A DNA stretch of 64,000 nt from an uncultured SAR86 cluster bacterium (GTDB taxonomy: Bacteria; Pseudomonadota; Gammaproteobacteria; Magnimaribacterales; D2472): NCBI GenBank assembly GCA_902541365.1, contig CACBQK010000002.1, positions 1,478 to 65,477 on the forward strand. Reading direction: 5' to 3'. The first letter of the stretch is position 1. Each line of letters begins with the position of its first letter. Positions 1 to 64,000 of the stretch are shown here, in pieces. Position numbers and translations under genes: made by a program. The notes under the pieces were generated by a model. It was not told where the DNA came from and did no database searches. It saw nothing but the letters and a program-made list of their open reading frames with translations.

Positions 1-1
1 T

Positions 2-655
2 GGTAATGGGCGTTGGGCAAAAAAAAATAATCTTCAAATTAAAGAAGGCCATGCTAGGGGAGTTTCAGCACTAAAGGAAATAGTTAAGGAATCAGTTAAT
101 CAAAATATTGAATCCCTCACGGTGTATGCATTTAGCACGGAAAATTGGAAAAGACCAAAGTCTGAAGTCAAAGCCATAAATAATCTTATTATTAATAGTA
201 TTAATAATGAGCTGGATGAGTTAATTGAGCAACAGGTAAAAGTAAGATTTTTTGGCGATTATTCTAATTTTGGAAAAAAAACTTATGAAAAGATCAAATT
301 TGCTGAAGAGAAATCTTTCAGCAATAAACCTAAACTTAGACTGAATGTAGCTCTTGGTTATGGTGGTAAAATGGATATTATTAATATCGCTAGAGAGGTA
401 TCTAGATTGAAAATAAAAGCATCCAATATCGATGAACATACAATAAGTGAATTATCGCAAGTTCCTGAATCCAATATTGATTTATTGATAAGAACTGGAG
501 GAGATACAAGGATTAGCAATTTTCTTTTATATCAAATAGCTTATTCTGAGATCCATTTTGTAAAAAAACTTTGGCCAGATTACTCAAAACAGGATTTTAA
601 AAGAAACATAAACAAATATTTAAATTCGGAGCGAAGATTCGGTGAGCGAACTTAA
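2..655 (+). CDS. uppS: Undecaprenyl diphosphate synthase (5'-partial, begins before the window)
   Basis: The frame from base 2 reads GNGRWA...GH...VYAFSTENWKRP, then DLLIRTGG and RISNFLLYQIAYSE. It is the first gene of the uppS-cdsA-dxr order. Confidence 0.97.
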   Translation, partial: GNGRWAKKNNLQIKEGHARGVSALKEIVKESVNQNIESLTVYAFSTENWKRPKSEVKAINNLIINSINNELDELIEQQVKVRFFGDYSNFGKKTYEKIKFAEEKSFSNKPKLRLNVALGYGGKMDIINIAREVSRLKIKASNIDEHTISELSQVPESNIDLLIRTGGDTRISNFLLYQIAYSEIHFVKKLWPDYSKQDFKRNINKYLNSERRFGERT

Positions 656-1469
656 GCAGGAATTTTTAAAGCGTTCAACAACTTCAATTTTCATTTCAGT
701 TGTTGTTATTTCTTTGATACTTTACTCATCAAATCTGATTTTGAATATTTTTATATCTATTCTTTCTTTGGCCTTACTCCTCGAATGGATGTCAGTTTTA
801 AAATCAAGTAATAAAAAGAGATCGATTTTTTTAATGTTGTTTATTGTTTTAATTGCCTTCAATCACTATTTTGGTGGATTGTTTCAACCTATATCATTTA
901 TAACTATGTTGGGGATAACAGTTTGGATTGTAGTTGCTTATCAAATTTTCTTAAAGCATGGGCGCTTATCTTCAAATTTTGCATTTAATAATTTTTGGAT
1001 TGGTTTGCTTTTAGTAATAACTTTTTGTTTAGTTTGTTTTCAATTAGTCACCGGATCCAGAATATTTCTATTAGCAGTTATTTTTAATATCGCAATTTTT
1101 GACACTGGTGCATATATTATTGGAAAAAATTTTGGAAGAAATTCATTTCTACCCAAGCTAAGCCCCAATAAGACAATCGAAGGTTTAATAGGTGGTTTCA
1201 TATCGAGTATATTTTTCATTATTTGTGCATTTTTGTTCCTAGAAGAAGTTTCTCTTCCACTAGCATTAACATTGATTTTTGCAATCCCATTTGCATTATG
1301 TGGGGACTATTTTTTTAGCTTTTTAAAAAGAAAGGCAGATGTTAAAGATACTGGAAATATTCTCCCTGGGCATGGAGGCTTGCTCGACAGGCTTGACTCT
1401 CACCTAGCGGCTATACCAATGACTTTATTTTTTTCTCTTCTCTTACATACGATAGGATCATACTTTTGA
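642..1469 (+). CDS. cdsA: Phosphatidate cytidylyltransferase
   Basis: Multi-TM protein with DTGAYIIGK, SPNKTIEG and KD-G-ILPGHGGLLDRLDS motifs; synteny. Confidence 0.96.
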   Translation: MSELKQEFLKRSTTSIFISVVVISLILYSSNLILNIFISILSLALLLEWMSVLKSSNKKRSIFLMLFIVLIAFNHYFGGLFQPISFITMLGITVWIVVAYQIFLKHGRLSSNFAFNNFWIGLLLVITFCLVCFQLVTGSRIFLLAVIFNIAIFDTGAYIIGKNFGRNSFLPKLSPNKTIEGLIGGFISSIFFIICAFLFLEEVSLPLALTLIFAIPFALCGDYFFSFLKRKADVKDTGNILPGHGGLLDRLDSHLAAIPMTLFFSLLLHTIGSYF

Positions 1470-2614
1470 AAAAGATTTTTATTCTTGGTGCTTCAGGGAG
1501 TATAGGTGAAAATGCTCTATCTGTTATCGATTCAAATAAAGAAAAGTTTGAACTCATAGGTATTTCGGTTAACAGTAATGTCGAAAAGGCTAATCAGATT
1601 ATAAAAAAATATAGTCCAAAGTATATTTACATATTCGACAAATTAGCTAAAGATAATTTACTAAAAACTGAAAACGCGGTTATTTTTGAAGATGAGAAAG
1701 AGCTTTCTGATGTTTTCAACTCAACAGATGTTGATATAATAATTTCAGCCATTTCAGGCTTTGCTGGAATTAAGTCGACTTTCCATGCAGCAAAATCAGG
1801 TAAAAAAATTCTTCTTGCAAACAAAGAAAGCATTGTTGCAGGAGGATCACTATTAATGAAAATGGTAAGAGAAAATAATACCGAGCTTGTTCCAATTGAT
1901 AGTGAGCATAATGCTATCTTCCAGTGTTTACCTGAATCAAAATCAACTGAAGATGTTAAGCAAATAATTATTACCGCTTCAGGAGGGCCATTTCACGGGA
2001 AGAATATAGATGAGCTTAATGATATCGGAGTCCAAGATGCGCTGAAGCACCCTAACTGGAAAATGGGAGCAAAGATTTCTATTGACTCAGCAACTCTTGT
2101 AAATAAGTGCTTGGAACTTATTGAAGCGTGCTACCTATTTAATATGGATGAAAACTTTTTCGAGCTTATAATTCATCCTGAGAGCATAATCCATTCTATA
2201 GTTACGTTTAAAGATGGATCTTCAATTTGCCAAATGAGTAATCCAGATATGAGAGTACCTATTGCTAATGCACTGTCACATGAAAAGAGACTTTCAATTC
2301 CATTTCAGCCAATTAATTTTAATAATCTTAAGCTAAACTTTGAAAGCTTTCCAAATGATAGGGCTGAAATTGTTAATTTGGCTAGAGAGGTTGTTCGAGA
2401 AGACAGCTCAAAGGGAATTTATTTTAACGCTGCTAATGAGGTTGCAGTTGAAAATTTTTTAAAGGATAGGATTAAATTTAGAGAAATATATGAAGTAATT
2501 TTGCGAACTTTTGATACAAAAGAGATGTCAAAGTTTAATAGTATTGAAGATATTTTTGAAATTGATCAGGAGGCACGCAATATATCTAATATGGTGATAA
2601 AATCACTAATTTGA
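1466..2614 (+). CDS. dxr: 1-deoxy-D-xylulose 5-phosphate reductoisomerase
   Basis: ILGASGSIG, LANKES, PIDSEHNAIFQ, TASGGPF and HPNWKMGAKISIDSATL motifs; TTG start. Confidence 0.98.
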   Translation: MKKIFILGASGSIGENALSVIDSNKEKFELIGISVNSNVEKANQIIKKYSPKYIYIFDKLAKDNLLKTENAVIFEDEKELSDVFNSTDVDIIISAISGFAGIKSTFHAAKSGKKILLANKESIVAGGSLLMKMVRENNTELVPIDSEHNAIFQCLPESKSTEDVKQIIITASGGPFHGKNIDELNDIGVQDALKHPNWKMGAKISIDSATLVNKCLELIEACYLFNMDENFFELIIHPESIIHSIVTFKDGSSICQMSNPDMRVPIANALSHEKRLSIPFQPINFNNLKLNFESFPNDRAEIVNLAREVVREDSSKGIYFNAANEVAVENFLKDRIKFREIYEVILRTFDTKEMSKFNSIEDIFEIDQEARNISNMVIKSLI

Positions 2615-2621
2615 AACACTA

Positions 2622-3956
2622 ATGATTACTTTAATTGCTTTTATAATTCTTTTGGGAGTCCTCGTTGTAATTCATGAGGGCGGTCATTTCTTTGTTCTAA
2701 GAATGTGTAAAGTACACGTTGATAGGTTTTCAGTTGGCATGGGCCCAGTTATTTTTAAAAAGAAAGATAAAAAAGGTACAGAATTTGCTCTATCAGCATT
2801 ACCGCTTGGTGGTTATGTGTCTTATTTATCAAAGAAAGCTTTAGATGCTGAACCGGAAATGAAAAAAAATTTTACTCCTGAACAATTAGATAACTTATTC
2901 GAAACCAAGCCGAAGTGGCAAAGAGCAGCTGTGATGTTTGCAGGTCCTCTTGCTAATTTTATACTTGCGGTAATTATATTCACTTTTATATTTTCATTTC
3001 AGCAAACAGTAAAACCGATTTTTCTTGTTGAAGATGAATATGTTTCTAGTTCTTCAATATCTGGTGATATCAATAATAACGATATTCTTGTTTCCATAAA
3101 TGGTGAGAAAATATCAAATCCTACAGAATATAGGCTTGCATTATTAGCTAATGCTGGCCTTACAGGCGATATAAAAGCAGGTTTTTTAAATGCTCAAAGT
3201 AATGAGGCATACTATAGAAATATAAGTGTTGTAGATTTTTTAAGTAATTCAGAGCAACAACAAGAACCAGAAAATTTTTTCCCGATTGAAATAAAATCTT
3301 ATATATCTCCAGAAATTGGCTCACTTTCAAGACAAGGACCAGCATCACTTGCTGGCGTTATGGCAGGTGACAAAATTCTAGAAATAGATGGTAAAAGGGT
3401 AAACCATTTTTCGGAGGTCTCAGACATCCTTATAGCTTCATCTAATAGCAGTGTTAATCTTGTAATTCAAAGAAAAGGAGAAATAAAAAACTTTTACATT
3501 AATACTGAGATTTCTGAAGATGGTACTCCAATCCTTGGCATCTCGGCAGCATACAAAAGATCTATTACCGAGGCTTTCGTAAAGTCTGTCAAAGATACTT
3601 ATAATCTGAGTGTAAAAACACTCCTGTTTATAGGAAAAATGATTACTGGAAATATGGGTGCAGAAAATCTTAGCGGTCCTGTTGGAATTGCAAAAATGTC
3701 TGGGGAGGCATTTAGTGCAGGCTTCTTACCTTTCTTATATTTAATGGCTATTTTAAGTATTAGTTTAGGAGTATTGAATTTGCTCCCAATTCCTGTTTTA
3801 GATGGCGGGCAATTGACCATGCTTGCTATAGAGGCAATAAGAGGCGAACCCCTGCCAACTAGAGTTGAAAACTTTACATATACTATTGGTGCATTAATGG
3901 TAGGATTTCTTCTTGTATTTGCTGTTACAAACGATATTTTTAGGTGGTTAGCTTGA
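2622..3956 (+). CDS. rseP: RIP intramembrane metalloprotease RseP
   Basis: HEGGH zinc motif, AGPLANF, PDZ region, LNLLPIPVLDGG. Confidence 0.97.
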   Translation: MITLIAFIILLGVLVVIHEGGHFFVLRMCKVHVDRFSVGMGPVIFKKKDKKGTEFALSALPLGGYVSYLSKKALDAEPEMKKNFTPEQLDNLFETKPKWQRAAVMFAGPLANFILAVIIFTFIFSFQQTVKPIFLVEDEYVSSSSISGDINNNDILVSINGEKISNPTEYRLALLANAGLTGDIKAGFLNAQSNEAYYRNISVVDFLSNSEQQQEPENFFPIEIKSYISPEIGSLSRQGPASLAGVMAGDKILEIDGKRVNHFSEVSDILIASSNSSVNLVIQRKGEIKNFYINTEISEDGTPILGISAAYKRSITEAFVKSVKDTYNLSVKTLLFIGKMITGNMGAENLSGPVGIAKMSGEAFSAGFLPFLYLMAILSISLGVLNLLPIPVLDGGQLTMLAIEAIRGEPLPTRVENFTYTIGALMVGFLLVFAVTNDIFRWLA

Positions 3957-6376
3957 AGAGCATATTTAAAAATCTGATCACTCTGTTCTTGATACTAAAT
4001 ATTAATTTTATTGAAGCATTTGAAGCATTTATTGTTAATGATATTCGTATAGCTGGCCTTCAAAGAGTTTCAACTGGAAGCATCTTTAATACTATTCCAA
4101 TATCTGTTGGTGATAAGATCGACGAACGTAAAGTCGTAGATATATCAAAAGCCCTTTTTGCTACAGAACAGTTTGATGATATTCAAATTGGTCGTGATGG
4201 AAACTCTTTAATAATTACTGTTGCAGAGAGACCATCAATATCCTCAATTGATATCTCAGGTAATAGCGCGCTTAAAACTGAAGTATTACTAGAAAGCTTT
4301 GATGGTATAGGTATTACAGAGGGACAGGTTTATAAAAGATCTACATTGGAAAAAATGAGGGCTGAATTAGTAAGATCATATTCTTCTCAAGGAAGATATG
4401 GAGCAGGTGTTGAGATTTATGAGACTACTCAGCCAAGAAACAGAGTCTCAATTGCTATTCAAATTGATGAGGGTGAGAGCGCTCAAATCGATAGAGTAAC
4501 AATTCTTGGTAACAAAATCTTTAGTGATGACGACTTGTTAGATGTTATGGAATTGAGTGAGGGAAGTTGGCTATCTTTTTTAACAAATGATAATCAGTAT
4601 TCAAGAGAAAAGTTACAGGGTGATATTGAGAACTTAGAATCATTTTATTTGGATAGAGGCTATCTTCAGTTTGCAATTGAATCAAGTCAGGTAAGTATTT
4701 CCAGAGACAGGAATAGTATATATATAACTTATATAATTTCAGAAGGCCCACAGTTCATTATTAATGAAGTAAAGATTATTGGAGATCTACCCTTAAATTC
4801 TGACATAGTTGATCCAATAATTAATACTCAAAATGATGTGATTTATTCTCAAGCACAAATTACTCAAATTGAAGAAATCTTTACAAGTCTTTTAGGTAAT
4901 GAGGGATATGCATTTGCATCAGTAAAAGGTCAACCATCAATTAATGAAGACTTACTCGAGGTTGATTTAAGTTTTGTTGTTGAGCCAGGCAAAAGAACTT
5001 ATGCAAGAAAAATTTTATTTGAAGGAAATCAGATTACACAAGATGATGTTTTAAGAAGGGAAATGCGTCAATTTGAAGGTGCTTGGGCATCTGATGACAA
5101 GATAGAACAATCCAGGGTTAGGTTAGAGAGACTTGGTTTTTTTAAAGATGTAAATGTTGAGACTATTCCAGTTCCTGGAACAGATGACCAAATAGATATT
5201 AAATTTAGGGTTGAAGAGGAGACAACAGGAAATGTTGGCGGAAATCTTGGTTACAGTGATTTTGGATTAATGATTGGATTTAATTTACAAGAAAGAAATT
5301 TTCTTGGAAGCGGGAACTCTGTAGGAATTGCTATTAACAAAAGTATCTACCAGGAGGTTTATAACATATCTTTTTATGATCCATACTTTACCATTGATGG
5401 AGTAAGTAGGGGATATAACCTCTACTATAGAAAGACAGATTATGGTGAATTTAATATTGCAAATTACACAGCCGACTCACAAGGGTTAGGAATTCAATTT
5501 GGATACCCCATTTCAGATACTCAAAGAATTGGACTTAACCTTACATATGATTTTACTGATGTCGATCAGGGTACACTTCCAGTTAGGGATATACTCGATT
5601 TTCTATTAGAAGAGGGAAATTCGTTTAAGACACTATCTGCGCAAGCAGTATGGTCAAGAATAACACTAAATAGGGGAATGTTTCCAACTGATGGAGCATC
5701 TACAGAAGCTTTGTTCCTAGCCACAATTCCAGTAAGCGATATCAACTATTACAAATTAAATATCAGACAAAAGTATTATGAACCTTTAGGTTTTTGGGAT
5801 CTTGTTTTTGGTTTTCAAGGAGAAATTGGATATCTAGCGCCATACGGAGATACAAATAATGTTCCTTTTTTTCAACACTTTTATGCTGGGGGTCCAAGAT
5901 CACTTAGAGGATTTGAATCGAATACTTTGGGGCCAAGAGCAACTCCCTCACCATGTTATCAGTTTGATTCAGTTAATGATTTGTGTCCACCCCTTATAGA
6001 CTCTAATTTCGATGGTGTTCCTGATACACCCGCTTATAATCAAAGTATTGTTTACCAAAGAGATGACCCAATCGGAGGAGATGTAAAAATTGAAGGAAGT
6101 ATGCAATTAATTTTCAAACTTCCTATGGTTGAAGATCAAAGATCAATGAGATCTGCACTATTTTTTGACTTTGGTAATGTATTTGCAATGGAGTGTAGAG
6201 ACTATCAGGTTAGTTGCTATAAGCCTAGCTTTGACGAACTTAGATACTCTGTTGGTGTAGGGTTAACTTGGATTACTGGGTTTGGCCCAATGAGCTTTGC
6301 CATTTCAAAACCTTACAATGAAGACAGATATGAAAGGACGGAAGAGTTTCAATTTACTATAGGAACAGTGTTTTAA
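3944..6376 (+). CDS. bamA: Outer membrane protein assembly factor BamA (true start may be TTG at 3953)
   Basis: Signal peptide, POTRA repeats (IRIAGLQRVS, DDVLRREMRQFEG), loop-6 LRGFESNTLGPR, C-terminal FQFTIGTVF. Confidence 0.98.
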   Translation: MVSLKSIFKNLITLFLILNINFIEAFEAFIVNDIRIAGLQRVSTGSIFNTIPISVGDKIDERKVVDISKALFATEQFDDIQIGRDGNSLIITVAERPSISSIDISGNSALKTEVLLESFDGIGITEGQVYKRSTLEKMRAELVRSYSSQGRYGAGVEIYETTQPRNRVSIAIQIDEGESAQIDRVTILGNKIFSDDDLLDVMELSEGSWLSFLTNDNQYSREKLQGDIENLESFYLDRGYLQFAIESSQVSISRDRNSIYITYIISEGPQFIINEVKIIGDLPLNSDIVDPIINTQNDVIYSQAQITQIEEIFTSLLGNEGYAFASVKGQPSINEDLLEVDLSFVVEPGKRTYARKILFEGNQITQDDVLRREMRQFEGAWASDDKIEQSRVRLERLGFFKDVNVETIPVPGTDDQIDIKFRVEEETTGNVGGNLGYSDFGLMIGFNLQERNFLGSGNSVGIAINKSIYQEVYNISFYDPYFTIDGVSRGYNLYYRKTDYGEFNIANYTADSQGLGIQFGYPISDTQRIGLNLTYDFTDVDQGTLPVRDILDFLLEEGNSFKTLSAQAVWSRITLNRGMFPTDGASTEALFLATIPVSDINYYKLNIRQKYYEPLGFWDLVFGFQGEIGYLAPYGDTNNVPFFQHFYAGGPRSLRGFESNTLGPRATPSPCYQFDSVNDLCPPLIDSNFDGVPDTPAYNQSIVYQRDDPIGGDVKIEGSMQLIFKLPMVEDQRSMRSALFFDFGNVFAMECRDYQVSCYKPSFDELRYSVGVGLTWITGFGPMSFAISKPYNEDRYERTEEFQFTIGTVF

Positions 6377-6438
6377 AACTTTTTAGTGTTTTTTATTTAA
6401 TTTAATATAGAATATACGAACAAAAAAAGGGGCTCATT

Positions 6439-6972
6439 ATGAAAAAAACTTTTATATATACAGCATGCATAGCATTTTTTGGTTTCTTCTCTTTAACTAC
6501 ATTTGCTCAAAATGTGGCAGTGATTGATACCCAAGCAGCTATTCTTCAAACACAGGTTGCACAAGATGCTTTTAAAGCTCTTGAGGAAGAGAGCGAATAT
6601 GCATCCATGGTTGAAGATGCAAAAGAACTTCAAGCAGAGAGACAAAGTTTAGCTGAAACTCTTCAAAAAGATGCTGAGACTCTTTCAAATGAGGAAATTG
6701 CTGAATTACAAAAAGATATCCAAGAAAAATCTACAGATCTAGAATTTGTATTAGGAAAAATTCAAGCAAGACAAAATGAAACAGTTCAAGCTGTTGCTAC
6801 CCAACTTAATCCTGCCATGATGCAAATTATTAATGATTTAATTGTTGCAAAAAAGATTCAACTCCTTCTTGGAGCGGATAAGGCTCTTTATTTTGATGGG
6901 TCTGTCAGCATTACACAGCAAGTTACAGATGCGCTAGATGGAGCTGCAGTTGCAGAATCAGAAACTGACTAG
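6439..6972 (+). CDS. skp: Skp/OmpH periplasmic chaperone
   Basis: Signal peptide then VAVID, a long coiled coil and a C-terminal SITQQV; lies between bamA and lpxD. Confidence 0.88.
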   Translation: MKKTFIYTACIAFFGFFSLTTFAQNVAVIDTQAAILQTQVAQDAFKALEEESEYASMVEDAKELQAERQSLAETLQKDAETLSNEEIAELQKDIQEKSTDLEFVLGKIQARQNETVQAVATQLNPAMMQIINDLIVAKKIQLLLGADKALYFDGSVSITQQVTDALDGAAVAESETD

Positions 6973-7913
6973 TGTCTGGGTCAAAAAAAAAGCAATTCTC
7001 AATTAAATACATCTCCGAATATATCGATGCTTCGATTGACGGTGATGTTGATTTGGAAATAAATAAGATTTCTACAATTGAGGATGCAGAGCATGGATCC
7101 ATTACTTTTTTAGCAAACTCAAAATATAACAAGCTTATTGATACAACAAAAGCTTCAGCTGTAGTAGTAAAAAGCAAGATTAAGACAAATAAAAAGATCA
7201 CTTTTTTAGTTTGCGAAGATCCTTATCTTGCCTATGCAAAAATATCAAAACTTTTCAGTAACGAAGAAGATTTTAATCGAGGGATGATAAAAAATAATAC
7301 CTTTATTCATGATTCGGCAGTTTTAAAAGATGGTTCAGTAATTGGACCTAATGTTTTTATAGGAGAAAATTGTATTATTGGAGATAATACTGTTATTTAT
7401 CCCAATACAACTTTGCTTAGAGATGTTTCTATTGGTGATAATTGCAAAATATATCCTAATGCAATTTTAGGGTCAGATGGATTTGGTTTTGCACCATCTA
7501 AGGATGGGTATAAAAAGATTGAACAACTGGGATCGTTGGTAATCGGTGATAATGTTGAGGTAGGAGCTGGTTGTACTATTGATAGGGGGGCTATCTCAGA
7601 TACCATTATAGGTAATGGTGTGATTTTGGATAATCAGGTTCACATCGCACACAACGTGAGACTTGGAAATAATTCTGCAATCGCTGCGTCTTGCGCAATA
7701 GCTGGATCAACCAAAATTGGGAAGAATTTTAAAATGGGTGGATTATCCGGCGTCTTAGGCCACTTAGAAATATGTGATGATGTAACTGTTGGAGCTCACA
7801 CATTAATAACGAAAAGTATTAAATCATCTGGAAACTATATTGGCATAATGCCCGCACAACATTATTCGAATTGGTCTAAATCAGCAGTTTTTATAAAGAA
7901 AAGAGGTAAATAA
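6972..7913 (+). CDS. lpxD: UDP-3-O-acyl-glucosamine N-acyltransferase
   Basis: GSITFLAN, DPYLAYA, hexapeptide repeats, GSDGFGFA, IDRGA, LDNQVHIAHNV. Confidence 0.98.
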   Translation: MSGSKKKQFSIKYISEYIDASIDGDVDLEINKISTIEDAEHGSITFLANSKYNKLIDTTKASAVVVKSKIKTNKKITFLVCEDPYLAYAKISKLFSNEEDFNRGMIKNNTFIHDSAVLKDGSVIGPNVFIGENCIIGDNTVIYPNTTLLRDVSIGDNCKIYPNAILGSDGFGFAPSKDGYKKIEQLGSLVIGDNVEVGAGCTIDRGAISDTIIGNGVILDNQVHIAHNVRLGNNSAIAASCAIAGSTKIGKNFKMGGLSGVLGHLEICDDVTVGAHTLITKSIKSSGNYIGIMPAQHYSNWSKSAVFIKKRGK

Positions 7914-8354
7914 ATGATCCAGACAAAAGCAGATGTAATGAAATACCTTCCTCACAGAGAACCTTTTCTTTTCATAGATGAAGTGATATCTCTTTATGAA
8001 GGTGACAGAATTCATGCAAGGATGCATATTAAAGATAATGATATATTTTTAGAGGGCCATTTTCCTGGAAATCCAATTGTTCCAGGAGTAATACTTATTG
8101 AGGCAATGGGACAAGCAGCTGGCATACTAGGCTTTAAGACAATGGAAAAAACTCCAGACGAGGGATCAATATATGTAATTGCAGGAGTAGATAAAGCAAG
8201 ATTTCGCCAAAGAGTATTACCTGGTGATGATGTAGATATTTTCAGCAAGGTATTAGGAAGTACAAGAGGTATTTGGAAGTTTGAATGTTATGCTGAGGTT
8301 GGTGGTAAATTAGTATGTTCTGCTAATATATTGTGCGCAGAGAGAAATAAATAA
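7914..8354 (+). CDS. fabZ: 3-hydroxyacyl-ACP dehydratase
   Basis: LPHREPFLFID and GHFPGNPIVPGVILIEAMGQ. Confidence 0.98.
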   Translation: MIQTKADVMKYLPHREPFLFIDEVISLYEGDRIHARMHIKDNDIFLEGHFPGNPIVPGVILIEAMGQAAGILGFKTMEKTPDEGSIYVIAGVDKARFRQRVLPGDDVDIFSKVLGSTRGIWKFECYAEVGGKLVCSANILCAERNK

Positions 8355-9128
8355 ATGTCTATTCATGGCTCCTCAATAATTCATCCTAACGCAGAAATTG
8401 ATGATGATGTATTTATTGGACCATTTTGTACCGTTGGTGAAAGTGTAAAAATTAGTTCCGGTACAAAGCTTATTTCACACGTTGTTTTAAAAGGACCCAC
8501 ATCCGTTGGAAAAAATAATACCTTTTATCAGTTTTGCACAATTGGAGAAGATACACCCGACAAAAAGTTTGATGGCGAACAAACTACTCTTCAGATCGGA
8601 GATAACAATATATTTAGGGAGGGAGTCACTGTTCATAGGGGCACTGTCCAGGATAAAAGTACAACTAAAGTTGGAAGCAGGAATTTATTAATGGCATATG
8701 CTCATATAGCTCATGACTGTATTGTTGGTGATGATAATGTATTTGCAAATAATTCAGGTATAGCAGGTCATGTTATTGTTGGTAGCAACGTTACAATTGG
8801 TGCTTTAACTACAATACACCAATTCTGCCAAATAGGAGACTTTTCTTTTGCTGGAATGAATACATCAATAACAATGGATGTACCAGCATTTATAAAGGTT
8901 GCTTCAAATCCTGCTAGGGTAGTAGGGCTAAACTCTGTTGGTATGGAAAGAGGTGGAATTGACTCAGATACAATAAATATACTCAAAAAAGCATATAAAA
9001 TTATTTATAGAAAAGGCCTTAACTTAAAGGATGCCATTAAAAAAATTGAATCAATGAAGTGCGATCATAAAGAAATAAGTATACTTGTGGATTCACTGAA
9101 GTCATCTAAAAGAGGTATTCTAAGGTAG
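8355..9128 (+). CDS. lpxA: Acyl-ACP--UDP-GlcNAc O-acyltransferase
   Basis: Hexapeptide repeats, IFREGVTVHRGT, MAYAHIAHDCIVG, HQFC. Confidence 0.98.
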   Translation: MSIHGSSIIHPNAEIDDDVFIGPFCTVGESVKISSGTKLISHVVLKGPTSVGKNNTFYQFCTIGEDTPDKKFDGEQTTLQIGDNNIFREGVTVHRGTVQDKSTTKVGSRNLLMAYAHIAHDCIVGDDNVFANNSGIAGHVIVGSNVTIGALTTIHQFCQIGDFSFAGMNTSITMDVPAFIKVASNPARVVGLNSVGMERGGIDSDTINILKKAYKIIYRKGLNLKDAIKKIESMKCDHKEISILVDSLKSSKRGILR

Positions 9129-10244
9129 GTGAAAGATTCTATGAAGATAGGCATTGTTGCAGGAGAGCATTCCGGTGACATTTTAGGGGAAAGCCTTCTT
9201 AAAGCCTTAAAAAAAATAAAAAATATTAAAATTTTTGGAGTTGGCGGCCCAAAAATGGAGGCTCAGGGCCTCAAATCAGTATTTGACTTCAATAATTTAA
9301 ATATAATGGGCCTTGTAGATCCTATTCTTAATTATTCCAAGATCATGTCTTACAAGAATGATCTTTGTAATTTATTTATAAATAAAAAGATTGATGTTTT
9401 TATAGGTATAGATTCACCTGATTTTAATATGCAAATACAAAAGCAATTAAAGAAAATCTCAAAAATAAAAACAGTTCAACTTGTTACACCCTCTATTTGG
9501 GCCTGGAGAAAGGGGAGGCTAAATAATATCAGAAAATATACAGACCTCAGTGCATCATTATTTAAATTTGAACACGATTTTTATAAAAAACATGGTTTAA
9601 ATAATATTCTTTTAGGGCATCATTTTTCAGAACTTAAAGCAAACAAAACAGCAGATGTTTTAGAGAAATTTAAACTTGATAAAGAAAAAAAGTATATAAC
9701 CATTATGCCTGGAAGCAGGAATTCAGAAATAAAGAATATGATGCCAACTTATTCAGAATTTATGCAACTCTATGATGGCTTGAATGAAAATGCGCATTTT
9801 CTAATACCCGTCGTGAATCGGGATGATCTTGAACATATTGATTCATATTTAAGTGGCCTGAACATTAATTACACAATAGAGAAAAATGCTGCAAATGAGT
9901 TTTTGTCTTTATCAGAATTTTCTATTGTTACTTCTGGAACTGCTTCATTGCAATCTTGTGTTTTAGGAGCTCACCCAATTATTTGTTACAAAACATCATT
10001 TTTTAACCATTTCATTATTTCAAGAATGATTCAGACAGAAATAATCGGTCTACCAAATCTTCTTCTTTCGCAAAAATTTTTCCCTGAGTTGGTTCAAACA
10101 GCTTGTACACCCCAAAACATTCTTTTAGAAATACAAAAACTTAAAATTAATAAATTTTTACTTGATCAAAAGATTAACCTTATTATCAAAAATCTTAAAG
10201 GTGTTGGTTTTAATTCTTTGGCCCATGAAGTAACTATTTTATAA
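9129..10244 (+). CDS. lpxB: Lipid-A-disaccharide synthase
   Basis: IVAGEHSGDILG, IDSPDFN, PSIWAWR, MPGSRNSE, SGTASL, GLPNLL. Confidence 0.96.
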   Translation: MKDSMKIGIVAGEHSGDILGESLLKALKKIKNIKIFGVGGPKMEAQGLKSVFDFNNLNIMGLVDPILNYSKIMSYKNDLCNLFINKKIDVFIGIDSPDFNMQIQKQLKKISKIKTVQLVTPSIWAWRKGRLNNIRKYTDLSASLFKFEHDFYKKHGLNNILLGHHFSELKANKTADVLEKFKLDKEKKYITIMPGSRNSEIKNMMPTYSEFMQLYDGLNENAHFLIPVVNRDDLEHIDSYLSGLNINYTIEKNAANEFLSLSEFSIVTSGTASLQSCVLGAHPIICYKTSFFNHFIISRMIQTEIIGLPNLLLSQKFFPELVQTACTPQNILLEIQKLKINKFLLDQKINLIIKNLKGVGFNSLAHEVTIL

Positions 10245-10248
10245 ATAA

Positions 10249-10785
10249 ATGATTGCTGGTGTTGATGAGGTTGGTAGGGGCTGTCTTGCTGGTCCAGTAA
10301 TAGCTGCGTCTGTAATACTAAAGAGGCCAATTAAAGGCCTCATGGATTCAAAGAAACTTTCTTCAAAAAAAAGAGAGGAACTGAGTCAGATAATAATAGA
10401 AAATTCTATATTTGCCATAGGAGCTGCAGACAGCCAAGAGATTGATCAAATTAATATCTTACAAGCTTCCTTGTTAGCAATGCAGAGATCATTAGAAAAG
10501 CTAGATGTAAAACCAAAAAAAGTTTTAGTTGATGGTACTCATATTTTTGAAACTACAATTGAAATAGAGTCTATTGTGGGAGGAGATAATTTGATACCAT
10601 CAATTAGTGCAGCTTCTGTAGTTGCAAAAGTATATAGAGATAGGTTAATGACTGCGTATAGTAAAGAGTTTCCAAATTATGGATTTGATAAACATAAAGG
10701 ATATCCAACAAAACTGCATAAAGAAATGATTAAAAGATATGGATTTACAAAAATTCACAGAAGAACTTTTAAAGGTTTAAATTAA
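10249..10785 (+). CDS. rnhB: Ribonuclease HII
   Basis: IAGVDEVGRG, DSKKL, ISAASVVAKV, HKGYPT, HRRTF. Confidence 0.98.
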   Translation: MIAGVDEVGRGCLAGPVIAASVILKRPIKGLMDSKKLSSKKREELSQIIIENSIFAIGAADSQEIDQINILQASLLAMQRSLEKLDVKPKKVLVDGTHIFETTIEIESIVGGDNLIPSISAASVVAKVYRDRLMTAYSKEFPNYGFDKHKGYPTKLHKEMIKRYGFTKIHRRTFKGLN

Positions 10786-13700
10786 TGAATGGATCATTTG
10801 CTCATTTAAGGGTTTCATCAGAATACAGCATCTTTAAAGGACTCTTATCTATTGAGAAACTTGTTGAAAAAGCAAAATCTTTTGATATGCCTGCAATAGC
10901 ATTAACTGATCATTCCAACATGTTTGGATTAGTCAAATTTTTTAAGAAATGTGAAAAGGAGGGCATAAAACCCATAAGTGGATCGACACTTAATATTGCA
11001 AGATCGCAAGAAGATAGGTCCTATGAGTTTTTATGCTTAGCTAAAAATTTAGATGGACAAAAAAATCTAATGCATGGACTTTCAAAAGCGAGCAGAAATC
11101 AATCTAAAGCCATTGTATATGATGATTTCTTAAATATTTGCAATGATATTTTTGTGATAACAGGGTCCGAAAATTCTGAAATATTTTCACTCATACTTAA
11201 TGATAAGGAAGATAAGGCAGTTGAGCTTATTGAAAGATATAAATCAGATTTTAAAAATAATTTAGTAATTGAAATTCAAAATACTGGTAAAGAGAGTCAT
11301 AAGACCTTTATGGCTTCCATTTTGCCTATTGCCTCAAGGCTAAGAATCCCTGTAATAGCAACAAATGATGTTTTATTTGGAGATAGAGAAGACTTTGAAA
11401 TTCACGAAACCAAGGTATGCATTAACAGCGGTAAGACACTTAACGATCCAAACAGAGAAAAAATTTACTCTGAGGAACAGTACTTTAAATCTCAGGATGA
11501 GATGCAAGAATTATTTAAAGATTTTCCAGAGGTTCTTTCAAATACTCTTGAAATTGCCAAACAATGTAACTTAAGTTTAGAGCCAGATGGGTATTTTTTA
11601 CCTGAATATCCTGTTCCTGAGGGACAAAATTTTGATTCTCACCTAAGGAGCTTGGTTGAAGAAAATCTAAATAATCTAACCGCTAAATTTGCTAAGGACC
11701 AGGTAGAGCAATATGAGACTAGAGTTAAGTATGAGCTAGACCAAATAAAAACAATGGGCTTCTCCAGTTATTTTCTAATTGTTTATGATTTTATAAAGTG
11801 GTCTAAAAATAATGATGTTCCAGTTGGTCCAGGAAGGGGATCAGGAGCAGGCTCTTTAGTTGCCTATTGTTTGGGAATTACAGCTCTTGATCCTATCAAA
11901 CATGGACTTCTTTTTGAAAGATTTTTAAATCCAGAGAGAATATCTATGCCAGATTTTGACATAGATTTTTGTATGGAGAAAAGAGATAAAGTTATTGAAT
12001 ATGTTAGTTCAAAGTATGGTAAAGATGCCGTATCACAAATTGTAACTTTTGGAACAATGGCTGCCAAAGGAGTTGTTAGAGATGTTACCAGAGCGCTTGG
12101 TAAACCATACAGTCTTGGAGATAGAATCTCTAAAATGATACCTTTTGAGATTGGAATGACTCTTGAAAAGGCAATATCAAGACAGCCAGTGCTTAAGCAA
12201 GCGATCAAAGATGATGATGAGGTTCAGGAAATTATGAATCTATCTTTTAAATTAGAAGGCGGCATTAGAAACATTGGAAAACATGCTGGTGGAGTTGTAA
12301 TTGCACCAGGATCATTAGCAGATTTTTCTCCAATATATTTTGATAGTGATACATCATCAGTTTTAACACAATTTGATAAAGATGATGTTGAAAAAATTGG
12401 GCTAGTTAAATTTGATTTCTTAGGGCTCAGGACCCTTACAATTATTGATAAGGCAATCAAGTCAATAAATGATGATCTAGCTTCAAAAAATGAAGATTTG
12501 CTGGATATATCAAATTTAGATTTAAATGACTCTAAGGTTTTCGAACTTTTATCCGCTGGCAAAACTACTGCAGTTTTTCAACTCGAATCTCCAGGCATGA
12601 AGGACCTTATTAAAAGACTTCAGCCAACAAAATTTGAAGAAATAGTTGCTCTTCTTGCTTTATTTAGACCAGGACCTTTGGATTCTGGCATGCATGATGA
12701 ATTTGTAAATAGAAAGAATGGTAAAGTGCCTGTCACATATCCTCATAAGTTGCTTGAACCTGTTTTGTCTGAAACATATGGTGTAATCCTCTACCAAGAG
12801 CAAGTTATGGAATCAGCAAGGGTTCTAGCAGGATACTCGCTTGGGCAAGCTGATATTCTCCGTCGAGCAATGGGTAAAAAACAAGTGGAAGAAATGGATA
12901 AGCAAAGAACTATTTTTGTTAATGGTTGTAAAGATAACAACATTAAAGAAGACCTTGCAAATAAAATATTTAATTTAATTGAAACTTTTGCTGGTTATGG
13001 CTTTAATAAATCTCATTCGGCAGCATATGCTTTGTTGTCATTCCAGACCGCATATCTTAAGACATATTATCCCGAGTATTTTATGGCAGCTGTGCTTTCT
13101 TCAGCACAAGGAAATACTGATAAGATAAGCTCTATCATAAAAGAATGCAAAGACATGGGTATAAATGTCTTAAGCCCGAATATATTAACAAGCGGAACAA
13201 ATTTCTTTGTTAATCCAAAAAAACAAATTGAATATGGACTAACTTCTCTCAAAGGTGTAGCAGAATCTTTTATATATCACCTTTCTGATATTAGAGAAAA
13301 AAATACATTTAAGAACTTATTAGATTTCTCAAAAAAAGTTAATGTAAAACTTGGCGGCAAGAAATCACTTGAATCTTTATCAAAAGCAGGAGCTTTTGAT
13401 TCAATATGTGATTCAAGATCAATTGCCTTAGCTTGCATACCAGATATGCTAAAGGAGGGAGATAAAAAATCATCCGATGCTCTGTTTGCAGGTGATTTAT
13501 TTTCAAATGTAGAGGAGGATTTTAATCCTTACGATCAATACAAAGATGTGAATCCTTTAAATTTTTCTCAAAAACTAAAATATGAAAAAGAAGCTCTTGG
13601 TTTTTACATTTCAGGTCATCCTGTAGAAGCAATTAAAGATGATATTAAAGATTTAAGGTCCCACAAGATATCGGATCTTGATGCAAACACTTCATCCGCA

Positions 13701-14219
13701 ACAATTGTAGGCCTTGTTAACTCAACAAGACAGATAAAAGACTCGAAGAATAAACCAATTACTTTTGTAAATTTTGATGATGAAAGTGGATCTATGGATG
13801 GAATAATTCTTTCTGAGTTATATGAACAGAAATATGGAATCATCAAGGAAGGAACAATATTAAGATTTTATGGATCAGTTGAGGTAGATGATTACAGATC
13901 CAGAGAGGCTAATTTAACAATGTATAGAATGAGAGTTAAGAATATAAATGCAGTTGAAAGCGATTTAGTTGATAGCAAAAAAGATCTTTTAATAATTTGT
14001 GATACTGTCAATGGCGACTCTCTTCAAGAAATTAAATTAAAGCTTAATAAGATTGATTCAGATTTTTGGGGCGGTGAAAGTAAAGTAAAGTTAAAAATAC
14101 TCAAAGATAGTACAGAAGCGCTTATTTCTTTAAATGATAACTTTATGATTGATCTAAATTCAGAAAATTTAGATAATTTAAGAAGTATCTTTGGAGATAA
14201 CAAAATTAAATTGAGTTAA
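10785..14219 (+). CDS. dnaE: DNA polymerase III alpha subunit
   Basis: PHP domain, GPGRGSGAGS, PDFDIDF, KFDFLGLRTL, YGFNKSHSAAY, OB fold. Confidence 0.99.
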   Translation: MNGSFAHLRVSSEYSIFKGLLSIEKLVEKAKSFDMPAIALTDHSNMFGLVKFFKKCEKEGIKPISGSTLNIARSQEDRSYEFLCLAKNLDGQKNLMHGLSKASRNQSKAIVYDDFLNICNDIFVITGSENSEIFSLILNDKEDKAVELIERYKSDFKNNLVIEIQNTGKESHKTFMASILPIASRLRIPVIATNDVLFGDREDFEIHETKVCINSGKTLNDPNREKIYSEEQYFKSQDEMQELFKDFPEVLSNTLEIAKQCNLSLEPDGYFLPEYPVPEGQNFDSHLRSLVEENLNNLTAKFAKDQVEQYETRVKYELDQIKTMGFSSYFLIVYDFIKWSKNNDVPVGPGRGSGAGSLVAYCLGITALDPIKHGLLFERFLNPERISMPDFDIDFCMEKRDKVIEYVSSKYGKDAVSQIVTFGTMAAKGVVRDVTRALGKPYSLGDRISKMIPFEIGMTLEKAISRQPVLKQAIKDDDEVQEIMNLSFKLEGGIRNIGKHAGGVVIAPGSLADFSPIYFDSDTSSVLTQFDKDDVEKIGLVKFDFLGLRTLTIIDKAIKSINDDLASKNEDLLDISNLDLNDSKVFELLSAGKTTAVFQLESPGMKDLIKRLQPTKFEEIVALLALFRPGPLDSGMHDEFVNRKNGKVPVTYPHKLLEPVLSETYGVILYQEQVMESARVLAGYSLGQADILRRAMGKKQVEEMDKQRTIFVNGCKDNNIKEDLANKIFNLIETFAGYGFNKSHSAAYALLSFQTAYLKTYYPEYFMAAVLSSAQGNTDKISSIIKECKDMGINVLSPNILTSGTNFFVNPKKQIEYGLTSLKGVAESFIYHLSDIREKNTFKNLLDFSKKVNVKLGGKKSLESLSKAGAFDSICDSRSIALACIPDMLKEGDKKSSDALFAGDLFSNVEEDFNPYDQYKDVNPLNFSQKLKYEKEALGFYISGHPVEAIKDDIKDLRSHKISDLDANTSSATIVGLVNSTRQIKDSKNKPITFVNFDDESGSMDGIILSELYEQKYGIIKEGTILRFYGSVEVDDYRSREANLTMYRMRVKNINAVESDLVDSKKDLLIICDTVNGDSLQEIKLKLNKIDSDFWGGESKVKLKILKDSTEALISLNDNFMIDLNSENLDNLRSIFGDNKIKLS

Positions 14220-14221
14220 TC

Positions 14222-15169
14222 ATGATTAAGCGCCACTTTTTAAAATTTGAAAAGCCATTAGAAGAAATTTCGGATAAAATCGACGCGCTAGAAATTGTTT
14301 CAAGAGATAATCCAGAATTAAGATCTCAGATAGATAAGCTTAAATCGGAGTTTGAAGAAAAAACAAAAAAGATATACTCAAATCTTACCAGATGGAACAA
14401 AGTATCAATTTCTAGACATCCTCAAAGACCTCATACTTCTGATTACATTGAAAATATCTTTTCTGATTTTGATGAGCTTCACGGAGATAGGCAGTTTGGT
14501 GATGACCCATCAATAATTGGCGGTCTTGCAAAAATTGATGATACACCAGTAATGGTTATTGGTCATGAAAAGGGAAAAGGTACAGAGGAGAAGGTGAGAA
14601 GGAATTTTGGTATGCCTCAACCAGAAGGATATCGTAAAGCAAAAAGATTAATGAAAATGGCAGAGCAGTTTGAGTTACCTATCATAACTTTTGTAGATAC
14701 ATCTGGTGCTTACCCAGGAATAGAAGGAGAGGAAAGAGGCCAAAGTGAAGCAATTGCTTCTAATTTAGCTCTTATGTCTAGACTTCACACAAGAATCATT
14801 ATCGTTGTAACTGGAGAGGGTGGGTCAGGAGGAGCTTTAGCTTTAGGTGTTGGTGATCATGTGAGCATGCTTGAGCATGCAATATATTCTGTGGCGTCTC
14901 CCGAGGCCTGTGCGTCAATAGTATGGAGATCTTCAGATAAAGCAGAGGAGGCAGCAGAAGCAATGAAATTGACTGCTCAAGATTTAATTAAGCTTAATAT
15001 TATTGATGAAATTATTGAAGAGCCAAAAGGGGGCGCACAAAGTGATTATAAAACTATCTCGCAACATGTTAAGCACTCATTGATCTCAAATATCGAAAAT
15101 CTTAACAAGATTCCTCTTGAAAGACTTTTGGAAAGACGTTATTCAAGGCTTACTGAAGTAGGAAAATAG
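14222..15169 (+). CDS. accA: Acetyl-CoA carboxylase carboxyltransferase alpha subunit
   Basis: RHPQRP, ELHGDR, FGMPQPEGYRKA, DTSGAYPG, GEGGSGGAL. Confidence 0.98.
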   Translation: MIKRHFLKFEKPLEEISDKIDALEIVSRDNPELRSQIDKLKSEFEEKTKKIYSNLTRWNKVSISRHPQRPHTSDYIENIFSDFDELHGDRQFGDDPSIIGGLAKIDDTPVMVIGHEKGKGTEEKVRRNFGMPQPEGYRKAKRLMKMAEQFELPIITFVDTSGAYPGIEGEERGQSEAIASNLALMSRLHTRIIIVVTGEGGSGGALALGVGDHVSMLEHAIYSVASPEACASIVWRSSDKAEEAAEAMKLTAQDLIKLNIIDEIIEEPKGGAQSDYKTISQHVKHSLISNIENLNKIPLERLLERRYSRLTEVGK

Positions 15170-15170
15170 C

Positions 15171-16133
15171 TTGTCACTCTCTACAAATCTTTTAGATGGA
15201 TTGTCCTCAGAAAATAAAATTTTTGTAGCTTTCAGCGGAGGGATAGATTCAACAGCTCTTTTATTTTTATGTAATAAAGCCTTAAAACAAAAAAAAATAG
15301 GTAATTTGAAAGCAATTCATATAAATCATAACCTCTCAAAAAATAGTGATTACTGGCAGCAACATTGTGAGAGTTTTTGTAAAAGTAATAATATTAAGTT
15401 TGAATCTTTCATTGTAAAAGTCTCAAAGAGTAGATCGAGTATCGAGTCACAGGCAAGGCAGGCAAGATATAAAATTTTTGAAAGCCTTCTTGATAAGAAT
15501 GATCATATTTTATTAGCTCATCACAGAGATGATGTTTTTGAAACTATTCTTTTAAGGCTATTTAGAGGAACAGGAGTTGATGGTCTCAGTGGTTTAAATG
15601 AGAGAAGATCATTAGGCAAAGGAGAAATAGTTAGACCATTTTTAAACTTATCTAAATCAGATTTAAAGATCTTTATTGATGAAAATGACTTACCATATAT
15701 TGAGGATGATACTAATTCAAATAATGATTTTGATAGGAATTTTTTAAGAAATGAGATAGTGCCTTCTCTTGAAAAAAGATGGAGCAAACTTTCTGAAAGG
15801 GCTGCTGTTACCTCAGCAACAGCAAAAAAGAAAAAACTTTCATTAGACTTCATGCTAGAAAAGAACTTTAAAAAAGAAATTTCTAAAGGCATTATTGAAA
15901 GAGCAAACTTTATTGAGATACCCCCTTTTTTAATAGAAGAGTTGATAAGATTAATCTTAAGAAAGAAGGGTATTGCTCTCCCTAGTCAGAAAGTTCTGTC
16001 TGAAATCATGAATGTATTTTTTCATAATAAACCTTCAAGCAAATCATATGTTGAGTGGTCAAGGAAAGATGGCGAACAAATCGGAGGAAAAGTCTATTCA
16101 GAGCATAGTGATATAATTTTTAAAAAAAAATAA
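15171..16133 (+). CDS. tilS: tRNA(Ile)-lysidine synthetase (short form)
   Basis: VAFSGGIDS PP-loop, HINHNL, ARQARY, AHHRDD, RPFL, DRNFLR; TTG start. Confidence 0.96.
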   Translation: MSLSTNLLDGLSSENKIFVAFSGGIDSTALLFLCNKALKQKKIGNLKAIHINHNLSKNSDYWQQHCESFCKSNNIKFESFIVKVSKSRSSIESQARQARYKIFESLLDKNDHILLAHHRDDVFETILLRLFRGTGVDGLSGLNERRSLGKGEIVRPFLNLSKSDLKIFIDENDLPYIEDDTNSNNDFDRNFLRNEIVPSLEKRWSKLSERAAVTSATAKKKKLSLDFMLEKNFKKEISKGIIERANFIEIPPFLIEELIRLILRKKGIALPSQKVLSEIMNVFFHNKPSSKSYVEWSRKDGEQIGGKVYSEHSDIIFKKK

Positions 16134-16147
16134 TCTATAATTTAAAT

Positions 16148-16930
16148 ATGAATACTGAAACACTTCAAATAAATATAGAATCACCAATAGCAACAGTTAC
16201 ATTAAATAGACCCAATGTTTTAAATGCATTTAATGAACAATTAGTTTTGGACCTCCAACAAATATTTAAAAATTTGAGTGAAGATGAGTCTGTGAGGGTA
16301 ATCATACTCACTGGATCAGGCAAAGGATTTTCAGCAGGTGCTGATCTAACTGAAAGAGAAGCAAGTTGGGACCCTGATTGTCCATCAAAAGATGCTCTTC
16401 TCCGAGGCTATATGCCTATTTTCAATGACATTGTCAAAATGCCAAAAATTGTAATAGCTGCAATAAATGGACCAGCAGCCGGAATTGGTGCTGCATTAGC
16501 AATGGCCTGCGACTTAAGAGTTATGTCAAAATCATCGTATATTCTTTCAGTTTTCAGCAATATAGCCTTAGTACCAGATGGAGGACTAAATTGGCTTTTA
16601 ACTAGATTCTTAGGATATTCAAAGGCCCTTGAATTTGCTATCGAAGCAAAAAAAATAGGTTCACAAATGTGTTTAGATTCTGGCATTGCTAATAAAGTTG
16701 TTGAAGATGACCAACTTCTTGAAGTGGCAAAATCATGGGCAAACTCATTAGCAAAAAGATCACCTCAAGCACTTTCAAATACCAAAAGATTAATGAGAGA
16801 CTCTCTAAGTAAGTCTTATTTTGATACTTTTAAACAGGAAGCAGAAATTCAAAATGAGATCTTTGGATCTTCTGAACATCGTGAAGCTGTTCAAGCATTT
16901 TTTGAAAAAAGGCAACCTAAATTTGATTAG
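16148..16930 (+). CDS. Crotonase-superfamily enoyl-CoA hydratase/isomerase (PaaG-like)
   Basis: LNRPNVLNA, FSAGADL, IAAINGPAAGIG, ACDLR, LVPDGG, FFEKRQPKF. Confidence 0.9.
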   Translation: MNTETLQINIESPIATVTLNRPNVLNAFNEQLVLDLQQIFKNLSEDESVRVIILTGSGKGFSAGADLTEREASWDPDCPSKDALLRGYMPIFNDIVKMPKIVIAAINGPAAGIGAALAMACDLRVMSKSSYILSVFSNIALVPDGGLNWLLTRFLGYSKALEFAIEAKKIGSQMCLDSGIANKVVEDDQLLEVAKSWANSLAKRSPQALSNTKRLMRDSLSKSYFDTFKQEAEIQNEIFGSSEHREAVQAFFEKRQPKFD

Positions 16931-18588
16931 ATTAGTTTAGCCATCCCCACAATAATTGCTTCAAATGAAGCTTTTGAAGTATTTGGATTTATACCAACAC
17001 CCCAACTTGTTTTGTCACCTTTTTGAAGTTCAATATAGGCAGCAGCTTGTGCATCAGAGCCAGATGAAATTGCACTCTGATGATAATCAGATACCTTTAT
17101 ATCAATTAATAATTTATGATTTAAGGCATTTACAAAAGCATCAATTGGGCCATTACCTGAGCCAGATATTTCATGACTTTTACCATCGATTTCAATTTCA
17201 GCTTTAATATGATCACTTAATTCTTTTGCATCTGATGTTTTTAAAGAATAGTTTTTAAAACTATATCCGGATTTTGGCATGACAAAATTTGTATGAAAGA
17301 TTTCCCAAATCTCTGAAGTTGAAATTTCTTTACCAGTTTCGTCAGCAATTTTTTGTATCTTCTGACTCATACTTATTTGAAGCCTTCTTGGAAGAGAAAC
17401 ACCATGATCTTTTTCTAATAGGAAAGCAACGCCTCCCTTACCAGATTGAGAATTAATTCTCACAACTGCTTCATAAGTTCTTCCTAGGTCTGAAGGATCA
17501 ATCGGTAAATAGGGCACTTCCCACTCGGGGTCATTAGAGTTTCTTAGAGCATTTAAACCTTTTTTGATGGCATCTTGGTGTGATCCCGAAAAAGCAGTGA
17601 AGACCAAATCTCCAGCATAGGGATGTCTGGGGTGAACGGGGAGTTGATTACAGTATTCAACTTCTCTCATGACATTATTAATTTGTGAAAAATCTAAGTT
17701 TGGATCTATCCCTTGGCTATACATATTTAAAGCTAAAGTAACAATATCTACGTTTCCTGTCCTTTCTCCATTTCCAAATAATGTTCCCTCAACTCTGTCT
17801 GCACCCGCCATTAAACCAAACTCAGAAGCTGCTATTGCTGTTCCTCTATCATTATGCGGATGAAGTGAAAGACATATATTATCTCTATTCTTAAAGTTTT
17901 CACTCATCCACTCTACTTGATCTCCATAGATATTTGCCGTTGACATCTCAACAGTTGCCGGAAGATTAATAATAATCTTATTATTTGAAGATCCTTTTAA
18001 TATCTCAACAACCTCGTCACAAACTTCTACTGCGTAATCTAGCTCAGTTCCTGTAAAACTTTCTGGAGAGTATTCAAATGACCAGTTAGTATTTTTGTAT
18101 TTACTTGATAACTCTTTAATGAGTTTTGCTGCATCTGTAGCAATTTTTTTAACACCCTCTTTGTCTTTTTCAAAAACAACTTTTCTCTGAAGTGTTGATG
18201 TTGAATTATAAAAATGAAGGATTGCATTGGGAGCCCCATCAAGAGCTTCAAAAGTTCTTTTTATAATTTCTGGCCTTGCTTGCGTAAGAACTTGAATGGT
18301 GACATCAGATGGGATAATTTTTTCATCAATTAAATGTCTTGTGAAATCAAAATCAGTTTGTGATGCAGCTGGAAATCCAATCTCAATCTGCTTAAAGCCA
18401 ATTTTGCATAAAAGATCGAACATTCTTTTTTTTCTCTCATCTCCCATAGGTTCAATAAGAGCTTGGTTTCCATCACGCAAGTCTACAGAACACCAAATAG
18501 GAGCATTTTCTATAACTTTCGAAGGCCATGACCTATTTTCCTTGCTTACAGGCTTATATGGCTTATATTTTTTATTTGTTTTATCCAT
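16927..18588 (-). CDS. leuA: 2-isopropylmalate synthase
   Basis: SVDLRDGNQAL, SPESF, HPHNDRG, GNGERTGN, FSGSHQDAI, RINSQSGKGG, regulatory domain GNGPID. Confidence 0.98.
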   Translation of the reverse strand: MDKTNKKYKPYKPVSKENRSWPSKVIENAPIWCSVDLRDGNQALIEPMGDERKKRMFDLLCKIGFKQIEIGFPAASQTDFDFTRHLIDEKIIPSDVTIQVLTQARPEIIKRTFEALDGAPNAILHFYNSTSTLQRKVVFEKDKEGVKKIATDAAKLIKELSSKYKNTNWSFEYSPESFTGTELDYAVEVCDEVVEILKGSSNNKIIINLPATVEMSTANIYGDQVEWMSENFKNRDNICLSLHPHNDRGTAIAASEFGLMAGADRVEGTLFGNGERTGNVDIVTLALNMYSQGIDPNLDFSQINNVMREVEYCNQLPVHPRHPYAGDLVFTAFSGSHQDAIKKGLNALRNSNDPEWEVPYLPIDPSDLGRTYEAVVRINSQSGKGGVAFLLEKDHGVSLPRRLQISMSQKIQKIADETGKEISTSEIWEIFHTNFVMPKSGYSFKNYSLKTSDAKELSDHIKAEIEIDGKSHEISGSGNGPIDAFVNALNHKLLIDIKVSDYHQSAISSGSDAQAAAYIELQKGDKTSWGVGINPNTSKASFEAIIVGMAKLI

Positions 18589-18617
18589 TTAATTCATCAA
18601 AATGTTAACATCAAAAA

Positions 18618-19040
18618 ATGTTTGATACTAAATCATCCTTTATTTTATCTAAATTAGGCATACAGAGGTTTCAACCTCAAATAAATGACTTAAATTCAGA
18701 AGTTTTATTTGGTGCACTTTGGGGAAGTATTCTAACACTCTTAGACAAATCATTTAATGAATTAGAAGAAAATGAATTAAATTTATTAATAAAAATAATA
18801 AAATCTGTTGGTATAGATGAATGTGAATATCCTTTTGCTAAAGAAATAAATAATCTTAATGAAATTAAGAAGAAACCCGAGCTAATAATTTCCTTTACTG
18901 ACACCAAAGCTAATTTTAAAAAAGAGTTTTCTCCAATAATTAAATCTAAATCTCTTTCTATTCTTTTAAATAGTACAGAGGATAAGAAAAAATTGTGGTC
19001 AAAAATTAAAGTTTATAAAGATGGAGCTTCACCCAGTTAG
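18618..19040 (+). CDS. Hypothetical protein; candidate divergent DNA polymerase III psi (HolD-like) subunit
   Basis: 140 aa directly upstream of and overlapping rimI. N-terminal LSKLGIQRF and C-terminal KKKLWSKI resemble the psi termini (LQQLGITQW and ARAALWQQI). Confidence 0.55.
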   Translation: MFDTKSSFILSKLGIQRFQPQINDLNSEVLFGALWGSILTLLDKSFNELEENELNLLIKIIKSVGIDECEYPFAKEINNLNEIKKKPELIISFTDTKANFKKEFSPIIKSKSLSILLNSTEDKKKLWSKIKVYKDGASPS

Positions 19041-19458
19041 CTATAGTGATTTAGATCAGATCACAAGAATTGAAAAGGAAACAAATGAATATCCTTGGAA
19101 CCCAAATAATTTTGAGTCTTCTCTAGATGCAGGAAATAGTTCTATAGTTCTAAAGGATAGAACAAATATTGTCGGATATGCTTTTTTTTCAGTTATTGGC
19201 ACTGACTCACATTTATTAAATATTACTATTTCTAAGGATTATCAAGGAAGAGGCTTTGGAAAAAAGATTCTCAAAAAAGTTCTTTTACAGTCAAAAGTAT
19301 TAGGAGCAACCATTGTTTTTCTTGAGGTACGAGTGAGTAACTTTAGAGCAATAAGCTTCTATGAAAAATTTGGATTTAAAAGGGATGCCATAAGATATAA
19401 TTATTATGCTGGTAGCCCCAAGGAAGATGCGTTATTAATGTCCAAACAGGGATTATAA
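19021..19458 (+). CDS. rimI: Ribosomal protein S18 alanine N-acetyltransferase
   Basis: GNAT fold: YPWN, HLLNITI, QGRGFG, FLEVRVSN, RYNYY, EDALLM. Confidence 0.95.
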   Translation: MELHPVSYSDLDQITRIEKETNEYPWNPNNFESSLDAGNSSIVLKDRTNIVGYAFFSVIGTDSHLLNITISKDYQGRGFGKKILKKVLLQSKVLGATIVFLEVRVSNFRAISFYEKFGFKRDAIRYNYYAGSPKEDALLMSKQGL

Positions 19459-19932
19459 AACTCTCTCAATTTCCTTTCTTATATATTTTGGTTCTACCCT
19501 GGGACTAAACCTTTCAATGATCTTGCCACTGTTATTTATTAAAAATTTTGTAAAGTTCCACTTTATTGATTGAGTTCTAAAAATGCCAGGCTTGTCTTGT
19601 TTAAGAAGTTTGAAAAGAGGATGAGCATCAGGCCCATTAACCTTGATTTTAGAAAATATAGGAAATGTAACTGAGTAGTTAATTTCACAAAATTCACTAA
19701 TTTCTTGATCACTTCCGGGCTCTTGCCCTCCAAATTGGTTACACGGGAAGCCCAGGACTAAAAAGTTTTTATCTTTGAATTCATCAAAAATCTTTTGCAA
19801 TCCGATATATTGAGGCGTAAGACCACATTTGCTAGCAACATTTACAATTAATAGTGTTTTGTTTTTAAATTCAGACATTTTGACTTCATCTCCACGTGAA
19901 TCTTGAACACAAATATCGTAAATATTACCCAT
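19453..19932 (-). CDS. Cys-type glutathione peroxidase (BtuE/Gpx family)
   Basis: NVASKCG (TGT codon), GFPCNQFGGQE, IKWNFTKFL. Confidence 0.96.
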   Translation of the reverse strand: MGNIYDICVQDSRGDEVKMSEFKNKTLLIVNVASKCGLTPQYIGLQKIFDEFKDKNFLVLGFPCNQFGGQEPGSDQEISEFCEINYSVTFPIFSKIKVNGPDAHPLFKLLKQDKPGIFRTQSIKWNFTKFLINNSGKIIERFSPRVEPKYIRKEIERVL

Positions 19933-20009
19933 AGCTAGATAAAGTCTTAAGAAAAGTGATTTGTAGAAATGTCTCCCTTGAAGCTATTATACAACATAAA
20001 TTTTTTATT

Positions 20010-20471
20010 ATGGCTGACAAATTAAGCTTTATTTGGCGCTCTTTTGATTCAATCTCAAAGACTGAACTATATGATGTAGCTAACTTAAGGCAAAAAGTAT
20101 TTATCATAGAGCAAAAGTGCTTTTACGAAGATCTTGATTATTTTGATCAAGATGCGAAGCATCTATTACTCTATAGTGGCAAAAATTTAATTGGATATTC
20201 AAGAGTCTTTCCTCCTGGTATAAAATATGAATCTTCATCAATTGGAAGAATTGTTGTCGACAAGCAATTTAGAGGTAAAGGATACGGGATAAAAATTACT
20301 CTTGAATCAATAGAGTTTATTAAAAGAAATTTTCCAAAGACAAATATCTCAATATCTGCTCAGTATAGATTATTAAAATATTATGAAAATCTTAATTTTG
20401 TTAAGGAGGGCAATGTTTATCTTGAAGATGACATTGAACACATTAAAATGGTTTTAAAAGTATCTAAATAA
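20010..20471 (+). CDS. elaA: ElaA-family GNAT acetyltransferase (likely start ATG 20010; ORF track starts at 19956)
   Basis: LRQKVFIIEQKC, DLD, SIGRIVV, RGKGYG, ISAQYRL, YLEDDIEHIKM. Confidence 0.88.
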   Translation: MADKLSFIWRSFDSISKTELYDVANLRQKVFIIEQKCFYEDLDYFDQDAKHLLLYSGKNLIGYSRVFPPGIKYESSSIGRIVVDKQFRGKGYGIKITLESIEFIKRNFPKTNISISAQYRLLKYYENLNFVKEGNVYLEDDIEHIKMVLKVSK

Positions 20472-20505
20472 AACTAAAAAGCTTCTAAAAACATTATCAA
20501 TATTA

Positions 20506-20521
20506 TGAGATAATTGTCACA
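20506..20521. promoter_or_regulatory. CRP/FNR-family-like site
   Basis: TGAGA-TAATTG-TCACA matches 9/10 of the TGTGA-N6-TCACA consensus and lies 5 nt before the lipoprotein ATG. It could be chance in AT-rich DNA. Confidence 0.3.
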
Positions 20522-20526
20522 AAACT

Positions 20527-22281
20527 ATGTTCAATTTTAAAAACCTTTTTGTTTATATATCCCTTCTTATTTTGGTAAGCTGCAGCGGAACCGATGGCGA
20601 CAGTTTACCACCATTGGAAGTTTCAATCTCATCATCAAATGAGGCACCATTTTATGATGAAATTTATACTATTTCTTGGGAATCAAATGCTAGCCAGTGT
20701 TATGCTGCGTCCAATACTGGTTCATGGTTAGGAGAGTTACCTCCATCTGGGAGCCAAGACTTTGTTGCAAAGAGAGAAGGTGTTTCCAATTATGGTATCC
20801 AGTGCAGGAGAAGTATTAATTTCGAAAACGCTATAGTTGATGTAATCGTAGAAAAAGATTTCATAAACTATTTTGATTACGAAGATATTCCAGTATTAAA
20901 CATTGGCAGTCTGACACTTGATTCAGATAGTGTATTAGAAGTATTAGATAGCTCAATAGCGGACTTTAATGGAGACTTTAGATTAGATTTAGCAGTTTTA
21001 ATTGAGGACTCAAAAACGGATGCTACAACTGAATCGGTATTTTATATTTTAGTTTTTTATGGACAAGATTTTTCTTCAGTTACTGAAGAAAATCCATATT
21101 CCTTTCAGGAGGTCAATCAAGGGAATTGTGTTGCTAACAAGTTAATAAGAGTTGACTATAACCAAGATGGTTTACTTGATCTAATGACCGTTTCTACTTC
21201 AGCAGAAGATTCTTTGAATAAAAGAGGCCTTTGTTTCTTTTTGTCTTCATTAGATGGATTAACTCTTCAAGATGAAGAATATTTGTCTAATGAAACAGCG
21301 CTTAATCTATCTAATGTTGAAATAGGATCTAGTGTTCTGTATGACATCAGTGGCGATTCAAGACCAGATGTTTTACTTTTTGGTAATGGGGGATCAACGG
21401 ATTTACCTTTTTATGTGATTCCTTCAGAAGATGGACCATCTATATCTTTATCAAATCCTCTCAATACATTGGATCCCTATACAAGAACTAATGGATGTGA
21501 AGAAGGAATTAGTTTTTTGTGTGATTGGATAACAAATGATTATCATTTTAAAGATTCTATTATTATAAATGCTGATGAAGATGGGGTAGTTGATATCATT
21601 AACTCAATTAATACAGTCAATGGACCAAAATATAATCTCTATAATACTAGGCTTGAGAATGAGACTGCATATTTTGATTTTTCGGCCCAGGTAGAGGATT
21701 ATATAGTTTCATCAATTTCAACAGGTGATGGTATTTCTTTGAAAATGGGTCCAGTTGATGGAAATCTGGATGGTTATACAGATCTATTAGTCTTTGAAAA
21801 AAGTTTGTCCAACAAAACTTATAAAGTAAGCATTTATGAAAAAATAGTTTCTGTTGAAGATTCAGTTAATTATATTTCAAGCGTAAATAACGGAGATTTA
21901 TCAGAAGAATACACTTTTGATGAAGGGCTAAGGTTTTCAAATGAGATTCTAGTTTTTGATTTAGATTCCAATGGTCTTATAGACATATTTTTACCTTTCA
22001 CAGAACTCCCTTACAAAACAACAAACACAAATTATGAAAAACATTTTTTTGCATATGAAAAAAGCAGAATAGTTAATGAAGATACAACAACTACTCAAGA
22101 TTGGATATTTCAAGACTTTTCAGATTCAATTGGATTGGATCCAAGCAGCATAAGTAATTTTTGGATAGATCTTGATACTGATAATGACATTGATGCTATT
22201 TTGATGATCCCTGAAGTCTCAAGTGATGGCATTAATGTGAATTATAATTTTAAAATTTATCTTAATAATTCTCTGTTCTGA
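20527..22281 (+). CDS. Acidic lipoprotein with FG-GAP/VCBS-type beta-propeller repeats
   Basis: Lipobox LVSC (Cys19). About seven DxD/NxDG-type motifs: DFNGDFRLDL, DYNQDGLLDL, DISGDSRPDV, ADEDGVVDI, DGNLDGYTDL, DLDSNGLIDI, DLDTDNDID. Confidence 0.8.
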   Translation: MFNFKNLFVYISLLILVSCSGTDGDSLPPLEVSISSSNEAPFYDEIYTISWESNASQCYAASNTGSWLGELPPSGSQDFVAKREGVSNYGIQCRRSINFENAIVDVIVEKDFINYFDYEDIPVLNIGSLTLDSDSVLEVLDSSIADFNGDFRLDLAVLIEDSKTDATTESVFYILVFYGQDFSSVTEENPYSFQEVNQGNCVANKLIRVDYNQDGLLDLMTVSTSAEDSLNKRGLCFFLSSLDGLTLQDEEYLSNETALNLSNVEIGSSVLYDISGDSRPDVLLFGNGGSTDLPFYVIPSEDGPSISLSNPLNTLDPYTRTNGCEEGISFLCDWITNDYHFKDSIIINADEDGVVDIINSINTVNGPKYNLYNTRLENETAYFDFSAQVEDYIVSSISTGDGISLKMGPVDGNLDGYTDLLVFEKSLSNKTYKVSIYEKIVSVEDSVNYISSVNNGDLSEEYTFDEGLRFSNEILVFDLDSNGLIDIFLPFTELPYKTTNTNYEKHFFAYEKSRIVNEDTTTTQDWIFQDFSDSIGLDPSSISNFWIDLDTDNDIDAILMIPEVSSDGINVNYNFKIYLNNSLF

Positions 22282-22290
22282 GCAAGTATT

Positions 22291-23289
22291 ATGTTTGTCA
22301 GGTTAGCCAAGGTAAAAGATTGCCAAGAGATATATGATCTGATTAAAGATGGTGATTCGGGTATGACAACACTACCTAAATCAAAAGATGAAGTCCTTGA
22401 AAGAATAAGCTGGTCTAAGAAATCTCTTAACAAGAAAACAAAAAGACCTGACAAAGATTCCTATCTTTTTGTTCTTAAAGAAAATAATAGAATAGTTGGT
22501 ATTTCTGCAATCTACACTTCTGTTTCAAAAAATGGAACCTCAGTTTTTTTTAAACAAAAAAAGAAGAATATTTCCTCAAAAGTTTTTAAATTTAAGAAAA
22601 GTTTAGATGTCATTCAGTTACACACAGTTAAAAATCCATATACTGAGTTAGGCACTCTGTATTTACATCCTGATTTTAGAGGAAAGGGGAGAGGGTCTTT
22701 GTTGTCATTGGCGCGCTTTAAGTTTATGGCTCTTTGGCCAGAGAGATTTGATAAGAAAGTTGTTGCTGAAATAAGAGGTAAAGTAGATAAAGATGATACT
22801 TCAATTTTCTGGAAATATTTTAGTAAGTACTTTTTTGATGAAGAAATGTTCAACAACAATGAAATAAGTTATATAAATAATTCTTTTATTGCTGAATCTA
22901 TACCTAAACACCCATTCCTTGTAAGTCCGTTAAATAGATCAGCTCAAAGGATAATTGGAATACCAAATGATAATGCGCAACCTGCTTTCAAGATGATGGA
23001 ATCTCAGAACTTCAAACCTAATGGTTTGGTGGATATCATTGATGCTGGGCCTTGCCTTGACTGTAAGTTAAATGAAATTAAAACAATTAAAAATAATCAG
23101 TCTGTAAAAATAAAATCATTTGGTCTTCCAAAAAAGCAATTCAGTGGCCTTATTTCAAATACTGATCTAAAAGGTTTCAGAGTTGTCAGATCAGATTTTT
23201 CTTTTGATGGTGAAAAAGTTTCAATTCATAGAAACCTCATTAAGATTCTTAAATTAGGAACTAATAGTAAGGTTGCAATTAATGTCTGA
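22291..23289 (+). CDS. astA: Arginine N-succinyltransferase
   Basis: GMTTLP, TELGTLYLHPDFR, LLSLARF, VAEIRG, SQNF...VDIIDAGP; adjacent to astB. Confidence 0.93.
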   Translation: MFVRLAKVKDCQEIYDLIKDGDSGMTTLPKSKDEVLERISWSKKSLNKKTKRPDKDSYLFVLKENNRIVGISAIYTSVSKNGTSVFFKQKKKNISSKVFKFKKSLDVIQLHTVKNPYTELGTLYLHPDFRGKGRGSLLSLARFKFMALWPERFDKKVVAEIRGKVDKDDTSIFWKYFSKYFFDEEMFNNNEISYINNSFIAESIPKHPFLVSPLNRSAQRIIGIPNDNAQPAFKMMESQNFKPNGLVDIIDAGPCLDCKLNEIKTIKNNQSVKIKSFGLPKKQFSGLISNTDLKGFRVVRSDFSFDGEKVSIHRNLIKILKLGTNSKVAINV

Positions 23290-24601
23290 AATAAACTTCG
23301 ATGGTTTAATTGGTCCCACACATAATTACTCAGGATTGTCAGAAGGTAATAATGCATCAAAAAAAAATTATTCCTCACCCTCCAATCCCAAGAATGCAGC
23401 GCTTCAAGGAATTAAAAAAGCAGAAACTTTAATTGCTTGTGGATTGAAACAAGGATTTTTCCTTCCTCATGAAAGGCCTTTTATACCAGGACTTAAAAAG
23501 CTTGGTTTTAGTGGGTCTGATGAAGAGATACTTTCTTCAGCATTCAATCATTCGCAGGTACTATTGAGTAATTTTTCATCTGCATCATCAATGTGGGCAG
23601 CTAATGCAGCAACTATATCTCCCAGCCCAGACACTCAAGATAATAAGGTTCACTTAACGCCAGCAAATCTAAATACAATGTTTCATAGAAGTATTGAGAC
23701 AGAATTTACATATCAGCAATGCAAAATAATTTTTCCAAAAAAATATTTTAATATACATAAACCAGCCGTCACTATTTCAGGTTATGGTGATGAGGGAGCA
23801 GCAAATCATCTAAGAATAAGTAAATCTCATAATGAGAAAGGCTTTGAAATATTTGTATATGGCGATAGTGGTTTTAAAAATGATAAAACGTCAGTGAAGA
23901 GACAAGCACTTGAAGTTTCCAGATCAATTGCCTTTAACCATAAGCTAGATATGGAAAACACTTTTTTTCTTCAGCAAAATCATCAAGCTATTGCGGAAGG
24001 TAGCTTTCATAATGATATCGTAAGCCTCTCAAATGAGAATGTCTTAATTGCGCATGAAAAGGCTTTCGGAAATAAAGATGATTTAAATAAAATGCTCAAT
24101 ATTCTTGAATCTAAAATTGATAATTTCCAATATATTGAGATTTCTAATTCTGAAATTCCATTGAAGGATATCATCACCTCATATCTCCTTAACTCTCAAC
24201 TTATTACGAACGGCGATAACGAGATGCAATTGATTCTTCCTGAAGAAGTAAAAGGATATAAGAATTGCATGTCTTGGCTAGATAAACTAAAACAAATCTC
24301 AGATGTAAAGCTTTTTGATTTTGTTAATATTAGACAAAGTATGATGAATGGTGGGGGGCCTGCATGTTTAAGATTAAAAGTAATTTTAAATGATGAAGAA
24401 CTCGAAAGTCTTAACCAAAATTTCCTCATGAATAATGAGAGACTAGAATCTATTAAATTATTAATTGAAAGAGAGTACAGAGATGTTCTTTATCCCGATG
24501 ATCTTAAGGATCCAAATCTTCTCGATGAAAGTAGAAGAATTTTAGATGAGCTTACACAAATCTTTGGAACTGGCTCAATATATGAATTTCAGAAACTATA
24601 A
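23282..24601 (+). CDS. astB: N-succinylarginine dihydrolase
   Basis: EINFDGLIGPTHNYSGLS, SSASSMWAANAAT, GDEGAANH, FHNDIV, SMMNGGGPACLRL (Glu/His/Cys triad motifs). Confidence 0.97.
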   Translation: MSEINFDGLIGPTHNYSGLSEGNNASKKNYSSPSNPKNAALQGIKKAETLIACGLKQGFFLPHERPFIPGLKKLGFSGSDEEILSSAFNHSQVLLSNFSSASSMWAANAATISPSPDTQDNKVHLTPANLNTMFHRSIETEFTYQQCKIIFPKKYFNIHKPAVTISGYGDEGAANHLRISKSHNEKGFEIFVYGDSGFKNDKTSVKRQALEVSRSIAFNHKLDMENTFFLQQNHQAIAEGSFHNDIVSLSNENVLIAHEKAFGNKDDLNKMLNILESKIDNFQYIEISNSEIPLKDIITSYLLNSQLITNGDNEMQLILPEEVKGYKNCMSWLDKLKQISDVKLFDFVNIRQSMMNGGGPACLRLKVILNDEELESLNQNFLMNNERLESIKLLIEREYRDVLYPDDLKDPNLLDESRRILDELTQIFGTGSIYEFQKL

Positions 24602-24604
24602 TTC

Positions 24605-26827
24605 CTACCTTTCAATTAATGGCGCTTTAAAAATAATTGAATGAATTTCTTCAGTAATAAATGGAGCAAAAGGGTGAATAAAAACAAGTATTTCCCTAAG
24701 AAGGGGGTGCAGGTTGTCAGTTTTTCCAGTTTTTTTGCATTCTTCAATGTAAACATCACAAAACTTATTCCAGAAAAACTCATATACATGATTAATTGCT
24801 AAATCTAACCTGTAATGATTTACATTATCCTCAACATCAGCTTTGAGTTGTTCAAATTCTTTTAATATCCATTTATCAGATTCAGATTTAGCTTCAAAGC
24901 TATTTCCTTTGTTTTCATAACCATTAATAAATCTTGCAGCATTCCACATTTTGGTGCAAAAATTTCTAAAGCCTTTTAATCTCCCAATTTCAAAACTTAT
25001 GTCTTTAGCATTAGTTGCAATAGAATAAAATGTCATCCTCAAAGCATCAGTCCCATATGACTCAATGCCATTTGGAAATTGTTTTTTGGTTTTTCTAGTA
25101 ATCTTTTCTGCTAATCCTTCTTGCATAAGATTTGATGTTCTTTTTTCGAGAAGATCTTCAAGAGAAATACCATATATTAAGTCTATTGGATCAATAATAT
25201 TGCCTTTGGACTTTGACATTTTTTGTCCATTTTCATCTCTTATAAGGCCAGTAACATAGATATCTCTAAATGGAATCTTTCCTGTAAATTCGATACTCAT
25301 CATGATCATTCTTGCAACCCAGAAGAAAATAATGTCAAAACCAGTAACTAATAGGTTTGTTGGGAAAAAAGTTTTTAGATTCTTTGATTCATTTGGCCAT
25401 CCCATTGATGCAAAAGGCCAAAGGCTAGAGGAAAACCATGTATCTAAAACATCATCATCTTGCCTTAGCGATCTATTATCGAGTGAATAATAAGTTCGGA
25501 CTTCGTTCTCAGAATACCCCACATAAACATTTCCATGATCGTCATACCAAGCAGGAATTCTATGCCCCCACCAGATTTGTCTACTAATACACCAATCTTC
25601 AATATTATTCATCCAGTTAAAATATGTTTTAATCCAGTTTTCGGGATGAAATTTAATTTTTCCATTTTTTACAGCCTTATTTGCCTTATCAGCCATGTCC
25701 TTTGTTTTTACATACCACTGATAACTTAGTTTTGGCTCTATAACTATATTTGAACGCTCTCCTCGAGGAACACTGATTTCATGAGGTTCCTCTTTTACAA
25801 ATAAATCTAGCTTTTTAATTTCTTCAAGAACAAGCTTTCTTACTTTGAATCTGTCTAAATTTTTGAAAGGAGAAGGGACGTTATCATTGCTGTGTGCTTC
25901 ATCAGTAAAAATATTAAGTGGTTCAAAATCTTCAATATCATCAGATATATGAACTTCATTATCTATACAATGAAGGCAGTATTTTTTACCAATTTCATAG
26001 TCATTAAAGTCATGCCCAGGAGTAATCTTAAGGCAACCTGTCCCAAACTCTTTATCCACATAGTCATCGCCAATTATTGGGATTTTTCTTTTTACAAATG
26101 GAAGCTCAACTTTTTTTCCAATGATATCTTTATATCTTTTATCTTTTGGATTAACTGCAATTGCCATATCTCCAAACATAGTTTCCGGACGTGTTGTTGC
26201 AACTGTTACAAAATCATCTGAACCTATAATTGGATACTTTAAATACCAAATAAGACCTTTTTTTTCTTGTCTTACAACCTCCAGATCTGAAACCGCAGTT
26301 TTTAAAGATGGATCCCAGTTTACTAACCTATAGCCACGATAGATTTTCTCTTTCCTATAAAGCTCTACAAAAGCTTTTAGAACAGCTTTATTAAAACCTT
26401 CATCTAAAGTAAACCTATAATTACTCCAATCAACTGAATTACCTAACCTTTTAATTTGTCCAGTAATTTTATTTTCTGAAAATTCTTTCCACTCCCAAAC
26501 TTTTTTAACAAAATCTTCTCTACCCAAATCATTTTTATCAATATTTTCTCTGGATAGATTGTTTTCAACGACCATTTGCGTTGCAATTCCTGCATGATCT
26601 GTACCTATCTGCCAATGAGTATTTACATCATTTAAGTGATTGTATCTAGCATAGAAATCCATTATTGAATACTGGAAACTATGCCCCATGTGAAGAGTTC
26701 CAGTAACATTTGGAGGTGGTATAACCTGCGAAAAAGTTTGTGAAGAGTTATTTTTACCTAAATTATTTTTTGCCCAAATCTCTGACCACTTTTCTTCAAT
26801 AATAAGTGGTTCATATCTTTTATCCAT
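24605..26827 (-). CDS. valS: Valine--tRNA ligase (C-terminally shortened, 740 aa)
   Basis: PPPNVTGTLHMGH, DHAGIATQ, TTRPET, WCISRQIWWGH, DTWFSS, KMSKSKGN. Confidence 0.98.
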   Translation of the reverse strand: MDKRYEPLIIEEKWSEIWAKNNLGKNNSSQTFSQVIPPPNVTGTLHMGHSFQYSIMDFYARYNHLNDVNTHWQIGTDHAGIATQMVVENNLSRENIDKNDLGREDFVKKVWEWKEFSENKITGQIKRLGNSVDWSNYRFTLDEGFNKAVLKAFVELYRKEKIYRGYRLVNWDPSLKTAVSDLEVVRQEKKGLIWYLKYPIIGSDDFVTVATTRPETMFGDMAIAVNPKDKRYKDIIGKKVELPFVKRKIPIIGDDYVDKEFGTGCLKITPGHDFNDYEIGKKYCLHCIDNEVHISDDIEDFEPLNIFTDEAHSNDNVPSPFKNLDRFKVRKLVLEEIKKLDLFVKEEPHEISVPRGERSNIVIEPKLSYQWYVKTKDMADKANKAVKNGKIKFHPENWIKTYFNWMNNIEDWCISRQIWWGHRIPAWYDDHGNVYVGYSENEVRTYYSLDNRSLRQDDDVLDTWFSSSLWPFASMGWPNESKNLKTFFPTNLLVTGFDIIFFWVARMIMMSIEFTGKIPFRDIYVTGLIRDENGQKMSKSKGNIIDPIDLIYGISLEDLLEKRTSNLMQEGLAEKITRKTKKQFPNGIESYGTDALRMTFYSIATNAKDISFEIGRLKGFRNFCTKMWNAARFINGYENKGNSFEAKSESDKWILKEFEQLKADVEDNVNHYRLDLAINHVYEFFWNKFCDVYIEECKKTGKTDNLHPLLREILVFIHPFAPFITEEIHSIIFKAPLIER

Positions 26828-26842
26828 TTAGGTAAAAGTTTT

Positions 26843-28342
26843 TTAGCTTAGAATCAAATCGCAAAGAAGAGGAACTGGCCTTCCTGTTCCACCTTTTTCA
26901 TTACCTTTAACCCATGCAGTTCCAGCAATATCTAAATGAGCCCAGCTATAATCTTCTGTAAACTTTGATAAAAAGCATGCTGCTGTGACAGTACCAGCAC
27001 CTGCACCACCTATATTTGCTAAATCAGCAAAATTTGTTTTGGTGCAAGATTTATATTCATCCCAGAGAGGTAATTGCCAAGCTCTATCACCAGAATTTTC
27101 TCCAGCTTGCAATATCTTATCAGCAAGTTTTTGATCATTTGCCATTAAACCTGATGCATAGTTACCAAGTGCAACTACACATGCTCCAGTTAATGTCGCT
27201 ATATCGATTACATGAGCAGGCTTAAATTTCTTAACATATGTAAGAGCATCGCAAAGTACTAATCTTCCTTCTGCATCAGTATTAAGGATTTCAATAGTTT
27301 GTCCTGACATTGATGTTACAACATCTCCAGGTTTAGTTGCATGAGCAGAGGGCATATTCTCAGCACATGCAAGAAGACCGACAACATTAACTTTTGCGTT
27401 AAGTCTCGCTAGAGCAATCATTACGCCAAATACCGAGGCTGCTCCGCACATATCCCATTTCATTTCATCCATTGCAGGGGATGGCTTTAACGATATACCG
27501 CCAGTATCAAAGGTTATTCCTTTACCTACTAGGACAATTGGTTTTTCACCAGCTTTTCCACCTTTATGCTCAATTGTCATCATTCTTGAAGGCTCATCAC
27601 TTCCTCTTCCAACACTTAAGAAAGAACCCATTTTAAATTTAGCCAAGTCCTTTTCATTAAAAGTTGAAATCTTTAATTTCGGAAATGGTTTCTTTAAGGC
27701 TTTAACTTTTCTTTCAATTATTCTTGGAGTACATAAATTTGCAGGCATATCACCTAAATGCTTAGCTGCATTCATTGCTTCACCGACCGCAAACCCAACC
27801 CTAGCTGAGGTTTTAAGCTTCTTCAAAGCTGAGGATGTTACAGAACTTGCTATGATGGAAGCCCTCTTTAAACTAGGTTTTACAACTGTTTTATTTTTAG
27901 AGCTTCCAAAAATATATGCAGATGCTTCTATTTGTCTGCAACAAACTTCAGTTAGCCAGCTTTCATCTTTGCCGTCAGGACATTTGCATGCAAACATTAC
28001 AGAAATGTCTTGTTTTCCAAGAGAATTAGCTATTTTTGAGATAGATTTAAATAGATCTAACCATAGGTAGGTATTAGATTTCTCAGGAGTCTTCATAAGC
28101 AGGACTTCTTTTGATGAAACACCATCGGGACTTTGAAGATTAAGAGACTTAGCTTTTGACTTCAAAAAGGAATTTATAGATTTAAATAAACTACCATTTG
28201 TTACTTTATCCATATGAATCAGCAATTTATTCTTTTTAGCAGACTTATCAACAAGGACTACCAAAAGAGAGGATTTATCTTTCACAAACTCTTTGCTGCT
28301 TAGATTTTTAACTGAAATGCTATTTAATACTCTGTAACTCAT
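26843..28342 (-). CDS. pepA: Leucyl aminopeptidase (M17)
   Basis: VGKGITFDTGGISLK, MKWDMCGAA, NTDAEGRL, HLDIAGTA; AGGAG RBS upstream. Confidence 0.98.
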   Translation of the reverse strand: MSYRVLNSISVKNLSSKEFVKDKSSLLVVLVDKSAKKNKLLIHMDKVTNGSLFKSINSFLKSKAKSLNLQSPDGVSSKEVLLMKTPEKSNTYLWLDLFKSISKIANSLGKQDISVMFACKCPDGKDESWLTEVCCRQIEASAYIFGSSKNKTVVKPSLKRASIIASSVTSSALKKLKTSARVGFAVGEAMNAAKHLGDMPANLCTPRIIERKVKALKKPFPKLKISTFNEKDLAKFKMGSFLSVGRGSDEPSRMMTIEHKGGKAGEKPIVLVGKGITFDTGGISLKPSPAMDEMKWDMCGAASVFGVMIALARLNAKVNVVGLLACAENMPSAHATKPGDVVTSMSGQTIEILNTDAEGRLVLCDALTYVKKFKPAHVIDIATLTGACVVALGNYASGLMANDQKLADKILQAGENSGDRAWQLPLWDEYKSCTKTNFADLANIGGAGAGTVTAACFLSKFTEDYSWAHLDIAGTAWVKGNEKGGTGRPVPLLCDLILS

Positions 28343-28404
28343 GAAATTCTCCTATTTCAACATTGTTAATATATTTATTGTAATGCATCATACTTATTAA
28401 AGGC

Positions 28405-29517
28405 ATGTTTAAAAAGAATATTCTTTATAAAAGCATTAACCTAGAAGTTTTTAAAAACTTTTTAGGATGCTTAACCATTTTATTTATCCTAGTAGCAAGC
28501 TCAAGGTTATTAGGATATTTTGATAAATCAATTGCAGGAAATCTAGAGTCGGACTTAATCTTATCGATTCTAATTTTAAGGTCACCTGAATTTATCAATC
28601 TACTTATACCACTTAGTTTCTTTCTGTCAGTATTAATTGCTCTTGGAAGGCTTTATATGGATCATGAAATTTATGCTTATCAGTCTGCAGGATTCTCAAA
28701 GATGGCTTTTGTTAAGTCTTTCCTCTTTCAAACATTATCTTTAACAGTAATTTCAGTCTTTTTAAGTTTTTATGTGACTCCAGATTTTGAAAAAAGAGCA
28801 GATGAAATACTTAATTATTCTTCCATTGAAAAAAAGTTAAAATTGCTAAATGAGGATGAGCTAAGCCATATTTCAGATTCTTCATATCTTTACTTTTCTT
28901 CACGAAATGGAAATTATTTTAATCAGAGCATTTTTATTGAAGATGATGCAAATGGAATATCAATAATTTCGGCTGAAAGACTTAAATTAATTGAAAAGAA
29001 TAGAGCAACAGATTTTGAGTTCTTAAATGGAAAGATTTTTATTGATGCTGCTTCGCCAAATTCTTTAGTAAGCTCATTCAAAAAGTTGACTACCGATTTT
29101 AATGAAAAAGACTCAGAAGAAGAATCTTTTGAAAGAGTATTTAATATTGATAAGCTTTCAGATAAGGCCCAGTTTGAGTGGGCTCTTGCAGTTCCAATAA
29201 TGATAATAAATTTAATGATTTTAGGAGTCTGTCTTACAAATTCTGCTCCAAGACAGGGCAGAATGATTTCTTTACTACCAGGCCTATTAATTTTCTTTTT
29301 ATACCTTAGTACATTAATAGTTTTTAGAGATGGCATATCGGAGAATAAGTCTTTTGCATATTTTGGTATGTGGCCAGTTCACTTTCTAGTTTTGTTGACA
29401 TCAATCTTTCTTTTTTTGCGCGGTGACGTGGTCTCTAAAATTCTTTTCACAAAAACTAATATTGCCAAGGCAGTAATGGCATCAATTTTGCTAATTATTT
29501 TATTATGGTTAATTTAG
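28405..29517 (+). CDS. lptF: LPS export ABC transporter permease LptF
   Basis: YjgP/YjgQ topology; LGRLYMDHEI, PRQGR; divergent from pepA as is usual. Confidence 0.92.
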   Translation: MFKKNILYKSINLEVFKNFLGCLTILFILVASSRLLGYFDKSIAGNLESDLILSILILRSPEFINLLIPLSFFLSVLIALGRLYMDHEIYAYQSAGFSKMAFVKSFLFQTLSLTVISVFLSFYVTPDFEKRADEILNYSSIEKKLKLLNEDELSHISDSSYLYFSSRNGNYFNQSIFIEDDANGISIISAERLKLIEKNRATDFEFLNGKIFIDAASPNSLVSSFKKLTTDFNEKDSEEESFERVFNIDKLSDKAQFEWALAVPIMIINLMILGVCLTNSAPRQGRMISLLPGLLIFFLYLSTLIVFRDGISENKSFAYFGMWPVHFLVLLTSIFLFLRGDVVSKILFTKTNIAKAVMASILLIILLWLI

Positions 29518-30515
29518 TAGGCATCTTTTCAAGACACATAATAGTAAGGACTTTTGTAATTACTTTACTAGTTTTTTTTGGCATTACTTTTCTTGATTTA
29601 ATTTTTTCAATCATTGGCGATGCTGAGGACTTAAATGAGGAATTCACTTTGAATGATCTTATCTTCACAACCTTATATAGATTATTTCATGATTCAATGG
29701 ATTATGTTCAGGGATCTTGTTTATTAGGAGCCTTAATATCACTTGGTCTTTTCAAAAGAGATGGAAATCTTACAATAATACGTTCAAATGGTTTATCTCC
29801 TATAAAAATCTCACTAATTTTTGCTCTTGGACCAATTATCTTTTCACTTTTAATGATTTCGCTAGACAATAAGCTTTTCATACAAGCAGCTAATCATGCT
29901 GAAACTTTTAATAGTCAAATCATTAGGGATAAGCTAGATATAGAGTTTTCATGGAAAAAAGATGGAAATAAGATCCTGAGATATTCTCAAAAGAGGGAAT
30001 CCGAAATATTAAATCCAACATTGATTCTTCTAGATGAAAATGACTCAGTCAAAGAAATAATTTCTTCTGAAAAAGCAGAAGTTTCAGATGGATTGATCAA
30101 AATTGATAACTCTGAATTTAGATTCTTTATTCCGAAAGATAAGAATTTGGATAGATCAACTGTAAAAAATATTCCAATTGGGACCCTGAAGACTTATTTA
30201 AGAGAATCTGAAGAAACTAAACTTGAAGACAAAGAAAAGAATTTTATTATCGTAGAAATCCTTCAAAGGATACTTTTACCAATATCAGCGCTTCTATTAA
30301 TATTAATTGCATCAATGTTATTTTTTAGGGATCAAAGAAATAATTCTTTTGGATCATATGTTGTTGGTGGATTCCTCGGAGCTTTTATTTTTAATTTAAC
30401 TCAAGAGTTTTTTTTCAGCATGAGCCTAACGATTCAATCAAATATAGTTACAGTTTCGCTAATGCCATATCTATTACTTCTAGTAATTTTTTATTTAACT
30501 TATAAAAGGATTTAA
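29505..30515 (+). CDS. lptG: LPS export ABC transporter permease LptG
   Basis: YjgP/YjgQ topology (GALISLG...GNLTIIRSNGLS); follows lptF. Confidence 0.85.
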   Translation: MVNLVGIFSRHIIVRTFVITLLVFFGITFLDLIFSIIGDAEDLNEEFTLNDLIFTTLYRLFHDSMDYVQGSCLLGALISLGLFKRDGNLTIIRSNGLSPIKISLIFALGPIIFSLLMISLDNKLFIQAANHAETFNSQIIRDKLDIEFSWKKDGNKILRYSQKRESEILNPTLILLDENDSVKEIISSEKAEVSDGLIKIDNSEFRFFIPKDKNLDRSTVKNIPIGTLKTYLRESEETKLEDKEKNFIIVEILQRILLPISALLLILIASMLFFRDQRNNSFGSYVVGGFLGAFIFNLTQEFFFSMSLTIQSNIVTVSLMPYLLLLVIFYLTYKRI

Positions 30516-30937
30516 TCTGAAATAATTGATGTTTTAGATAATAAGTCGCTAAGCGATCTATCATTTTTACTTATTCTTCTTAAGAAAAGCGGAATGCCAG
30601 CTAATGAAATGGTAAAGATATTTGATAAAAATCTTATGATAGTCTGGATTATTGTAATCTGATTACCATCTTGTGAAACAATTCTTAATTTCCATGATGA
30701 CATCCCTAAAGTTTTGCCCCCATATATCCAGAACAAAGCAAAATAGAGCCATGTACTTAAAATCACAAGACTCATTCCAGTAATAGGATTAAGCGAGGAT
30801 ACTTCCCCAGTTAAAACAAACTTTACACCCAGAGCAAGTGAACCAACTAAAAACCAAACACCTAACATAAGAAGTGAGTCATATACAGTTGCAGCAACTA
30901 TCCTTAATAGGGAAACTTTTTTATTTGTTAGTTCCAT
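30512..30937 (-). CDS. RDD family membrane protein
   Basis: RIVAATVYD, GKTLGMSSWKLRIV, SLSDLLSKT; convergent with lptG as in other gammaproteobacteria. Confidence 0.92.
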   Translation of the reverse strand: MELTNKKVSLLRIVAATVYDSLLMLGVWFLVGSLALGVKFVLTGEVSSLNPITGMSLVILSTWLYFALFWIYGGKTLGMSSWKLRIVSQDGNQITIIQTIIRFLSNIFTISLAGIPLFLRRISKNDRSLSDLLSKTSIISD

Positions 30938-30977
30938 TTTTGGTATAGTACTAAATTATTAAAAAAAATAAATTATT

Positions 30978-32453
30978 ATGCATGCTTCATCAGATATATT
31001 AGGTCATCCAAAAGGTTTATTTGTTTGCTTTGCAACAGAGATGTGGGAAAGATTTTCTTACTACGGTATGAGAGCTCTTTTAATTTTGTATCTTACAAAG
31101 CACTGGGAGTTCTCTGATGCAACAAGTTACCTTATTTATGGAGCATACACCTCATTAGTATACATAATGCCGGTTTTTGGAGGGATGCTAGCTGACCAAA
31201 TCTTAGGATCAAAAAAAGCTGTAACCTATGGTGCAATACTTTTGGTTTTTGGTCATTTAGGAATGACTGTTGAAAGCAATGAACAGATTTTCTATTTATC
31301 CCTAGCCTTAATTGTATCTGGCGTAGGGTTTTTAAAACCAAATATTTCAACAATGGTTGGAGCTTTATATGAGCAGGGCGATCCAAGAAGAGATTCTGGT
31401 TTTACTATCTTTTATATGGGGATCAATATCGGTGCGTTTACTGCGACTCTCCTATGCGGATATCTTGGAGAAGAAATAGGTTGGGCCTGGGGCTTTGGAG
31501 CTGCTGGAATAGGAATGTTGTTGGGATTGATTATATTTCTCTGGGGGCAAAAATATCTTGAAGGATTAGCAGAACCGCCTTCTGAAAAATATAAAGAAAA
31601 GAAAGCAGGTATTACCTTTGAGAACTGGGCTTATATTTCTGGGATCATAATGGTTTTAACAACATGGTTTCTTGTTCAAAACTCACAACTTGTTGGACAA
31701 CTTCTTGGAGGATTTGGATTCATATTTATTGGAGCTTGGTTAATATATGCTTTATTCAAATGTGATCCTGAAGAAAGAGATCGTTTAATAGTAGTTGGGA
31801 TATTAATATTATTTTCATTAATTTTCTGGGCTCTTTTTGAACAGGCTGGATCTTCACTAAATATACTTACTGATAGAGGTGTAGACAGAGTTATTCTTGG
31901 CTGGGAAGTCCCTGCTTCAATGTTCCAATCCTTGAACGCAGGCTTTATTTTCACTATAGCACCACTTTTTGCTCTTCTTTGGATAGCACTTGCAAAAAGA
32001 AATATGGAGCCTTCCACTCCAATTAAGTTTTCAATTGGCATTGTTTTTGTTGGGCTTGGTTTCTTAGCGCTTGTTTATGGAATGAAATCGTCAGAGGGCT
32101 TACAGACAGGAGTAGTATGGATAATATTGATTTATTTACTTCATACTTTAGGTGAGCTATGTCTTTCTCCAGTAGGCTTATCATCAGTGACTAAATTATC
32201 ACCCCAAAGAATTGTTGGATTTATGATGGGTATGTGGTTTTTTGCATCGGCAGCTGGAAACTATGTAGCAGGATTAATAGCAAGAGCAACATCATCAGAA
32301 AGTTCTGGTGTTTCTGGAGAAGTTTATAATCTAGCTCAAAAGCAGTCATTTATAGATGTTTATACTGATGTTGGTTTAATGGCGATTGGATGCGGTATTG
32401 TTTTAGCTTTAATTACTCCTTTGCTTAAGAAATTAATGCATGGTTCCAGCTAA
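30978..32453 (+). CDS. POT/PTR family proton-dependent oligopeptide transporter
   Basis: ExxERFxYY motif (TEMWERFSYYGMR), GFLKPNIS, FYMGINIG, ELCLSPVGLS. Confidence 0.97.
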   Translation: MHASSDILGHPKGLFVCFATEMWERFSYYGMRALLILYLTKHWEFSDATSYLIYGAYTSLVYIMPVFGGMLADQILGSKKAVTYGAILLVFGHLGMTVESNEQIFYLSLALIVSGVGFLKPNISTMVGALYEQGDPRRDSGFTIFYMGINIGAFTATLLCGYLGEEIGWAWGFGAAGIGMLLGLIIFLWGQKYLEGLAEPPSEKYKEKKAGITFENWAYISGIIMVLTTWFLVQNSQLVGQLLGGFGFIFIGAWLIYALFKCDPEERDRLIVVGILILFSLIFWALFEQAGSSLNILTDRGVDRVILGWEVPASMFQSLNAGFIFTIAPLFALLWIALAKRNMEPSTPIKFSIGIVFVGLGFLALVYGMKSSEGLQTGVVWIILIYLLHTLGELCLSPVGLSSVTKLSPQRIVGFMMGMWFFASAAGNYVAGLIARATSSESSGVSGEVYNLAQKQSFIDVYTDVGLMAIGCGIVLALITPLLKKLMHGSS

Positions 32454-32568
32454 TAGAAAAAGAGATCCTGTTAAGAAAAATATGGATAAATTCCATAAAC
32501 CAAAGACTCATAAAGATAAATCAAAATACAGTAGAAAGGAAAAATTTAAGCCGATTGATGAACTTTAA
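32440..32568 (+). CDS. Small basic protein, 42 aa (missed by the ORF track)
   Basis: ATG at 32440 to TAA at 32566-32568 gives MVPANRKRDPVKKNMDKFHKPKTHKDKSKYSRKEKFKPIDEL. It exactly fills the gap between two convergent genes. Confidence 0.7.
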   Translation: MVPANRKRDPVKKNMDKFHKPKTHKDKSKYSRKEKFKPIDEL

Positions 32569-33682
32569 TTAGTATCTTTTTATATATTTCTTTTAAAATA
32601 CTTAGGTCTTCAATATCGACATGTTCATCAATTTGATGGATGGTTTTATTTAGAGGCCCAAGCTCAACTATCTCTGATCCCATTGGCGCAACCCATCTTC
32701 CATCAGATGTACCACCTCCATTATCAATTTTAGTATCGATATTATTTATTTCCTTAATTGATGACTTAACAATATCTATGAATTCAGTTTTTGCAGTCAA
32801 AAATGGAAGGGCGCTAAGTGTCCAACTCACATTATATTTAAGATCTGATTTTTTTAACAATGCCTCAAATTTTTCCTTGAGTCCGTCTGGAGATGACTCT
32901 GGTGAAAACCTAAAATTGAAAGTCATTTCCAAAACTCCAGGCACTACATTTTCAGCTCCTGTTCCAGATTTAATATTTGAAACCTGAAAACTTGTTGGTT
33001 CAAAATTTTCATTCCCGCGATCCCATTCCATATTTTTTAGTTCTTCTAATGTTCTACCTATTCCCAAGATCGGATTTAATGCTTGCTTTGGATATGCAAC
33101 ATGACCCTGAATACCATATACTTTAAGATTACCTGAAAGCGAACCTCTTCTTCCAATCCTTATAACATCACCAACTTTTTTTGATGAACTAGGTTCACCA
33201 ATTAAACAGAAATCTATAAATTTATCTTTATCAATCATCTCATTGATCACCCTATCAACTTTCCCATTTTCTAACTTACCTTCTTCATTACTATTTAATA
33301 AAACCATAATGTTAAAAGAGGGGTCTTTGTTCTCAGAAAGAAACTCTTTAAGAGCAGAGATAAAACAAGCTACTCCGCCTTTCATATCAGCAGCTCCTCT
33401 TCCATAAATCTTATTATCTTTAATCTCGCCTGAAAAAGGTGGAACACTCCACTCACTTTCAGGACCAGGAGGAACAACATCCGTATGGCCTAAAAAACAA
33501 AAAGTTTTATTTTTTGAATCTCCATTGGTGATAATTAGGTTACTAATATTTTTATAATTTGTTTCTTCAAAAGAAAAATCTAAACCATCAAATTGTTGCT
33601 TAATAACATCAAAGCAACCGTTGTCATTTGGACTAATGGATTCAATTTTTATTAATTTTTTAAGAAGTTCTAAATTACTCAC
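32546..33682 (-). CDS. dapE: Succinyl-diaminopimelate desuccinylase
   Basis: GHTDVVP, GRGAADMKG, SNEEG, IGRRGS, QGHVAYP, GGTSDGR, IHQIDE. Confidence 0.97.
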   Translation of the reverse strand: MSNLELLKKLIKIESISPNDNGCFDVIKQQFDGLDFSFEETNYKNISNLIITNGDSKNKTFCFLGHTDVVPPGPESEWSVPPFSGEIKDNKIYGRGAADMKGGVACFISALKEFLSENKDPSFNIMVLLNSNEEGKLENGKVDRVINEMIDKDKFIDFCLIGEPSSSKKVGDVIRIGRRGSLSGNLKVYGIQGHVAYPKQALNPILGIGRTLEELKNMEWDRGNENFEPTSFQVSNIKSGTGAENVVPGVLEMTFNFRFSPESSPDGLKEKFEALLKKSDLKYNVSWTLSALPFLTAKTEFIDIVKSSIKEINNIDTKIDNGGGTSDGRWVAPMGSEIVELGPLNKTIHQIDEHVDIEDLSILKEIYKKILIKVHQSA

Positions 33683-34452
33683 TAAAACCTCTCTTCATCT
33701 CTTTTAGTAAGGACATCACAACCATTTGATGTAATGGCAATTGTATGTTCCCACTGTGCTGAATTTCTTCCATCCTTTGTTTCTACCGTCCAGCCATCCG
33801 AAAGTATTTTAGTATATTTTGTACCTTGATTAATCATAGGCTCAATAGTAAAACACATTCCTTCAACAAGCTCGATTCCTGTGCCTGGTTTTCCAAAATG
33901 CAACACTTGAGGATCTTCATGATAGACCTTACCAATTACATGACCACAATAGTCCTCAACAACGCTATAGTGATTCTTTTCAGCGTGAGACTGAATAACA
34001 TGGCCTATGTCGCCTAAGGTGATACCAGGTTTTGCAATTTCAATAGCTTTGTACAAACATTCTTGAGTGACTGAGACTAATTTCTCATTGTGAGGTTGTG
34101 TCTTACCAACTAAAAACATTTTTGAAGTATCTCCATACCAACCATCTTTAAGGACTGTAACATCAATATTTACAATATCATTGTCTTTGAGGATTTTGTT
34201 TTGATTAGGTATGCCATGACAAATAACTTGATTAACGCTTATGCATGATGTTTTTTCATAGCCGTTGTAACCAATATTAGCAGGAATAGCTTTTTGCTCA
34301 TTAACAATAAAGTCATGACAAATATCATCTAGTTCCCCTGTTGATATTCCAGGTTTAACATGTTCAGTAATCATATTGAGGACATTTGCAGCAAGTTGAC
34401 CAGCACTTCTCAGTTTTTCTATATCATTTTTATTTTTTATTGAAATATTCAT
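33682..34452 (-). CDS. map: Methionine aminopeptidase type I
   Basis: ICHGIP, NIDVT, GDTSKM, YCGHVIG, FTIEPMIN, SAQWEHT. Confidence 0.98.
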   Translation of the reverse strand: MNISIKNKNDIEKLRSAGQLAANVLNMITEHVKPGISTGELDDICHDFIVNEQKAIPANIGYNGYEKTSCISVNQVICHGIPNQNKILKDNDIVNIDVTVLKDGWYGDTSKMFLVGKTQPHNEKLVSVTQECLYKAIEIAKPGITLGDIGHVIQSHAEKNHYSVVEDYCGHVIGKVYHEDPQVLHFGKPGTGIELVEGMCFTIEPMINQGTKYTKILSDGWTVETKDGRNSAQWEHTIAITSNGCDVLTKRDEERF

Positions 34453-34607
34453 TATTTTTGATGCATATCTATAGACTAATTTTAATTAACCTTGTAAAGT
34501 ACAATTTTAATGCCAGCATGTAATTTTAGCTCATTAAAATCCCCAAAAAAAATATTTTTTTATCCTATTTTTTTCTGTCAATTCTTCTCAATAAGGAGTA
34601 AATCATA

Positions 34608-35732
34608 GTGTCTTTTCCATGCATCTTAGCACTTGAAGATGGAAGCACATTTGTTGGTCATGGTATTGGAGCTAAAAAAGTAGCAATTGGCGAAATTGTT
34701 TTCAATACTTCCATGAGCGGCTATCAAGAAATAATAACTGATCCATCTTATTGCAAACAGATTATTACATTTACCCATCCTCATATAGGCAATACAGGTA
34801 TTAATTCTGAAGATAATGAATCAGATAATATATATGCTGAAGGAGTCGTTATCAGAAATTATATCTCTAAGCCAAGCAACTATAGGTCTGAAGAAAATCT
34901 TGATAGTTTTTTGACAAGAAATAACTCTATTGGGATTTTTGGAATAGATACCAGACAGCTAACAATTATTTTGAGGGAAAAAGGCTCATTGAAAGCATGC
35001 ATTAGTCCGATAGATGAAAATAATGAAGAATCAGCAATATCTTTAGCAAAAAGCTTTGATGGTCTTGAGGGAATGGATTTAGCCAAAGAAGTAACTACAA
35101 AAAATTTATATTCTTGGAATGAGGGAGTCTGGCCTGATTATAAAGCGTCAGAAAGCAAGCTGCATATCGTTGCATATGACTATGGGATTAAAAAGAACAT
35201 TTTAAGACTACTTTCTGAGCATGTTGGGAAAGTAACAGTTGTAAATGCAAGATGCTCTTTTGATGAAGTTCTAAAGATGAATCCAGATGGTATCTTTTTA
35301 TCAAATGGACCTGGCGATCCAGAGCCATGCGATTATGCTATTGAAAATATTAAAAGGGCACTAAATGAAAATATTCCTATATTTGGGATCTGCCTTGGTC
35401 ACCAACTATTAGCACTTGCAGGTGGAGCAAAAACTGAAAAAATGAAATTTGGCCATCATGGGGCAAATCATCCTGTTCAATCTCAAAAATCCAAGGAAGT
35501 ATTCATAACAAGTCAAAATCATGGCTTTGCTGTGAACGAGGACTCATTGCCAAATAATATTGAGATTTCTCATGTATCACTTTTTGATCAATCGATTCAA
35601 GGTATTTCATTTAAAGATAAGCCTGCATTTAGTTTTCAAGGACATCCTGAAGCAAGTCCAGGTCCACAAGATATAGTTAGTTTATTTAAGCAATTTAAAG
35701 AAATGATAGATAAAAATGCCAAAAAGAAATGA
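34608..35732 (+). CDS. carA: Carbamoyl-phosphate synthase small subunit
   Basis: [30 protein letters not shown]; AAGGAG RBS with GTG start. Confidence 0.98.
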
Positions 35733-38700
35733 CATAAAATCCGTAATGATAATTGGTGCAGGGCCTATTATTATTGGTCAGGCATGTGAATTTGATTATT
35801 CTGGAGCCCAGGCATGTAAAGCACTAAAAGAAGAGGGCTATAGAGTAATTTTAGTCAACTCAAACCCAGCTACAATCATGACTGATCCATTACTTGCTGA
35901 TGCTACTTATATTGAACCAATTCATTGGGAGTCAGTTGCCAAGATAATAGAGAAGGAAAGACCAGATGCACTTCTACCAACCATGGGAGGACAGACAGGT
36001 TTAAATACTGCTCTCTCATTGGCAAGGGAAGGAATCTTAAAAAAATATAATGTTGAATTAATAGGTGCCTCAAGAGAGGCAATTGACAAAGCTGAAGATA
36101 GACAGCTTTTTGATCAGACTATGAAGAAAATAGACTTGGAAACGCCTCAATCAGGCATTGCACACTCTATGGAGGATGCATTAGAGGTTCAGAAAGAGAT
36201 TGGATTTCCATGCATTATAAGACCTTCATTTACTCTTGGTGGGTCTGGAGGTGGAGTTGCGTACAATATAGAAGAATTTAAAACAATCTGTGAGAAAGGA
36301 TTAGATTTATCTCCAACAAATGAACTATTAATAGATGAGTCTCTTTTAGGTTGGAAAGAATACGAAATGGAGGTTGTTAGAGATAGAAATGATAACTGCA
36401 TTATTATCTGCTCTATAGAAAACTTTGATCCAATGGGTGTTCATACTGGAGACTCAATAACGATAGCACCTGCACAAACTTTAACAGATAAGGAATTCCA
36501 AATAATGCGTAATGCTTCTTTTAAAATTTTAAGAGAAATAGGCGTGGAAACTGGTGGTTCAAATGTTCAATTTGCAATAAATCCAGTTGACGGTCGAATG
36601 GTTGTCATAGAAATGAATCCCAGAGTTAGTAGATCGTCCGCTCTAGCTTCAAAAGCAACTGGATTCCCTATTGCAAAAGTTGCAGCCCTTTTGTCTATTG
36701 GATATACCCTTGATGAGCTCAAAAACGATATAACCTCAGGATTAACTCCCGCATCATTTGAACCTTCAATTGATTATATTGTGACAAAAATACCAAAGTT
36801 TGCGTTTGAAAAGTTTCCACAAGCTGAGCCAAGACTTTCTACACAGATGAAATCCGTTGGTGAAGTTATGTCAATTGGCTCAAATTTTCAGGAGTCTCTT
36901 CAAAAAGCCATTTGTAGTATGGAGGATGACAAATGTGGGCTAGAAAAAATTCTTAATGATAGCGAGTTAATTAATGAGAAGCTTGGATTTGAGTTAACTT
37001 TTCCAGGGCCTGAAAGGCTTTTTTATATAGCAGATGCATTCAGATGTGGATGGTCTCTTGAAAAGATTTTTGATCTAACATCTATAGATCCTTGGTTTTT
37101 GAGACAAATTGAAGATTTAGTTTCTGAAGAAAATACAATAGAAGGCTCTAAACTTGAAAACTTATCAAAGGAAGATTTCATAAGGCTAAAGACTAAAGGG
37201 TTTAGTGATCAAAGAATTGCAAATTTACTTGATGAAAGCTATGAAAAAGTAAGATCAAAGAGGAAGTCGCATAATATTTTACCTTCTTACAAGCGGGTTG
37301 ATACATGCGCTGCAGAGTTTAAAACTTCAACATGTTATATGTACTCAACTTATGAAGGTATTTGTGAGAGTGAGCCAACCTCGAAAAAGAAAATATTAGT
37401 CCTTGGAAGTGGCCCAAACAGAATAGGCCAAGGCATTGAATTTGACTATTGTTGTGTTCATGCATCCCTAGCGATGCAGGAGGAAGGTTTCGAATCAATT
37501 ATGGTTAATTGTAATCCTGAAACTGTCTCAACAGATTACGATGTTTCAAATAGACTTTACTTTGAGCCAATAACCTCTGAAAAGATTTTAGATATTATTG
37601 ACTTAGAAAAACCTGATGGAGTCATTATTCAATTTGGAGGTCAAACTCCTCTAAAACTTTCAAATGATCTTGAGAACTATGGTGTAAATATCCTTGGAAC
37701 AGAGCCTGATGCAATTGACAGGTCAGAAGATAGAAAAAGGTTCCAAGAAATTATTAGTAAGCTTGGTCTTCTTCAACCAAAGAATGCAACTGTCTCGAGT
37801 TTAAAAGAAGCGCTAAACAAATCAGATGAAATTGGCTTCCCAATTGTTGTAAGACCATCATATGTTTTAGGCGGTAGGGCTATGGAGCTTGTAAATAATA
37901 AAGATGAGCTTGGTATATATATTTCCGATGCAGTACAGGCCTCTAATGAACGACCAATTCTTTTAGATCATTATCTTGATAACGCAATTGAGGTTGATGT
38001 AGATGTTGTTTCAGATGGTAAGGAGATTGTAATTGGTGGAATACTTCAACACATTGAACAAGCTGGAATTCATTCAGGTGATTCAGCTTGCTCTCTGCCA
38101 CCTTATTCTCTGAGTGAGGAAATAATTAAAAAGCTAGAACTTCAATCTAAAAAGTTAGCAGAAGAGCTAAATGTTATTGGTTTGATGAATGTTCAATTTG
38201 CAATTAAAGATAATGAAGTTTTCATTCTTGAAGTAAATCCCAGAGCATCTAGAACGGTTCCCTTTATTTCAAAATGTATTGGTAATTCTCTAGTGAAAGT
38301 TGCTGCAAAAACAATGATTGGAAAAAGCTTAAAAGAACTAGGATTCTCAAATAAGCTACCCAAAAATATGTTTTTTGTTAAAGAAGCTGTTCTACCTTTT
38401 GATAAGTTTCCCAATGTAGATCCAATTCTGGGGCCCGAAATGAAATCTACTGGAGAGGTTATGGGCATTGGAAAAAATTTTGGAGAAGCATATGGAAAGG
38501 CACAAAAAGCTGCAAATAAAGTTCTCAGAAGAAAAGGAAAGATTTTTATAAGCGTGAAAGAAGATGATAAGAAACACTTAGATTCAATAGTAGAAAAAAT
38601 AATTAGTTTTGGTTTTGAAATTATTGCAACAAAAGGAACTGCAAAATATATTAAGAAATTCGGTTTTGATGTTCAGGAGATTAATAAGGTTGCCGAGGGA

Positions 38701-38922
38701 AGGCCACATATCGTTGATGAGCTTGTTAATGATCAAGTTTGTCTTGTAATAAACACAACTCAAGGAAGACAGTCTATAAAAGATTCTGCATCTATTAGGC
38801 AGACGGCTTTGAGAAAAAAGATTCTGTGCACAACAACTATGTTCGGAGCAGATGCTTTAGTTAAGGCATTAGAAAATAAAGAAGAGGACTGGGATTTCAG
38901 CTCCTTACAAGAAATTAACTAA
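35716..38922 (+). CDS. carB: Carbamoyl-phosphate synthase large subunit
   Basis: [11 protein letters not shown], duplicated ATP-grasp domains ([21 protein letters not shown]), MGS domain. Confidence 0.99.
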
Positions 38923-38948
38923 TTATTACAAGTTGATATAATTAACTC

Positions 38949-39425
38949 ATGTCTAGGGTACCAATTACAAAAGAGGGAGAAATAATCCTGAAAGAAAGAT
39001 TAACAAAGTTAAAATTTGTCGATAGACCTCAGATTTCAGAGGCTATTGCTGAGGCAAGAGCGCACGGAGATTTAAAAGAAAATGCTGAATATCATGCAGC
39101 AAAAGAGCAACAGGGATTGACTGAGGCCAAAATTAATGAGCTTGAACACGCATTGGCAAATGCACAAGTAATTGATGTTAGAGAACTACCTAAAACTGGA
39201 AAAGTAGTTTTTGGAGCAACAATTAAGCTTTATAACTTAGATACTGATGAATCAATCTCTTATCGAATTGTTGGAAACCTTGAATCTGATCCTGCAAATG
39301 GCATGATCTCAATTGATACACCAATTGGAAGGGGCTTAATTGGAAAGTCTATTGGAGATGAAGTAAGTATTGAAACACCATCTGGAAAGCTAAATTTCGA
39401 AATAGAGGAAGTAGAGCATATTTAA
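38949..39425 (+). CDS. greA: Transcription elongation factor GreA
   Basis: [18 protein letters not shown] and [11 protein letters not shown]. Confidence 0.98.
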
Positions 39426-39428
39426 TTC

Positions 39429-39992
39429 ATGCATGCAGATAATTGGGCTCAAAAAGCAAAATCTTTAGGATATAGATCTAGAGCTGTATTCAAGTTAATT
39501 CAAATAATTGAAAAAATTAAACAAATTAAAAATCCAAACCTAATTTTAGATATTGGAGCTGCTCCAGGTGGATGGTCTCATTATTTAGCAAATAAATATC
39601 CAAATGCTGAAATATTTGCCATAGACATTTTAGAAATGGAAGAAATAAAAGGAGTAAAGTTTATACAGGAGGACTTAAGGAATATTGAACAAATAGATCA
39701 GCTCAATGATTTAAAAAATAAATTTAATCTTGTGATTTCTGATTTAGCCCCAAATTTAACTGGTATAAGCAGTATTGATGAAGAAAATGTATTCGAGCTT
39801 AATTTGCTTACTTTAGAGGGAGCAATAAGATTTTTAGAAAGTAACGGTATATTTATTGTTAAAACTTTTCAAAACTCTAATTTAAAGAAATTTAGAAAAG
39901 AAATGGAAAAAAATTTAAAAATAGTCCAAACTGCTAAACCCGCTGCTTCCAAGAAGCAGTCAAAAGAGATATATTTATACGGTATAAAGTAA
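39429..39992 (+). CDS. rlmE: 23S rRNA U2552 2'-O-methyltransferase
   Basis: [38 protein letters not shown]. Confidence 0.96.
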
Positions 39993-39994
39993 CT

Positions 39995-41905
39995 ATGAAC
40001 GATTTTTTAAAAAATATTTTTGTATGGCTTGTGTTAGGGTCTATTATTTTTTTAGTATTCAATAATGTTGAACCAACAGCTCCAAGAGAAACTATATCTT
40101 ACAGTCAATTTAAACAAGAAGTTTTATCAGACAGAGTATCAGAAGTAACATATAAAGGTGATCAGATGACAATCTTTGGTCAAAGATTGGATGGGTCCAA
40201 GTTTAAAACCAATCATCCTATTTATAAGTCTGATCCTGTGTTAGATGCAGCGCTTCAAGAAAACGGAGTAATCACCTCATATGAAGAGGTTGAACAACCA
40301 TCAGTTTGGTCACAGTTATTGGTTGGAGCATTTCCGATTTTACTTTTACTTGCGATATTTTTCTTTTTCATGAGGCAAATGCAGGGAAGTATGTCTGGAA
40401 GAGGTGGACCAATGTCTTTCGGAAAAAGTAAAGCCAAGTTAATGGAAGGTGGAAAGGTAAAGACTACTTTTAAGGATGTAGCTGGATGCGAGGAAGCAAA
40501 ACAAGATGTACAAGAACTTGTTGATTACTTAAAAGATCCAACTAGATTTCAAAAAGTTGGTGGGAAAATACCAAGAGGTGTCTTAATGGTGGGTCCTCCT
40601 GGAACTGGTAAGACTCTTCTTGCTAGAGCCACAGCTGGTGAGGCTAGAGTGCCTTTCTTTAGCATTTCAGGCTCTGACTTTGTTGAAATGTTTGTTGGTG
40701 TTGGCGCATCAAGAGTAAGGGATATGTTTGATCAAGCTAAAAAGAATTCCCCATGTATAGTTTTTATAGATGAAATTGATGCCGTAGGTAGGCACAGAGG
40801 AGCAGGTCTTGGTGGAGGACATGATGAGAGAGAGCAGACACTTAACCAGCTTCTTGTCGAAATGGATGGCTTTGAGGCTAATGATGGAATTATCATAGTT
40901 GCAGCAACAAATAGACCCGATGTTCTAGATCCAGCTTTATTAAGACCTGGAAGATTTGATAGACAAGTTGTTGTTGATATGCCTGATATTAGAGGAAGAG
41001 AACAAATCTTAAAAGTCCATGTTCGAAAAGTTCCACTTGATAAAAATGTTGACTTAAGAGCAATTGCTAGAGGAACTCCAGGATTCTCTGGTGCGGATTT
41101 AGCTAACCTTATCAATGAAGCAGCTCTATTTGCGGCTAGATATGGTGATAAAAAAGTTGAGCAGACTCATCTGGATCTTGCTAAAGACAAAATCATGATG
41201 GGCCCTGAAAGAAAATCAATGATACTTACCGAAGAGCAAAAACGTCTTACTGCATATCATGAAGCAGGACATGCTATTGTTGGAAGGATAGTTCCAGAAC
41301 ATGATCCAGTTTATAAAGTAACCATAATTCCTCGAGGCAGAGCTTTAGGAGTTACTATGTTCCTTCCTGAAGATGATAAGTATATGCAAAGTAAAGAGTA
41401 TCTTTTGAGTAGAATATGTACGCTTTATGGTGGCAGAATAGCTGAACAACTTATTAATGGTGAGAGAAACATTACTACTGGCGCTTCAAATGATATTGAA
41501 GTTGCTACTGGAATTGCCACTAACATGGTTACTAAATGGGGACTCTCTGACAAGGTCGGGCCTCTCAAGTTTGGAGAAGATGATTCAAGCCCATTTTTAG
41601 GGAGATCCGCATCTCAATCATCAAAGACTTATAGTGATGAGACCTCAAAACTTATTGATAGTGAGATAAAAGACATAATTAATTCTTGCTATGAGCGAGC
41701 TGAAACTATTTTGAAAGATAATATGGATAAACTCCATACAATGGCTGAGGCACTTTTAAAATATGAGACAATTGATCAGCACCAAATTGATGATATTATG
41801 AGCGGTGCAGAACCGAGGGAGCCTAGTGATTGGAATAATGACGATGAACCTCCCAAAAAAAGTACAAAAGAATCTTCAATAAAAGGACCAGCAGAAGAGT
41901 TATAA
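39995..41905 (+). CDS. ftsH: ATP-dependent zinc metalloprotease FtsH
   Basis: [38 protein letters not shown]. Confidence 0.99.
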
Positions 41906-41912
41906 TAGACCT

Positions 41913-43238
41913 ATGAATCTTAAATTTGGTACCGATGGGATTAGGGGGCCTGTCGAAACTAAAGTTACTCCTGAAGCTTGTCTTCGCATTGGTCATGCAG
42001 CTGGTATTGTTTTTAAAGAGCTCGGCTGGGATACAGTGTTAATTGGAAAAGATACCAGAGTATCAGGTTATATGCTTGAAGCTGCTCTTCAAGCAGGATT
42101 CTTGTCTGTCGGGATGAATGTAAGGCTTCTTGGTCCATTACCAACGCCGGGTGTTGCATATTTAACTAAATCTTTCAGAAATCAGTGTGGTGTTGTTATA
42201 AGCGCGTCTCACAATGATTATCAAGATAATGGAATCAAAATTTTCGATAATAGTGGCGTAAAAATTGATAGAAAGATTGAGATGATGATTGAAAATATTT
42301 TAAGTGACAAAATTACATCATTACCATCAGTAGAAATTGGAAAAGCTAAAAGATTTGATGAATCTGGACCGAGATATGTTGAATTTTGCAAATCAACTGT
42401 TCCTGAAGATATTAGCTTTAGTAATTTAAGAATTGTCCTTGACTGCGCAAATGGAGCATCTTATAAGGTTACCCCAGATGTTTTTCATGAGTTGGGCGCT
42501 GAAATAATAGTTGTTGGAGATCAACCTGATGGATACAACATTAACCAGGAATGTGGATCAACTAACCCTGAGCTTGTTCAAAGACTTGTTAAAGAGCATA
42601 GAGCTGACTTTGGAGTATCACTTGATGGTGATGCGGATAGAGTAACTATTGTTGACAGAGAGTCAAATATGTTAGATGGAGATGACATTCTTTATATTTT
42701 AGGTTTTGCAAATCCAAATAGATTAGGTCCATGGTCAGGCATAGTTGGAACTCAGATGTCGAATGTTGGATTAGAAGATGGCCTTAATAAACTTGGGTAT
42801 TCCTTTAAAAGGGCAGACGTCGGTGATAAATATGTATCAGATTTGCTATCAAAAGAGGGTTGGCTTCTTGGTGGAGAGCCCTCTGGACATATTATCTGCA
42901 GAGACCTTGTTAGCACAGGTGATGGAACTATAGCAGCTCTTAAAACAATTAGTTCACTTGTTATGCTTGAGAAAGATCCTAAAGATGTTCTTTCGAATTA
43001 CAAAAAAATACCCCAAATAAATGAATCTATCAGTGTTATAAATAAAGATATTATTAGTGATGCTGAAGTAAAAACAGCTATAAATGATATAAAGTCAGAC
43101 TTAACTATTAACAGGATTCTTGTTAGACCCTCAGGGACTGAAAATAAGATTAGAATAATGATTGAATCTGAAAATAAAAAAACAGCTAAAAAATATACAA
43201 ATGATCTCATTAAACTGTTCGAGTCTAAAATCGCATAA
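41913..43238 (+). CDS. glmM: Phosphoglucosamine mutase
   Basis: FGTDGIRG, ISASHN, DGDADR, GGEPSGH, RPSGTE. Confidence 0.97.
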   Translation: MNLKFGTDGIRGPVETKVTPEACLRIGHAAGIVFKELGWDTVLIGKDTRVSGYMLEAALQAGFLSVGMNVRLLGPLPTPGVAYLTKSFRNQCGVVISASHNDYQDNGIKIFDNSGVKIDRKIEMMIENILSDKITSLPSVEIGKAKRFDESGPRYVEFCKSTVPEDISFSNLRIVLDCANGASYKVTPDVFHELGAEIIVVGDQPDGYNINQECGSTNPELVQRLVKEHRADFGVSLDGDADRVTIVDRESNMLDGDDILYILGFANPNRLGPWSGIVGTQMSNVGLEDGLNKLGYSFKRADVGDKYVSDLLSKEGWLLGGEPSGHIICRDLVSTGDGTIAALKTISSLVMLEKDPKDVLSNYKKIPQINESISVINKDIISDAEVKTAINDIKSDLTINRILVRPSGTENKIRIMIESENKKTAKKYTNDLIKLFESKIA

Positions 43239-43253
43239 GATATTTCAAATAAA

Positions 43254-44021
43254 ATGTCACACCCTCTTGTAATTGCAAATTGGAAAATGAATATACCCTC
43301 TGGAGGTATTTCAAGCTGGATCCAAAGTGAGATGGTATCTACTAATGATGAAGTAGATTTTAATAAAAAATCTTCATACTTTAAGTTTATGGGAATCGCT
43401 CCTCCAATTTCTCATTTATCAGAACTAGAGAATTTATTAAATTTTGGATTTCTTGGCTCACAAGATATCTCTAGATTTAATGATGGCGCAAAAACTGGAG
43501 ATATAAGTGCTGATATGGTGATTGACAAAGGCTGCACATTTTCAATTTTAGGTCATTCCGAAAGAAGAGAGTTTTATAATGAAACAAATAAGGATGTTTC
43601 AGAAAAGCTAAGAGTATGTCTCGAGAAGAATATTTTGCCAGTTATCTGTATTGGTGAATCTCTTGAAGACTATAACGCAGGTAAAACTCTTGAAGTGCTG
43701 GATATGCAAATCAAAGAAATATTTACATCTTTATCTACTAAAAAGACTGTTGTAATAGCTTATGAGCCAGTTTGGGCTATCGGCTCGGGAAAGACACCAA
43801 CTCCAGATGACGTGAATAATATTCACCAACACATTAAAGATATAGTACAATCCATCGCTGAAATTGAAGCTATTAGTTTTATCTATGGCGGTAGTGTAAA
43901 TTGTGAAAATGCTAAAAGTTTTTTTCAACAAACAAATATTGATGGGGCTTTAATAGGTGGAGCTTCATTAAATGGAAAAGATTTTTTAGATATTTATAAT
44001 GATTTTTTGGAGACATTTTAA
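43254..44021 (+). CDS. tpiA: Triosephosphate isomerase
   Basis: ANWKMN, GHSERR, AYEPVWAIG, YGGSV, LIGGASL. Confidence 0.97.
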   Translation: MSHPLVIANWKMNIPSGGISSWIQSEMVSTNDEVDFNKKSSYFKFMGIAPPISHLSELENLLNFGFLGSQDISRFNDGAKTGDISADMVIDKGCTFSILGHSERREFYNETNKDVSEKLRVCLEKNILPVICIGESLEDYNAGKTLEVLDMQIKEIFTSLSTKKTVVIAYEPVWAIGSGKTPTPDDVNNIHQHIKDIVQSIAEIEAISFIYGGSVNCENAKSFFQQTNIDGALIGGASLNGKDFLDIYNDFLETF

Positions 44022-44024
44022 GAA

Positions 44025-44339
44025 ATGATTTTATTTGTACAAATTCTGTGTATTGTCCTTGCAGTTTTGCTTGTAATTCTTGTAATACTTCAACAGGGGA
44101 AGGGCTCCGACCTCGGATCAGCATTTGGTGGAGGATCTTCTAACTCAATGTTTGGTGCTCTTGGACCTTCTAACCTTCTTGGAAGGTTAACATGGATTGT
44201 TGGCTCACTTTTCTTAATTCTTGCAATGACTCAAGCTGTTCTCTTGAAAAACTTAAACACGCAAGATAATTTAAGCTTTCCTGAGCAGGAAATCATAATA
44301 GAAGAAATAGACGAATTAGATTCACTTCCAACAGAATAA
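44025..44339 (+). CDS. secG: Preprotein translocase subunit SecG
   Basis: Two TM helices flanking QQGKGSDLGSAFGGG; follows tpiA. Confidence 0.96.
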   Translation: MILFVQILCIVLAVLLVILVILQQGKGSDLGSAFGGGSSNSMFGALGPSNLLGRLTWIVGSLFLILAMTQAVLLKNLNTQDNLSFPEQEIIIEEIDELDSLPTE

Positions 44340-44342
44340 AGT

Positions 44343-44429
44343 TGGTGCCGAAGGCGGGACTTGAACCCGCACGAGCATTAGCTCACTACCCCCTCAAGAT
44401 AGCGTGTCTACCAATTCCACCACTTCGGC
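44343..44429 (-). tRNA. tRNA-Leu(GAG)
   Basis: Reverse complement GCCGAAGTGGTGGAATTGGTAGACACG...CTATC-TTGAGGG-GGTAG...GGTTCAAGTCC...TTCGGCACCA; 87 nt, long variable arm, encoded CCA. Confidence 0.97.
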
Positions 44430-44484
44430 TTTAAAAAAACATATCATAACTCAAAATATTTAAATAAAAAAAATTTGATATGCC

Positions 44485-44512
44485 TTGACCAACTAGCTAT
44501 CATTTCTATAAA
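44485..44512 (+). promoter_or_regulatory. Sigma70 promoter for tRNA-fMet/rimP-nusA-infB
   Basis: TTGACC-16 nt-TATAAA with an upstream A-tract and a GC-rich segment before the tRNA. Confidence 0.6.
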
Positions 44513-44529
44513 CTTCACTTTCGCTGCGT

Positions 44530-44606
<77 letters not shown>

Positions 44607-44625
44607 GTCAAAAATTAGAATTTTT

Positions 44626-44650
44626 GATGGGGCATATGCCCTATTTTTGT
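44626..44650 (+). terminator. rimP-leader-like intrinsic terminator/attenuator hairpin
   Basis: ATGGGGC-ATAT-GCCCTAT stem followed by TTTTGT, between tRNA-fMet and rimP. Confidence 0.7.
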
Positions 44651-44659
44651 ATATGGAAT

Positions 44660-45139
44660 ATGGAAAAAGAGAAAATAAAAGAAATTATTGAACCCATTGT
44701 AAATGATCATGGGTGTGATTTTTGGGGTTTAGAGATCTCCCAAGGAAAGAATATTCCTACCTTAAGGGTTTTTATAGATGCCATAAATGGTGCCACTATA
44801 GACGATTGCGAGAATGTTTCTAGAGATTTAAATCTTGAACTTTCAGTTGATTCAGATTTTATAGATGATTATGTTCTTGAAGTTTCGACTCCAGGTCTTG
44901 ATAGAAAATTCTTTTATAGCTACCAATTAAATGATTTTGTAGGAAAAACTTTAAAAATAAAGTTGAAAGATAAGATCAATGATAAAAAAACATTTAAAGC
45001 AATTTTGAAGTCAGTTGAAAATGATTCTCTAGAACTAAATATTGGAAAAGAAGAATTAACTATAGACTTTGGGATAATAGATATGTGCAAATTAATGCCA
45101 AATTACAAAGAAATTTTGAGGGAAAAAAATGGAAGGTAA
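44660..45139 (+). CDS. rimP: Ribosome maturation factor RimP (likely start ATG 44660)
   Basis: LRVFID, DDCENVSR, YVLEVSTPGLDR; precedes nusA. Confidence 0.96.
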   Translation: MEKEKIKEIIEPIVNDHGCDFWGLEISQGKNIPTLRVFIDAINGATIDDCENVSRDLNLELSVDSDFIDDYVLEVSTPGLDRKFFYSYQLNDFVGKTLKIKLKDKINDKKTFKAILKSVENDSLELNIGKEELTIDFGIIDMCKLMPNYKEILREKNGR

Positions 45140-46589
45140 AGAAATTTTAGCTGTTGTAGATTCTGTCTCCTCGGAGAAGGGCCTTGATAAAGATGTTATT
45201 TTTGTTGCTATGGAGTTAGCAATAGCATCTGCTTCACAAAGACACTTTCATGAGGATGCTCAACTTATTGTTGAAGTAGACAGAGGATCTGGAGAATTCA
45301 TTACAAGAAGACAGTGGGAAGTGCTTGATGAAAATGATGAGGAATTTCATAGAGAATCTTACATATCACCTTCTGAATCATCTATGGAGATCGGAGAACT
45401 TTATTTTGAACAGGTTGATAATGTTGAGTTTGGAAGGATTGAAACGCAAGCAGCTAGACAGGTCATGCTTCAAAAAGTTAGAGAGGCCGAAAAAGAGCTT
45501 ATCGTCTCGAAATTTCGATCAAGTGACAATAATTTAGTATCTGGATTCGTTAAAAGGGTCACAAGAGACAACATCATTGTAGATCTTGGCCAGGATGCTG
45601 AAGCTATTCTTCCAAGAGATCAGATTTTACCAGGAGAAATTTTTAAAATTAATGACAGAGTTAGAGCTGTATTGCAAATAAAAGAGATTGAAGGTAGAGG
45701 ACTTCAATTAATGTTAAGCAGAATTTGTTCAGAAATGGTTACTGAGCTCTTCAGAATAGAGGTACCTGAAGTCAATGAAGATGTAATAGAAATAAGAGGA
45801 GTTGCCAGAGATCCTGGATCTAGATCAAAAATAGCTGTTAAAACTAATGATGGAAGAATTGATCCTGTTGGTGCCTGTGTTGGGATGAGAGGATCAAGAG
45901 TTCAAGCAGTTTCTGGAGAGCTTGGCAATGAAAGAATCGATATAGTAATTTATGATGATAATCCTGCCCAATTAGTAATTAATTCTTTAGCGCCGGCAAA
46001 GATTGAATCAATAGTCTTAGATGAAACATCAAAATCTATGGAGATTGCTGTCAATCAAGAAAATCTTGCACTTGCAATTGGAGCAAGAGGTCAAAATATT
46101 AGATTAGCATCAAAACTTTCTGGTTGGGACTTAAATATTATTAGCAGCGAAGAAGCAGAAGCTAAAGAAAAGGTTGATGAGACTGAATTCCTTGGAAAGC
46201 TTGTTGCCAGCCTTGAAATAAGTGAAGAATCAGCAGAATCAATTATTGAATTAGGATTAAGAAGTTTTGATGATATTGCATACGCTTCCAAGAAAAAACT
46301 TTCAAATATTTTTGAAGATGAAGAAGAAATACAAAGAGTAAAAAGTGCTGCTGAAGATGCAGCTCTTCTCGAAGCAATGAGCGAAGTTGAGCAGGATGAA
46401 CAAGATCAAGAGTCATTAACTGATCTTGAGTTAAGCGATGAACAAGTAAATGCACTGACTAAATCAGGCATCAAGAATAAAGATGATTTGGCTGAACTTG
46501 CTACAGATGAGTTAATGGAAATAATTGATATTTCTGAGGATTCAGCCTCAGAAATGATTATGAAAGCAAGGGAGCATTGGTTCAAATAA
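45129..46589 (+). CDS. nusA: Transcription factor NusA
   Basis: GRIETQAARQV, S1 and KH domains (ARDPGSRSKIAV, GACVGMRGSRV, AIGARGQN). Confidence 0.98.
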   Translation: MEGKEILAVVDSVSSEKGLDKDVIFVAMELAIASASQRHFHEDAQLIVEVDRGSGEFITRRQWEVLDENDEEFHRESYISPSESSMEIGELYFEQVDNVEFGRIETQAARQVMLQKVREAEKELIVSKFRSSDNNLVSGFVKRVTRDNIIVDLGQDAEAILPRDQILPGEIFKINDRVRAVLQIKEIEGRGLQLMLSRICSEMVTELFRIEVPEVNEDVIEIRGVARDPGSRSKIAVKTNDGRIDPVGACVGMRGSRVQAVSGELGNERIDIVIYDDNPAQLVINSLAPAKIESIVLDETSKSMEIAVNQENLALAIGARGQNIRLASKLSGWDLNIISSEEAEAKEKVDETEFLGKLVASLEISEESAESIIELGLRSFDDIAYASKKKLSNIFEDEEEIQRVKSAAEDAALLEAMSEVEQDEQDQESLTDLELSDEQVNALTKSGIKNKDDLAELATDELMEIIDISEDSASEMIMKAREHWFK

Positions 46590-46592
46590 AAG

Positions 46593-48875
46593 ATGGCACA
46601 AACAACGGTTAAAGATTTTGCAAAGACTCTTAAAATCTCTGAGGAAGCGTTACTTAAAAGAATGTCATCTGCTGGACTGTCTCATAGCAGTGCAACAGAC
46701 GAAGTAACGACAGCCCACAAACAAATTCTTCTAAGATCTTTAAAGCAGAAACAAAAACAAACTTCATCATCAATATCATCATCATCAGGGGTTGGCATAA
46801 AAGTTAAGTCTAAAGGTGGTAAAGCTGTTGCTGATTCTGGTGAAGCTAAGAGCTATTCGGACAATATTGAGGCCAAAAGACAGGCTGCTTCTGAAGCATT
46901 GAAAGCTGAGCAGGTAAAAAGGCAAGAACAACTAAAAGAAGCTGCCTCTAAAAGAGAAGCAAGATTCAAAGCAGAACAGAAAAATAAAGAGAATACAAAA
47001 GCCGCTGACAAACCTAAGAATGTTAAAGAAGAGCTTTCAAAAGCAGCTGAGAAGTATGCAGAAAGCGATGGAATGGATATTGATGATCCAAAGCATAAGT
47101 TTGAAAAGCCTCAAGAATTTATTAAAAAAGATGTTGAGATACCAGAATCTATTCAAGTTGGAGAATTAGCAAAATTGATGGCAATTAAGGGTGGCGAACT
47201 TGTAAAAACTCTAATGGGCCTAGGAGTTTCCGCAACTATTAATGATATTTTAGATCAAGAAACAGCTATATTAGCTGTAGAGGAAATTGGCCACAACAGT
47301 ATTGCAAAGGCCTCAGATGATGTTGAAGAAGAATTATTAAGTCAAATTACTTATGACGGTAAAGAAAAAACAAGATCACCTGTTGTAACAGTAATGGGTC
47401 ATGTAGATCATGGGAAAACAACACTTTTAGACTTTATAAGGAAAGCTAAAGTAGTTGATTCAGAAGCTGGAGGCATTACACAGCACATTGGTGCTTATGA
47501 GGTAAAGTCAAAGGATAGCAGTATAACTTTTATAGACACACCAGGACATGCTGCTTTTTCTTCAATGAGAGCCAGAGGTGCAAATACAACTGACATTGTT
47601 GTGTTAGTAGTCGCTGCAAATGACAGCATTATGCCCCAAACTGAAGAAGCTATAAATCATGCAAAAGCTGCTGAAGTTTCGATAATAGTTGCTATTAATA
47701 AAATGGATCTTCAGGGAGCTGATGCTGAAAAGGTAAAAGGGGATTTGGGAGCAAAAGACTTAGTACCAGAAGACTGGGGCGGCAATGTTCAGATGATTCC
47801 TGTTTCAGCCCTTAATGGTGATGGGGTTGATAAACTCCTTGAAGCAATTTCTCTTGAGGCGGAAATTCTTGAACTTAAAGCTTTTCATGAAGGAGATGCA
47901 CAAGGTGTCGTTATTGAGTCTGAATTAGATAAATTTAGAGGAGCTGTCTCAACCTTCTTAGTTCAAAATGGTTGTTTGAAGGTTGGTGACGTTGTGATTA
48001 GTGATATGTCTATGGGCAAAGTAAAGGCAATAACGAATTCATCTGGAGAAAAGATTAAGCAAGCAGGACCATCATCAGCTGTTGAGGTACTTGGTCTTGA
48101 TACCGCACCAAATGCAGGAAGCTCCTTCCAAGTTGTTAAAAATGAAAAAGCTGCAAGAGAAGTTATCGATTTTAGAGATAGTAAGCAAAAAGAAAAGAAA
48201 CAAATTAAACAAAAAGACGACAGCATGGGCGACATATTTGAATCAATGGGCCAAGCTTCGATGAAATTTCTAAACCTGATAATTAAGACTGACGTCGCAG
48301 GAACTGCTGAGGCTATAAATGCTTCTCTTGCTAAAATAGGAAATGATGAGGTTTCAATTAAGATTGTTGCCTCCGGAGTTGGTGGTATTACAGAATCAGA
48401 TGCAAATTTAGCAATTACCACTAATTCAAGTATTGTTGGTTTCAATGTTCGTGCTGACAATGCAGCAAAAAAGATAATTGAAAAAGAAGGAATCGACTTA
48501 ACTTATTACAGCATTATCTATGAACTTATTGATGATGTTAAAGCAAAATTAAGTGGATTACTTGATCCAATTATCAGAGAAGAGATAGTTGGAACTGCCG
48601 ATGTTCTTGAAGTATTTAATTCACCAAAATTTGGGCAAGTTGCAGGTTGTGTTGTTTTAGAGGGGACTGTTCTTAGGAATAAGCCGGTTAGAGTTCTCAG
48701 AGATGATATTGTAATTTTCCAAGGTGAGCTGGATTCCCTGAGAAGATTTAAAGATGACGTTAATGAAGTTAAGAACGGAACCGAATGTGGAATGGGCATC
48801 AAAAATTATAAAGATATTCGAGAAGGAGATAAGATTGAGGTATTTGATAGGAAAGAAGAATCTCAATCAATTTAA
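46593..48875 (+). CDS. infB: Translation initiation factor IF-2
   Basis: [30 protein letters not shown]. Confidence 0.99.
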
Positions 48876-48881
48876 GATTAT

Positions 48882-49211
48882 ATGTCCTTAAGACCTGAGA
48901 GAGTTGCAGATTATCTTAAAAAAGAAATTTCAAATATTATTCTTCAAAAAGTTAGAGATCCAAGACTTAAATCTATAGTCATAAACCATATCTCTGTAAC
49001 TCAAGACATTTCAGTTGCTAAAGTCTTTTACTCCATCTATCAAGATGAAACTGAGTTAAATGAAAAAATTCTTTCAAAATTTTCAGGCATGATTAGAAGC
49101 GAGATTTCAAAATCTATGAAAATTAGACGAGTACCTAAGATCCTATTCATTTTTGATAAAACGCCAGAGGAGGCAGGTAACATAGAAAATCTCTTAAAGA
49201 ATATTAAATGA
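48882..49211 (+). CDS. rbfA: Ribosome-binding factor A
   Basis: RPERVAD, DPRL, DISVAKV, RRVPKILFIFD. Confidence 0.95.
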   Translation: MSLRPERVADYLKKEISNIILQKVRDPRLKSIVINHISVTQDISVAKVFYSIYQDETELNEKILSKFSGMIRSEISKSMKIRRVPKILFIFDKTPEEAGNIENLLKNIK

Positions 49212-49879
49212 ATTCAGGCATTTTTTTAATTAATAAAGACAAAGGTATTTCATCTAATAAAGCTATCCAAAAAATAAAAAGAAGATTGGATATAAAAAAA
49301 ATTGGTCATTTTGGTACGCTTGATCCTTTGGCAGAGGGCTTATTAGTTTGTGGAATTAATAAGGGTACAAAGTTATCAGAAAGATTTCTAAACCTAGATA
49401 AGTCATATTTCTCAAAAATCATGTTGGGAATTAAAACCACAACTGATGACTCTGAAGGAAGTATTATTGAAGAGAAAAAGATTCAAGTAAACGAAGAGGA
49501 AATTATTGAAATGACTAAAACCTTTGAAGGGGAGTCAAAGCAAAAAGCTCCATTTTTTTCTGCTTTAAAATATAAAGGAAAACCGCTTTATAAGCATGCA
49601 AGAGAAGGAAGACTGATAGAAAAAGAGCCCAGAGATATAAAAATTTATAAGATATTAAATATTGTTGTGGAAAATGCTTTTGTCTCCTTTAATATATCTT
49701 GTTCAAAGGGCACCTATATTAGATCTATTGCAAGAGACTTGGGTGACAAGCTTGGATGTGGCGGCCATTTAGTGGAGCTTGTGCGGCTCTCTCAAGGTAA
49801 ATTTGAACTTAAAGATGCAAAAAAAGTAGATGAAGTCCAAATGAGTGATTTGATAAATATGGAGGATTTATCCTTTTAA
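49208..49879 (+). CDS. truB: tRNA pseudouridine(55) synthase (no C-terminal PUA domain)
   Basis: GHFGTLDPLAEG, FSALKYKGKPLY, CSKGTYIRSIARDLG. Confidence 0.97.
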   Translation: MNSGIFLINKDKGISSNKAIQKIKRRLDIKKIGHFGTLDPLAEGLLVCGINKGTKLSERFLNLDKSYFSKIMLGIKTTTDDSEGSIIEEKKIQVNEEEIIEMTKTFEGESKQKAPFFSALKYKGKPLYKHAREGRLIEKEPRDIKIYKILNIVVENAFVSFNISCSKGTYIRSIARDLGDKLGCGGHLVELVRLSQGKFELKDAKKVDEVQMSDLINMEDLSF

Positions 49880-49923
49880 ATATAAAAGAAATTAGTTGTT
49901 AATATCTTTAAATACCTTTAAGC

Positions 49924-49991
49924 TACGCACTCAAACTTTAGACATGTGAGGTTTGACGGGTGTAAATAAATAAAAATGCATGTCCTAGGAG
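49924..49991 (+). promoter_or_regulatory. rpsO (S15) leader with predicted H-type pseudoknot
   Basis: S1: TCAAAC 49931-36 pairs with GTTTGA 49951-56. S2: loop GACATGT 49941-47 pairs with GCATGTC 49978-84, next to the AGGAG RBS at 49987-91. Confidence 0.65.
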
Positions 49992-49998
49992 AATAATT

Positions 49999-50268
49999 AT
50001 GGCGCTTTTAAAAGACGAAAAAGCTGACTTAGTCAAAAAATTTCAGAAGTATGAAAACGATACTGGATCTTCAGAGGTTCAGATAGCTTTGCTTACAGAA
50101 AATATTAATAAACTTCAAAGTCATTTCAAGACACATAAAAAAGATCATCACTCAAGAACAGGTCTAATAAGGATGGTTAATCTTAGAAGGAAACTTTTAG
50201 CATATTTAAAAAGAACTAATCCTGAAAGCTATAAAAAAATTATTTCAGACCTTAATTTAAGAGGATAA
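49999..50268 (+). CDS. rpsO: 30S ribosomal protein S15
   Basis: [29 protein letters not shown]. Confidence 0.99.
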
Positions 50269-50271
50269 AAC

Positions 50272-52356
50272 GTGGAAAAACATTTAGAACCGAAATCATT
50301 ATCATTTGAATATGGGGGCAAAGAAATAACCCTTGAAACAGGAAGAATCGCTAGACAGGCAACTGCTGCTGTTCTTGTTACTGTAGACCAAACACAAGTG
50401 CTTACAACAGTTGTTGCAAAAAAAGAGGCTGATCCTGGAAAGGATTTCTTCCCACTTGCAGTTTTTTACCAAGAGAAATTTTATGCAGCAGGAAAAATTC
50501 CTGGTGGATATTTTAAGAGAGAAGCTAGACCAACTGAGAAAGAAACATTAATCTCCAGACTTATTGATAGACCAATTAGGCCTTTATTTCCCGATGAGTT
50601 TAAAAATGATGTTCAGATTATGTCTACGGTTATATCTTCTGATGAAGAATTTTCTTCTGACATTGCAGCTATGATTGGAGCATCTGCTGCATTGTCTTTG
50701 TCTGGCGTCCCTTTTCAAGGACCTATTGGTGCTGCTAGAGTTGGTTTTATTGATGGGAGCTATGCTCTTAATCCGTCAAAAAAAATAATGGATCAGTCTT
50801 TCCTAGACATGGTAGTTGCCGGTACATCTGAAGCTGTTCTTATGGTTGAATCAGAGGCAAGTGAACTTAATGAAGATCTTATGCTAGGTGCTGTATTGTT
50901 TGGTCATAAATCCATGCAAATAGTTATTGATAAAATAAAAGAGTTTAGAGAATTAGTAGGTGTTGAAGACTGGGTAATTGAAAAGGATGAAGAAACACCC
51001 AAATATTTCGCCGAACTAGAATCAGATTTTTCATCTAAGATTGAAGAAGCATTCACAATTGCAAAAAAATCCGAAAGATCCGAAGCCATTAACTCAGTTC
51101 GTCTTGAAATTCTAGAAAAATATGAAGGTCTTGATGAGTTAACAATTGGAAAAGTAATGAGTGCTTTCAAAAAACTTGAAAGTCAAATAGTTAGAAAAAA
51201 TATTCTTTCAGGTAAACCAAGAATCGATGGAAGAGATTTAAATACCGTGAGGCAGCTAACAGTTGAGACTGATGTTTTAAATAGAGCACACGGCTCAGCT
51301 TTATTTACTCGAGGTGAAACTCAGGCATTGGTAGCTGCAACGCTTGCATCTCCTCGAGATGCTCAAAGGCTTGAATCTCTTGATGGCGAAGAACATGATC
51401 ATTTTATGCTTCATTATAATTTTCCTGCTTATTGTGTAGGTGAGATTGGCATGCCTATGGGCCCTAAGAGAAGGGAGATTGGACACGGTAATTTAGCTAA
51501 AAGAGCTATAAAAGGTGTTCTTCCTGATTTTGATGCTTTTGGTTACACGGTGAGAGTAGTTTCTGAGATTACAGAATCCAATGGTTCAAGTTCAATGGCT
51601 ACTGTATGTGGAACTTCTCTTTCCTTGATGGATGCCGGAGTACCTCTATCAGCTCCTGTTGCTGGAATAGCAATGGGATTGATTAAAGATGGTGATGAGT
51701 TTGCAGTTCTAACAGATATCTTAGGAGATGAAGATCATTTGGGAGATATGGACTTTAAAGTTGCTGGATCTGAAAAAGGAATAACAGCATTGCAAATGGA
51801 TATAAAAATTGATGGCATTAACGAAAAAATAATGGATCAAGCGCTTACCAGCGCAAAAGATGCAAGAATGCATATACTTGAAAAGATGAATGAAGTCCTT
51901 TCTAAGCCAAAGGAATTAGCTTCAGACGCTCCATCAATGCAAAAATTTATGGTCAATAAAGATAAGATTAAAGAAATTATTGGAAAGGGCGGTGCGGTTA
52001 TTAAGTCTATCCAAGAAGAGTCAGGAGCCGTAGTGGATATAAATGACTCTGGTGAAGTATCAGTTTTTGGTGATAATCAGGCTAAGATGCAGGTAGCGCT
52101 TGATATTATTGATAAAATTATTGAAGAGCCTGAAGTAGATAAAGTTTATGAAGGAACAGTTGTGAAGATAGTAGACTTTGGAGCATTCGTTAATATCTTA
52201 CCCGGAAAGGATGGGTTGCTTCATATTTCAGAGATTTCAGAAGAGAGAACGGAGGACGTTTCAGCAGTTTTAGAGGAAGGACAAAAAGTTACAGTTAAGC
52301 TTATCGGTTTTGATAGGGGAAAAATGAAACTTTCAATTAAAGCTCTTAGTAAATAA
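50272..52356 (+). CDS. pnp: Polyribonucleotide nucleotidyltransferase
   Basis: RLIDRPIRPLF, RREIGHG, SNGSSSM, EDHLGDMDFK, KH and S1 domains. Confidence 0.99.
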   Translation: MEKHLEPKSLSFEYGGKEITLETGRIARQATAAVLVTVDQTQVLTTVVAKKEADPGKDFFPLAVFYQEKFYAAGKIPGGYFKREARPTEKETLISRLIDRPIRPLFPDEFKNDVQIMSTVISSDEEFSSDIAAMIGASAALSLSGVPFQGPIGAARVGFIDGSYALNPSKKIMDQSFLDMVVAGTSEAVLMVESEASELNEDLMLGAVLFGHKSMQIVIDKIKEFRELVGVEDWVIEKDEETPKYFAELESDFSSKIEEAFTIAKKSERSEAINSVRLEILEKYEGLDELTIGKVMSAFKKLESQIVRKNILSGKPRIDGRDLNTVRQLTVETDVLNRAHGSALFTRGETQALVAATLASPRDAQRLESLDGEEHDHFMLHYNFPAYCVGEIGMPMGPKRREIGHGNLAKRAIKGVLPDFDAFGYTVRVVSEITESNGSSSMATVCGTSLSLMDAGVPLSAPVAGIAMGLIKDGDEFAVLTDILGDEDHLGDMDFKVAGSEKGITALQMDIKIDGINEKIMDQALTSAKDARMHILEKMNEVLSKPKELASDAPSMQKFMVNKDKIKEIIGKGGAVIKSIQEESGAVVDINDSGEVSVFGDNQAKMQVALDIIDKIIEEPEVDKVYEGTVVKIVDFGAFVNILPGKDGLLHISEISEERTEDVSAVLEEGQKVTVKLIGFDRGKMKLSIKALSK

Positions 52357-52384
52357 AATTCTAAAAGTCAAATTGCGTTAAATA

Positions 52385-52413
52385 TTGCATTGAGGTAATT
52401 TGAAAACTAATAT
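52385..52413 (+). promoter_or_regulatory. Sigma70 promoter of small membrane protein gene 1
   Basis: TTGCAT-17 nt-TAATAT. Confidence 0.55.
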
Positions 52414-52464
52414 CAATTTTGGTTTCATATGCGTGTTAACCATTACCTTTATAGGGGGGGAATT

Positions 52465-52683
52465 ATGGATAATGCAATGAAAATGATTGGTGATATAGTA
52501 TCAAGTCTTACAAAGATCCTTGTTGCTGTTATCGGATTAGGTGTTGTAGCTGGTATCGTTTTTGGTGATACTTGGTTCTTCGGCGATGTTCTTTCAAATC
52601 TTCTAGGTGTTGTTTCATCACTTGGCGATGCTGGACTCGTTGGATTACTTGTTGCTGCTATCCTAATAGGATTGCTTAAGTAA
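52465..52683 (+). CDS. Small hydrophobic membrane protein, 72 aa (paralog 1)
   Basis: AGGGGGGG RBS then ATG at 52465 (MDNAMK...); two hydrophobic, Gly-rich segments. Confidence 0.85.
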   Translation: MDNAMKMIGDIVSSLTKILVAVIGLGVVAGIVFGDTWFFGDVLSNLLGVVSSLGDAGLVGLLVAAILIGLLK

Positions 52684-52695
52684 TCATTTATTGTT

Positions 52696-52723
52696 TCAAA
52701 GGGAGATTAATTTCTCCCTTTGA
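52696..52723 (+). terminator. Perfect 11-bp hairpin, probable terminator or processing stem
   Basis: TCAAAGGGAGA-TTAATT-TCTCCCTTTGA, 12 nt after the stop of paralog 1. Confidence 0.75.
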
Positions 52724-52738
52724 CTTAAAATCTCTAGA

Positions 52739-52975
52739 ATGAAGTTAGATTTTTACTATTCATTAAATAAAATAAAAAGTTACCTTAAACAGGTCACAGA
52801 CGTTCTTTTAGTTGTAGTCGCAGTTGCCCTATTACTTGGAGTTCTTTTTGGTCCTGATGCTCCATTTGTTGGAGCAGTTTATTCAAATATTGTTACCATA
52901 TTAGATACCATAGGAGATAGCGGAGTAGTTGCTCTGGTATCCTTGATAATAATTTTTTTAATAAATAAGAAGTAG
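52739..52975 (+). CDS. Small hydrophobic membrane protein, 78 aa (paralog 2)
   Basis: Aligns by eye to paralog 1 (LFG..PFVG.VYSN...IGDSGVV vs VFG..WFFG.VLSN...LGDAGLV). Confidence 0.8.
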   Translation: MKLDFYYSLNKIKSYLKQVTDVLLVVVAVALLLGVLFGPDAPFVGAVYSNIVTILDTIGDSGVVALVSLIIIFLINKK

Positions 52976-52979
52976 AAAT

Positions 52980-53056
52980 TGGTGGCTATGGGTGGAATTG
53001 AACCACCGACCCCAGCGTTATGAGTGCTGTGCTCTAACCATCTGAGCTACATAGCC
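52980..53056 (-). tRNA. Elongator tRNA-Met(CAT)
   Basis: Reverse complement GGCTATGTAGCTCAGATGGTTAGAGCACAGCACTCATAACGCTGGGGTCGGTGGTTCAATTCCACCCATAGCCACCA. The GGCUA acceptor matches elongator Met rather than Ile2. Confidence 0.95.
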
Positions 53057-53067
53057 ATTGACCCGAA

Positions 53068-53095
53068 ATAATAATTTACTCTCGATAAAAGTCAA
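53068..53095 (-). promoter_or_regulatory. Sigma70 promoter of tRNA-Met
   Basis: Minus strand TTGACT-16 nt-TATTAT followed by a GC-rich discriminator; the -35 box overlaps the ychF TGA stop. Confidence 0.6.
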
Positions 53096-54183
53096 ACATT
53101 AAATTTAAAGTGAGCTATGTCTCCATCTTTAAATATATAATCTTTTCCTTCTAATCTTAATTTACCATTTTCTTTCGAGCCTGCCTCACCACCATAAGAT
53201 ATAAAGTCTTCAAAGCTAACAATTTCTGCCTTAATGAAACCTCTCTCAAAGTCCGTATGAATTCTTCCAGCCGCCTTAGGTGCAAGAGAACCACTTTTTA
53301 GTGTCCAAGCTCTCAGTTCATTTGGACCAGCAGTAAAAAAGGTTTCCAAACCAAGGATTTCATAGCCTTTATTAATAATTTTATTAAGGGCTGGTTCTTT
53401 TATACCTTCTAATTCAAGAAAATCTTTTTTATCCTGCTCATCAAGGCTAGCTATCTCTTCTTCTAATTTTATTTGAACTGCAATAACTTCCTGATTCATT
53501 TTTTTTGCATACTCTTTGAGATTATCGAGATTATCTGAAGATGATGCAGTATCAGAAACATTTGCAATGAAAAAGATTGGTTTAGCTGTTAATAACTGAA
53601 AAGATTGGATTATTTTTAGATCTTCTTTGTTGGAATAGTCAGATATATTAATAAAATTCCCAGATTCTAGAGTTTTTATACAACTATCTATCAAGCTAAA
53701 TTCATTTGCTAAATCCTTATCACCTGATCTTAATTTTTTTTCGATCTTTTCTTTTCTTTTATTTAATGTTTCTAAATCAGCAAAAATAAGCTCAAGATTT
53801 ATCACTTCTGCATCTCTGGTCGAATTAATTTCACCATCTACATGAGTGATATTACTATCATCAAAGCATCTTACAACATGAGCTAAGGCATTCATTTCTC
53901 TTATATTTGATAAGAAGCTATTTCCTAGACCTTCACCCTTAGATGCGCCCTTAACTAATCCAGCAATATCAACTAAGTTTAGAGTTGTTGGTATAACTTT
54001 TTTAGCTCTCACTATTTCTTGCAACTTGTTGAGTCTAGAGTCAGGAACCTCAACAACTCCTACATTTGGTTCAATTGTACAAAAAGGGAAATTTTCAGCA
54101 GGTATTGAGGATTGAGTAATTGCATTAAAGAGTGTTGATTTTCCTACATTAGGTAAACCAATAATCCCACATTTAAAGCCCAT
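53092..54183 (-). CDS. ychF: Redox-regulated ATPase YchF
   Basis: GLPNVGKST, NFPFCTIEPN, DIAGLV, FFTAGP, IHTDFERGFI. Confidence 0.99.
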   Translation of the reverse strand: MGFKCGIIGLPNVGKSTLFNAITQSSIPAENFPFCTIEPNVGVVEVPDSRLNKLQEIVRAKKVIPTTLNLVDIAGLVKGASKGEGLGNSFLSNIREMNALAHVVRCFDDSNITHVDGEINSTRDAEVINLELIFADLETLNKRKEKIEKKLRSGDKDLANEFSLIDSCIKTLESGNFINISDYSNKEDLKIIQSFQLLTAKPIFFIANVSDTASSSDNLDNLKEYAKKMNQEVIAVQIKLEEEIASLDEQDKKDFLELEGIKEPALNKIINKGYEILGLETFFTAGPNELRAWTLKSGSLAPKAAGRIHTDFERGFIKAEIVSFEDFISYGGEAGSKENGKLRLEGKDYIFKDGDIAHFKFNV

Positions 54184-54184
54184 A

Positions 54185-54739
54185 TTAATTCACTAAGTTT
54201 TGAAGATTATCTATTTCTAGGCTAAATATTCTATCTTTGTGAGCTATGATCTTTTTGTATAAGTCCTCAAGAAGCTGAGCCTCTTCAGGTTTAAATTTAC
54301 TTAAAACCCAATTTGTAACTTCATTCTTTTTACCGGGGTGACTAACGCCAATTTTTAACCTTTTAAAGTCTTTCCCAATGACATTTGATAAATCTTTTAA
54401 TCCATTATGACCGCCATCTCCACCTCCAGATTTAAACTTTGCTTGACCAATCTGTGTATCAATGTCGTCATGAAATACTAAAATCTGCTCTGGTTTAGCA
54501 TTAAGGTATCTTTTGAGCAATAAAACAACTTTGCCAGTCTCATTTACATAGACATCAGGTAGAACTAAATATACTTGTGGTTTTATCTCACAAATACTGC
54601 ATTTAAGTTTTGATTTTTTTACGAAAGATAGATCATGATCTTTGGCAATTTTTTCAACCCAATCTTTTCCAACATTATGCCTAGTATTGTTATATTTTTG
54701 TTCTGGATTTCCGATTCCAAGAATAAATACCTTTTGCAC
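54185..54739 (-). CDS. pth: Peptidyl-tRNA hydrolase (likely GTG start at 54739)
   Basis: GIGNPEQKYNNTRHNVG, HDDID, GGHNGLKD, VTNWVL. Confidence 0.96.
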   Translation of the reverse strand: MQKVFILGIGNPEQKYNNTRHNVGKDWVEKIAKDHDLSFVKKSKLKCSICEIKPQVYLVLPDVYVNETGKVVLLLKRYLNAKPEQILVFHDDIDTQIGQAKFKSGGGDGGHNGLKDLSNVIGKDFKRLKIGVSHPGKKNEVTNWVLSKFKPEEAQLLEDLYKKIIAHKDRIFSLEIDNLQNLVN

Positions 54740-54746
54740 AGAGCAA

Positions 54747-55448
54747 TTATTCTGAGGCTTCTTCTTTATCTTCTGATTCTTCAGAGCCTTCGTCAGAAGC
54801 TCCATCAGTGACCTCATCACCATCTTCGTCTCCTTCAACAGTATCATCTTCAAGAGGCTCTTCTTCAACCACAGCTTTTGGAGCATTCACAGAAACAACC
54901 ATTTGATCAGTTTCTTCGGTCAGTCCTGGAATTTCTGAACCCTCCGGAAGTGTTATGTTGGTAAGTCTTATTGAGTCGCCCAAAGCAAGTTCAGCAATAT
55001 CAACTTCAATAATTTCAGGAATATTTTCCGCAGAACATAGAATCTCGATATCTCTCATTGTTTTTGTAACAACTCCTCCCTCTGTTTTAACCCCAATACA
55101 ATCCTCTTCATTTAAGAAGTTGAAAGGAATTGTGACTTTGAGCATAGTTTTCCTAGAAACTCTCATAAAATCAGCATGAAGCAACTTACCTTTCATAGGC
55201 TCTCTTTGAAGCTCCTTAAGAACAACCTTTTCATCATTTTCACCCACTTTAATGATTAGAACTTGGGTAAAAAATAAATCATTTTGAGATGCCTTTGTAA
55301 GCTCATTGAGAGGAATGTTTACATTTAAGAGCTCTTTTTCACTTCCATAAATGACAGCTGGAACCATGTTTTCACTTCTAATATTTCTAGCTCTATTAGA
55401 CCCAAGCTCAGACCTTGAAACTGCATTTATCATTATTTGTTCTGACAT
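54747..55448 (-). CDS. rplY: 50S ribosomal protein L25/Ctc (likely start 55448)
   Basis: VPAVIYG, LHADFMR, GVKTEGG, acidic tail. Confidence 0.96.
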   Translation of the reverse strand: MSEQIMINAVSRSELGSNRARNIRSENMVPAVIYGSEKELLNVNIPLNELTKASQNDLFFTQVLIIKVGENDEKVVLKELQREPMKGKLLHADFMRVSRKTMLKVTIPFNFLNEEDCIGVKTEGGVVTKTMRDIEILCSAENIPEIIEVDIAELALGDSIRLTNITLPEGSEIPGLTEETDQMVVSVNAPKAVVEEEPLEDDTVEGDEDGDEVTDGASDEGSEESEDKEEASE

Positions 55449-55458
55449 AAAAAACCTC

Positions 55459-56412
55459 TTATAAAAAAACCGCACTTAAAGACTCTTCATGAGAGAGCCT
55501 AATAATACATTCTGCTAATAATGGAGCGATTGATATTACGCGTATTTTACTGCATTTTTGTCCATCTTTGGTAAGAGGTATTGAATTTGTTACAACTAGT
55601 TCGTCAATATCAGAAGAACTAATTCTCTCTATAGCTGGTCCAGACAGAACAGGATGAGTTATATACGCACTGACTTTACTTGCTCCAGCATCCTTAAGAG
55701 CCTTGGCTGCATTGCATAATGTTCCTGCTGTATCAACAATATCGTCAGGAACAATGCATTCTTTTCCTTTAACATCACCTATAATATTCATTACCTCTGA
55801 TTTGTTAGCTTCATCTCTTCGTTTATCAATAATTGCAAGATCAAGACCGTCTAAATACTTTGCTAAAGCTCTTGATCTAACTACACCTCCAACATCAGGA
55901 GAAACAATGACTAAATTATCTTGAGAATAGTTTTTAGAAATATCCTCAATCATTAATTTCGTTGCGTAAATATTATCAGCAGGCATATCAAAAAAACCTT
56001 GAATTGTCTCAGAATGAAGATCTAAGGTCAGAACTCGATTAATTCCTACAGAACTAAACATATCTGATACAACCTTCGCACTAATCGGAACTCTTGAGGA
56101 CCTCACTCTTCGATCTTGTCTGGCATAACCAAAATATGGAACAACTGCTGTTATTTTAGAGGCAGATGATCTTTTGAGGGCATCAGCGAGTAACATTAGC
56201 TCCATGAGATGTTTATCAGCTGGCGAGCAAGTGGACTGAATTATAAAGGTATCATGGCCTCTGACATTTTCATTAATTTCAACAAGGATTTCTCCATCTG
56301 AGAAAGTTCCCAGCTCGATTGAAGAAAGCTCATTGTTAAGGAGTTTTGCAACTTCATTTGAAAGTTCAGTGCAAGATGACCCTGAAAAGATGTCTATTGT
56401 TCCGTTACTCAT
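55459..56412 (-). CDS. prs: Ribose-phosphate pyrophosphokinase (likely start 56412)
   Basis: [31 protein letters not shown]. Confidence 0.98.
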
Positions 56413-56419
56413 TTTTATA

Positions 56420-56494
56420 TGGCTGGGGTGGTAGGATTCGAACCTACGCATGACGGGATCAAAACCCGTTGCCTTACCGCTTGGCCACACCCCA
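56420..56494 (-). tRNA. tRNA-Gln(TTG)
   Basis: Reverse complement TGGGGTGTGGCCAAGCGGTAAGGCAACGGG-TTTTGAT-CCCGT...CACCCCAGCCA; usual ispE-tRNA-Gln-prs position. Confidence 0.98.
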
Positions 56495-56499
56495 TCTCT

Positions 56500-57288
56500 T
56501 TAAACTCCTATCAATGGTGAGTATTGTAATCCTTCACAGAAAAAGAATCTCCAATTTTTTGGAATTTTTTGTAATATTTTTTCTAAATCATCTTTTTTGT
56601 CATACTCTATAAAGAGCGTCGAGCCAGTTCCAGAAAGCTTCAAATCATAATCATTTGCATTGCTAACATAAAATTCTTCAATGCTTTTATTTTCTCTAAG
56701 TAGAATATCCAGAAATGAATTTTGATGTTTGGGGCTTAATTTATTAATTTTGAGTTTTCTAAACATTTCACCAGTTGAAACTTCAATATTTGGACAAATA
56801 AGTAGGAATTTACTTTTTCTTAATTCAACATCTAAAAACACATCACCGATTCCTGTTGCGATAGCATTTTTACCATAAATAAATATAGGAATATCAGCTC
56901 CAAGGGGCTTCCCAATCTTAACTAACTCTTCCCTAGATAAATCAAGATCCCATATTTTGTTCAATGCAATTAGAGTTGTTGCTGCATTAGAGCTCCCACC
57001 TCCAAGTCCAGCTCCAACTGGAATATTCTTTTTTAAATGAATCTGAATACCCTCATTTACTTCACAATATTCTCTGATTGCATTTAATGATTTAAAAATT
57101 AAATTATTTTTAGGCTCTATTTCTGCACCATCACAGCTAATAGCGAAAGATTCATTACTTTTCTCAAATGTAATCTCATCGAATAAATCTATTAACTGAA
57201 AGGTAGTTTCCAAATTATGATAACCATCAATTCTTTTTGAAATAACTCTCAAGTTAAGATTTAACTTTGCAGGAGATAAAAACTTCAT
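56500..57288 (-). CDS. ispE: 4-diphosphocytidyl-2-C-methyl-D-erythritol kinase
   Basis: PAKLNLNL, YHNLET, KNIPVGAGLGGGSSNAA, GADIP, LSGTGS. Confidence 0.97.
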   Translation of the reverse strand: MKFLSPAKLNLNLRVISKRIDGYHNLETTFQLIDLFDEITFEKSNESFAISCDGAEIEPKNNLIFKSLNAIREYCEVNEGIQIHLKKNIPVGAGLGGGSSNAATTLIALNKIWDLDLSREELVKIGKPLGADIPIFIYGKNAIATGIGDVFLDVELRKSKFLLICPNIEVSTGEMFRKLKINKLSPKHQNSFLDILLRENKSIEEFYVSNANDYDLKLSGTGSTLFIEYDKKDDLEKILQKIPKNWRFFFCEGLQYSPLIGV

Positions 57289-57413
57289 TTTGCTTCAATT
57301 ATTTTTCTTTACTAGATAAGCTGTATAATAACATTCAAAGTTTTGATCAAAAATGAAAAAAAATCTTTCAAATCAATCAATTTTTAGCTACAGCTAAATA
57401 CTTAACCTAAATA

Positions 57414-58643
57414 ATGCAAGAAATTCACCTAGTTGGAATAAACCATAAGACCTCAAAGGTTTCAGATAGAGAAAGATTTATCGTTGATGATTCAAATCTC
57501 GTTTATCTTAACGATTTTCTAGTTACAAAATTAGATAAAAAGATTTCTGGTTTTTTTGGCCTTTCTACATGCAATAGAACTGAAATATATTTCTATGGAG
57601 ACATGGGTATAGAGGATGATGTCCTTAAGTTAACTAAAGAGGCTCTTAATATTTCTGATATACCTGATAAAAACTTTTATATTTATGGTGGTTTAAAAGC
57701 ATTAGAACATATGTGCAGAGTTTGTTGCGGTATAGATTCCCAAGTGGTTGGGGAGCAAGAAATATTTGGACAATTTAAAAACGCATATAACTCAGCCAAA
57801 GCTTTTAGGATCGTTGGGAAAGAACTTATGATTTATGTTGAAAAAGTTTTTGAAATTACGAAAAAAGTAAGAACCGAAACAAAAATAGGCATAAATCCAT
57901 TATCTGTGAGTGGCTTATCATTTAATCTCGTAAAGGAAATATTTGAGAATCCTGAAAATAAGGAAGTCCTTGTAATTGGAGGAGGAGATTTAGCAAAATC
58001 TATAATTAAAAACCTCTATGATAAAGGTTTGAGGTCTATTTCTGCTATAAATAGAACCATAAAAGAAATAAAGATATCTGATGATTTTTCAATAATCCCA
58101 ATGCCTCTGAACCTAGTTCATAGAGAAATTATTAATGCTGATATTATTATTTGCTCTGCATCAAGTCTTACACCAATTATCGGTAAAGGAGCAGTTGAAA
58201 ATGCCTTTAAAAATAGAGGAAATAAACCAATGATGATAATAGATTTGGCTGTTCCAAGGAATGTTGAGCCAGAAATAGAAGATTTGGAACTTGTTTATTT
58301 GTTTTCAATTGATGATATCGAAAAGATTTCTCAAGATAATCTTGAAGAAAGATTGGTTGAAGCTGGAAGAGGAAAAGAGATCATCAAATATCAAGCCTTA
58401 AAATTACATAAAACTATTAATTCGAAGATAGAGGATGACAAATTTGTTTTTGAGATATTAAAACTTCTTAAATCTATAGACGATAAAAGAGTATTTGAAC
58501 TTTCCAATGATAACGACATAAATTTAGAGTTTTTAACTCTTGTTGAAAATACAAACAATATTCAATTATCAGAAAAGCTTAGAAAAAAAATTGAACTTAT
58601 CGATGGCCAAAAACTTATTTCAATAATTTCTAACTATAAATAA
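57414..58643 (+). CDS. hemA: Glutamyl-tRNA reductase
   Basis: GINHKT, STCNRTE, GIDSQVVGE, IIDLAVPRNV. Confidence 0.96.
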   Translation: MQEIHLVGINHKTSKVSDRERFIVDDSNLVYLNDFLVTKLDKKISGFFGLSTCNRTEIYFYGDMGIEDDVLKLTKEALNISDIPDKNFYIYGGLKALEHMCRVCCGIDSQVVGEQEIFGQFKNAYNSAKAFRIVGKELMIYVEKVFEITKKVRTETKIGINPLSVSGLSFNLVKEIFENPENKEVLVIGGGDLAKSIIKNLYDKGLRSISAINRTIKEIKISDDFSIIPMPLNLVHREIINADIIICSASSLTPIIGKGAVENAFKNRGNKPMMIIDLAVPRNVEPEIEDLELVYLFSIDDIEKISQDNLEERLVEAGRGKEIIKYQALKLHKTINSKIEDDKFVFEILKLLKSIDDKRVFELSNDNDINLEFLTLVENTNNIQLSEKLRKKIELIDGQKLISIISNYK

Positions 58644-59734
58644 TGCAAGATTCTATTGAGGCAAAGCTAATAAAACTTTCAGAACGCCTTTCGGAAATTG
58701 AAAAACAATTAATTGAGGAATCCTCAACTTTAAATCAAGATGATTTAATTTCACTAAATAAAGAGTTTTCGCATATTCAGCCTATTGTTGATCTTTATTC
58801 CAAATATCAGAAGGTTCTCGATGAAAACACACAAGCAAAAAGTCTTTCAAAGTCTGATGAAAATGAAATTAAAGAATTGGCTCAAGTAGAGGTTGAAGAA
58901 ACAGAAAACTCAATGAATGAAATCCTTGGAGAACTAAAGTTAATGCTTTTACCTGTTGATGAGGATGATGAAAGATCAGCTTTTTTAGAAATCAGAGCAG
59001 GAGCAGGGGGGGATGAGGCTGCGATTTTTTCAGGTAACTTATTTAGGATGTACTCTCGATTAGCAGAAAGGGAAAAATGGATTATTGAGATTATTTCTCA
59101 GAAAGATGCAGAGCATGGAGGCTTTAAAGAAATAATTGCAAAAATATCAGGAAAGCTGGTCTACAAAACACTTAAATTTGAATCGGGAGTCCATCGTGTT
59201 CAAAGAGTTCCTGAAACTGAATCACAAGGTAGAGTCCACACATCAACATGTACAGTTGCCGTTCTTCCTGAGGCAGAAGAAATAGATGATATAGAGATAG
59301 ATAAATCTGAAATAAGAGTAGATACTTTCAGAGCGTCTGGAGCAGGGGGCCAGCATGTTAATAAAACTGACTCAGCTGTAAGAATTACTCATCTTCCAAG
59401 TGGTTTGGTTGTAGAGTGTCAAGATGACAGGTCGCAGCACAAAAACAAAACAAAAGCATTATCCCTTTTAAGTGCAAAGTTAAAAAAACAGGAGGAGGAA
59501 AATCAGCAAGCTGAAATAGCTTCTGAGAGGAAAATCCTTGTAGGCTCTGGGGATAGAAGTGAGAAGATTAGAACTTATAATTTTCCTCAAGGAAGAGTTA
59601 CTGACCATAGAATTAAACTTACCCAGCATAATCTTGATCAAGTAATGGATGGAGATATAAGATCTATCAGCGATGCCTTAATAGCAGAAAATCAGCTAGA
59701 AATGCTTGCTCAGCTTGAATTAGATAATAAATGA
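58643..59734 (+). CDS. prfA: Peptide chain release factor 1
   Basis: GGDEA, PET motif (QRVPETE), GAGGQHVN, RTYNFPQGR. Confidence 0.99.
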   Translation: MQDSIEAKLIKLSERLSEIEKQLIEESSTLNQDDLISLNKEFSHIQPIVDLYSKYQKVLDENTQAKSLSKSDENEIKELAQVEVEETENSMNEILGELKLMLLPVDEDDERSAFLEIRAGAGGDEAAIFSGNLFRMYSRLAEREKWIIEIISQKDAEHGGFKEIIAKISGKLVYKTLKFESGVHRVQRVPETESQGRVHTSTCTVAVLPEAEEIDDIEIDKSEIRVDTFRASGAGGQHVNKTDSAVRITHLPSGLVVECQDDRSQHKNKTKALSLLSAKLKKQEEENQQAEIASERKILVGSGDRSEKIRTYNFPQGRVTDHRIKLTQHNLDQVMDGDIRSISDALIAENQLEMLAQLELDNK

Positions 59735-60513
59735 AGTCTGAAAAAGATATTGATCTTTCTGAATTAAGCTTTGAGACTAAAAGAGACATAAATTTCTACA
59801 TAAAAGAAAAATTTAAAGACTCATCTAAGTTTACCCAAAGTCAAATCAGTAAAATAGAAAATGTTGCTAAATTTTTACAAGAAGGATACCCGAGGGATTA
59901 CTTAATTGGAAACTCTGAATTTTACGGAAGAAAATATTTTGTAGACCAAAGAGTTCTCATTCCAAGACCTGAAACAGAAGTTCTTGTGGATACTATAAAA
60001 AGTTTAAATTTATCTGATGGCTCAATTCTATGTGATCTTGGAACAGGATCAGGATGCATTGGCATCTCTTTAGCAATGTTAAATGAGAGTTTCATTGTAT
60101 TTGGTGTAGATATTTCTGAAGAAGCTATTCTAGTTGCAAGAAAGAATGATCTAACTTACATGAAAAAAAATTTCTTTTTAATCCAATCAAACTGGGCTTC
60201 ATGTTTTCAAGAAAATTCTATCGACTGCATAATTTCTAATCCTCCATATATTGATAAAGATGATTCTCACCTAGCAGATCTAAAGCATGAGCCATTATTA
60301 GCCCTTGTTTCTGAATTACACGGGTTAGAAGCTTTCGAAATTATTTCTCAACAAGCCAAACAACTACTTAAGAAAGATGGATTACTGCTACTAGAGCATG
60401 GCTTTGATCAAAGCGAGCATGTAGAGAAAATTATTTATAAAAATGATTTAAAATTAATTAGAAAGATAAAAGATCTATCAGGAAATGATAGAGTGATATT
60501 GGCACAAAAATGA
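59731..60513 (+). CDS. prmC: Release factor glutamine methyltransferase
   Basis: LIPRPETE, DLGTGSG, SNPPY, LEHG. Confidence 0.96.
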   Translation: MKSEKDIDLSELSFETKRDINFYIKEKFKDSSKFTQSQISKIENVAKFLQEGYPRDYLIGNSEFYGRKYFVDQRVLIPRPETEVLVDTIKSLNLSDGSILCDLGTGSGCIGISLAMLNESFIVFGVDISEEAILVARKNDLTYMKKNFFLIQSNWASCFQENSIDCIISNPPYIDKDDSHLADLKHEPLLALVSELHGLEAFEIISQQAKQLLKKDGLLLLEHGFDQSEHVEKIIYKNDLKLIRKIKDLSGNDRVILAQK

Positions 60514-61247
60514 ATTTAGATTTTTTTGAAAAACAGTTACTTATAGATAATTTCTCCGAGAAATTACAGAAAAAGATCTTTGATACAAACTGTCTTGTAA
60601 TCGGAGGAGGTGGCATTGCTCATCCGCTTCTCACCTATTTAGTTTCGACAGGTTTTGGAAATATTTCAATTGCTGATGGTGATAAGGTTGAGCTATCAAA
60701 TCTTCACAGACAATACCATTTTAATACAAGCGATCTCAATAAAAGAAAAGCAGAAGTCTTGAAAGACAAATTTAAGAATGACTACGAATTTATTAATATT
60801 AAATCAATAAATAAATTCCTTGAAGAAAAAGATCTATTCGAATTAATTGAACATCATGATTTGATTTTTGATGCATCTGATAATTTTCAAACAAGATATA
60901 TCTCTAATGATGTGTGTCATGAGCATAAAAAACCCTTAATATCTGGGGCTGCAGAAGGGATGCTAGGAATTGTTGCTGCTTTTAACTTTAAAGAAGATTC
61001 ACCTTGTTATGAGTGCCTATTCCCAAGGAACTATAACTTAAATGAAAATACCTGCCAAAACTCTGGTATTACACCTTCAGTGCTAGGCATAATTGGATCT
61101 TTTATGGCTTCAATTGCTCTAAAAATAATTGCTGATAATGCATTTAGGAGTTCGGTAATGCGGATAAATTTATCTGATCTTAGTATTTCTCAGCCAAAAC
61201 TTAAAAAAGATGTATTGTGTAAGATTTGTGGAGAAAACAAAGGATGA
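60510..61247 (+). CDS. moeB: MoeB/ThiF-family adenylyltransferase
   Basis: IGGGG, DKVELSNLHRQ, DASDNF, CYEC and CKIC zinc pairs. MoeB vs ThiF is assigned from position only. Confidence 0.8.
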   Translation: MNLDFFEKQLLIDNFSEKLQKKIFDTNCLVIGGGGIAHPLLTYLVSTGFGNISIADGDKVELSNLHRQYHFNTSDLNKRKAEVLKDKFKNDYEFINIKSINKFLEEKDLFELIEHHDLIFDASDNFQTRYISNDVCHEHKKPLISGAAEGMLGIVAAFNFKEDSPCYECLFPRNYNLNENTCQNSGITPSVLGIIGSFMASIALKIIADNAFRSSVMRINLSDLSISQPKLKKDVLCKICGENKG

Positions 61248-62251
61248 TAACAGGCTATATTGAGGGCTATTATGGTGTTGAACTATCTTGGAAAGAGAGA
61301 GATTCTATAATATCAAAGCTTCGTCAGGTCGGATGCAACACTTATTTTTATTGCCCGAAAGAAGATCCTTATCATAGAGTTAGATGGAAAGATGATTATC
61401 CAATTGATTGGATAGAAGATTTTAAAAAATTCAAGTCAAATGCAGATAGTGCTGGAATTGATATTATCTTTGGCATTTCTCCGGGCGCATCTTTGGAGTT
61501 AAAAGATTTTGAACATTTAGAAAGAAAAATAGCCATCTTTAAGGAGCTATCTATTGAAAATTTTTGTATTCTTTTTGATGATATTCCCAAGGAAAAAGAG
61601 CAATTTTCTCTTCATAGAGAAGTGCTTGAACTTTGCCTAGAAAAGTTTCCAAATATTAATTTTTCTTGTGTGCCGTCACAGTATTGTAAACACATGTTTG
61701 AAAATTCTAATAATTCTTATTTAGAAGAATTAGATAAAGTTGATAAAAGTATTCCTTTCTTTTGGACAGGAAATCAAGTCATAACATCCAATTATTCTGA
61801 TAAAAATATTGATAGTTGGAAAGAGTTGTTTCGTGAGGATAGAGACTTAATAATTTGGGATAATACTTTTGCAAATGACTATTGTGTTCCTAAGATTGTA
61901 CTGCAAAATTTTGATGGCTTTTTTTCTAAAGATGATGAAAAAGTATCTGGGTTTCTCTTAAATGCATCTGGTATAGAGTTTATAGATCTTATTGCTATTG
62001 AAATATTGGACAATGCATTAAAGGAAAAACAAATAATGCTCGATGATATTCTAAAAGATAGAGGCTTTCCTAAAGAACTCATTAATTTAAGTCATTTTTT
62101 AAAAATAAATATTTCATCGAGCTTTTCAGATGTTGAAAAAAAAGATCTAGATTTTCTCCTTTGGAACTGGAATGGAAAAATAAAAAAGTTTTTTATCCAT
62201 ACCTCCATCAACTCAACCAAATTTTTAATGAAACAGATAAGCATGAAATAA
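61244..62251 (+). CDS. GH84 beta-N-acetylglucosaminidase (O-GlcNAcase-like) catalytic domain protein
   Basis: GYIEGYYG, YFYCPKEDPYHR..W, FGISPG, ILFDD catalytic Asp pair, FWTG, IWDN..ANDY; ATGA overlap with the moeB stop. Confidence 0.88.
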   Translation: MITGYIEGYYGVELSWKERDSIISKLRQVGCNTYFYCPKEDPYHRVRWKDDYPIDWIEDFKKFKSNADSAGIDIIFGISPGASLELKDFEHLERKIAIFKELSIENFCILFDDIPKEKEQFSLHREVLELCLEKFPNINFSCVPSQYCKHMFENSNNSYLEELDKVDKSIPFFWTGNQVITSNYSDKNIDSWKELFREDRDLIIWDNTFANDYCVPKIVLQNFDGFFSKDDEKVSGFLLNASGIEFIDLIAIEILDNALKEKQIMLDDILKDRGFPKELINLSHFLKINISSSFSDVEKKDLDFLLWNWNGKIKKFFIHTSINSTKFLMKQISMK

Positions 62252-62341
62252 ATGGTTTAAAAAAGCGCTTTCGTATTAAATAATAAAGATATTTTTATTA
62301 TAAGAATATTAGGTTAATATTTAATTTAGATTTTAAGAAAT

Positions 62342-62656
62342 ATGAGTGAAGTTCCAGTATATGTTGTAGCAAATATCGTAATCCAAGATCCTGATACTTA
62401 TAAAAAATATGAAAAAGGATTCTTTCCGATATTAAAGAAATATGAAGGTAAGTTCATTACTTTTGATGATAATATTGGCCAACTTGAAGGAAGTTCTGAA
62501 GTTTCTGGAAGAGTTATAATTTTTTCTTTTCCAAATGAAAACTTAGCCGATCAATGGTACAGCAGTGTCGAATACCAAGAATTAAGTGCTTTTAGAAGAG
62601 AGGGCACTGATACCATTTCAATTTTTAAAGTTAAAGGACAACCACCAAGAAATTAA
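62342..62656 (+). CDS. DUF1330 family protein
   Basis: D.DTYKKY, KYEGKF, LEG, IIFSFP, WYSS.EYQ..R pattern. Confidence 0.88.
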   Translation: MSEVPVYVVANIVIQDPDTYKKYEKGFFPILKKYEGKFITFDDNIGQLEGSSEVSGRVIIFSFPNENLADQWYSSVEYQELSAFRREGTDTISIFKVKGQPPRN

Positions 62657-62669
62657 GGGAGGAATAATT

Positions 62670-64000
62670 ATGTTATTAGGAGATATGCAAGACTGGAAAC
62701 CAAATGTTGCAAGCATTATAGAGTATGCTGCAGATATTTATCCTGAGTCTGAAGTAGTAAGTAAATTAGTAAGTGGTGAAGTCCATAGGACTAACTATAA
62801 AGAGGTATGTGTTAGATCAAGGAAGTTAGCTTCAAAGCTTTCTCAAGATGGTTATAAACAAGGAGATGTCATCGCCACTCTTGCTCTAAACACTTTTAGA
62901 CATCTTGAGGCATATTATGGTGTTTCAGGAATGGGCGCAGTTGTTCATACTTTGAATTTTAGATTACATCCCGAGCAGGCAGTTTACATTATTAATCATG
63001 CTGAGGACAAAGTAATCTTTGTTGAGGCACCTTTTGTTCCTATCCTAGAGGCGCTTCAAGAAAACCTCACTACTGTTGAGAAATATATTGTCTTTTGCAA
63101 TAAAGATGAGATGCCTGAAACTTCTCTCAAAAATTGTTTGTCATATGAAGAATATATTGAAGATGGTGATGAAAATTTTGTCTGGCCAGACCTTCCTGAT
63201 AATGCAGCTTGTGGACTTTGCTATACATCGGGCACAACAGGAAATCCAAAAGGAGTTTTATATTCACATAAATCGACAATTCTTCACGCAATTTCAGCAG
63301 CTGGACCAAAGGCTTTAAAAATTGAAGGAGATGACTCTGTTTTAATGGTTGTTCCTATGTTCCACGTTATGGCATGGGGAGTTCCATACTATGGTGCAAT
63401 TTATGGACTTAAAATTGTAATGCCTGGAATGGCAATGGATGGTGAGTCTCTCTATGAAATGTGCAAGGAGGAGAAGGTAACACTTGCCTTTGGGGTGCCA
63501 ACAGTTTGGATGCAGCTATTAGGGTATTGTAGAGAAAATAATGTTGTCCTTGAATCAATGAATAGTACTGTAATAGGAGGTTCAGCAGTAACAGTAGCAA
63601 TGATAAAAGAGTTTGATCAAGTACATGGAGTAACCGTTCTTCAAGGATGGGGCATGACTGAGATGAGCCCTCTTGGAACAACAAATTTTCCAACACCTGA
63701 AATGGAAAATATGCCTGATGATGAAAAATATGCAATTCAAGTTAAAGCAGGTAAACCTGTTTTTGGTGTAGAAATGAAAATTGTTGACCCTGATGGAAAT
63801 ACTTTACCAAATGATGGTAAGGCTTCAGGAAGCCTATTAGTAAGAGGCCCTTGGATTATTAAAAAATATTTTAAAGCTGAGGAGGATGCTGTAGATAAAG
63901 ATGGTTGGTTTGATACCGGTGATATATCATCTATAGATCCAGATGGATATATGTCTATTGTTGATAGAGAAAAAGATGTCATTAAATCAGGTGGTGAATG
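62670..64000 (+). CDS. AMP-forming acyl-CoA ligase, AlkK/DmdB-like (3'-partial; not in the ORF track)
   Basis: GGGAGG RBS then MLLGDMQDWKPNVASIIEYAA. Motifs HLEAYYGVSG.GAV.HTLNFRL, CYTSGTTGNPKG, QGWGMTE, WFDTGD and DREKDVIKSGGE run to the window end. Confidence 0.95.
   Translation, partial: MLLGDMQDWKPNVASIIEYAADIYPESEVVSKLVSGEVHRTNYKEVCVRSRKLASKLSQDGYKQGDVIATLALNTFRHLEAYYGVSGMGAVVHTLNFRLHPEQAVYIINHAEDKVIFVEAPFVPILEALQENLTTVEKYIVFCNKDEMPETSLKNCLSYEEYIEDGDENFVWPDLPDNAACGLCYTSGTTGNPKGVLYSHKSTILHAISAAGPKALKIEGDDSVLMVVPMFHVMAWGVPYYGAIYGLKIVMPGMAMDGESLYEMCKEEKVTLAFGVPTVWMQLLGYCRENNVVLESMNSTVIGGSAVTVAMIKEFDQVHGVTVLQGWGMTEMSPLGTTNFPTPEMENMPDDEKYAIQVKAGKPVFGVEMKIVDPDGNTLPNDGKASGSLLVRGPWIIKKYFKAEEDAVDKDGWFDTGDISSIDPDGYMSIVDREKDVIKSGGE

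What the first reader, a model, noticed from the sequence alone, without database searches (positions are those of the whole stretch)
32440..32568. Hidden 42-aa lysine-rich microprotein between the peptide transporter and dapE
MVPANRKRDPVKKNMDKFHKPKTHKDKSKYSRKEKFKPIDEL has 15 K/R in 42 residues. It overlaps the transporter stop by 14 nt and the dapE 3' end by 23 nt, explaining a 92-bp gap in a genome where convergent genes usually abut. I recall similar PV.K.M.KF.KP.TH.DK..Y.RK peptides among marine bacterial and phage hypotheticals, but cannot verify this. Size, charge and the basic ..Y.RK tail are reminiscent of ArfA-type ribosome-rescue or ribosome-binding peptides (inference). It is a candidate unannotated translation factor.
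Basis: partly seen in the sequence, partly recalled or inferred. Interest (0 to 1): 0.7.

Follow-up and report, generated by a model that had tools for sequence, protein, structure and literature searches.

The report
Conserved SAR86 microprotein, family DUF7230
The 42-codon reading frame is a real, strongly conserved gene of the marine SAR86 bacteria; it belongs to a catalogued family of tiny basic proteins (Pfam DUF7230) that is otherwise carried mostly by phages, its function is unknown, and its likeness to the ribosome-rescue factor ArfA is weak and unproven.

Summary
The ORF at 32440..32568 (+) is exactly as described: 42 aa, 15 K/R, a 14-nt overlap with the POT permease gene and a 23-nt overlap with the convergent M20/dapE-like gene.

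It is a real gene. It is intact in all 59 SAR86 species genomes fetched. It is also intact in 75 of 79 informative metagenome loci that were picked through the POT gene alone. Synteny (lptG-RDD-POT-[peptide]-dapE) holds in 57 of 59 genomes. The 26-codon core DPVKKNMDKFHKPKTHKDKTKYxRK has pN/pS 0.09 (dN/dS about 0.03) with synonymous sites near saturation.

It passes the threshold of Pfam DUF7230 (29.2 vs 27 bits), and public gene calls already include it. Most of the family's diversity is in phages: marine T4-like and T7-like contigs, T5-like vibriophages, and jumbo and rV5-like phages of enterobacteria, Pseudomonas, Xanthomonas and Acinetobacter. Nothing in the family is characterised.

ArfA membership is not supported. 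There is no Pfam ArfA hit, no KGKGS motif and no mRNA hairpin. Only a 17-23-residue tail resemblance (K.K.KY.RK.KH) remains, reproducible but sub-threshold.

Best guess: a small RNA-binding, probably ribosome-binding, peptide. This is inferred, not shown.

The parts
32440..32568 (+). DUF7230 microprotein gene (42 codons plus stop)
   Evidence: The ORF is listed. It hits Pfam PF23876 at 29.2 bits against a cutoff of 27. It is intact in 59 SAR86 genomes and in 75 of 79 loci picked independently of it.
32464..32538 (+). Conserved core, residues D9-K33 (DPVKKNMDKFHKPKTHKDKSKYSRK)
   Evidence: Seventeen columns are invariant across 31 homologues. The per-codon table shows many synonymous codons with unchanged amino acids; pS is 0.70, pN is 0.063 and dN/dS is about 0.03.
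32467..32496 (+). Predicted short amphipathic helix, residues 10-19 (PVKKNMDKFH); the rest of the protein is predicted extended
   Evidence: AlphaFold2 with a 46-sequence alignment gives helix 10-19. Mean pLDDT is 88 for residues 11-20 and 71 overall. This is a prediction only.
32440..32453 (+). 14-nt overlap of the start codon with the end of the POT gene (AATGCATGG...TAA); probable translational coupling
   Evidence: The sequence is. The same TAATGCATGG junction is present in most syntenic SAR86 loci. No SD-like motif lies upstream and no promoter-like site was found in 32000-32440 on the + strand. Coupling itself is inferred.
30978..32453 (+). Upstream co-oriented POT/PTR2 peptide permease gene
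   Evidence: PF00854 at E 1.4e-70. It lies upstream of the microprotein gene in 57 of 59 SAR86 genomes.
32546..33682 (-). Convergent M20 peptidase (dapE-like) gene whose 3' end overlaps the microprotein gene by 23 nt
   Evidence: PF01546 and PF07687. It is syntenic in 56 of 59 SAR86 genomes, plus L006, where the contig ends before it.

Best explanation
SHOWN. 32440..32568 encodes a genuine, vertically inherited protein of 40-47 aa found across the SAR86 clade of marine Gammaproteobacteria. It sits at a fixed housekeeping locus (lptG-RDD-POT-[gene]-dapE). It is under very strong purifying selection and is a member of Pfam DUF7230. That family is made up mostly of small early-region or replication-region proteins of lytic phages.

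INFERRED.
- The gene is probably expressed from the POT transcript by translational coupling, because its ATG lies 14 nt inside the POT gene.
- The protein is probably a short amphipathic helix (residues 10-19) followed by an extended Lys/Arg/His-rich segment.
- That shape would let it dock on a highly conserved polyanionic cellular machine.
- I commit to RNA, most likely the ribosome, as the target. The protein would act as a small translation-associated accessory or modulator.
- Phages would carry their own copies, often with an added acidic tail, to act on the same target during infection.

My sub-confidences are: real gene 0.97; DUF7230 member 0.95; nucleic-acid binder about 0.6; ribosome as the target about 0.3.
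For: - Real gene: the ORF is intact in 59 of 59 SAR86 genomes and in the window.
- Unbiased sample: 75 of 79 metagenome loci chosen only through the POT C-terminus carry an intact ORF.
- Selection: pS 0.70 against pN 0.063 over 26 codons in 50 distinct sequences.
- Relative conservation: the core stays nearly invariant while the neighbouring proteins drop to about 25-30% (lptG), 45-55% (RDD) and 50-60% (dapE) identity.
- Family: the peptide scores 29.2 bits against a 27-bit cutoff for PF23876, and all 46 diverse members hit it. There are 884 homologues in the large database and 143 representative clusters.
- Phage carriage: T4-like, T7-like, T5-like, jumbo and rV5-like phages. There are 129 IMG/VR contigs. 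PHROGs 1359, 6310, 4586 and 5724 are all of unknown function.
- No conserved partner gene was found, so the target is probably a host component.
- Shape: helix 10-19 followed by an extended segment.
- Hint towards the ribosome: there is a reproducible but sub-threshold likeness of the tail to the part of ArfA that, according to the literature, lies in the mRNA channel (PMC6299226 read).
- Analogy: some of the same phage contigs also carry ribosomal protein S21.
Against: - No experiment and no significant homology links the family to any function.
- The family has no relative among PDB sequences, which include the ribosome-bound ArfA chains matched.
- In phages the gene lies among replication and nucleotide-metabolism genes (gp45/gp44 clamp and loader, primase-helicase, RNase H, thymidylate synthase), not next to translation genes.
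- The ArfA-like Y.RK.KH stretch is the less conserved half of the family and is missing in some phage members.
- Rare loss or frameshift of the gene in SAR86 relatives (L232, L216) argues against strict essentiality.
- The structure model has only moderate confidence (pLDDT 71, pTM 0.30).
- Translational coupling was not tested.
Confidence: 0.4

Rival explanations
1. It is an ArfA-type (or ArfT-like) alternative ribosome-rescue factor. The basic tail would enter the empty mRNA channel of a ribosome stalled on a nonstop mRNA, and the N-terminal helix would recruit a release factor. It could be either a remote ArfA homologue or a convergent analogue.
For: - Size and charge are similar to ArfA and ArfT.
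- E. coli ArfA's only Pfam hit besides its own family is DUF7230 (E 0.11, 13.1 bits, ArfA residues 29-51).
- hhalign aligns the same register, HkDKtKYxRKxKHk against kKGKGSYxRKgKH, with P 0.0024.
- The ArfA tail beats 1999 of 2000 composition-matched shuffles against a DUF7230 HMM.
- XacN1 ORF023 ends ...DYKRKEKHAKKGWE, against ArfA ...SYMRKGKHGNRGNWE.
- The cultured phages that carry the family all infect Gammaproteobacteria. ArfA is reported from beta- and gammaproteobacteria; this last point rests on my own knowledge.
Against: - None of 46 members hits Pfam ArfA at E<=10.
- hhalign probabilities are only 2.7% and 12%.
- PDB profile searches do not recover ArfA.
- The KGKGS motif is absent, and the ArfA N-terminal, RF2-binding half cannot be aligned.
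- There is no stable hairpin in the mRNA (z +0.79), so ArfA-style RNase III/tmRNA regulation is not evident.
- The resemblance was what prompted the comparison, so the shuffle p-values are inflated by selection.
- The tail is variable or replaced by an acidic tail in many phage members.
Confidence: 0.12
2. It is a DNA-associated or replisome-associated small protein. It would be either a nucleoid-binding peptide or an adaptor that binds a conserved replication component. SAR86 would use it as a chromosomal accessory and phages would use it in their replication modules.
For: - Phage copies sit between primase and DnaB-type helicase next to PolA.
- Other phage copies lie next to the gp45 clamp and gp44 loader.
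- In T5-like vibriophages the gene lies between RNase H and an exonuclease, near thymidylate synthase.
- The most frequent neighbours in 86 viral loci are, judged by eye from their sequences, SSB-like, clamp, clamp-loader and primase-helicase proteins.
- Many phage versions combine the basic N-terminal part with an acidic C-terminal tail. This recalls the polarity of phage SSBs; that comparison rests on my own knowledge.
Against: - The neighbours differ between phage lineages, and none is conserved across them.
- Position in an early or replication block is typical of many unrelated small host-takeover genes.
- The invariance of specific non-charged residues (N, P, V, M, F, H, T, Y) argues for a specific structured target rather than generic DNA coating.
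- The SAR86 locus has no replication genes nearby.
Confidence: 0.2
3. It is a domesticated phage gene that works in phage-host conflict. It would act as a small protein-protein inhibitor or decoy (defence, counter-defence or superinfection exclusion) aimed at a conserved protein rather than at nucleic acid.
For: - Most of the family's diversity is in lytic phages, in early regions rich in ORFans.
- One cellular homologue is the first gene of a type III-B Cmr operon beside RT-Cas1/Cas2.
- Two phage lineages have the gene within about 1-3 kb of RNA ligase and polynucleotide kinase genes.
Against: - Defence genes are usually patchy and fast-evolving. This gene is fixed at a housekeeping locus across deep SAR86 divergence with dN/dS of about 0.03.
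- The peptide alone was not scanned against the PADLOC library.
- Only one CRISPR-linked example was seen.
Confidence: 0.12
4. It is a locus-specific accessory of the neighbouring genes, for example a regulator or partner of the POT permease or the dapE-like peptidase.
For: - It lies immediately downstream of POT in 57 of 59 SAR86 genomes, and its start overlaps the POT stop region.
Against: - The protein is hydrophilic and highly basic, unlike known small membrane-protein partners of transporters.
- Family members occur in hundreds of phages and in other loci with no POT or dapE.
- The gene persists downstream of a POT gene that is only about 40% identical in some SAR86 lineages.
Confidence: 0.04
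5. It is not a gene. It would be a chance lysine-rich ORF in AT-rich intergenic DNA, or the conservation would reflect an RNA or terminator element.
For: - Lys-rich ORFs are common at 33% GC.
- There is no SD motif.
Against: - Amino acids are conserved through many synonymous codon changes.
- The frame is intact in more than 130 independent loci.
- No RNA structure is predicted (z +0.79), no Rfam family matches there and no terminator-like site is found.
- The ORF has a Pfam hit above threshold.
Confidence: 0.01

Closest known systems
Pfam DUF7230 (PF23876), which corresponds to PHROGs 1359, 6310, 4586 and 5724
   Same: The window protein passes the family's gathering threshold. It shares the core NPV.K....F.KP..H.D+.K, the small size and the basic charge.
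   Different: The SAR86 proteins form a chromosomal, syntenic, vertically inherited branch with an almost invariant 24-26-residue core. Most other members are phage-borne, more variable, and often carry an acidic C-terminal extension or are embedded in longer proteins. The family has no described function.
ArfA (alternative ribosome-rescue factor A, Pfam PF03889)
   Same: Both are small and basic. A short predicted helix is followed by an extended Lys/Arg tail. The local motif K.K.KY.RK.KH resembles KGKGSYMRKGKH, with sub-threshold scores. Both occur in a gammaproteobacterial setting.
   Different: There is no significant sequence relationship. The KGKGS motif is absent and the N-terminal RF2-binding half cannot be aligned. 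No mRNA hairpin for RNase III/tmRNA-dependent regulation is predicted. The activity was not tested.
ArfT of Francisella tularensis (40 aa; PMC6299226)
   Same: It has the same size class (40 aa) and a basic C-terminal stretch, and it was missed by annotation pipelines. It is precedent that very small ORFs can be rescue factors.
   Different: The ArfT motif quoted in the paper (KKGGSTNKK) is not present here. The authors found ArfT only in Francisella.
Phage T7 gp1.1 (Pfam Phage_1_1, PF08200)
   Same: It is a 42-aa, very basic early phage protein of unknown function with a loosely similar NK.K..RDR stretch.
   Different: It belongs to a separate Pfam family and a separate PHROG family, with no cross-hits. 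There is no evidence of homology.
Phage-encoded ribosomal protein bS21 (as seen on contigs L060 and L061)
   Same: It is an example of a small basic protein of the host translation apparatus that marine phages also encode. It co-occurs on the same T4-like contigs as DUF7230.
   Different: There is no sequence similarity; the Pfam scans gave no Ribosomal_S21 hit. bS21 is a known ribosomal protein, whereas ribosome binding by DUF7230 is only a hypothesis.

Membership tests
Pfam DUF7230 (PF23876) | Score at or above the curated gathering threshold of the family model | tested here: met
   The peptide scores 29.2 bits against a cutoff of 27, E 1e-6, residues 9-37. All 46 aligned relatives hit the model, with a best E of 6e-16.
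Pfam DUF7230 (PF23876) | Conserved core motif N/D-P-V-x-K-x4-F/L-x-K/R-P ... H-x-D-K/R-x-K in a protein of roughly 35-100 aa | tested here: met
   Alignments A1, A2 and A4 show V11 invariant and N9, K13 and P21 conserved in at least 90% of members across the diverse set. The window protein has DPVKKNMDKFHKPKTHKDK.
ArfA (PF03889) | Significant match to the ArfA family profile | tested here: not met
   No ArfA hit at E<=10 for the peptide or for any of 46 relatives. hhalign against an ArfA alignment gives probabilities of 2.7% and 12.3%.
ArfA (PF03889) | Conserved KGKGS motif in the C-terminal tail that occupies the mRNA channel | tested here: not met
   The aligned stretch reads KDKSKY or KDKTKY. 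No G-K-G-S is present. Only the following Y.RK.K(H) is shared.
ArfA (PF03889) | N-terminal/central segment (E. coli residues about 15-31) that binds RF2 | tested here: inconclusive
   No alignment to this part of ArfA was obtained by any method. A helix is predicted at residues 10-19, but its equivalence to the ArfA segment cannot be judged from sequence.
ArfA (PF03889) | Regulatory stem-loop in the 3' part of the ORF, so that the active protein is made from a truncated nonstop mRNA | tested here: not met
   Folding 32420-32640 gives -28.6 kcal/mol against a shuffle mean of -32.0, z +0.79. No terminator-like site was found. The 3' codons vary freely between SAR86 lineages.
ArfA (PF03889) | RF2-dependent hydrolysis of peptidyl-tRNA on nonstop ribosomes; synthetic lethality with ssrA | not testable with these tools
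   This needs biochemistry or genetics.
ArfT (Francisella) | Sequence similarity to F. tularensis ArfT, including the KKGGSTNKK tail | tested here: not met
   The motif quoted in PMC6299226 is absent from the peptide.
Phage_1_1 (T7 gp1.1, PF08200) | Match to the family profile | tested here: not met
   gp1.1 hits only PF08200 and phrog_2490. DUF7230 members hit neither of these.

The most novel reading that the evidence does not exclude
DUF7230 could be a previously unrecognised class of ribosome-targeting microprotein shared between a major marine bacterial clade and many lytic phages of Gammaproteobacteria. One version is a release-factor-dependent rescue factor distantly related or convergent to ArfA. 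Another is a factor that frees or reprograms ribosomes after the RNA damage caused by infection or by RNA-targeting defence systems. The second version would also explain two contexts seen here: a copy at the head of a type III-B CRISPR operon, and copies near phage RNA-repair genes.
Probability: 0.15. Interest if true: 0.8.

Novelty: new member of a known kind. Interest (0 to 1): 0.45.

Why it matters
SAR86 is one of the most abundant uncultured bacterial groups of the surface ocean and has a streamlined genome. A 42-aa protein kept almost unchanged while neighbouring essential genes diverge to 25-55% identity is likely to touch a core process.

The same family is present in hundreds of cultured phages, including E. 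coli phages (121Q and the BASEL phage Bas57), Salmonella phages and Pseudomonas phages. The function of this DUF could therefore be worked out in standard laboratory systems and then carried over to SAR86.

If the weak ArfA-like tail reflects real ribosome binding, the family would add a new and widespread player to bacterial and phage control of translation. If it does not, it is still a well-defined, testable orphan family shared between hosts and phages.

Tried and rejected
- **Chance ORF or RNA element:** rejected by synonymous-change analysis, frame intactness, and the absence of Rfam, terminator or structure signals.
- **ArfA homology:** Pfam, hhalign and PDB profile searches gave no significant match. 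Only a sub-threshold tail likeness remains.
- **T7 gp1.1 relationship (recalled from memory):** the sequence was confirmed, but there is no cross-family hit.
- **Ribosomal S21, Thx or other known small-protein families:** nothing besides DUF7230 appeared in Pfam at E<=10, and NCBIfam gave nothing.
- **Conserved partner gene in phages:** none was found.
- **Plasmid carriage:** no match.
- **Phage search with the long acidic-tail variant:** tblastn found nothing, probably because of low-complexity masking. Two other family members used as queries did find phages.
- **Viral-contig scan with the diverse alignment A2:** it failed for lack of a conserved word and was rerun with A1.
- **Literature:** no paper mentions DUF7230, PF23876 or the motif.
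- **Foldseek:** not run, because a 42-residue model with one 10-residue helix would give meaningless matches.
- **SD motif:** absent, but only 13 of 56 long ORFs in the window show one, against a background of 12.6%, so this is uninformative.
Full report
**Observation**

The window is AT-rich, about 30-38% GC. At 32440..32568 (+) there is an ATG-initiated ORF of 42 codons that encodes MVPANRKRDPVKKNMDKFHKPKTHKDKSKYSRKEKFKPIDEL.

- It has 15 K/R residues.
- It overlaps the last 14 nt of a POT/PTR2 permease gene at 30978..32453 (PF00854).
- It overlaps the last 23 nt of a convergent M20 peptidase (dapE-like) gene at 32546..33682 (PF01546 and PF07687).
- The gap between those two genes is 92 bp. 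Four other convergent pairs of long ORFs in the window abut, with gaps of -6 to +3 bp.

All numbers in the finding are correct.

By composition alone the ORF would not stand out. Two other ORFs of 42-60 aa in the window also reach 15 K/R. However, it is one of only two such ORFs, out of 105, that lie mostly outside long ORFs.

**Is it a gene?**

A search of 5.8 billion proteins with the peptide returned 53 homologues. Most are 40-42 aa and many already carry the precomputed Pfam tag PF23876.

A pattern scan of one genome per species found the gene in 59 genomes. Nearly all are labelled SAR86 cluster, which identifies the organism behind the window.

- The frame is open in all 59. Some lineages use an alternative TTG start or a shorter ATG start.
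- In 57 of 59 the gene sits in the same place: lptG - RDD - POT - [gene] - dapE (convergent).
- Across these genomes the neighbouring proteins fall to about 25-30% (LptG), 35-55% (RDD), 50-60% (DapE-like) and 40-92% (POT) identity to the window.
- Meanwhile the 24-26-residue core (D/N)PVKKNMDK(F/L)HKPKTH(K/R)DK(T/S)KYxRK hardly changes.

The codon table shows that this is protein-level selection. Pro is encoded by four codons, Val by three, Thr by four, Arg by four, and Lys, His, Asp and Tyr by both of theirs, all with the amino acid unchanged. Over 50 distinct sequences pS = 0.70 and pN = 0.063, so dN/dS is about 0.03 after correction.

Those loci had been selected through the peptide itself, so I drew an independent sample. 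I picked 80 metagenome loci using only the C-terminal 151 residues of POT. One has no downstream sequence, which leaves 79:

- 75 carry an intact ORF.
- 1 runs off the contig end.
- 1 is frameshifted in A-runs (L216).
- 1 has lost the gene (L232).
- 1 is truncated by a rearrangement or an assembly chimera (L222).

The region shows no RNA structure beyond shuffled controls (z = +0.79). It has no Rfam match and no terminator-like site.

The gene is real. The rare losses show it is not indispensable in every lineage.

**What family?**

The peptide passes the curated threshold of Pfam DUF7230, with 29.2 bits against 27. NCBIfam has nothing.

An exhaustive profile search found 143 representative clusters. 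A profile search of the large database found 884 proteins. No source gives any of them a functional name. No paper mentions the family or its motif.

The family consensus is (R/K)NPV(A/K)K(N/H)(M/L)xxF(N/H)KPxTHxD(K/R)xK, often followed by YxRKxKHK.

**Where else is it?**

Mostly in phages.

Metagenomic contigs:
- T4-like contigs with DNA polymerase B, UvsX, Cpn10, thymidylate synthase and ribosomal protein S21.
- T4-like contigs with Rnl1-type RNA ligase, PNK and rIIB.
- T4-like contigs with the gp45 clamp and gp44 clamp loader.
- T7-like contigs, where the gene lies between a primase-like gene and the DnaB-type helicase next to PolA.
- ORFan-rich phage-like contigs.
- IMG/VR holds at least 129 contigs with close relatives.

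Cultured phages, found by tblastn in more than 400 genomes, all infecting Gammaproteobacteria:
- T5-like vibriophages, where it lies between RNase H and an exonuclease.
- Jumbo phages 121Q (gp410), Munch, PA5oct, CBB and XacN1.
- rV5-like E. coli phages, including BASEL Bas57.
- Acinetobacter phages.

The PHROG families that match (1359, 6310, 4586, 5724) are all of unknown function. Many phage versions add an acidic C-terminal tail, and a few embed the motif in longer proteins, one of them with an HNH domain. No plasmid copy was found.

No neighbouring gene is conserved across phage lineages, so the protein probably acts on a host component rather than with a phage partner.

Cellular contexts outside the SAR86 core locus were rare:
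- A long acidic-tail paralogue lies on a SAR86 single-cell contig and on a related MAG contig (L050 and L051).
- A 45-aa member forms the first gene of a type III-B Cmr operon next to RT-Cas1/Cas2.

**Test of the ArfA idea**

My recalled E. coli ArfA sequence is identical to PDB 5H5U chain 3.

Evidence against membership:
- None of 46 diverse DUF7230 members, nor the peptide, hits Pfam ArfA at E<=10.
- hhalign against an ArfA alignment gives a probability of 2.7% with A2 and 12.3% with A4, which was enriched for KHK-type members. That ArfA alignment covered Enterobacteriaceae only and had low diversity.
- Profile searches of all PDB sequences do not recover ArfA or any other ribosome-bound factor.
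- The KGKGS motif is absent.
- The RF2-binding half of ArfA has no counterpart that can be aligned.
- No regulatory hairpin is predicted.

Membership of the ArfA family is therefore not supported.

A narrower resemblance is reproducible:
- E. coli ArfA's only Pfam hit besides its own family is DUF7230 (E 0.11, 13.1 bits, ArfA residues 29-51).
- hhalign aligns the same register, HkDKtKYxRKxKHk against kKGKGSYxRKgKH, with P 0.0024.
- Against composition-matched shuffles, the ArfA tail is reached by 1 of 2000 when scored with a DUF7230 HMM. The peptide is reached by 57 of 2000 when scored with an ArfA HMM.
- Xanthomonas phage XacN1 ORF023 ends DYKRKEKHAKKGWE, against ArfA SYMRKGKHGNRGNWE.

The resemblance was the reason for making the comparison, so these p-values are optimistic. 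The stretch is also the less conserved half of the family and is missing in some phage members. It could reflect remote homology, convergence on a similar binding site, or chance.

According to the paper read (PMC6299226), this part of ArfA lies in the empty mRNA channel. That is the only pointer to the ribosome.

**Structure**

AlphaFold2 with the family alignment predicts one short helix at residues 10-19 (block pLDDT 88). The rest is extended, with mean pLDDT 71 and pTM 0.30. This is compatible with a peptide that folds on its target.

**Expression**

The ATG lies 14 nt inside POT. The junction TAATGCATGG is conserved in most SAR86 lineages. No promoter-like site or SD motif precedes it, although SD motifs are scarce throughout this window.

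Translational coupling to POT is the simplest reading, but it is inferred. In phages the start also usually overlaps the upstream gene.

**Best explanation and rivals**

Shown:
- It is a real, vertically inherited SAR86 gene under strong purifying selection.
- It is a member of DUF7230.
- The family is shared with many lytic phages.

Inferred:
- The protein is a small docking peptide made of a helix plus a basic extended segment.
- It binds a highly conserved polyanionic machine.
- I favour RNA, and the ribosome in particular, at about 0.3 for the ribosome and about 0.6 for any nucleic acid.

Reasons for favouring the ribosome are the extreme conservation, which is typical of ribosome-contacting peptides, the ArfA-like tail, and the precedent of phage-borne S21.

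The main rival is a DNA-linked or replisome-linked role (0.2), suggested by the gene's position in phage replication modules. An ArfA-like rescue function is a specific sub-hypothesis (0.12). A role in phage-host conflict (0.12) and a POT/dapE-specific role (0.04) are less likely. A non-coding explanation is excluded.

**Novelty and verdict**

The protein and its family are already catalogued, in Pfam as a DUF and in JGI, ENA and Tara gene calls. It is therefore not hidden, and it counts as a member of a known but uncharacterised kind.

What seems new here:
- A deeply conserved, syntenic chromosomal branch in SAR86, in a family that is otherwise mostly phage-borne.
- The weak link to the ArfA tail.

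Interest is moderate, at 0.45. The function is unknown but directly testable in E. coli, Salmonella and Pseudomonas phage systems.

Noticed in passing
L072 3002-3139 and L073 2979-3116 (metagenome contigs): A 45-aa DUF7230 member (P0365) is the first gene of a type III-B CRISPR-Cas (Cmr) operon. Its stop abuts the start of a Cas_NE0113-family gene, which is followed by RAMP and Cas10/Cmr2 genes. An RT-Cas1/Cas2 adaptation module lies divergently upstream. Two contigs share this arrangement.
   Followed up: partly
L050 3358-3555 and L051 (about 3949-4189): A second, longer DUF7230 variant (65-80 aa, acidic tail of the phage type) lies on a SAR86 single-cell contig and on a related MAG contig. 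The context is not syntenic: HIT-family, HNH-like and ECF sigma-factor-like genes, and none of the six core-locus genes (lptG, RDD, POT, dapE, map, carA). It may be a genomic island or a mis-binned mobile element.
   Followed up: partly
window 30978-32453 and loci L001-L059: The POT permease is much better conserved across SAR86 (mostly 84-92% identity) than its neighbours LptG (about 25-30%), RDD (about 45-55%) and the DapE-like protein (about 50-60%). A minority of lineages carry a POT only about 40% identical in the same slot. This could reflect unusually strong constraint or gene replacement.
   Followed up: no
L216 and L232 (metagenome loci): These are rare relatives in which the microprotein gene is frameshifted in A-runs (L216) or degraded to unrecognisable A-rich sequence (L232), while POT and the downstream gene remain. 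L222 fuses the first 17 codons to an unrelated ORF with a twin-arginine-like signal, which is probably an assembly chimera.
   Followed up: partly
L164 about 2500-2650 (Vibrio phage 70E37.6, MW824426): The DUF7230 ORF (…VRNPVARHLRTFNRASVQNDRTKYTRQNHVNWLDEYEPP…) lies largely in the unannotated gap between CDS 2271-2516 and CDS 2752-2985 of the GenBank record; its 5' end overlaps the upstream CDS. The family is therefore sometimes missed by phage annotation.
   Followed up: partly
L060 9513-9788 and L061 7065-7340: Marine T4-like phage contigs that carry DUF7230 also encode ribosomal protein S21, Cpn10, thymidylate synthase and dCMP deaminase.
   Followed up: no
L064 5198-7448: In a T7-like contig that has an integrase, the DUF7230 gene is wedged between a 268-aa gene that looks by eye like a zinc-finger/TOPRIM primase and the DnaB-type helicase gene. 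It overlaps both by 4 nt.
   Followed up: no
window 49880-50271, 52357-53091, 54184-54746, 62657-63408: These intergenic stretches of 392-752 bp have no ORF of 100 aa or more. One of them holds tRNA-Met (52980-53056). The rest were not examined for small genes or RNAs, and Rfam at gathering threshold found only tRNAs in the window.
   Followed up: no
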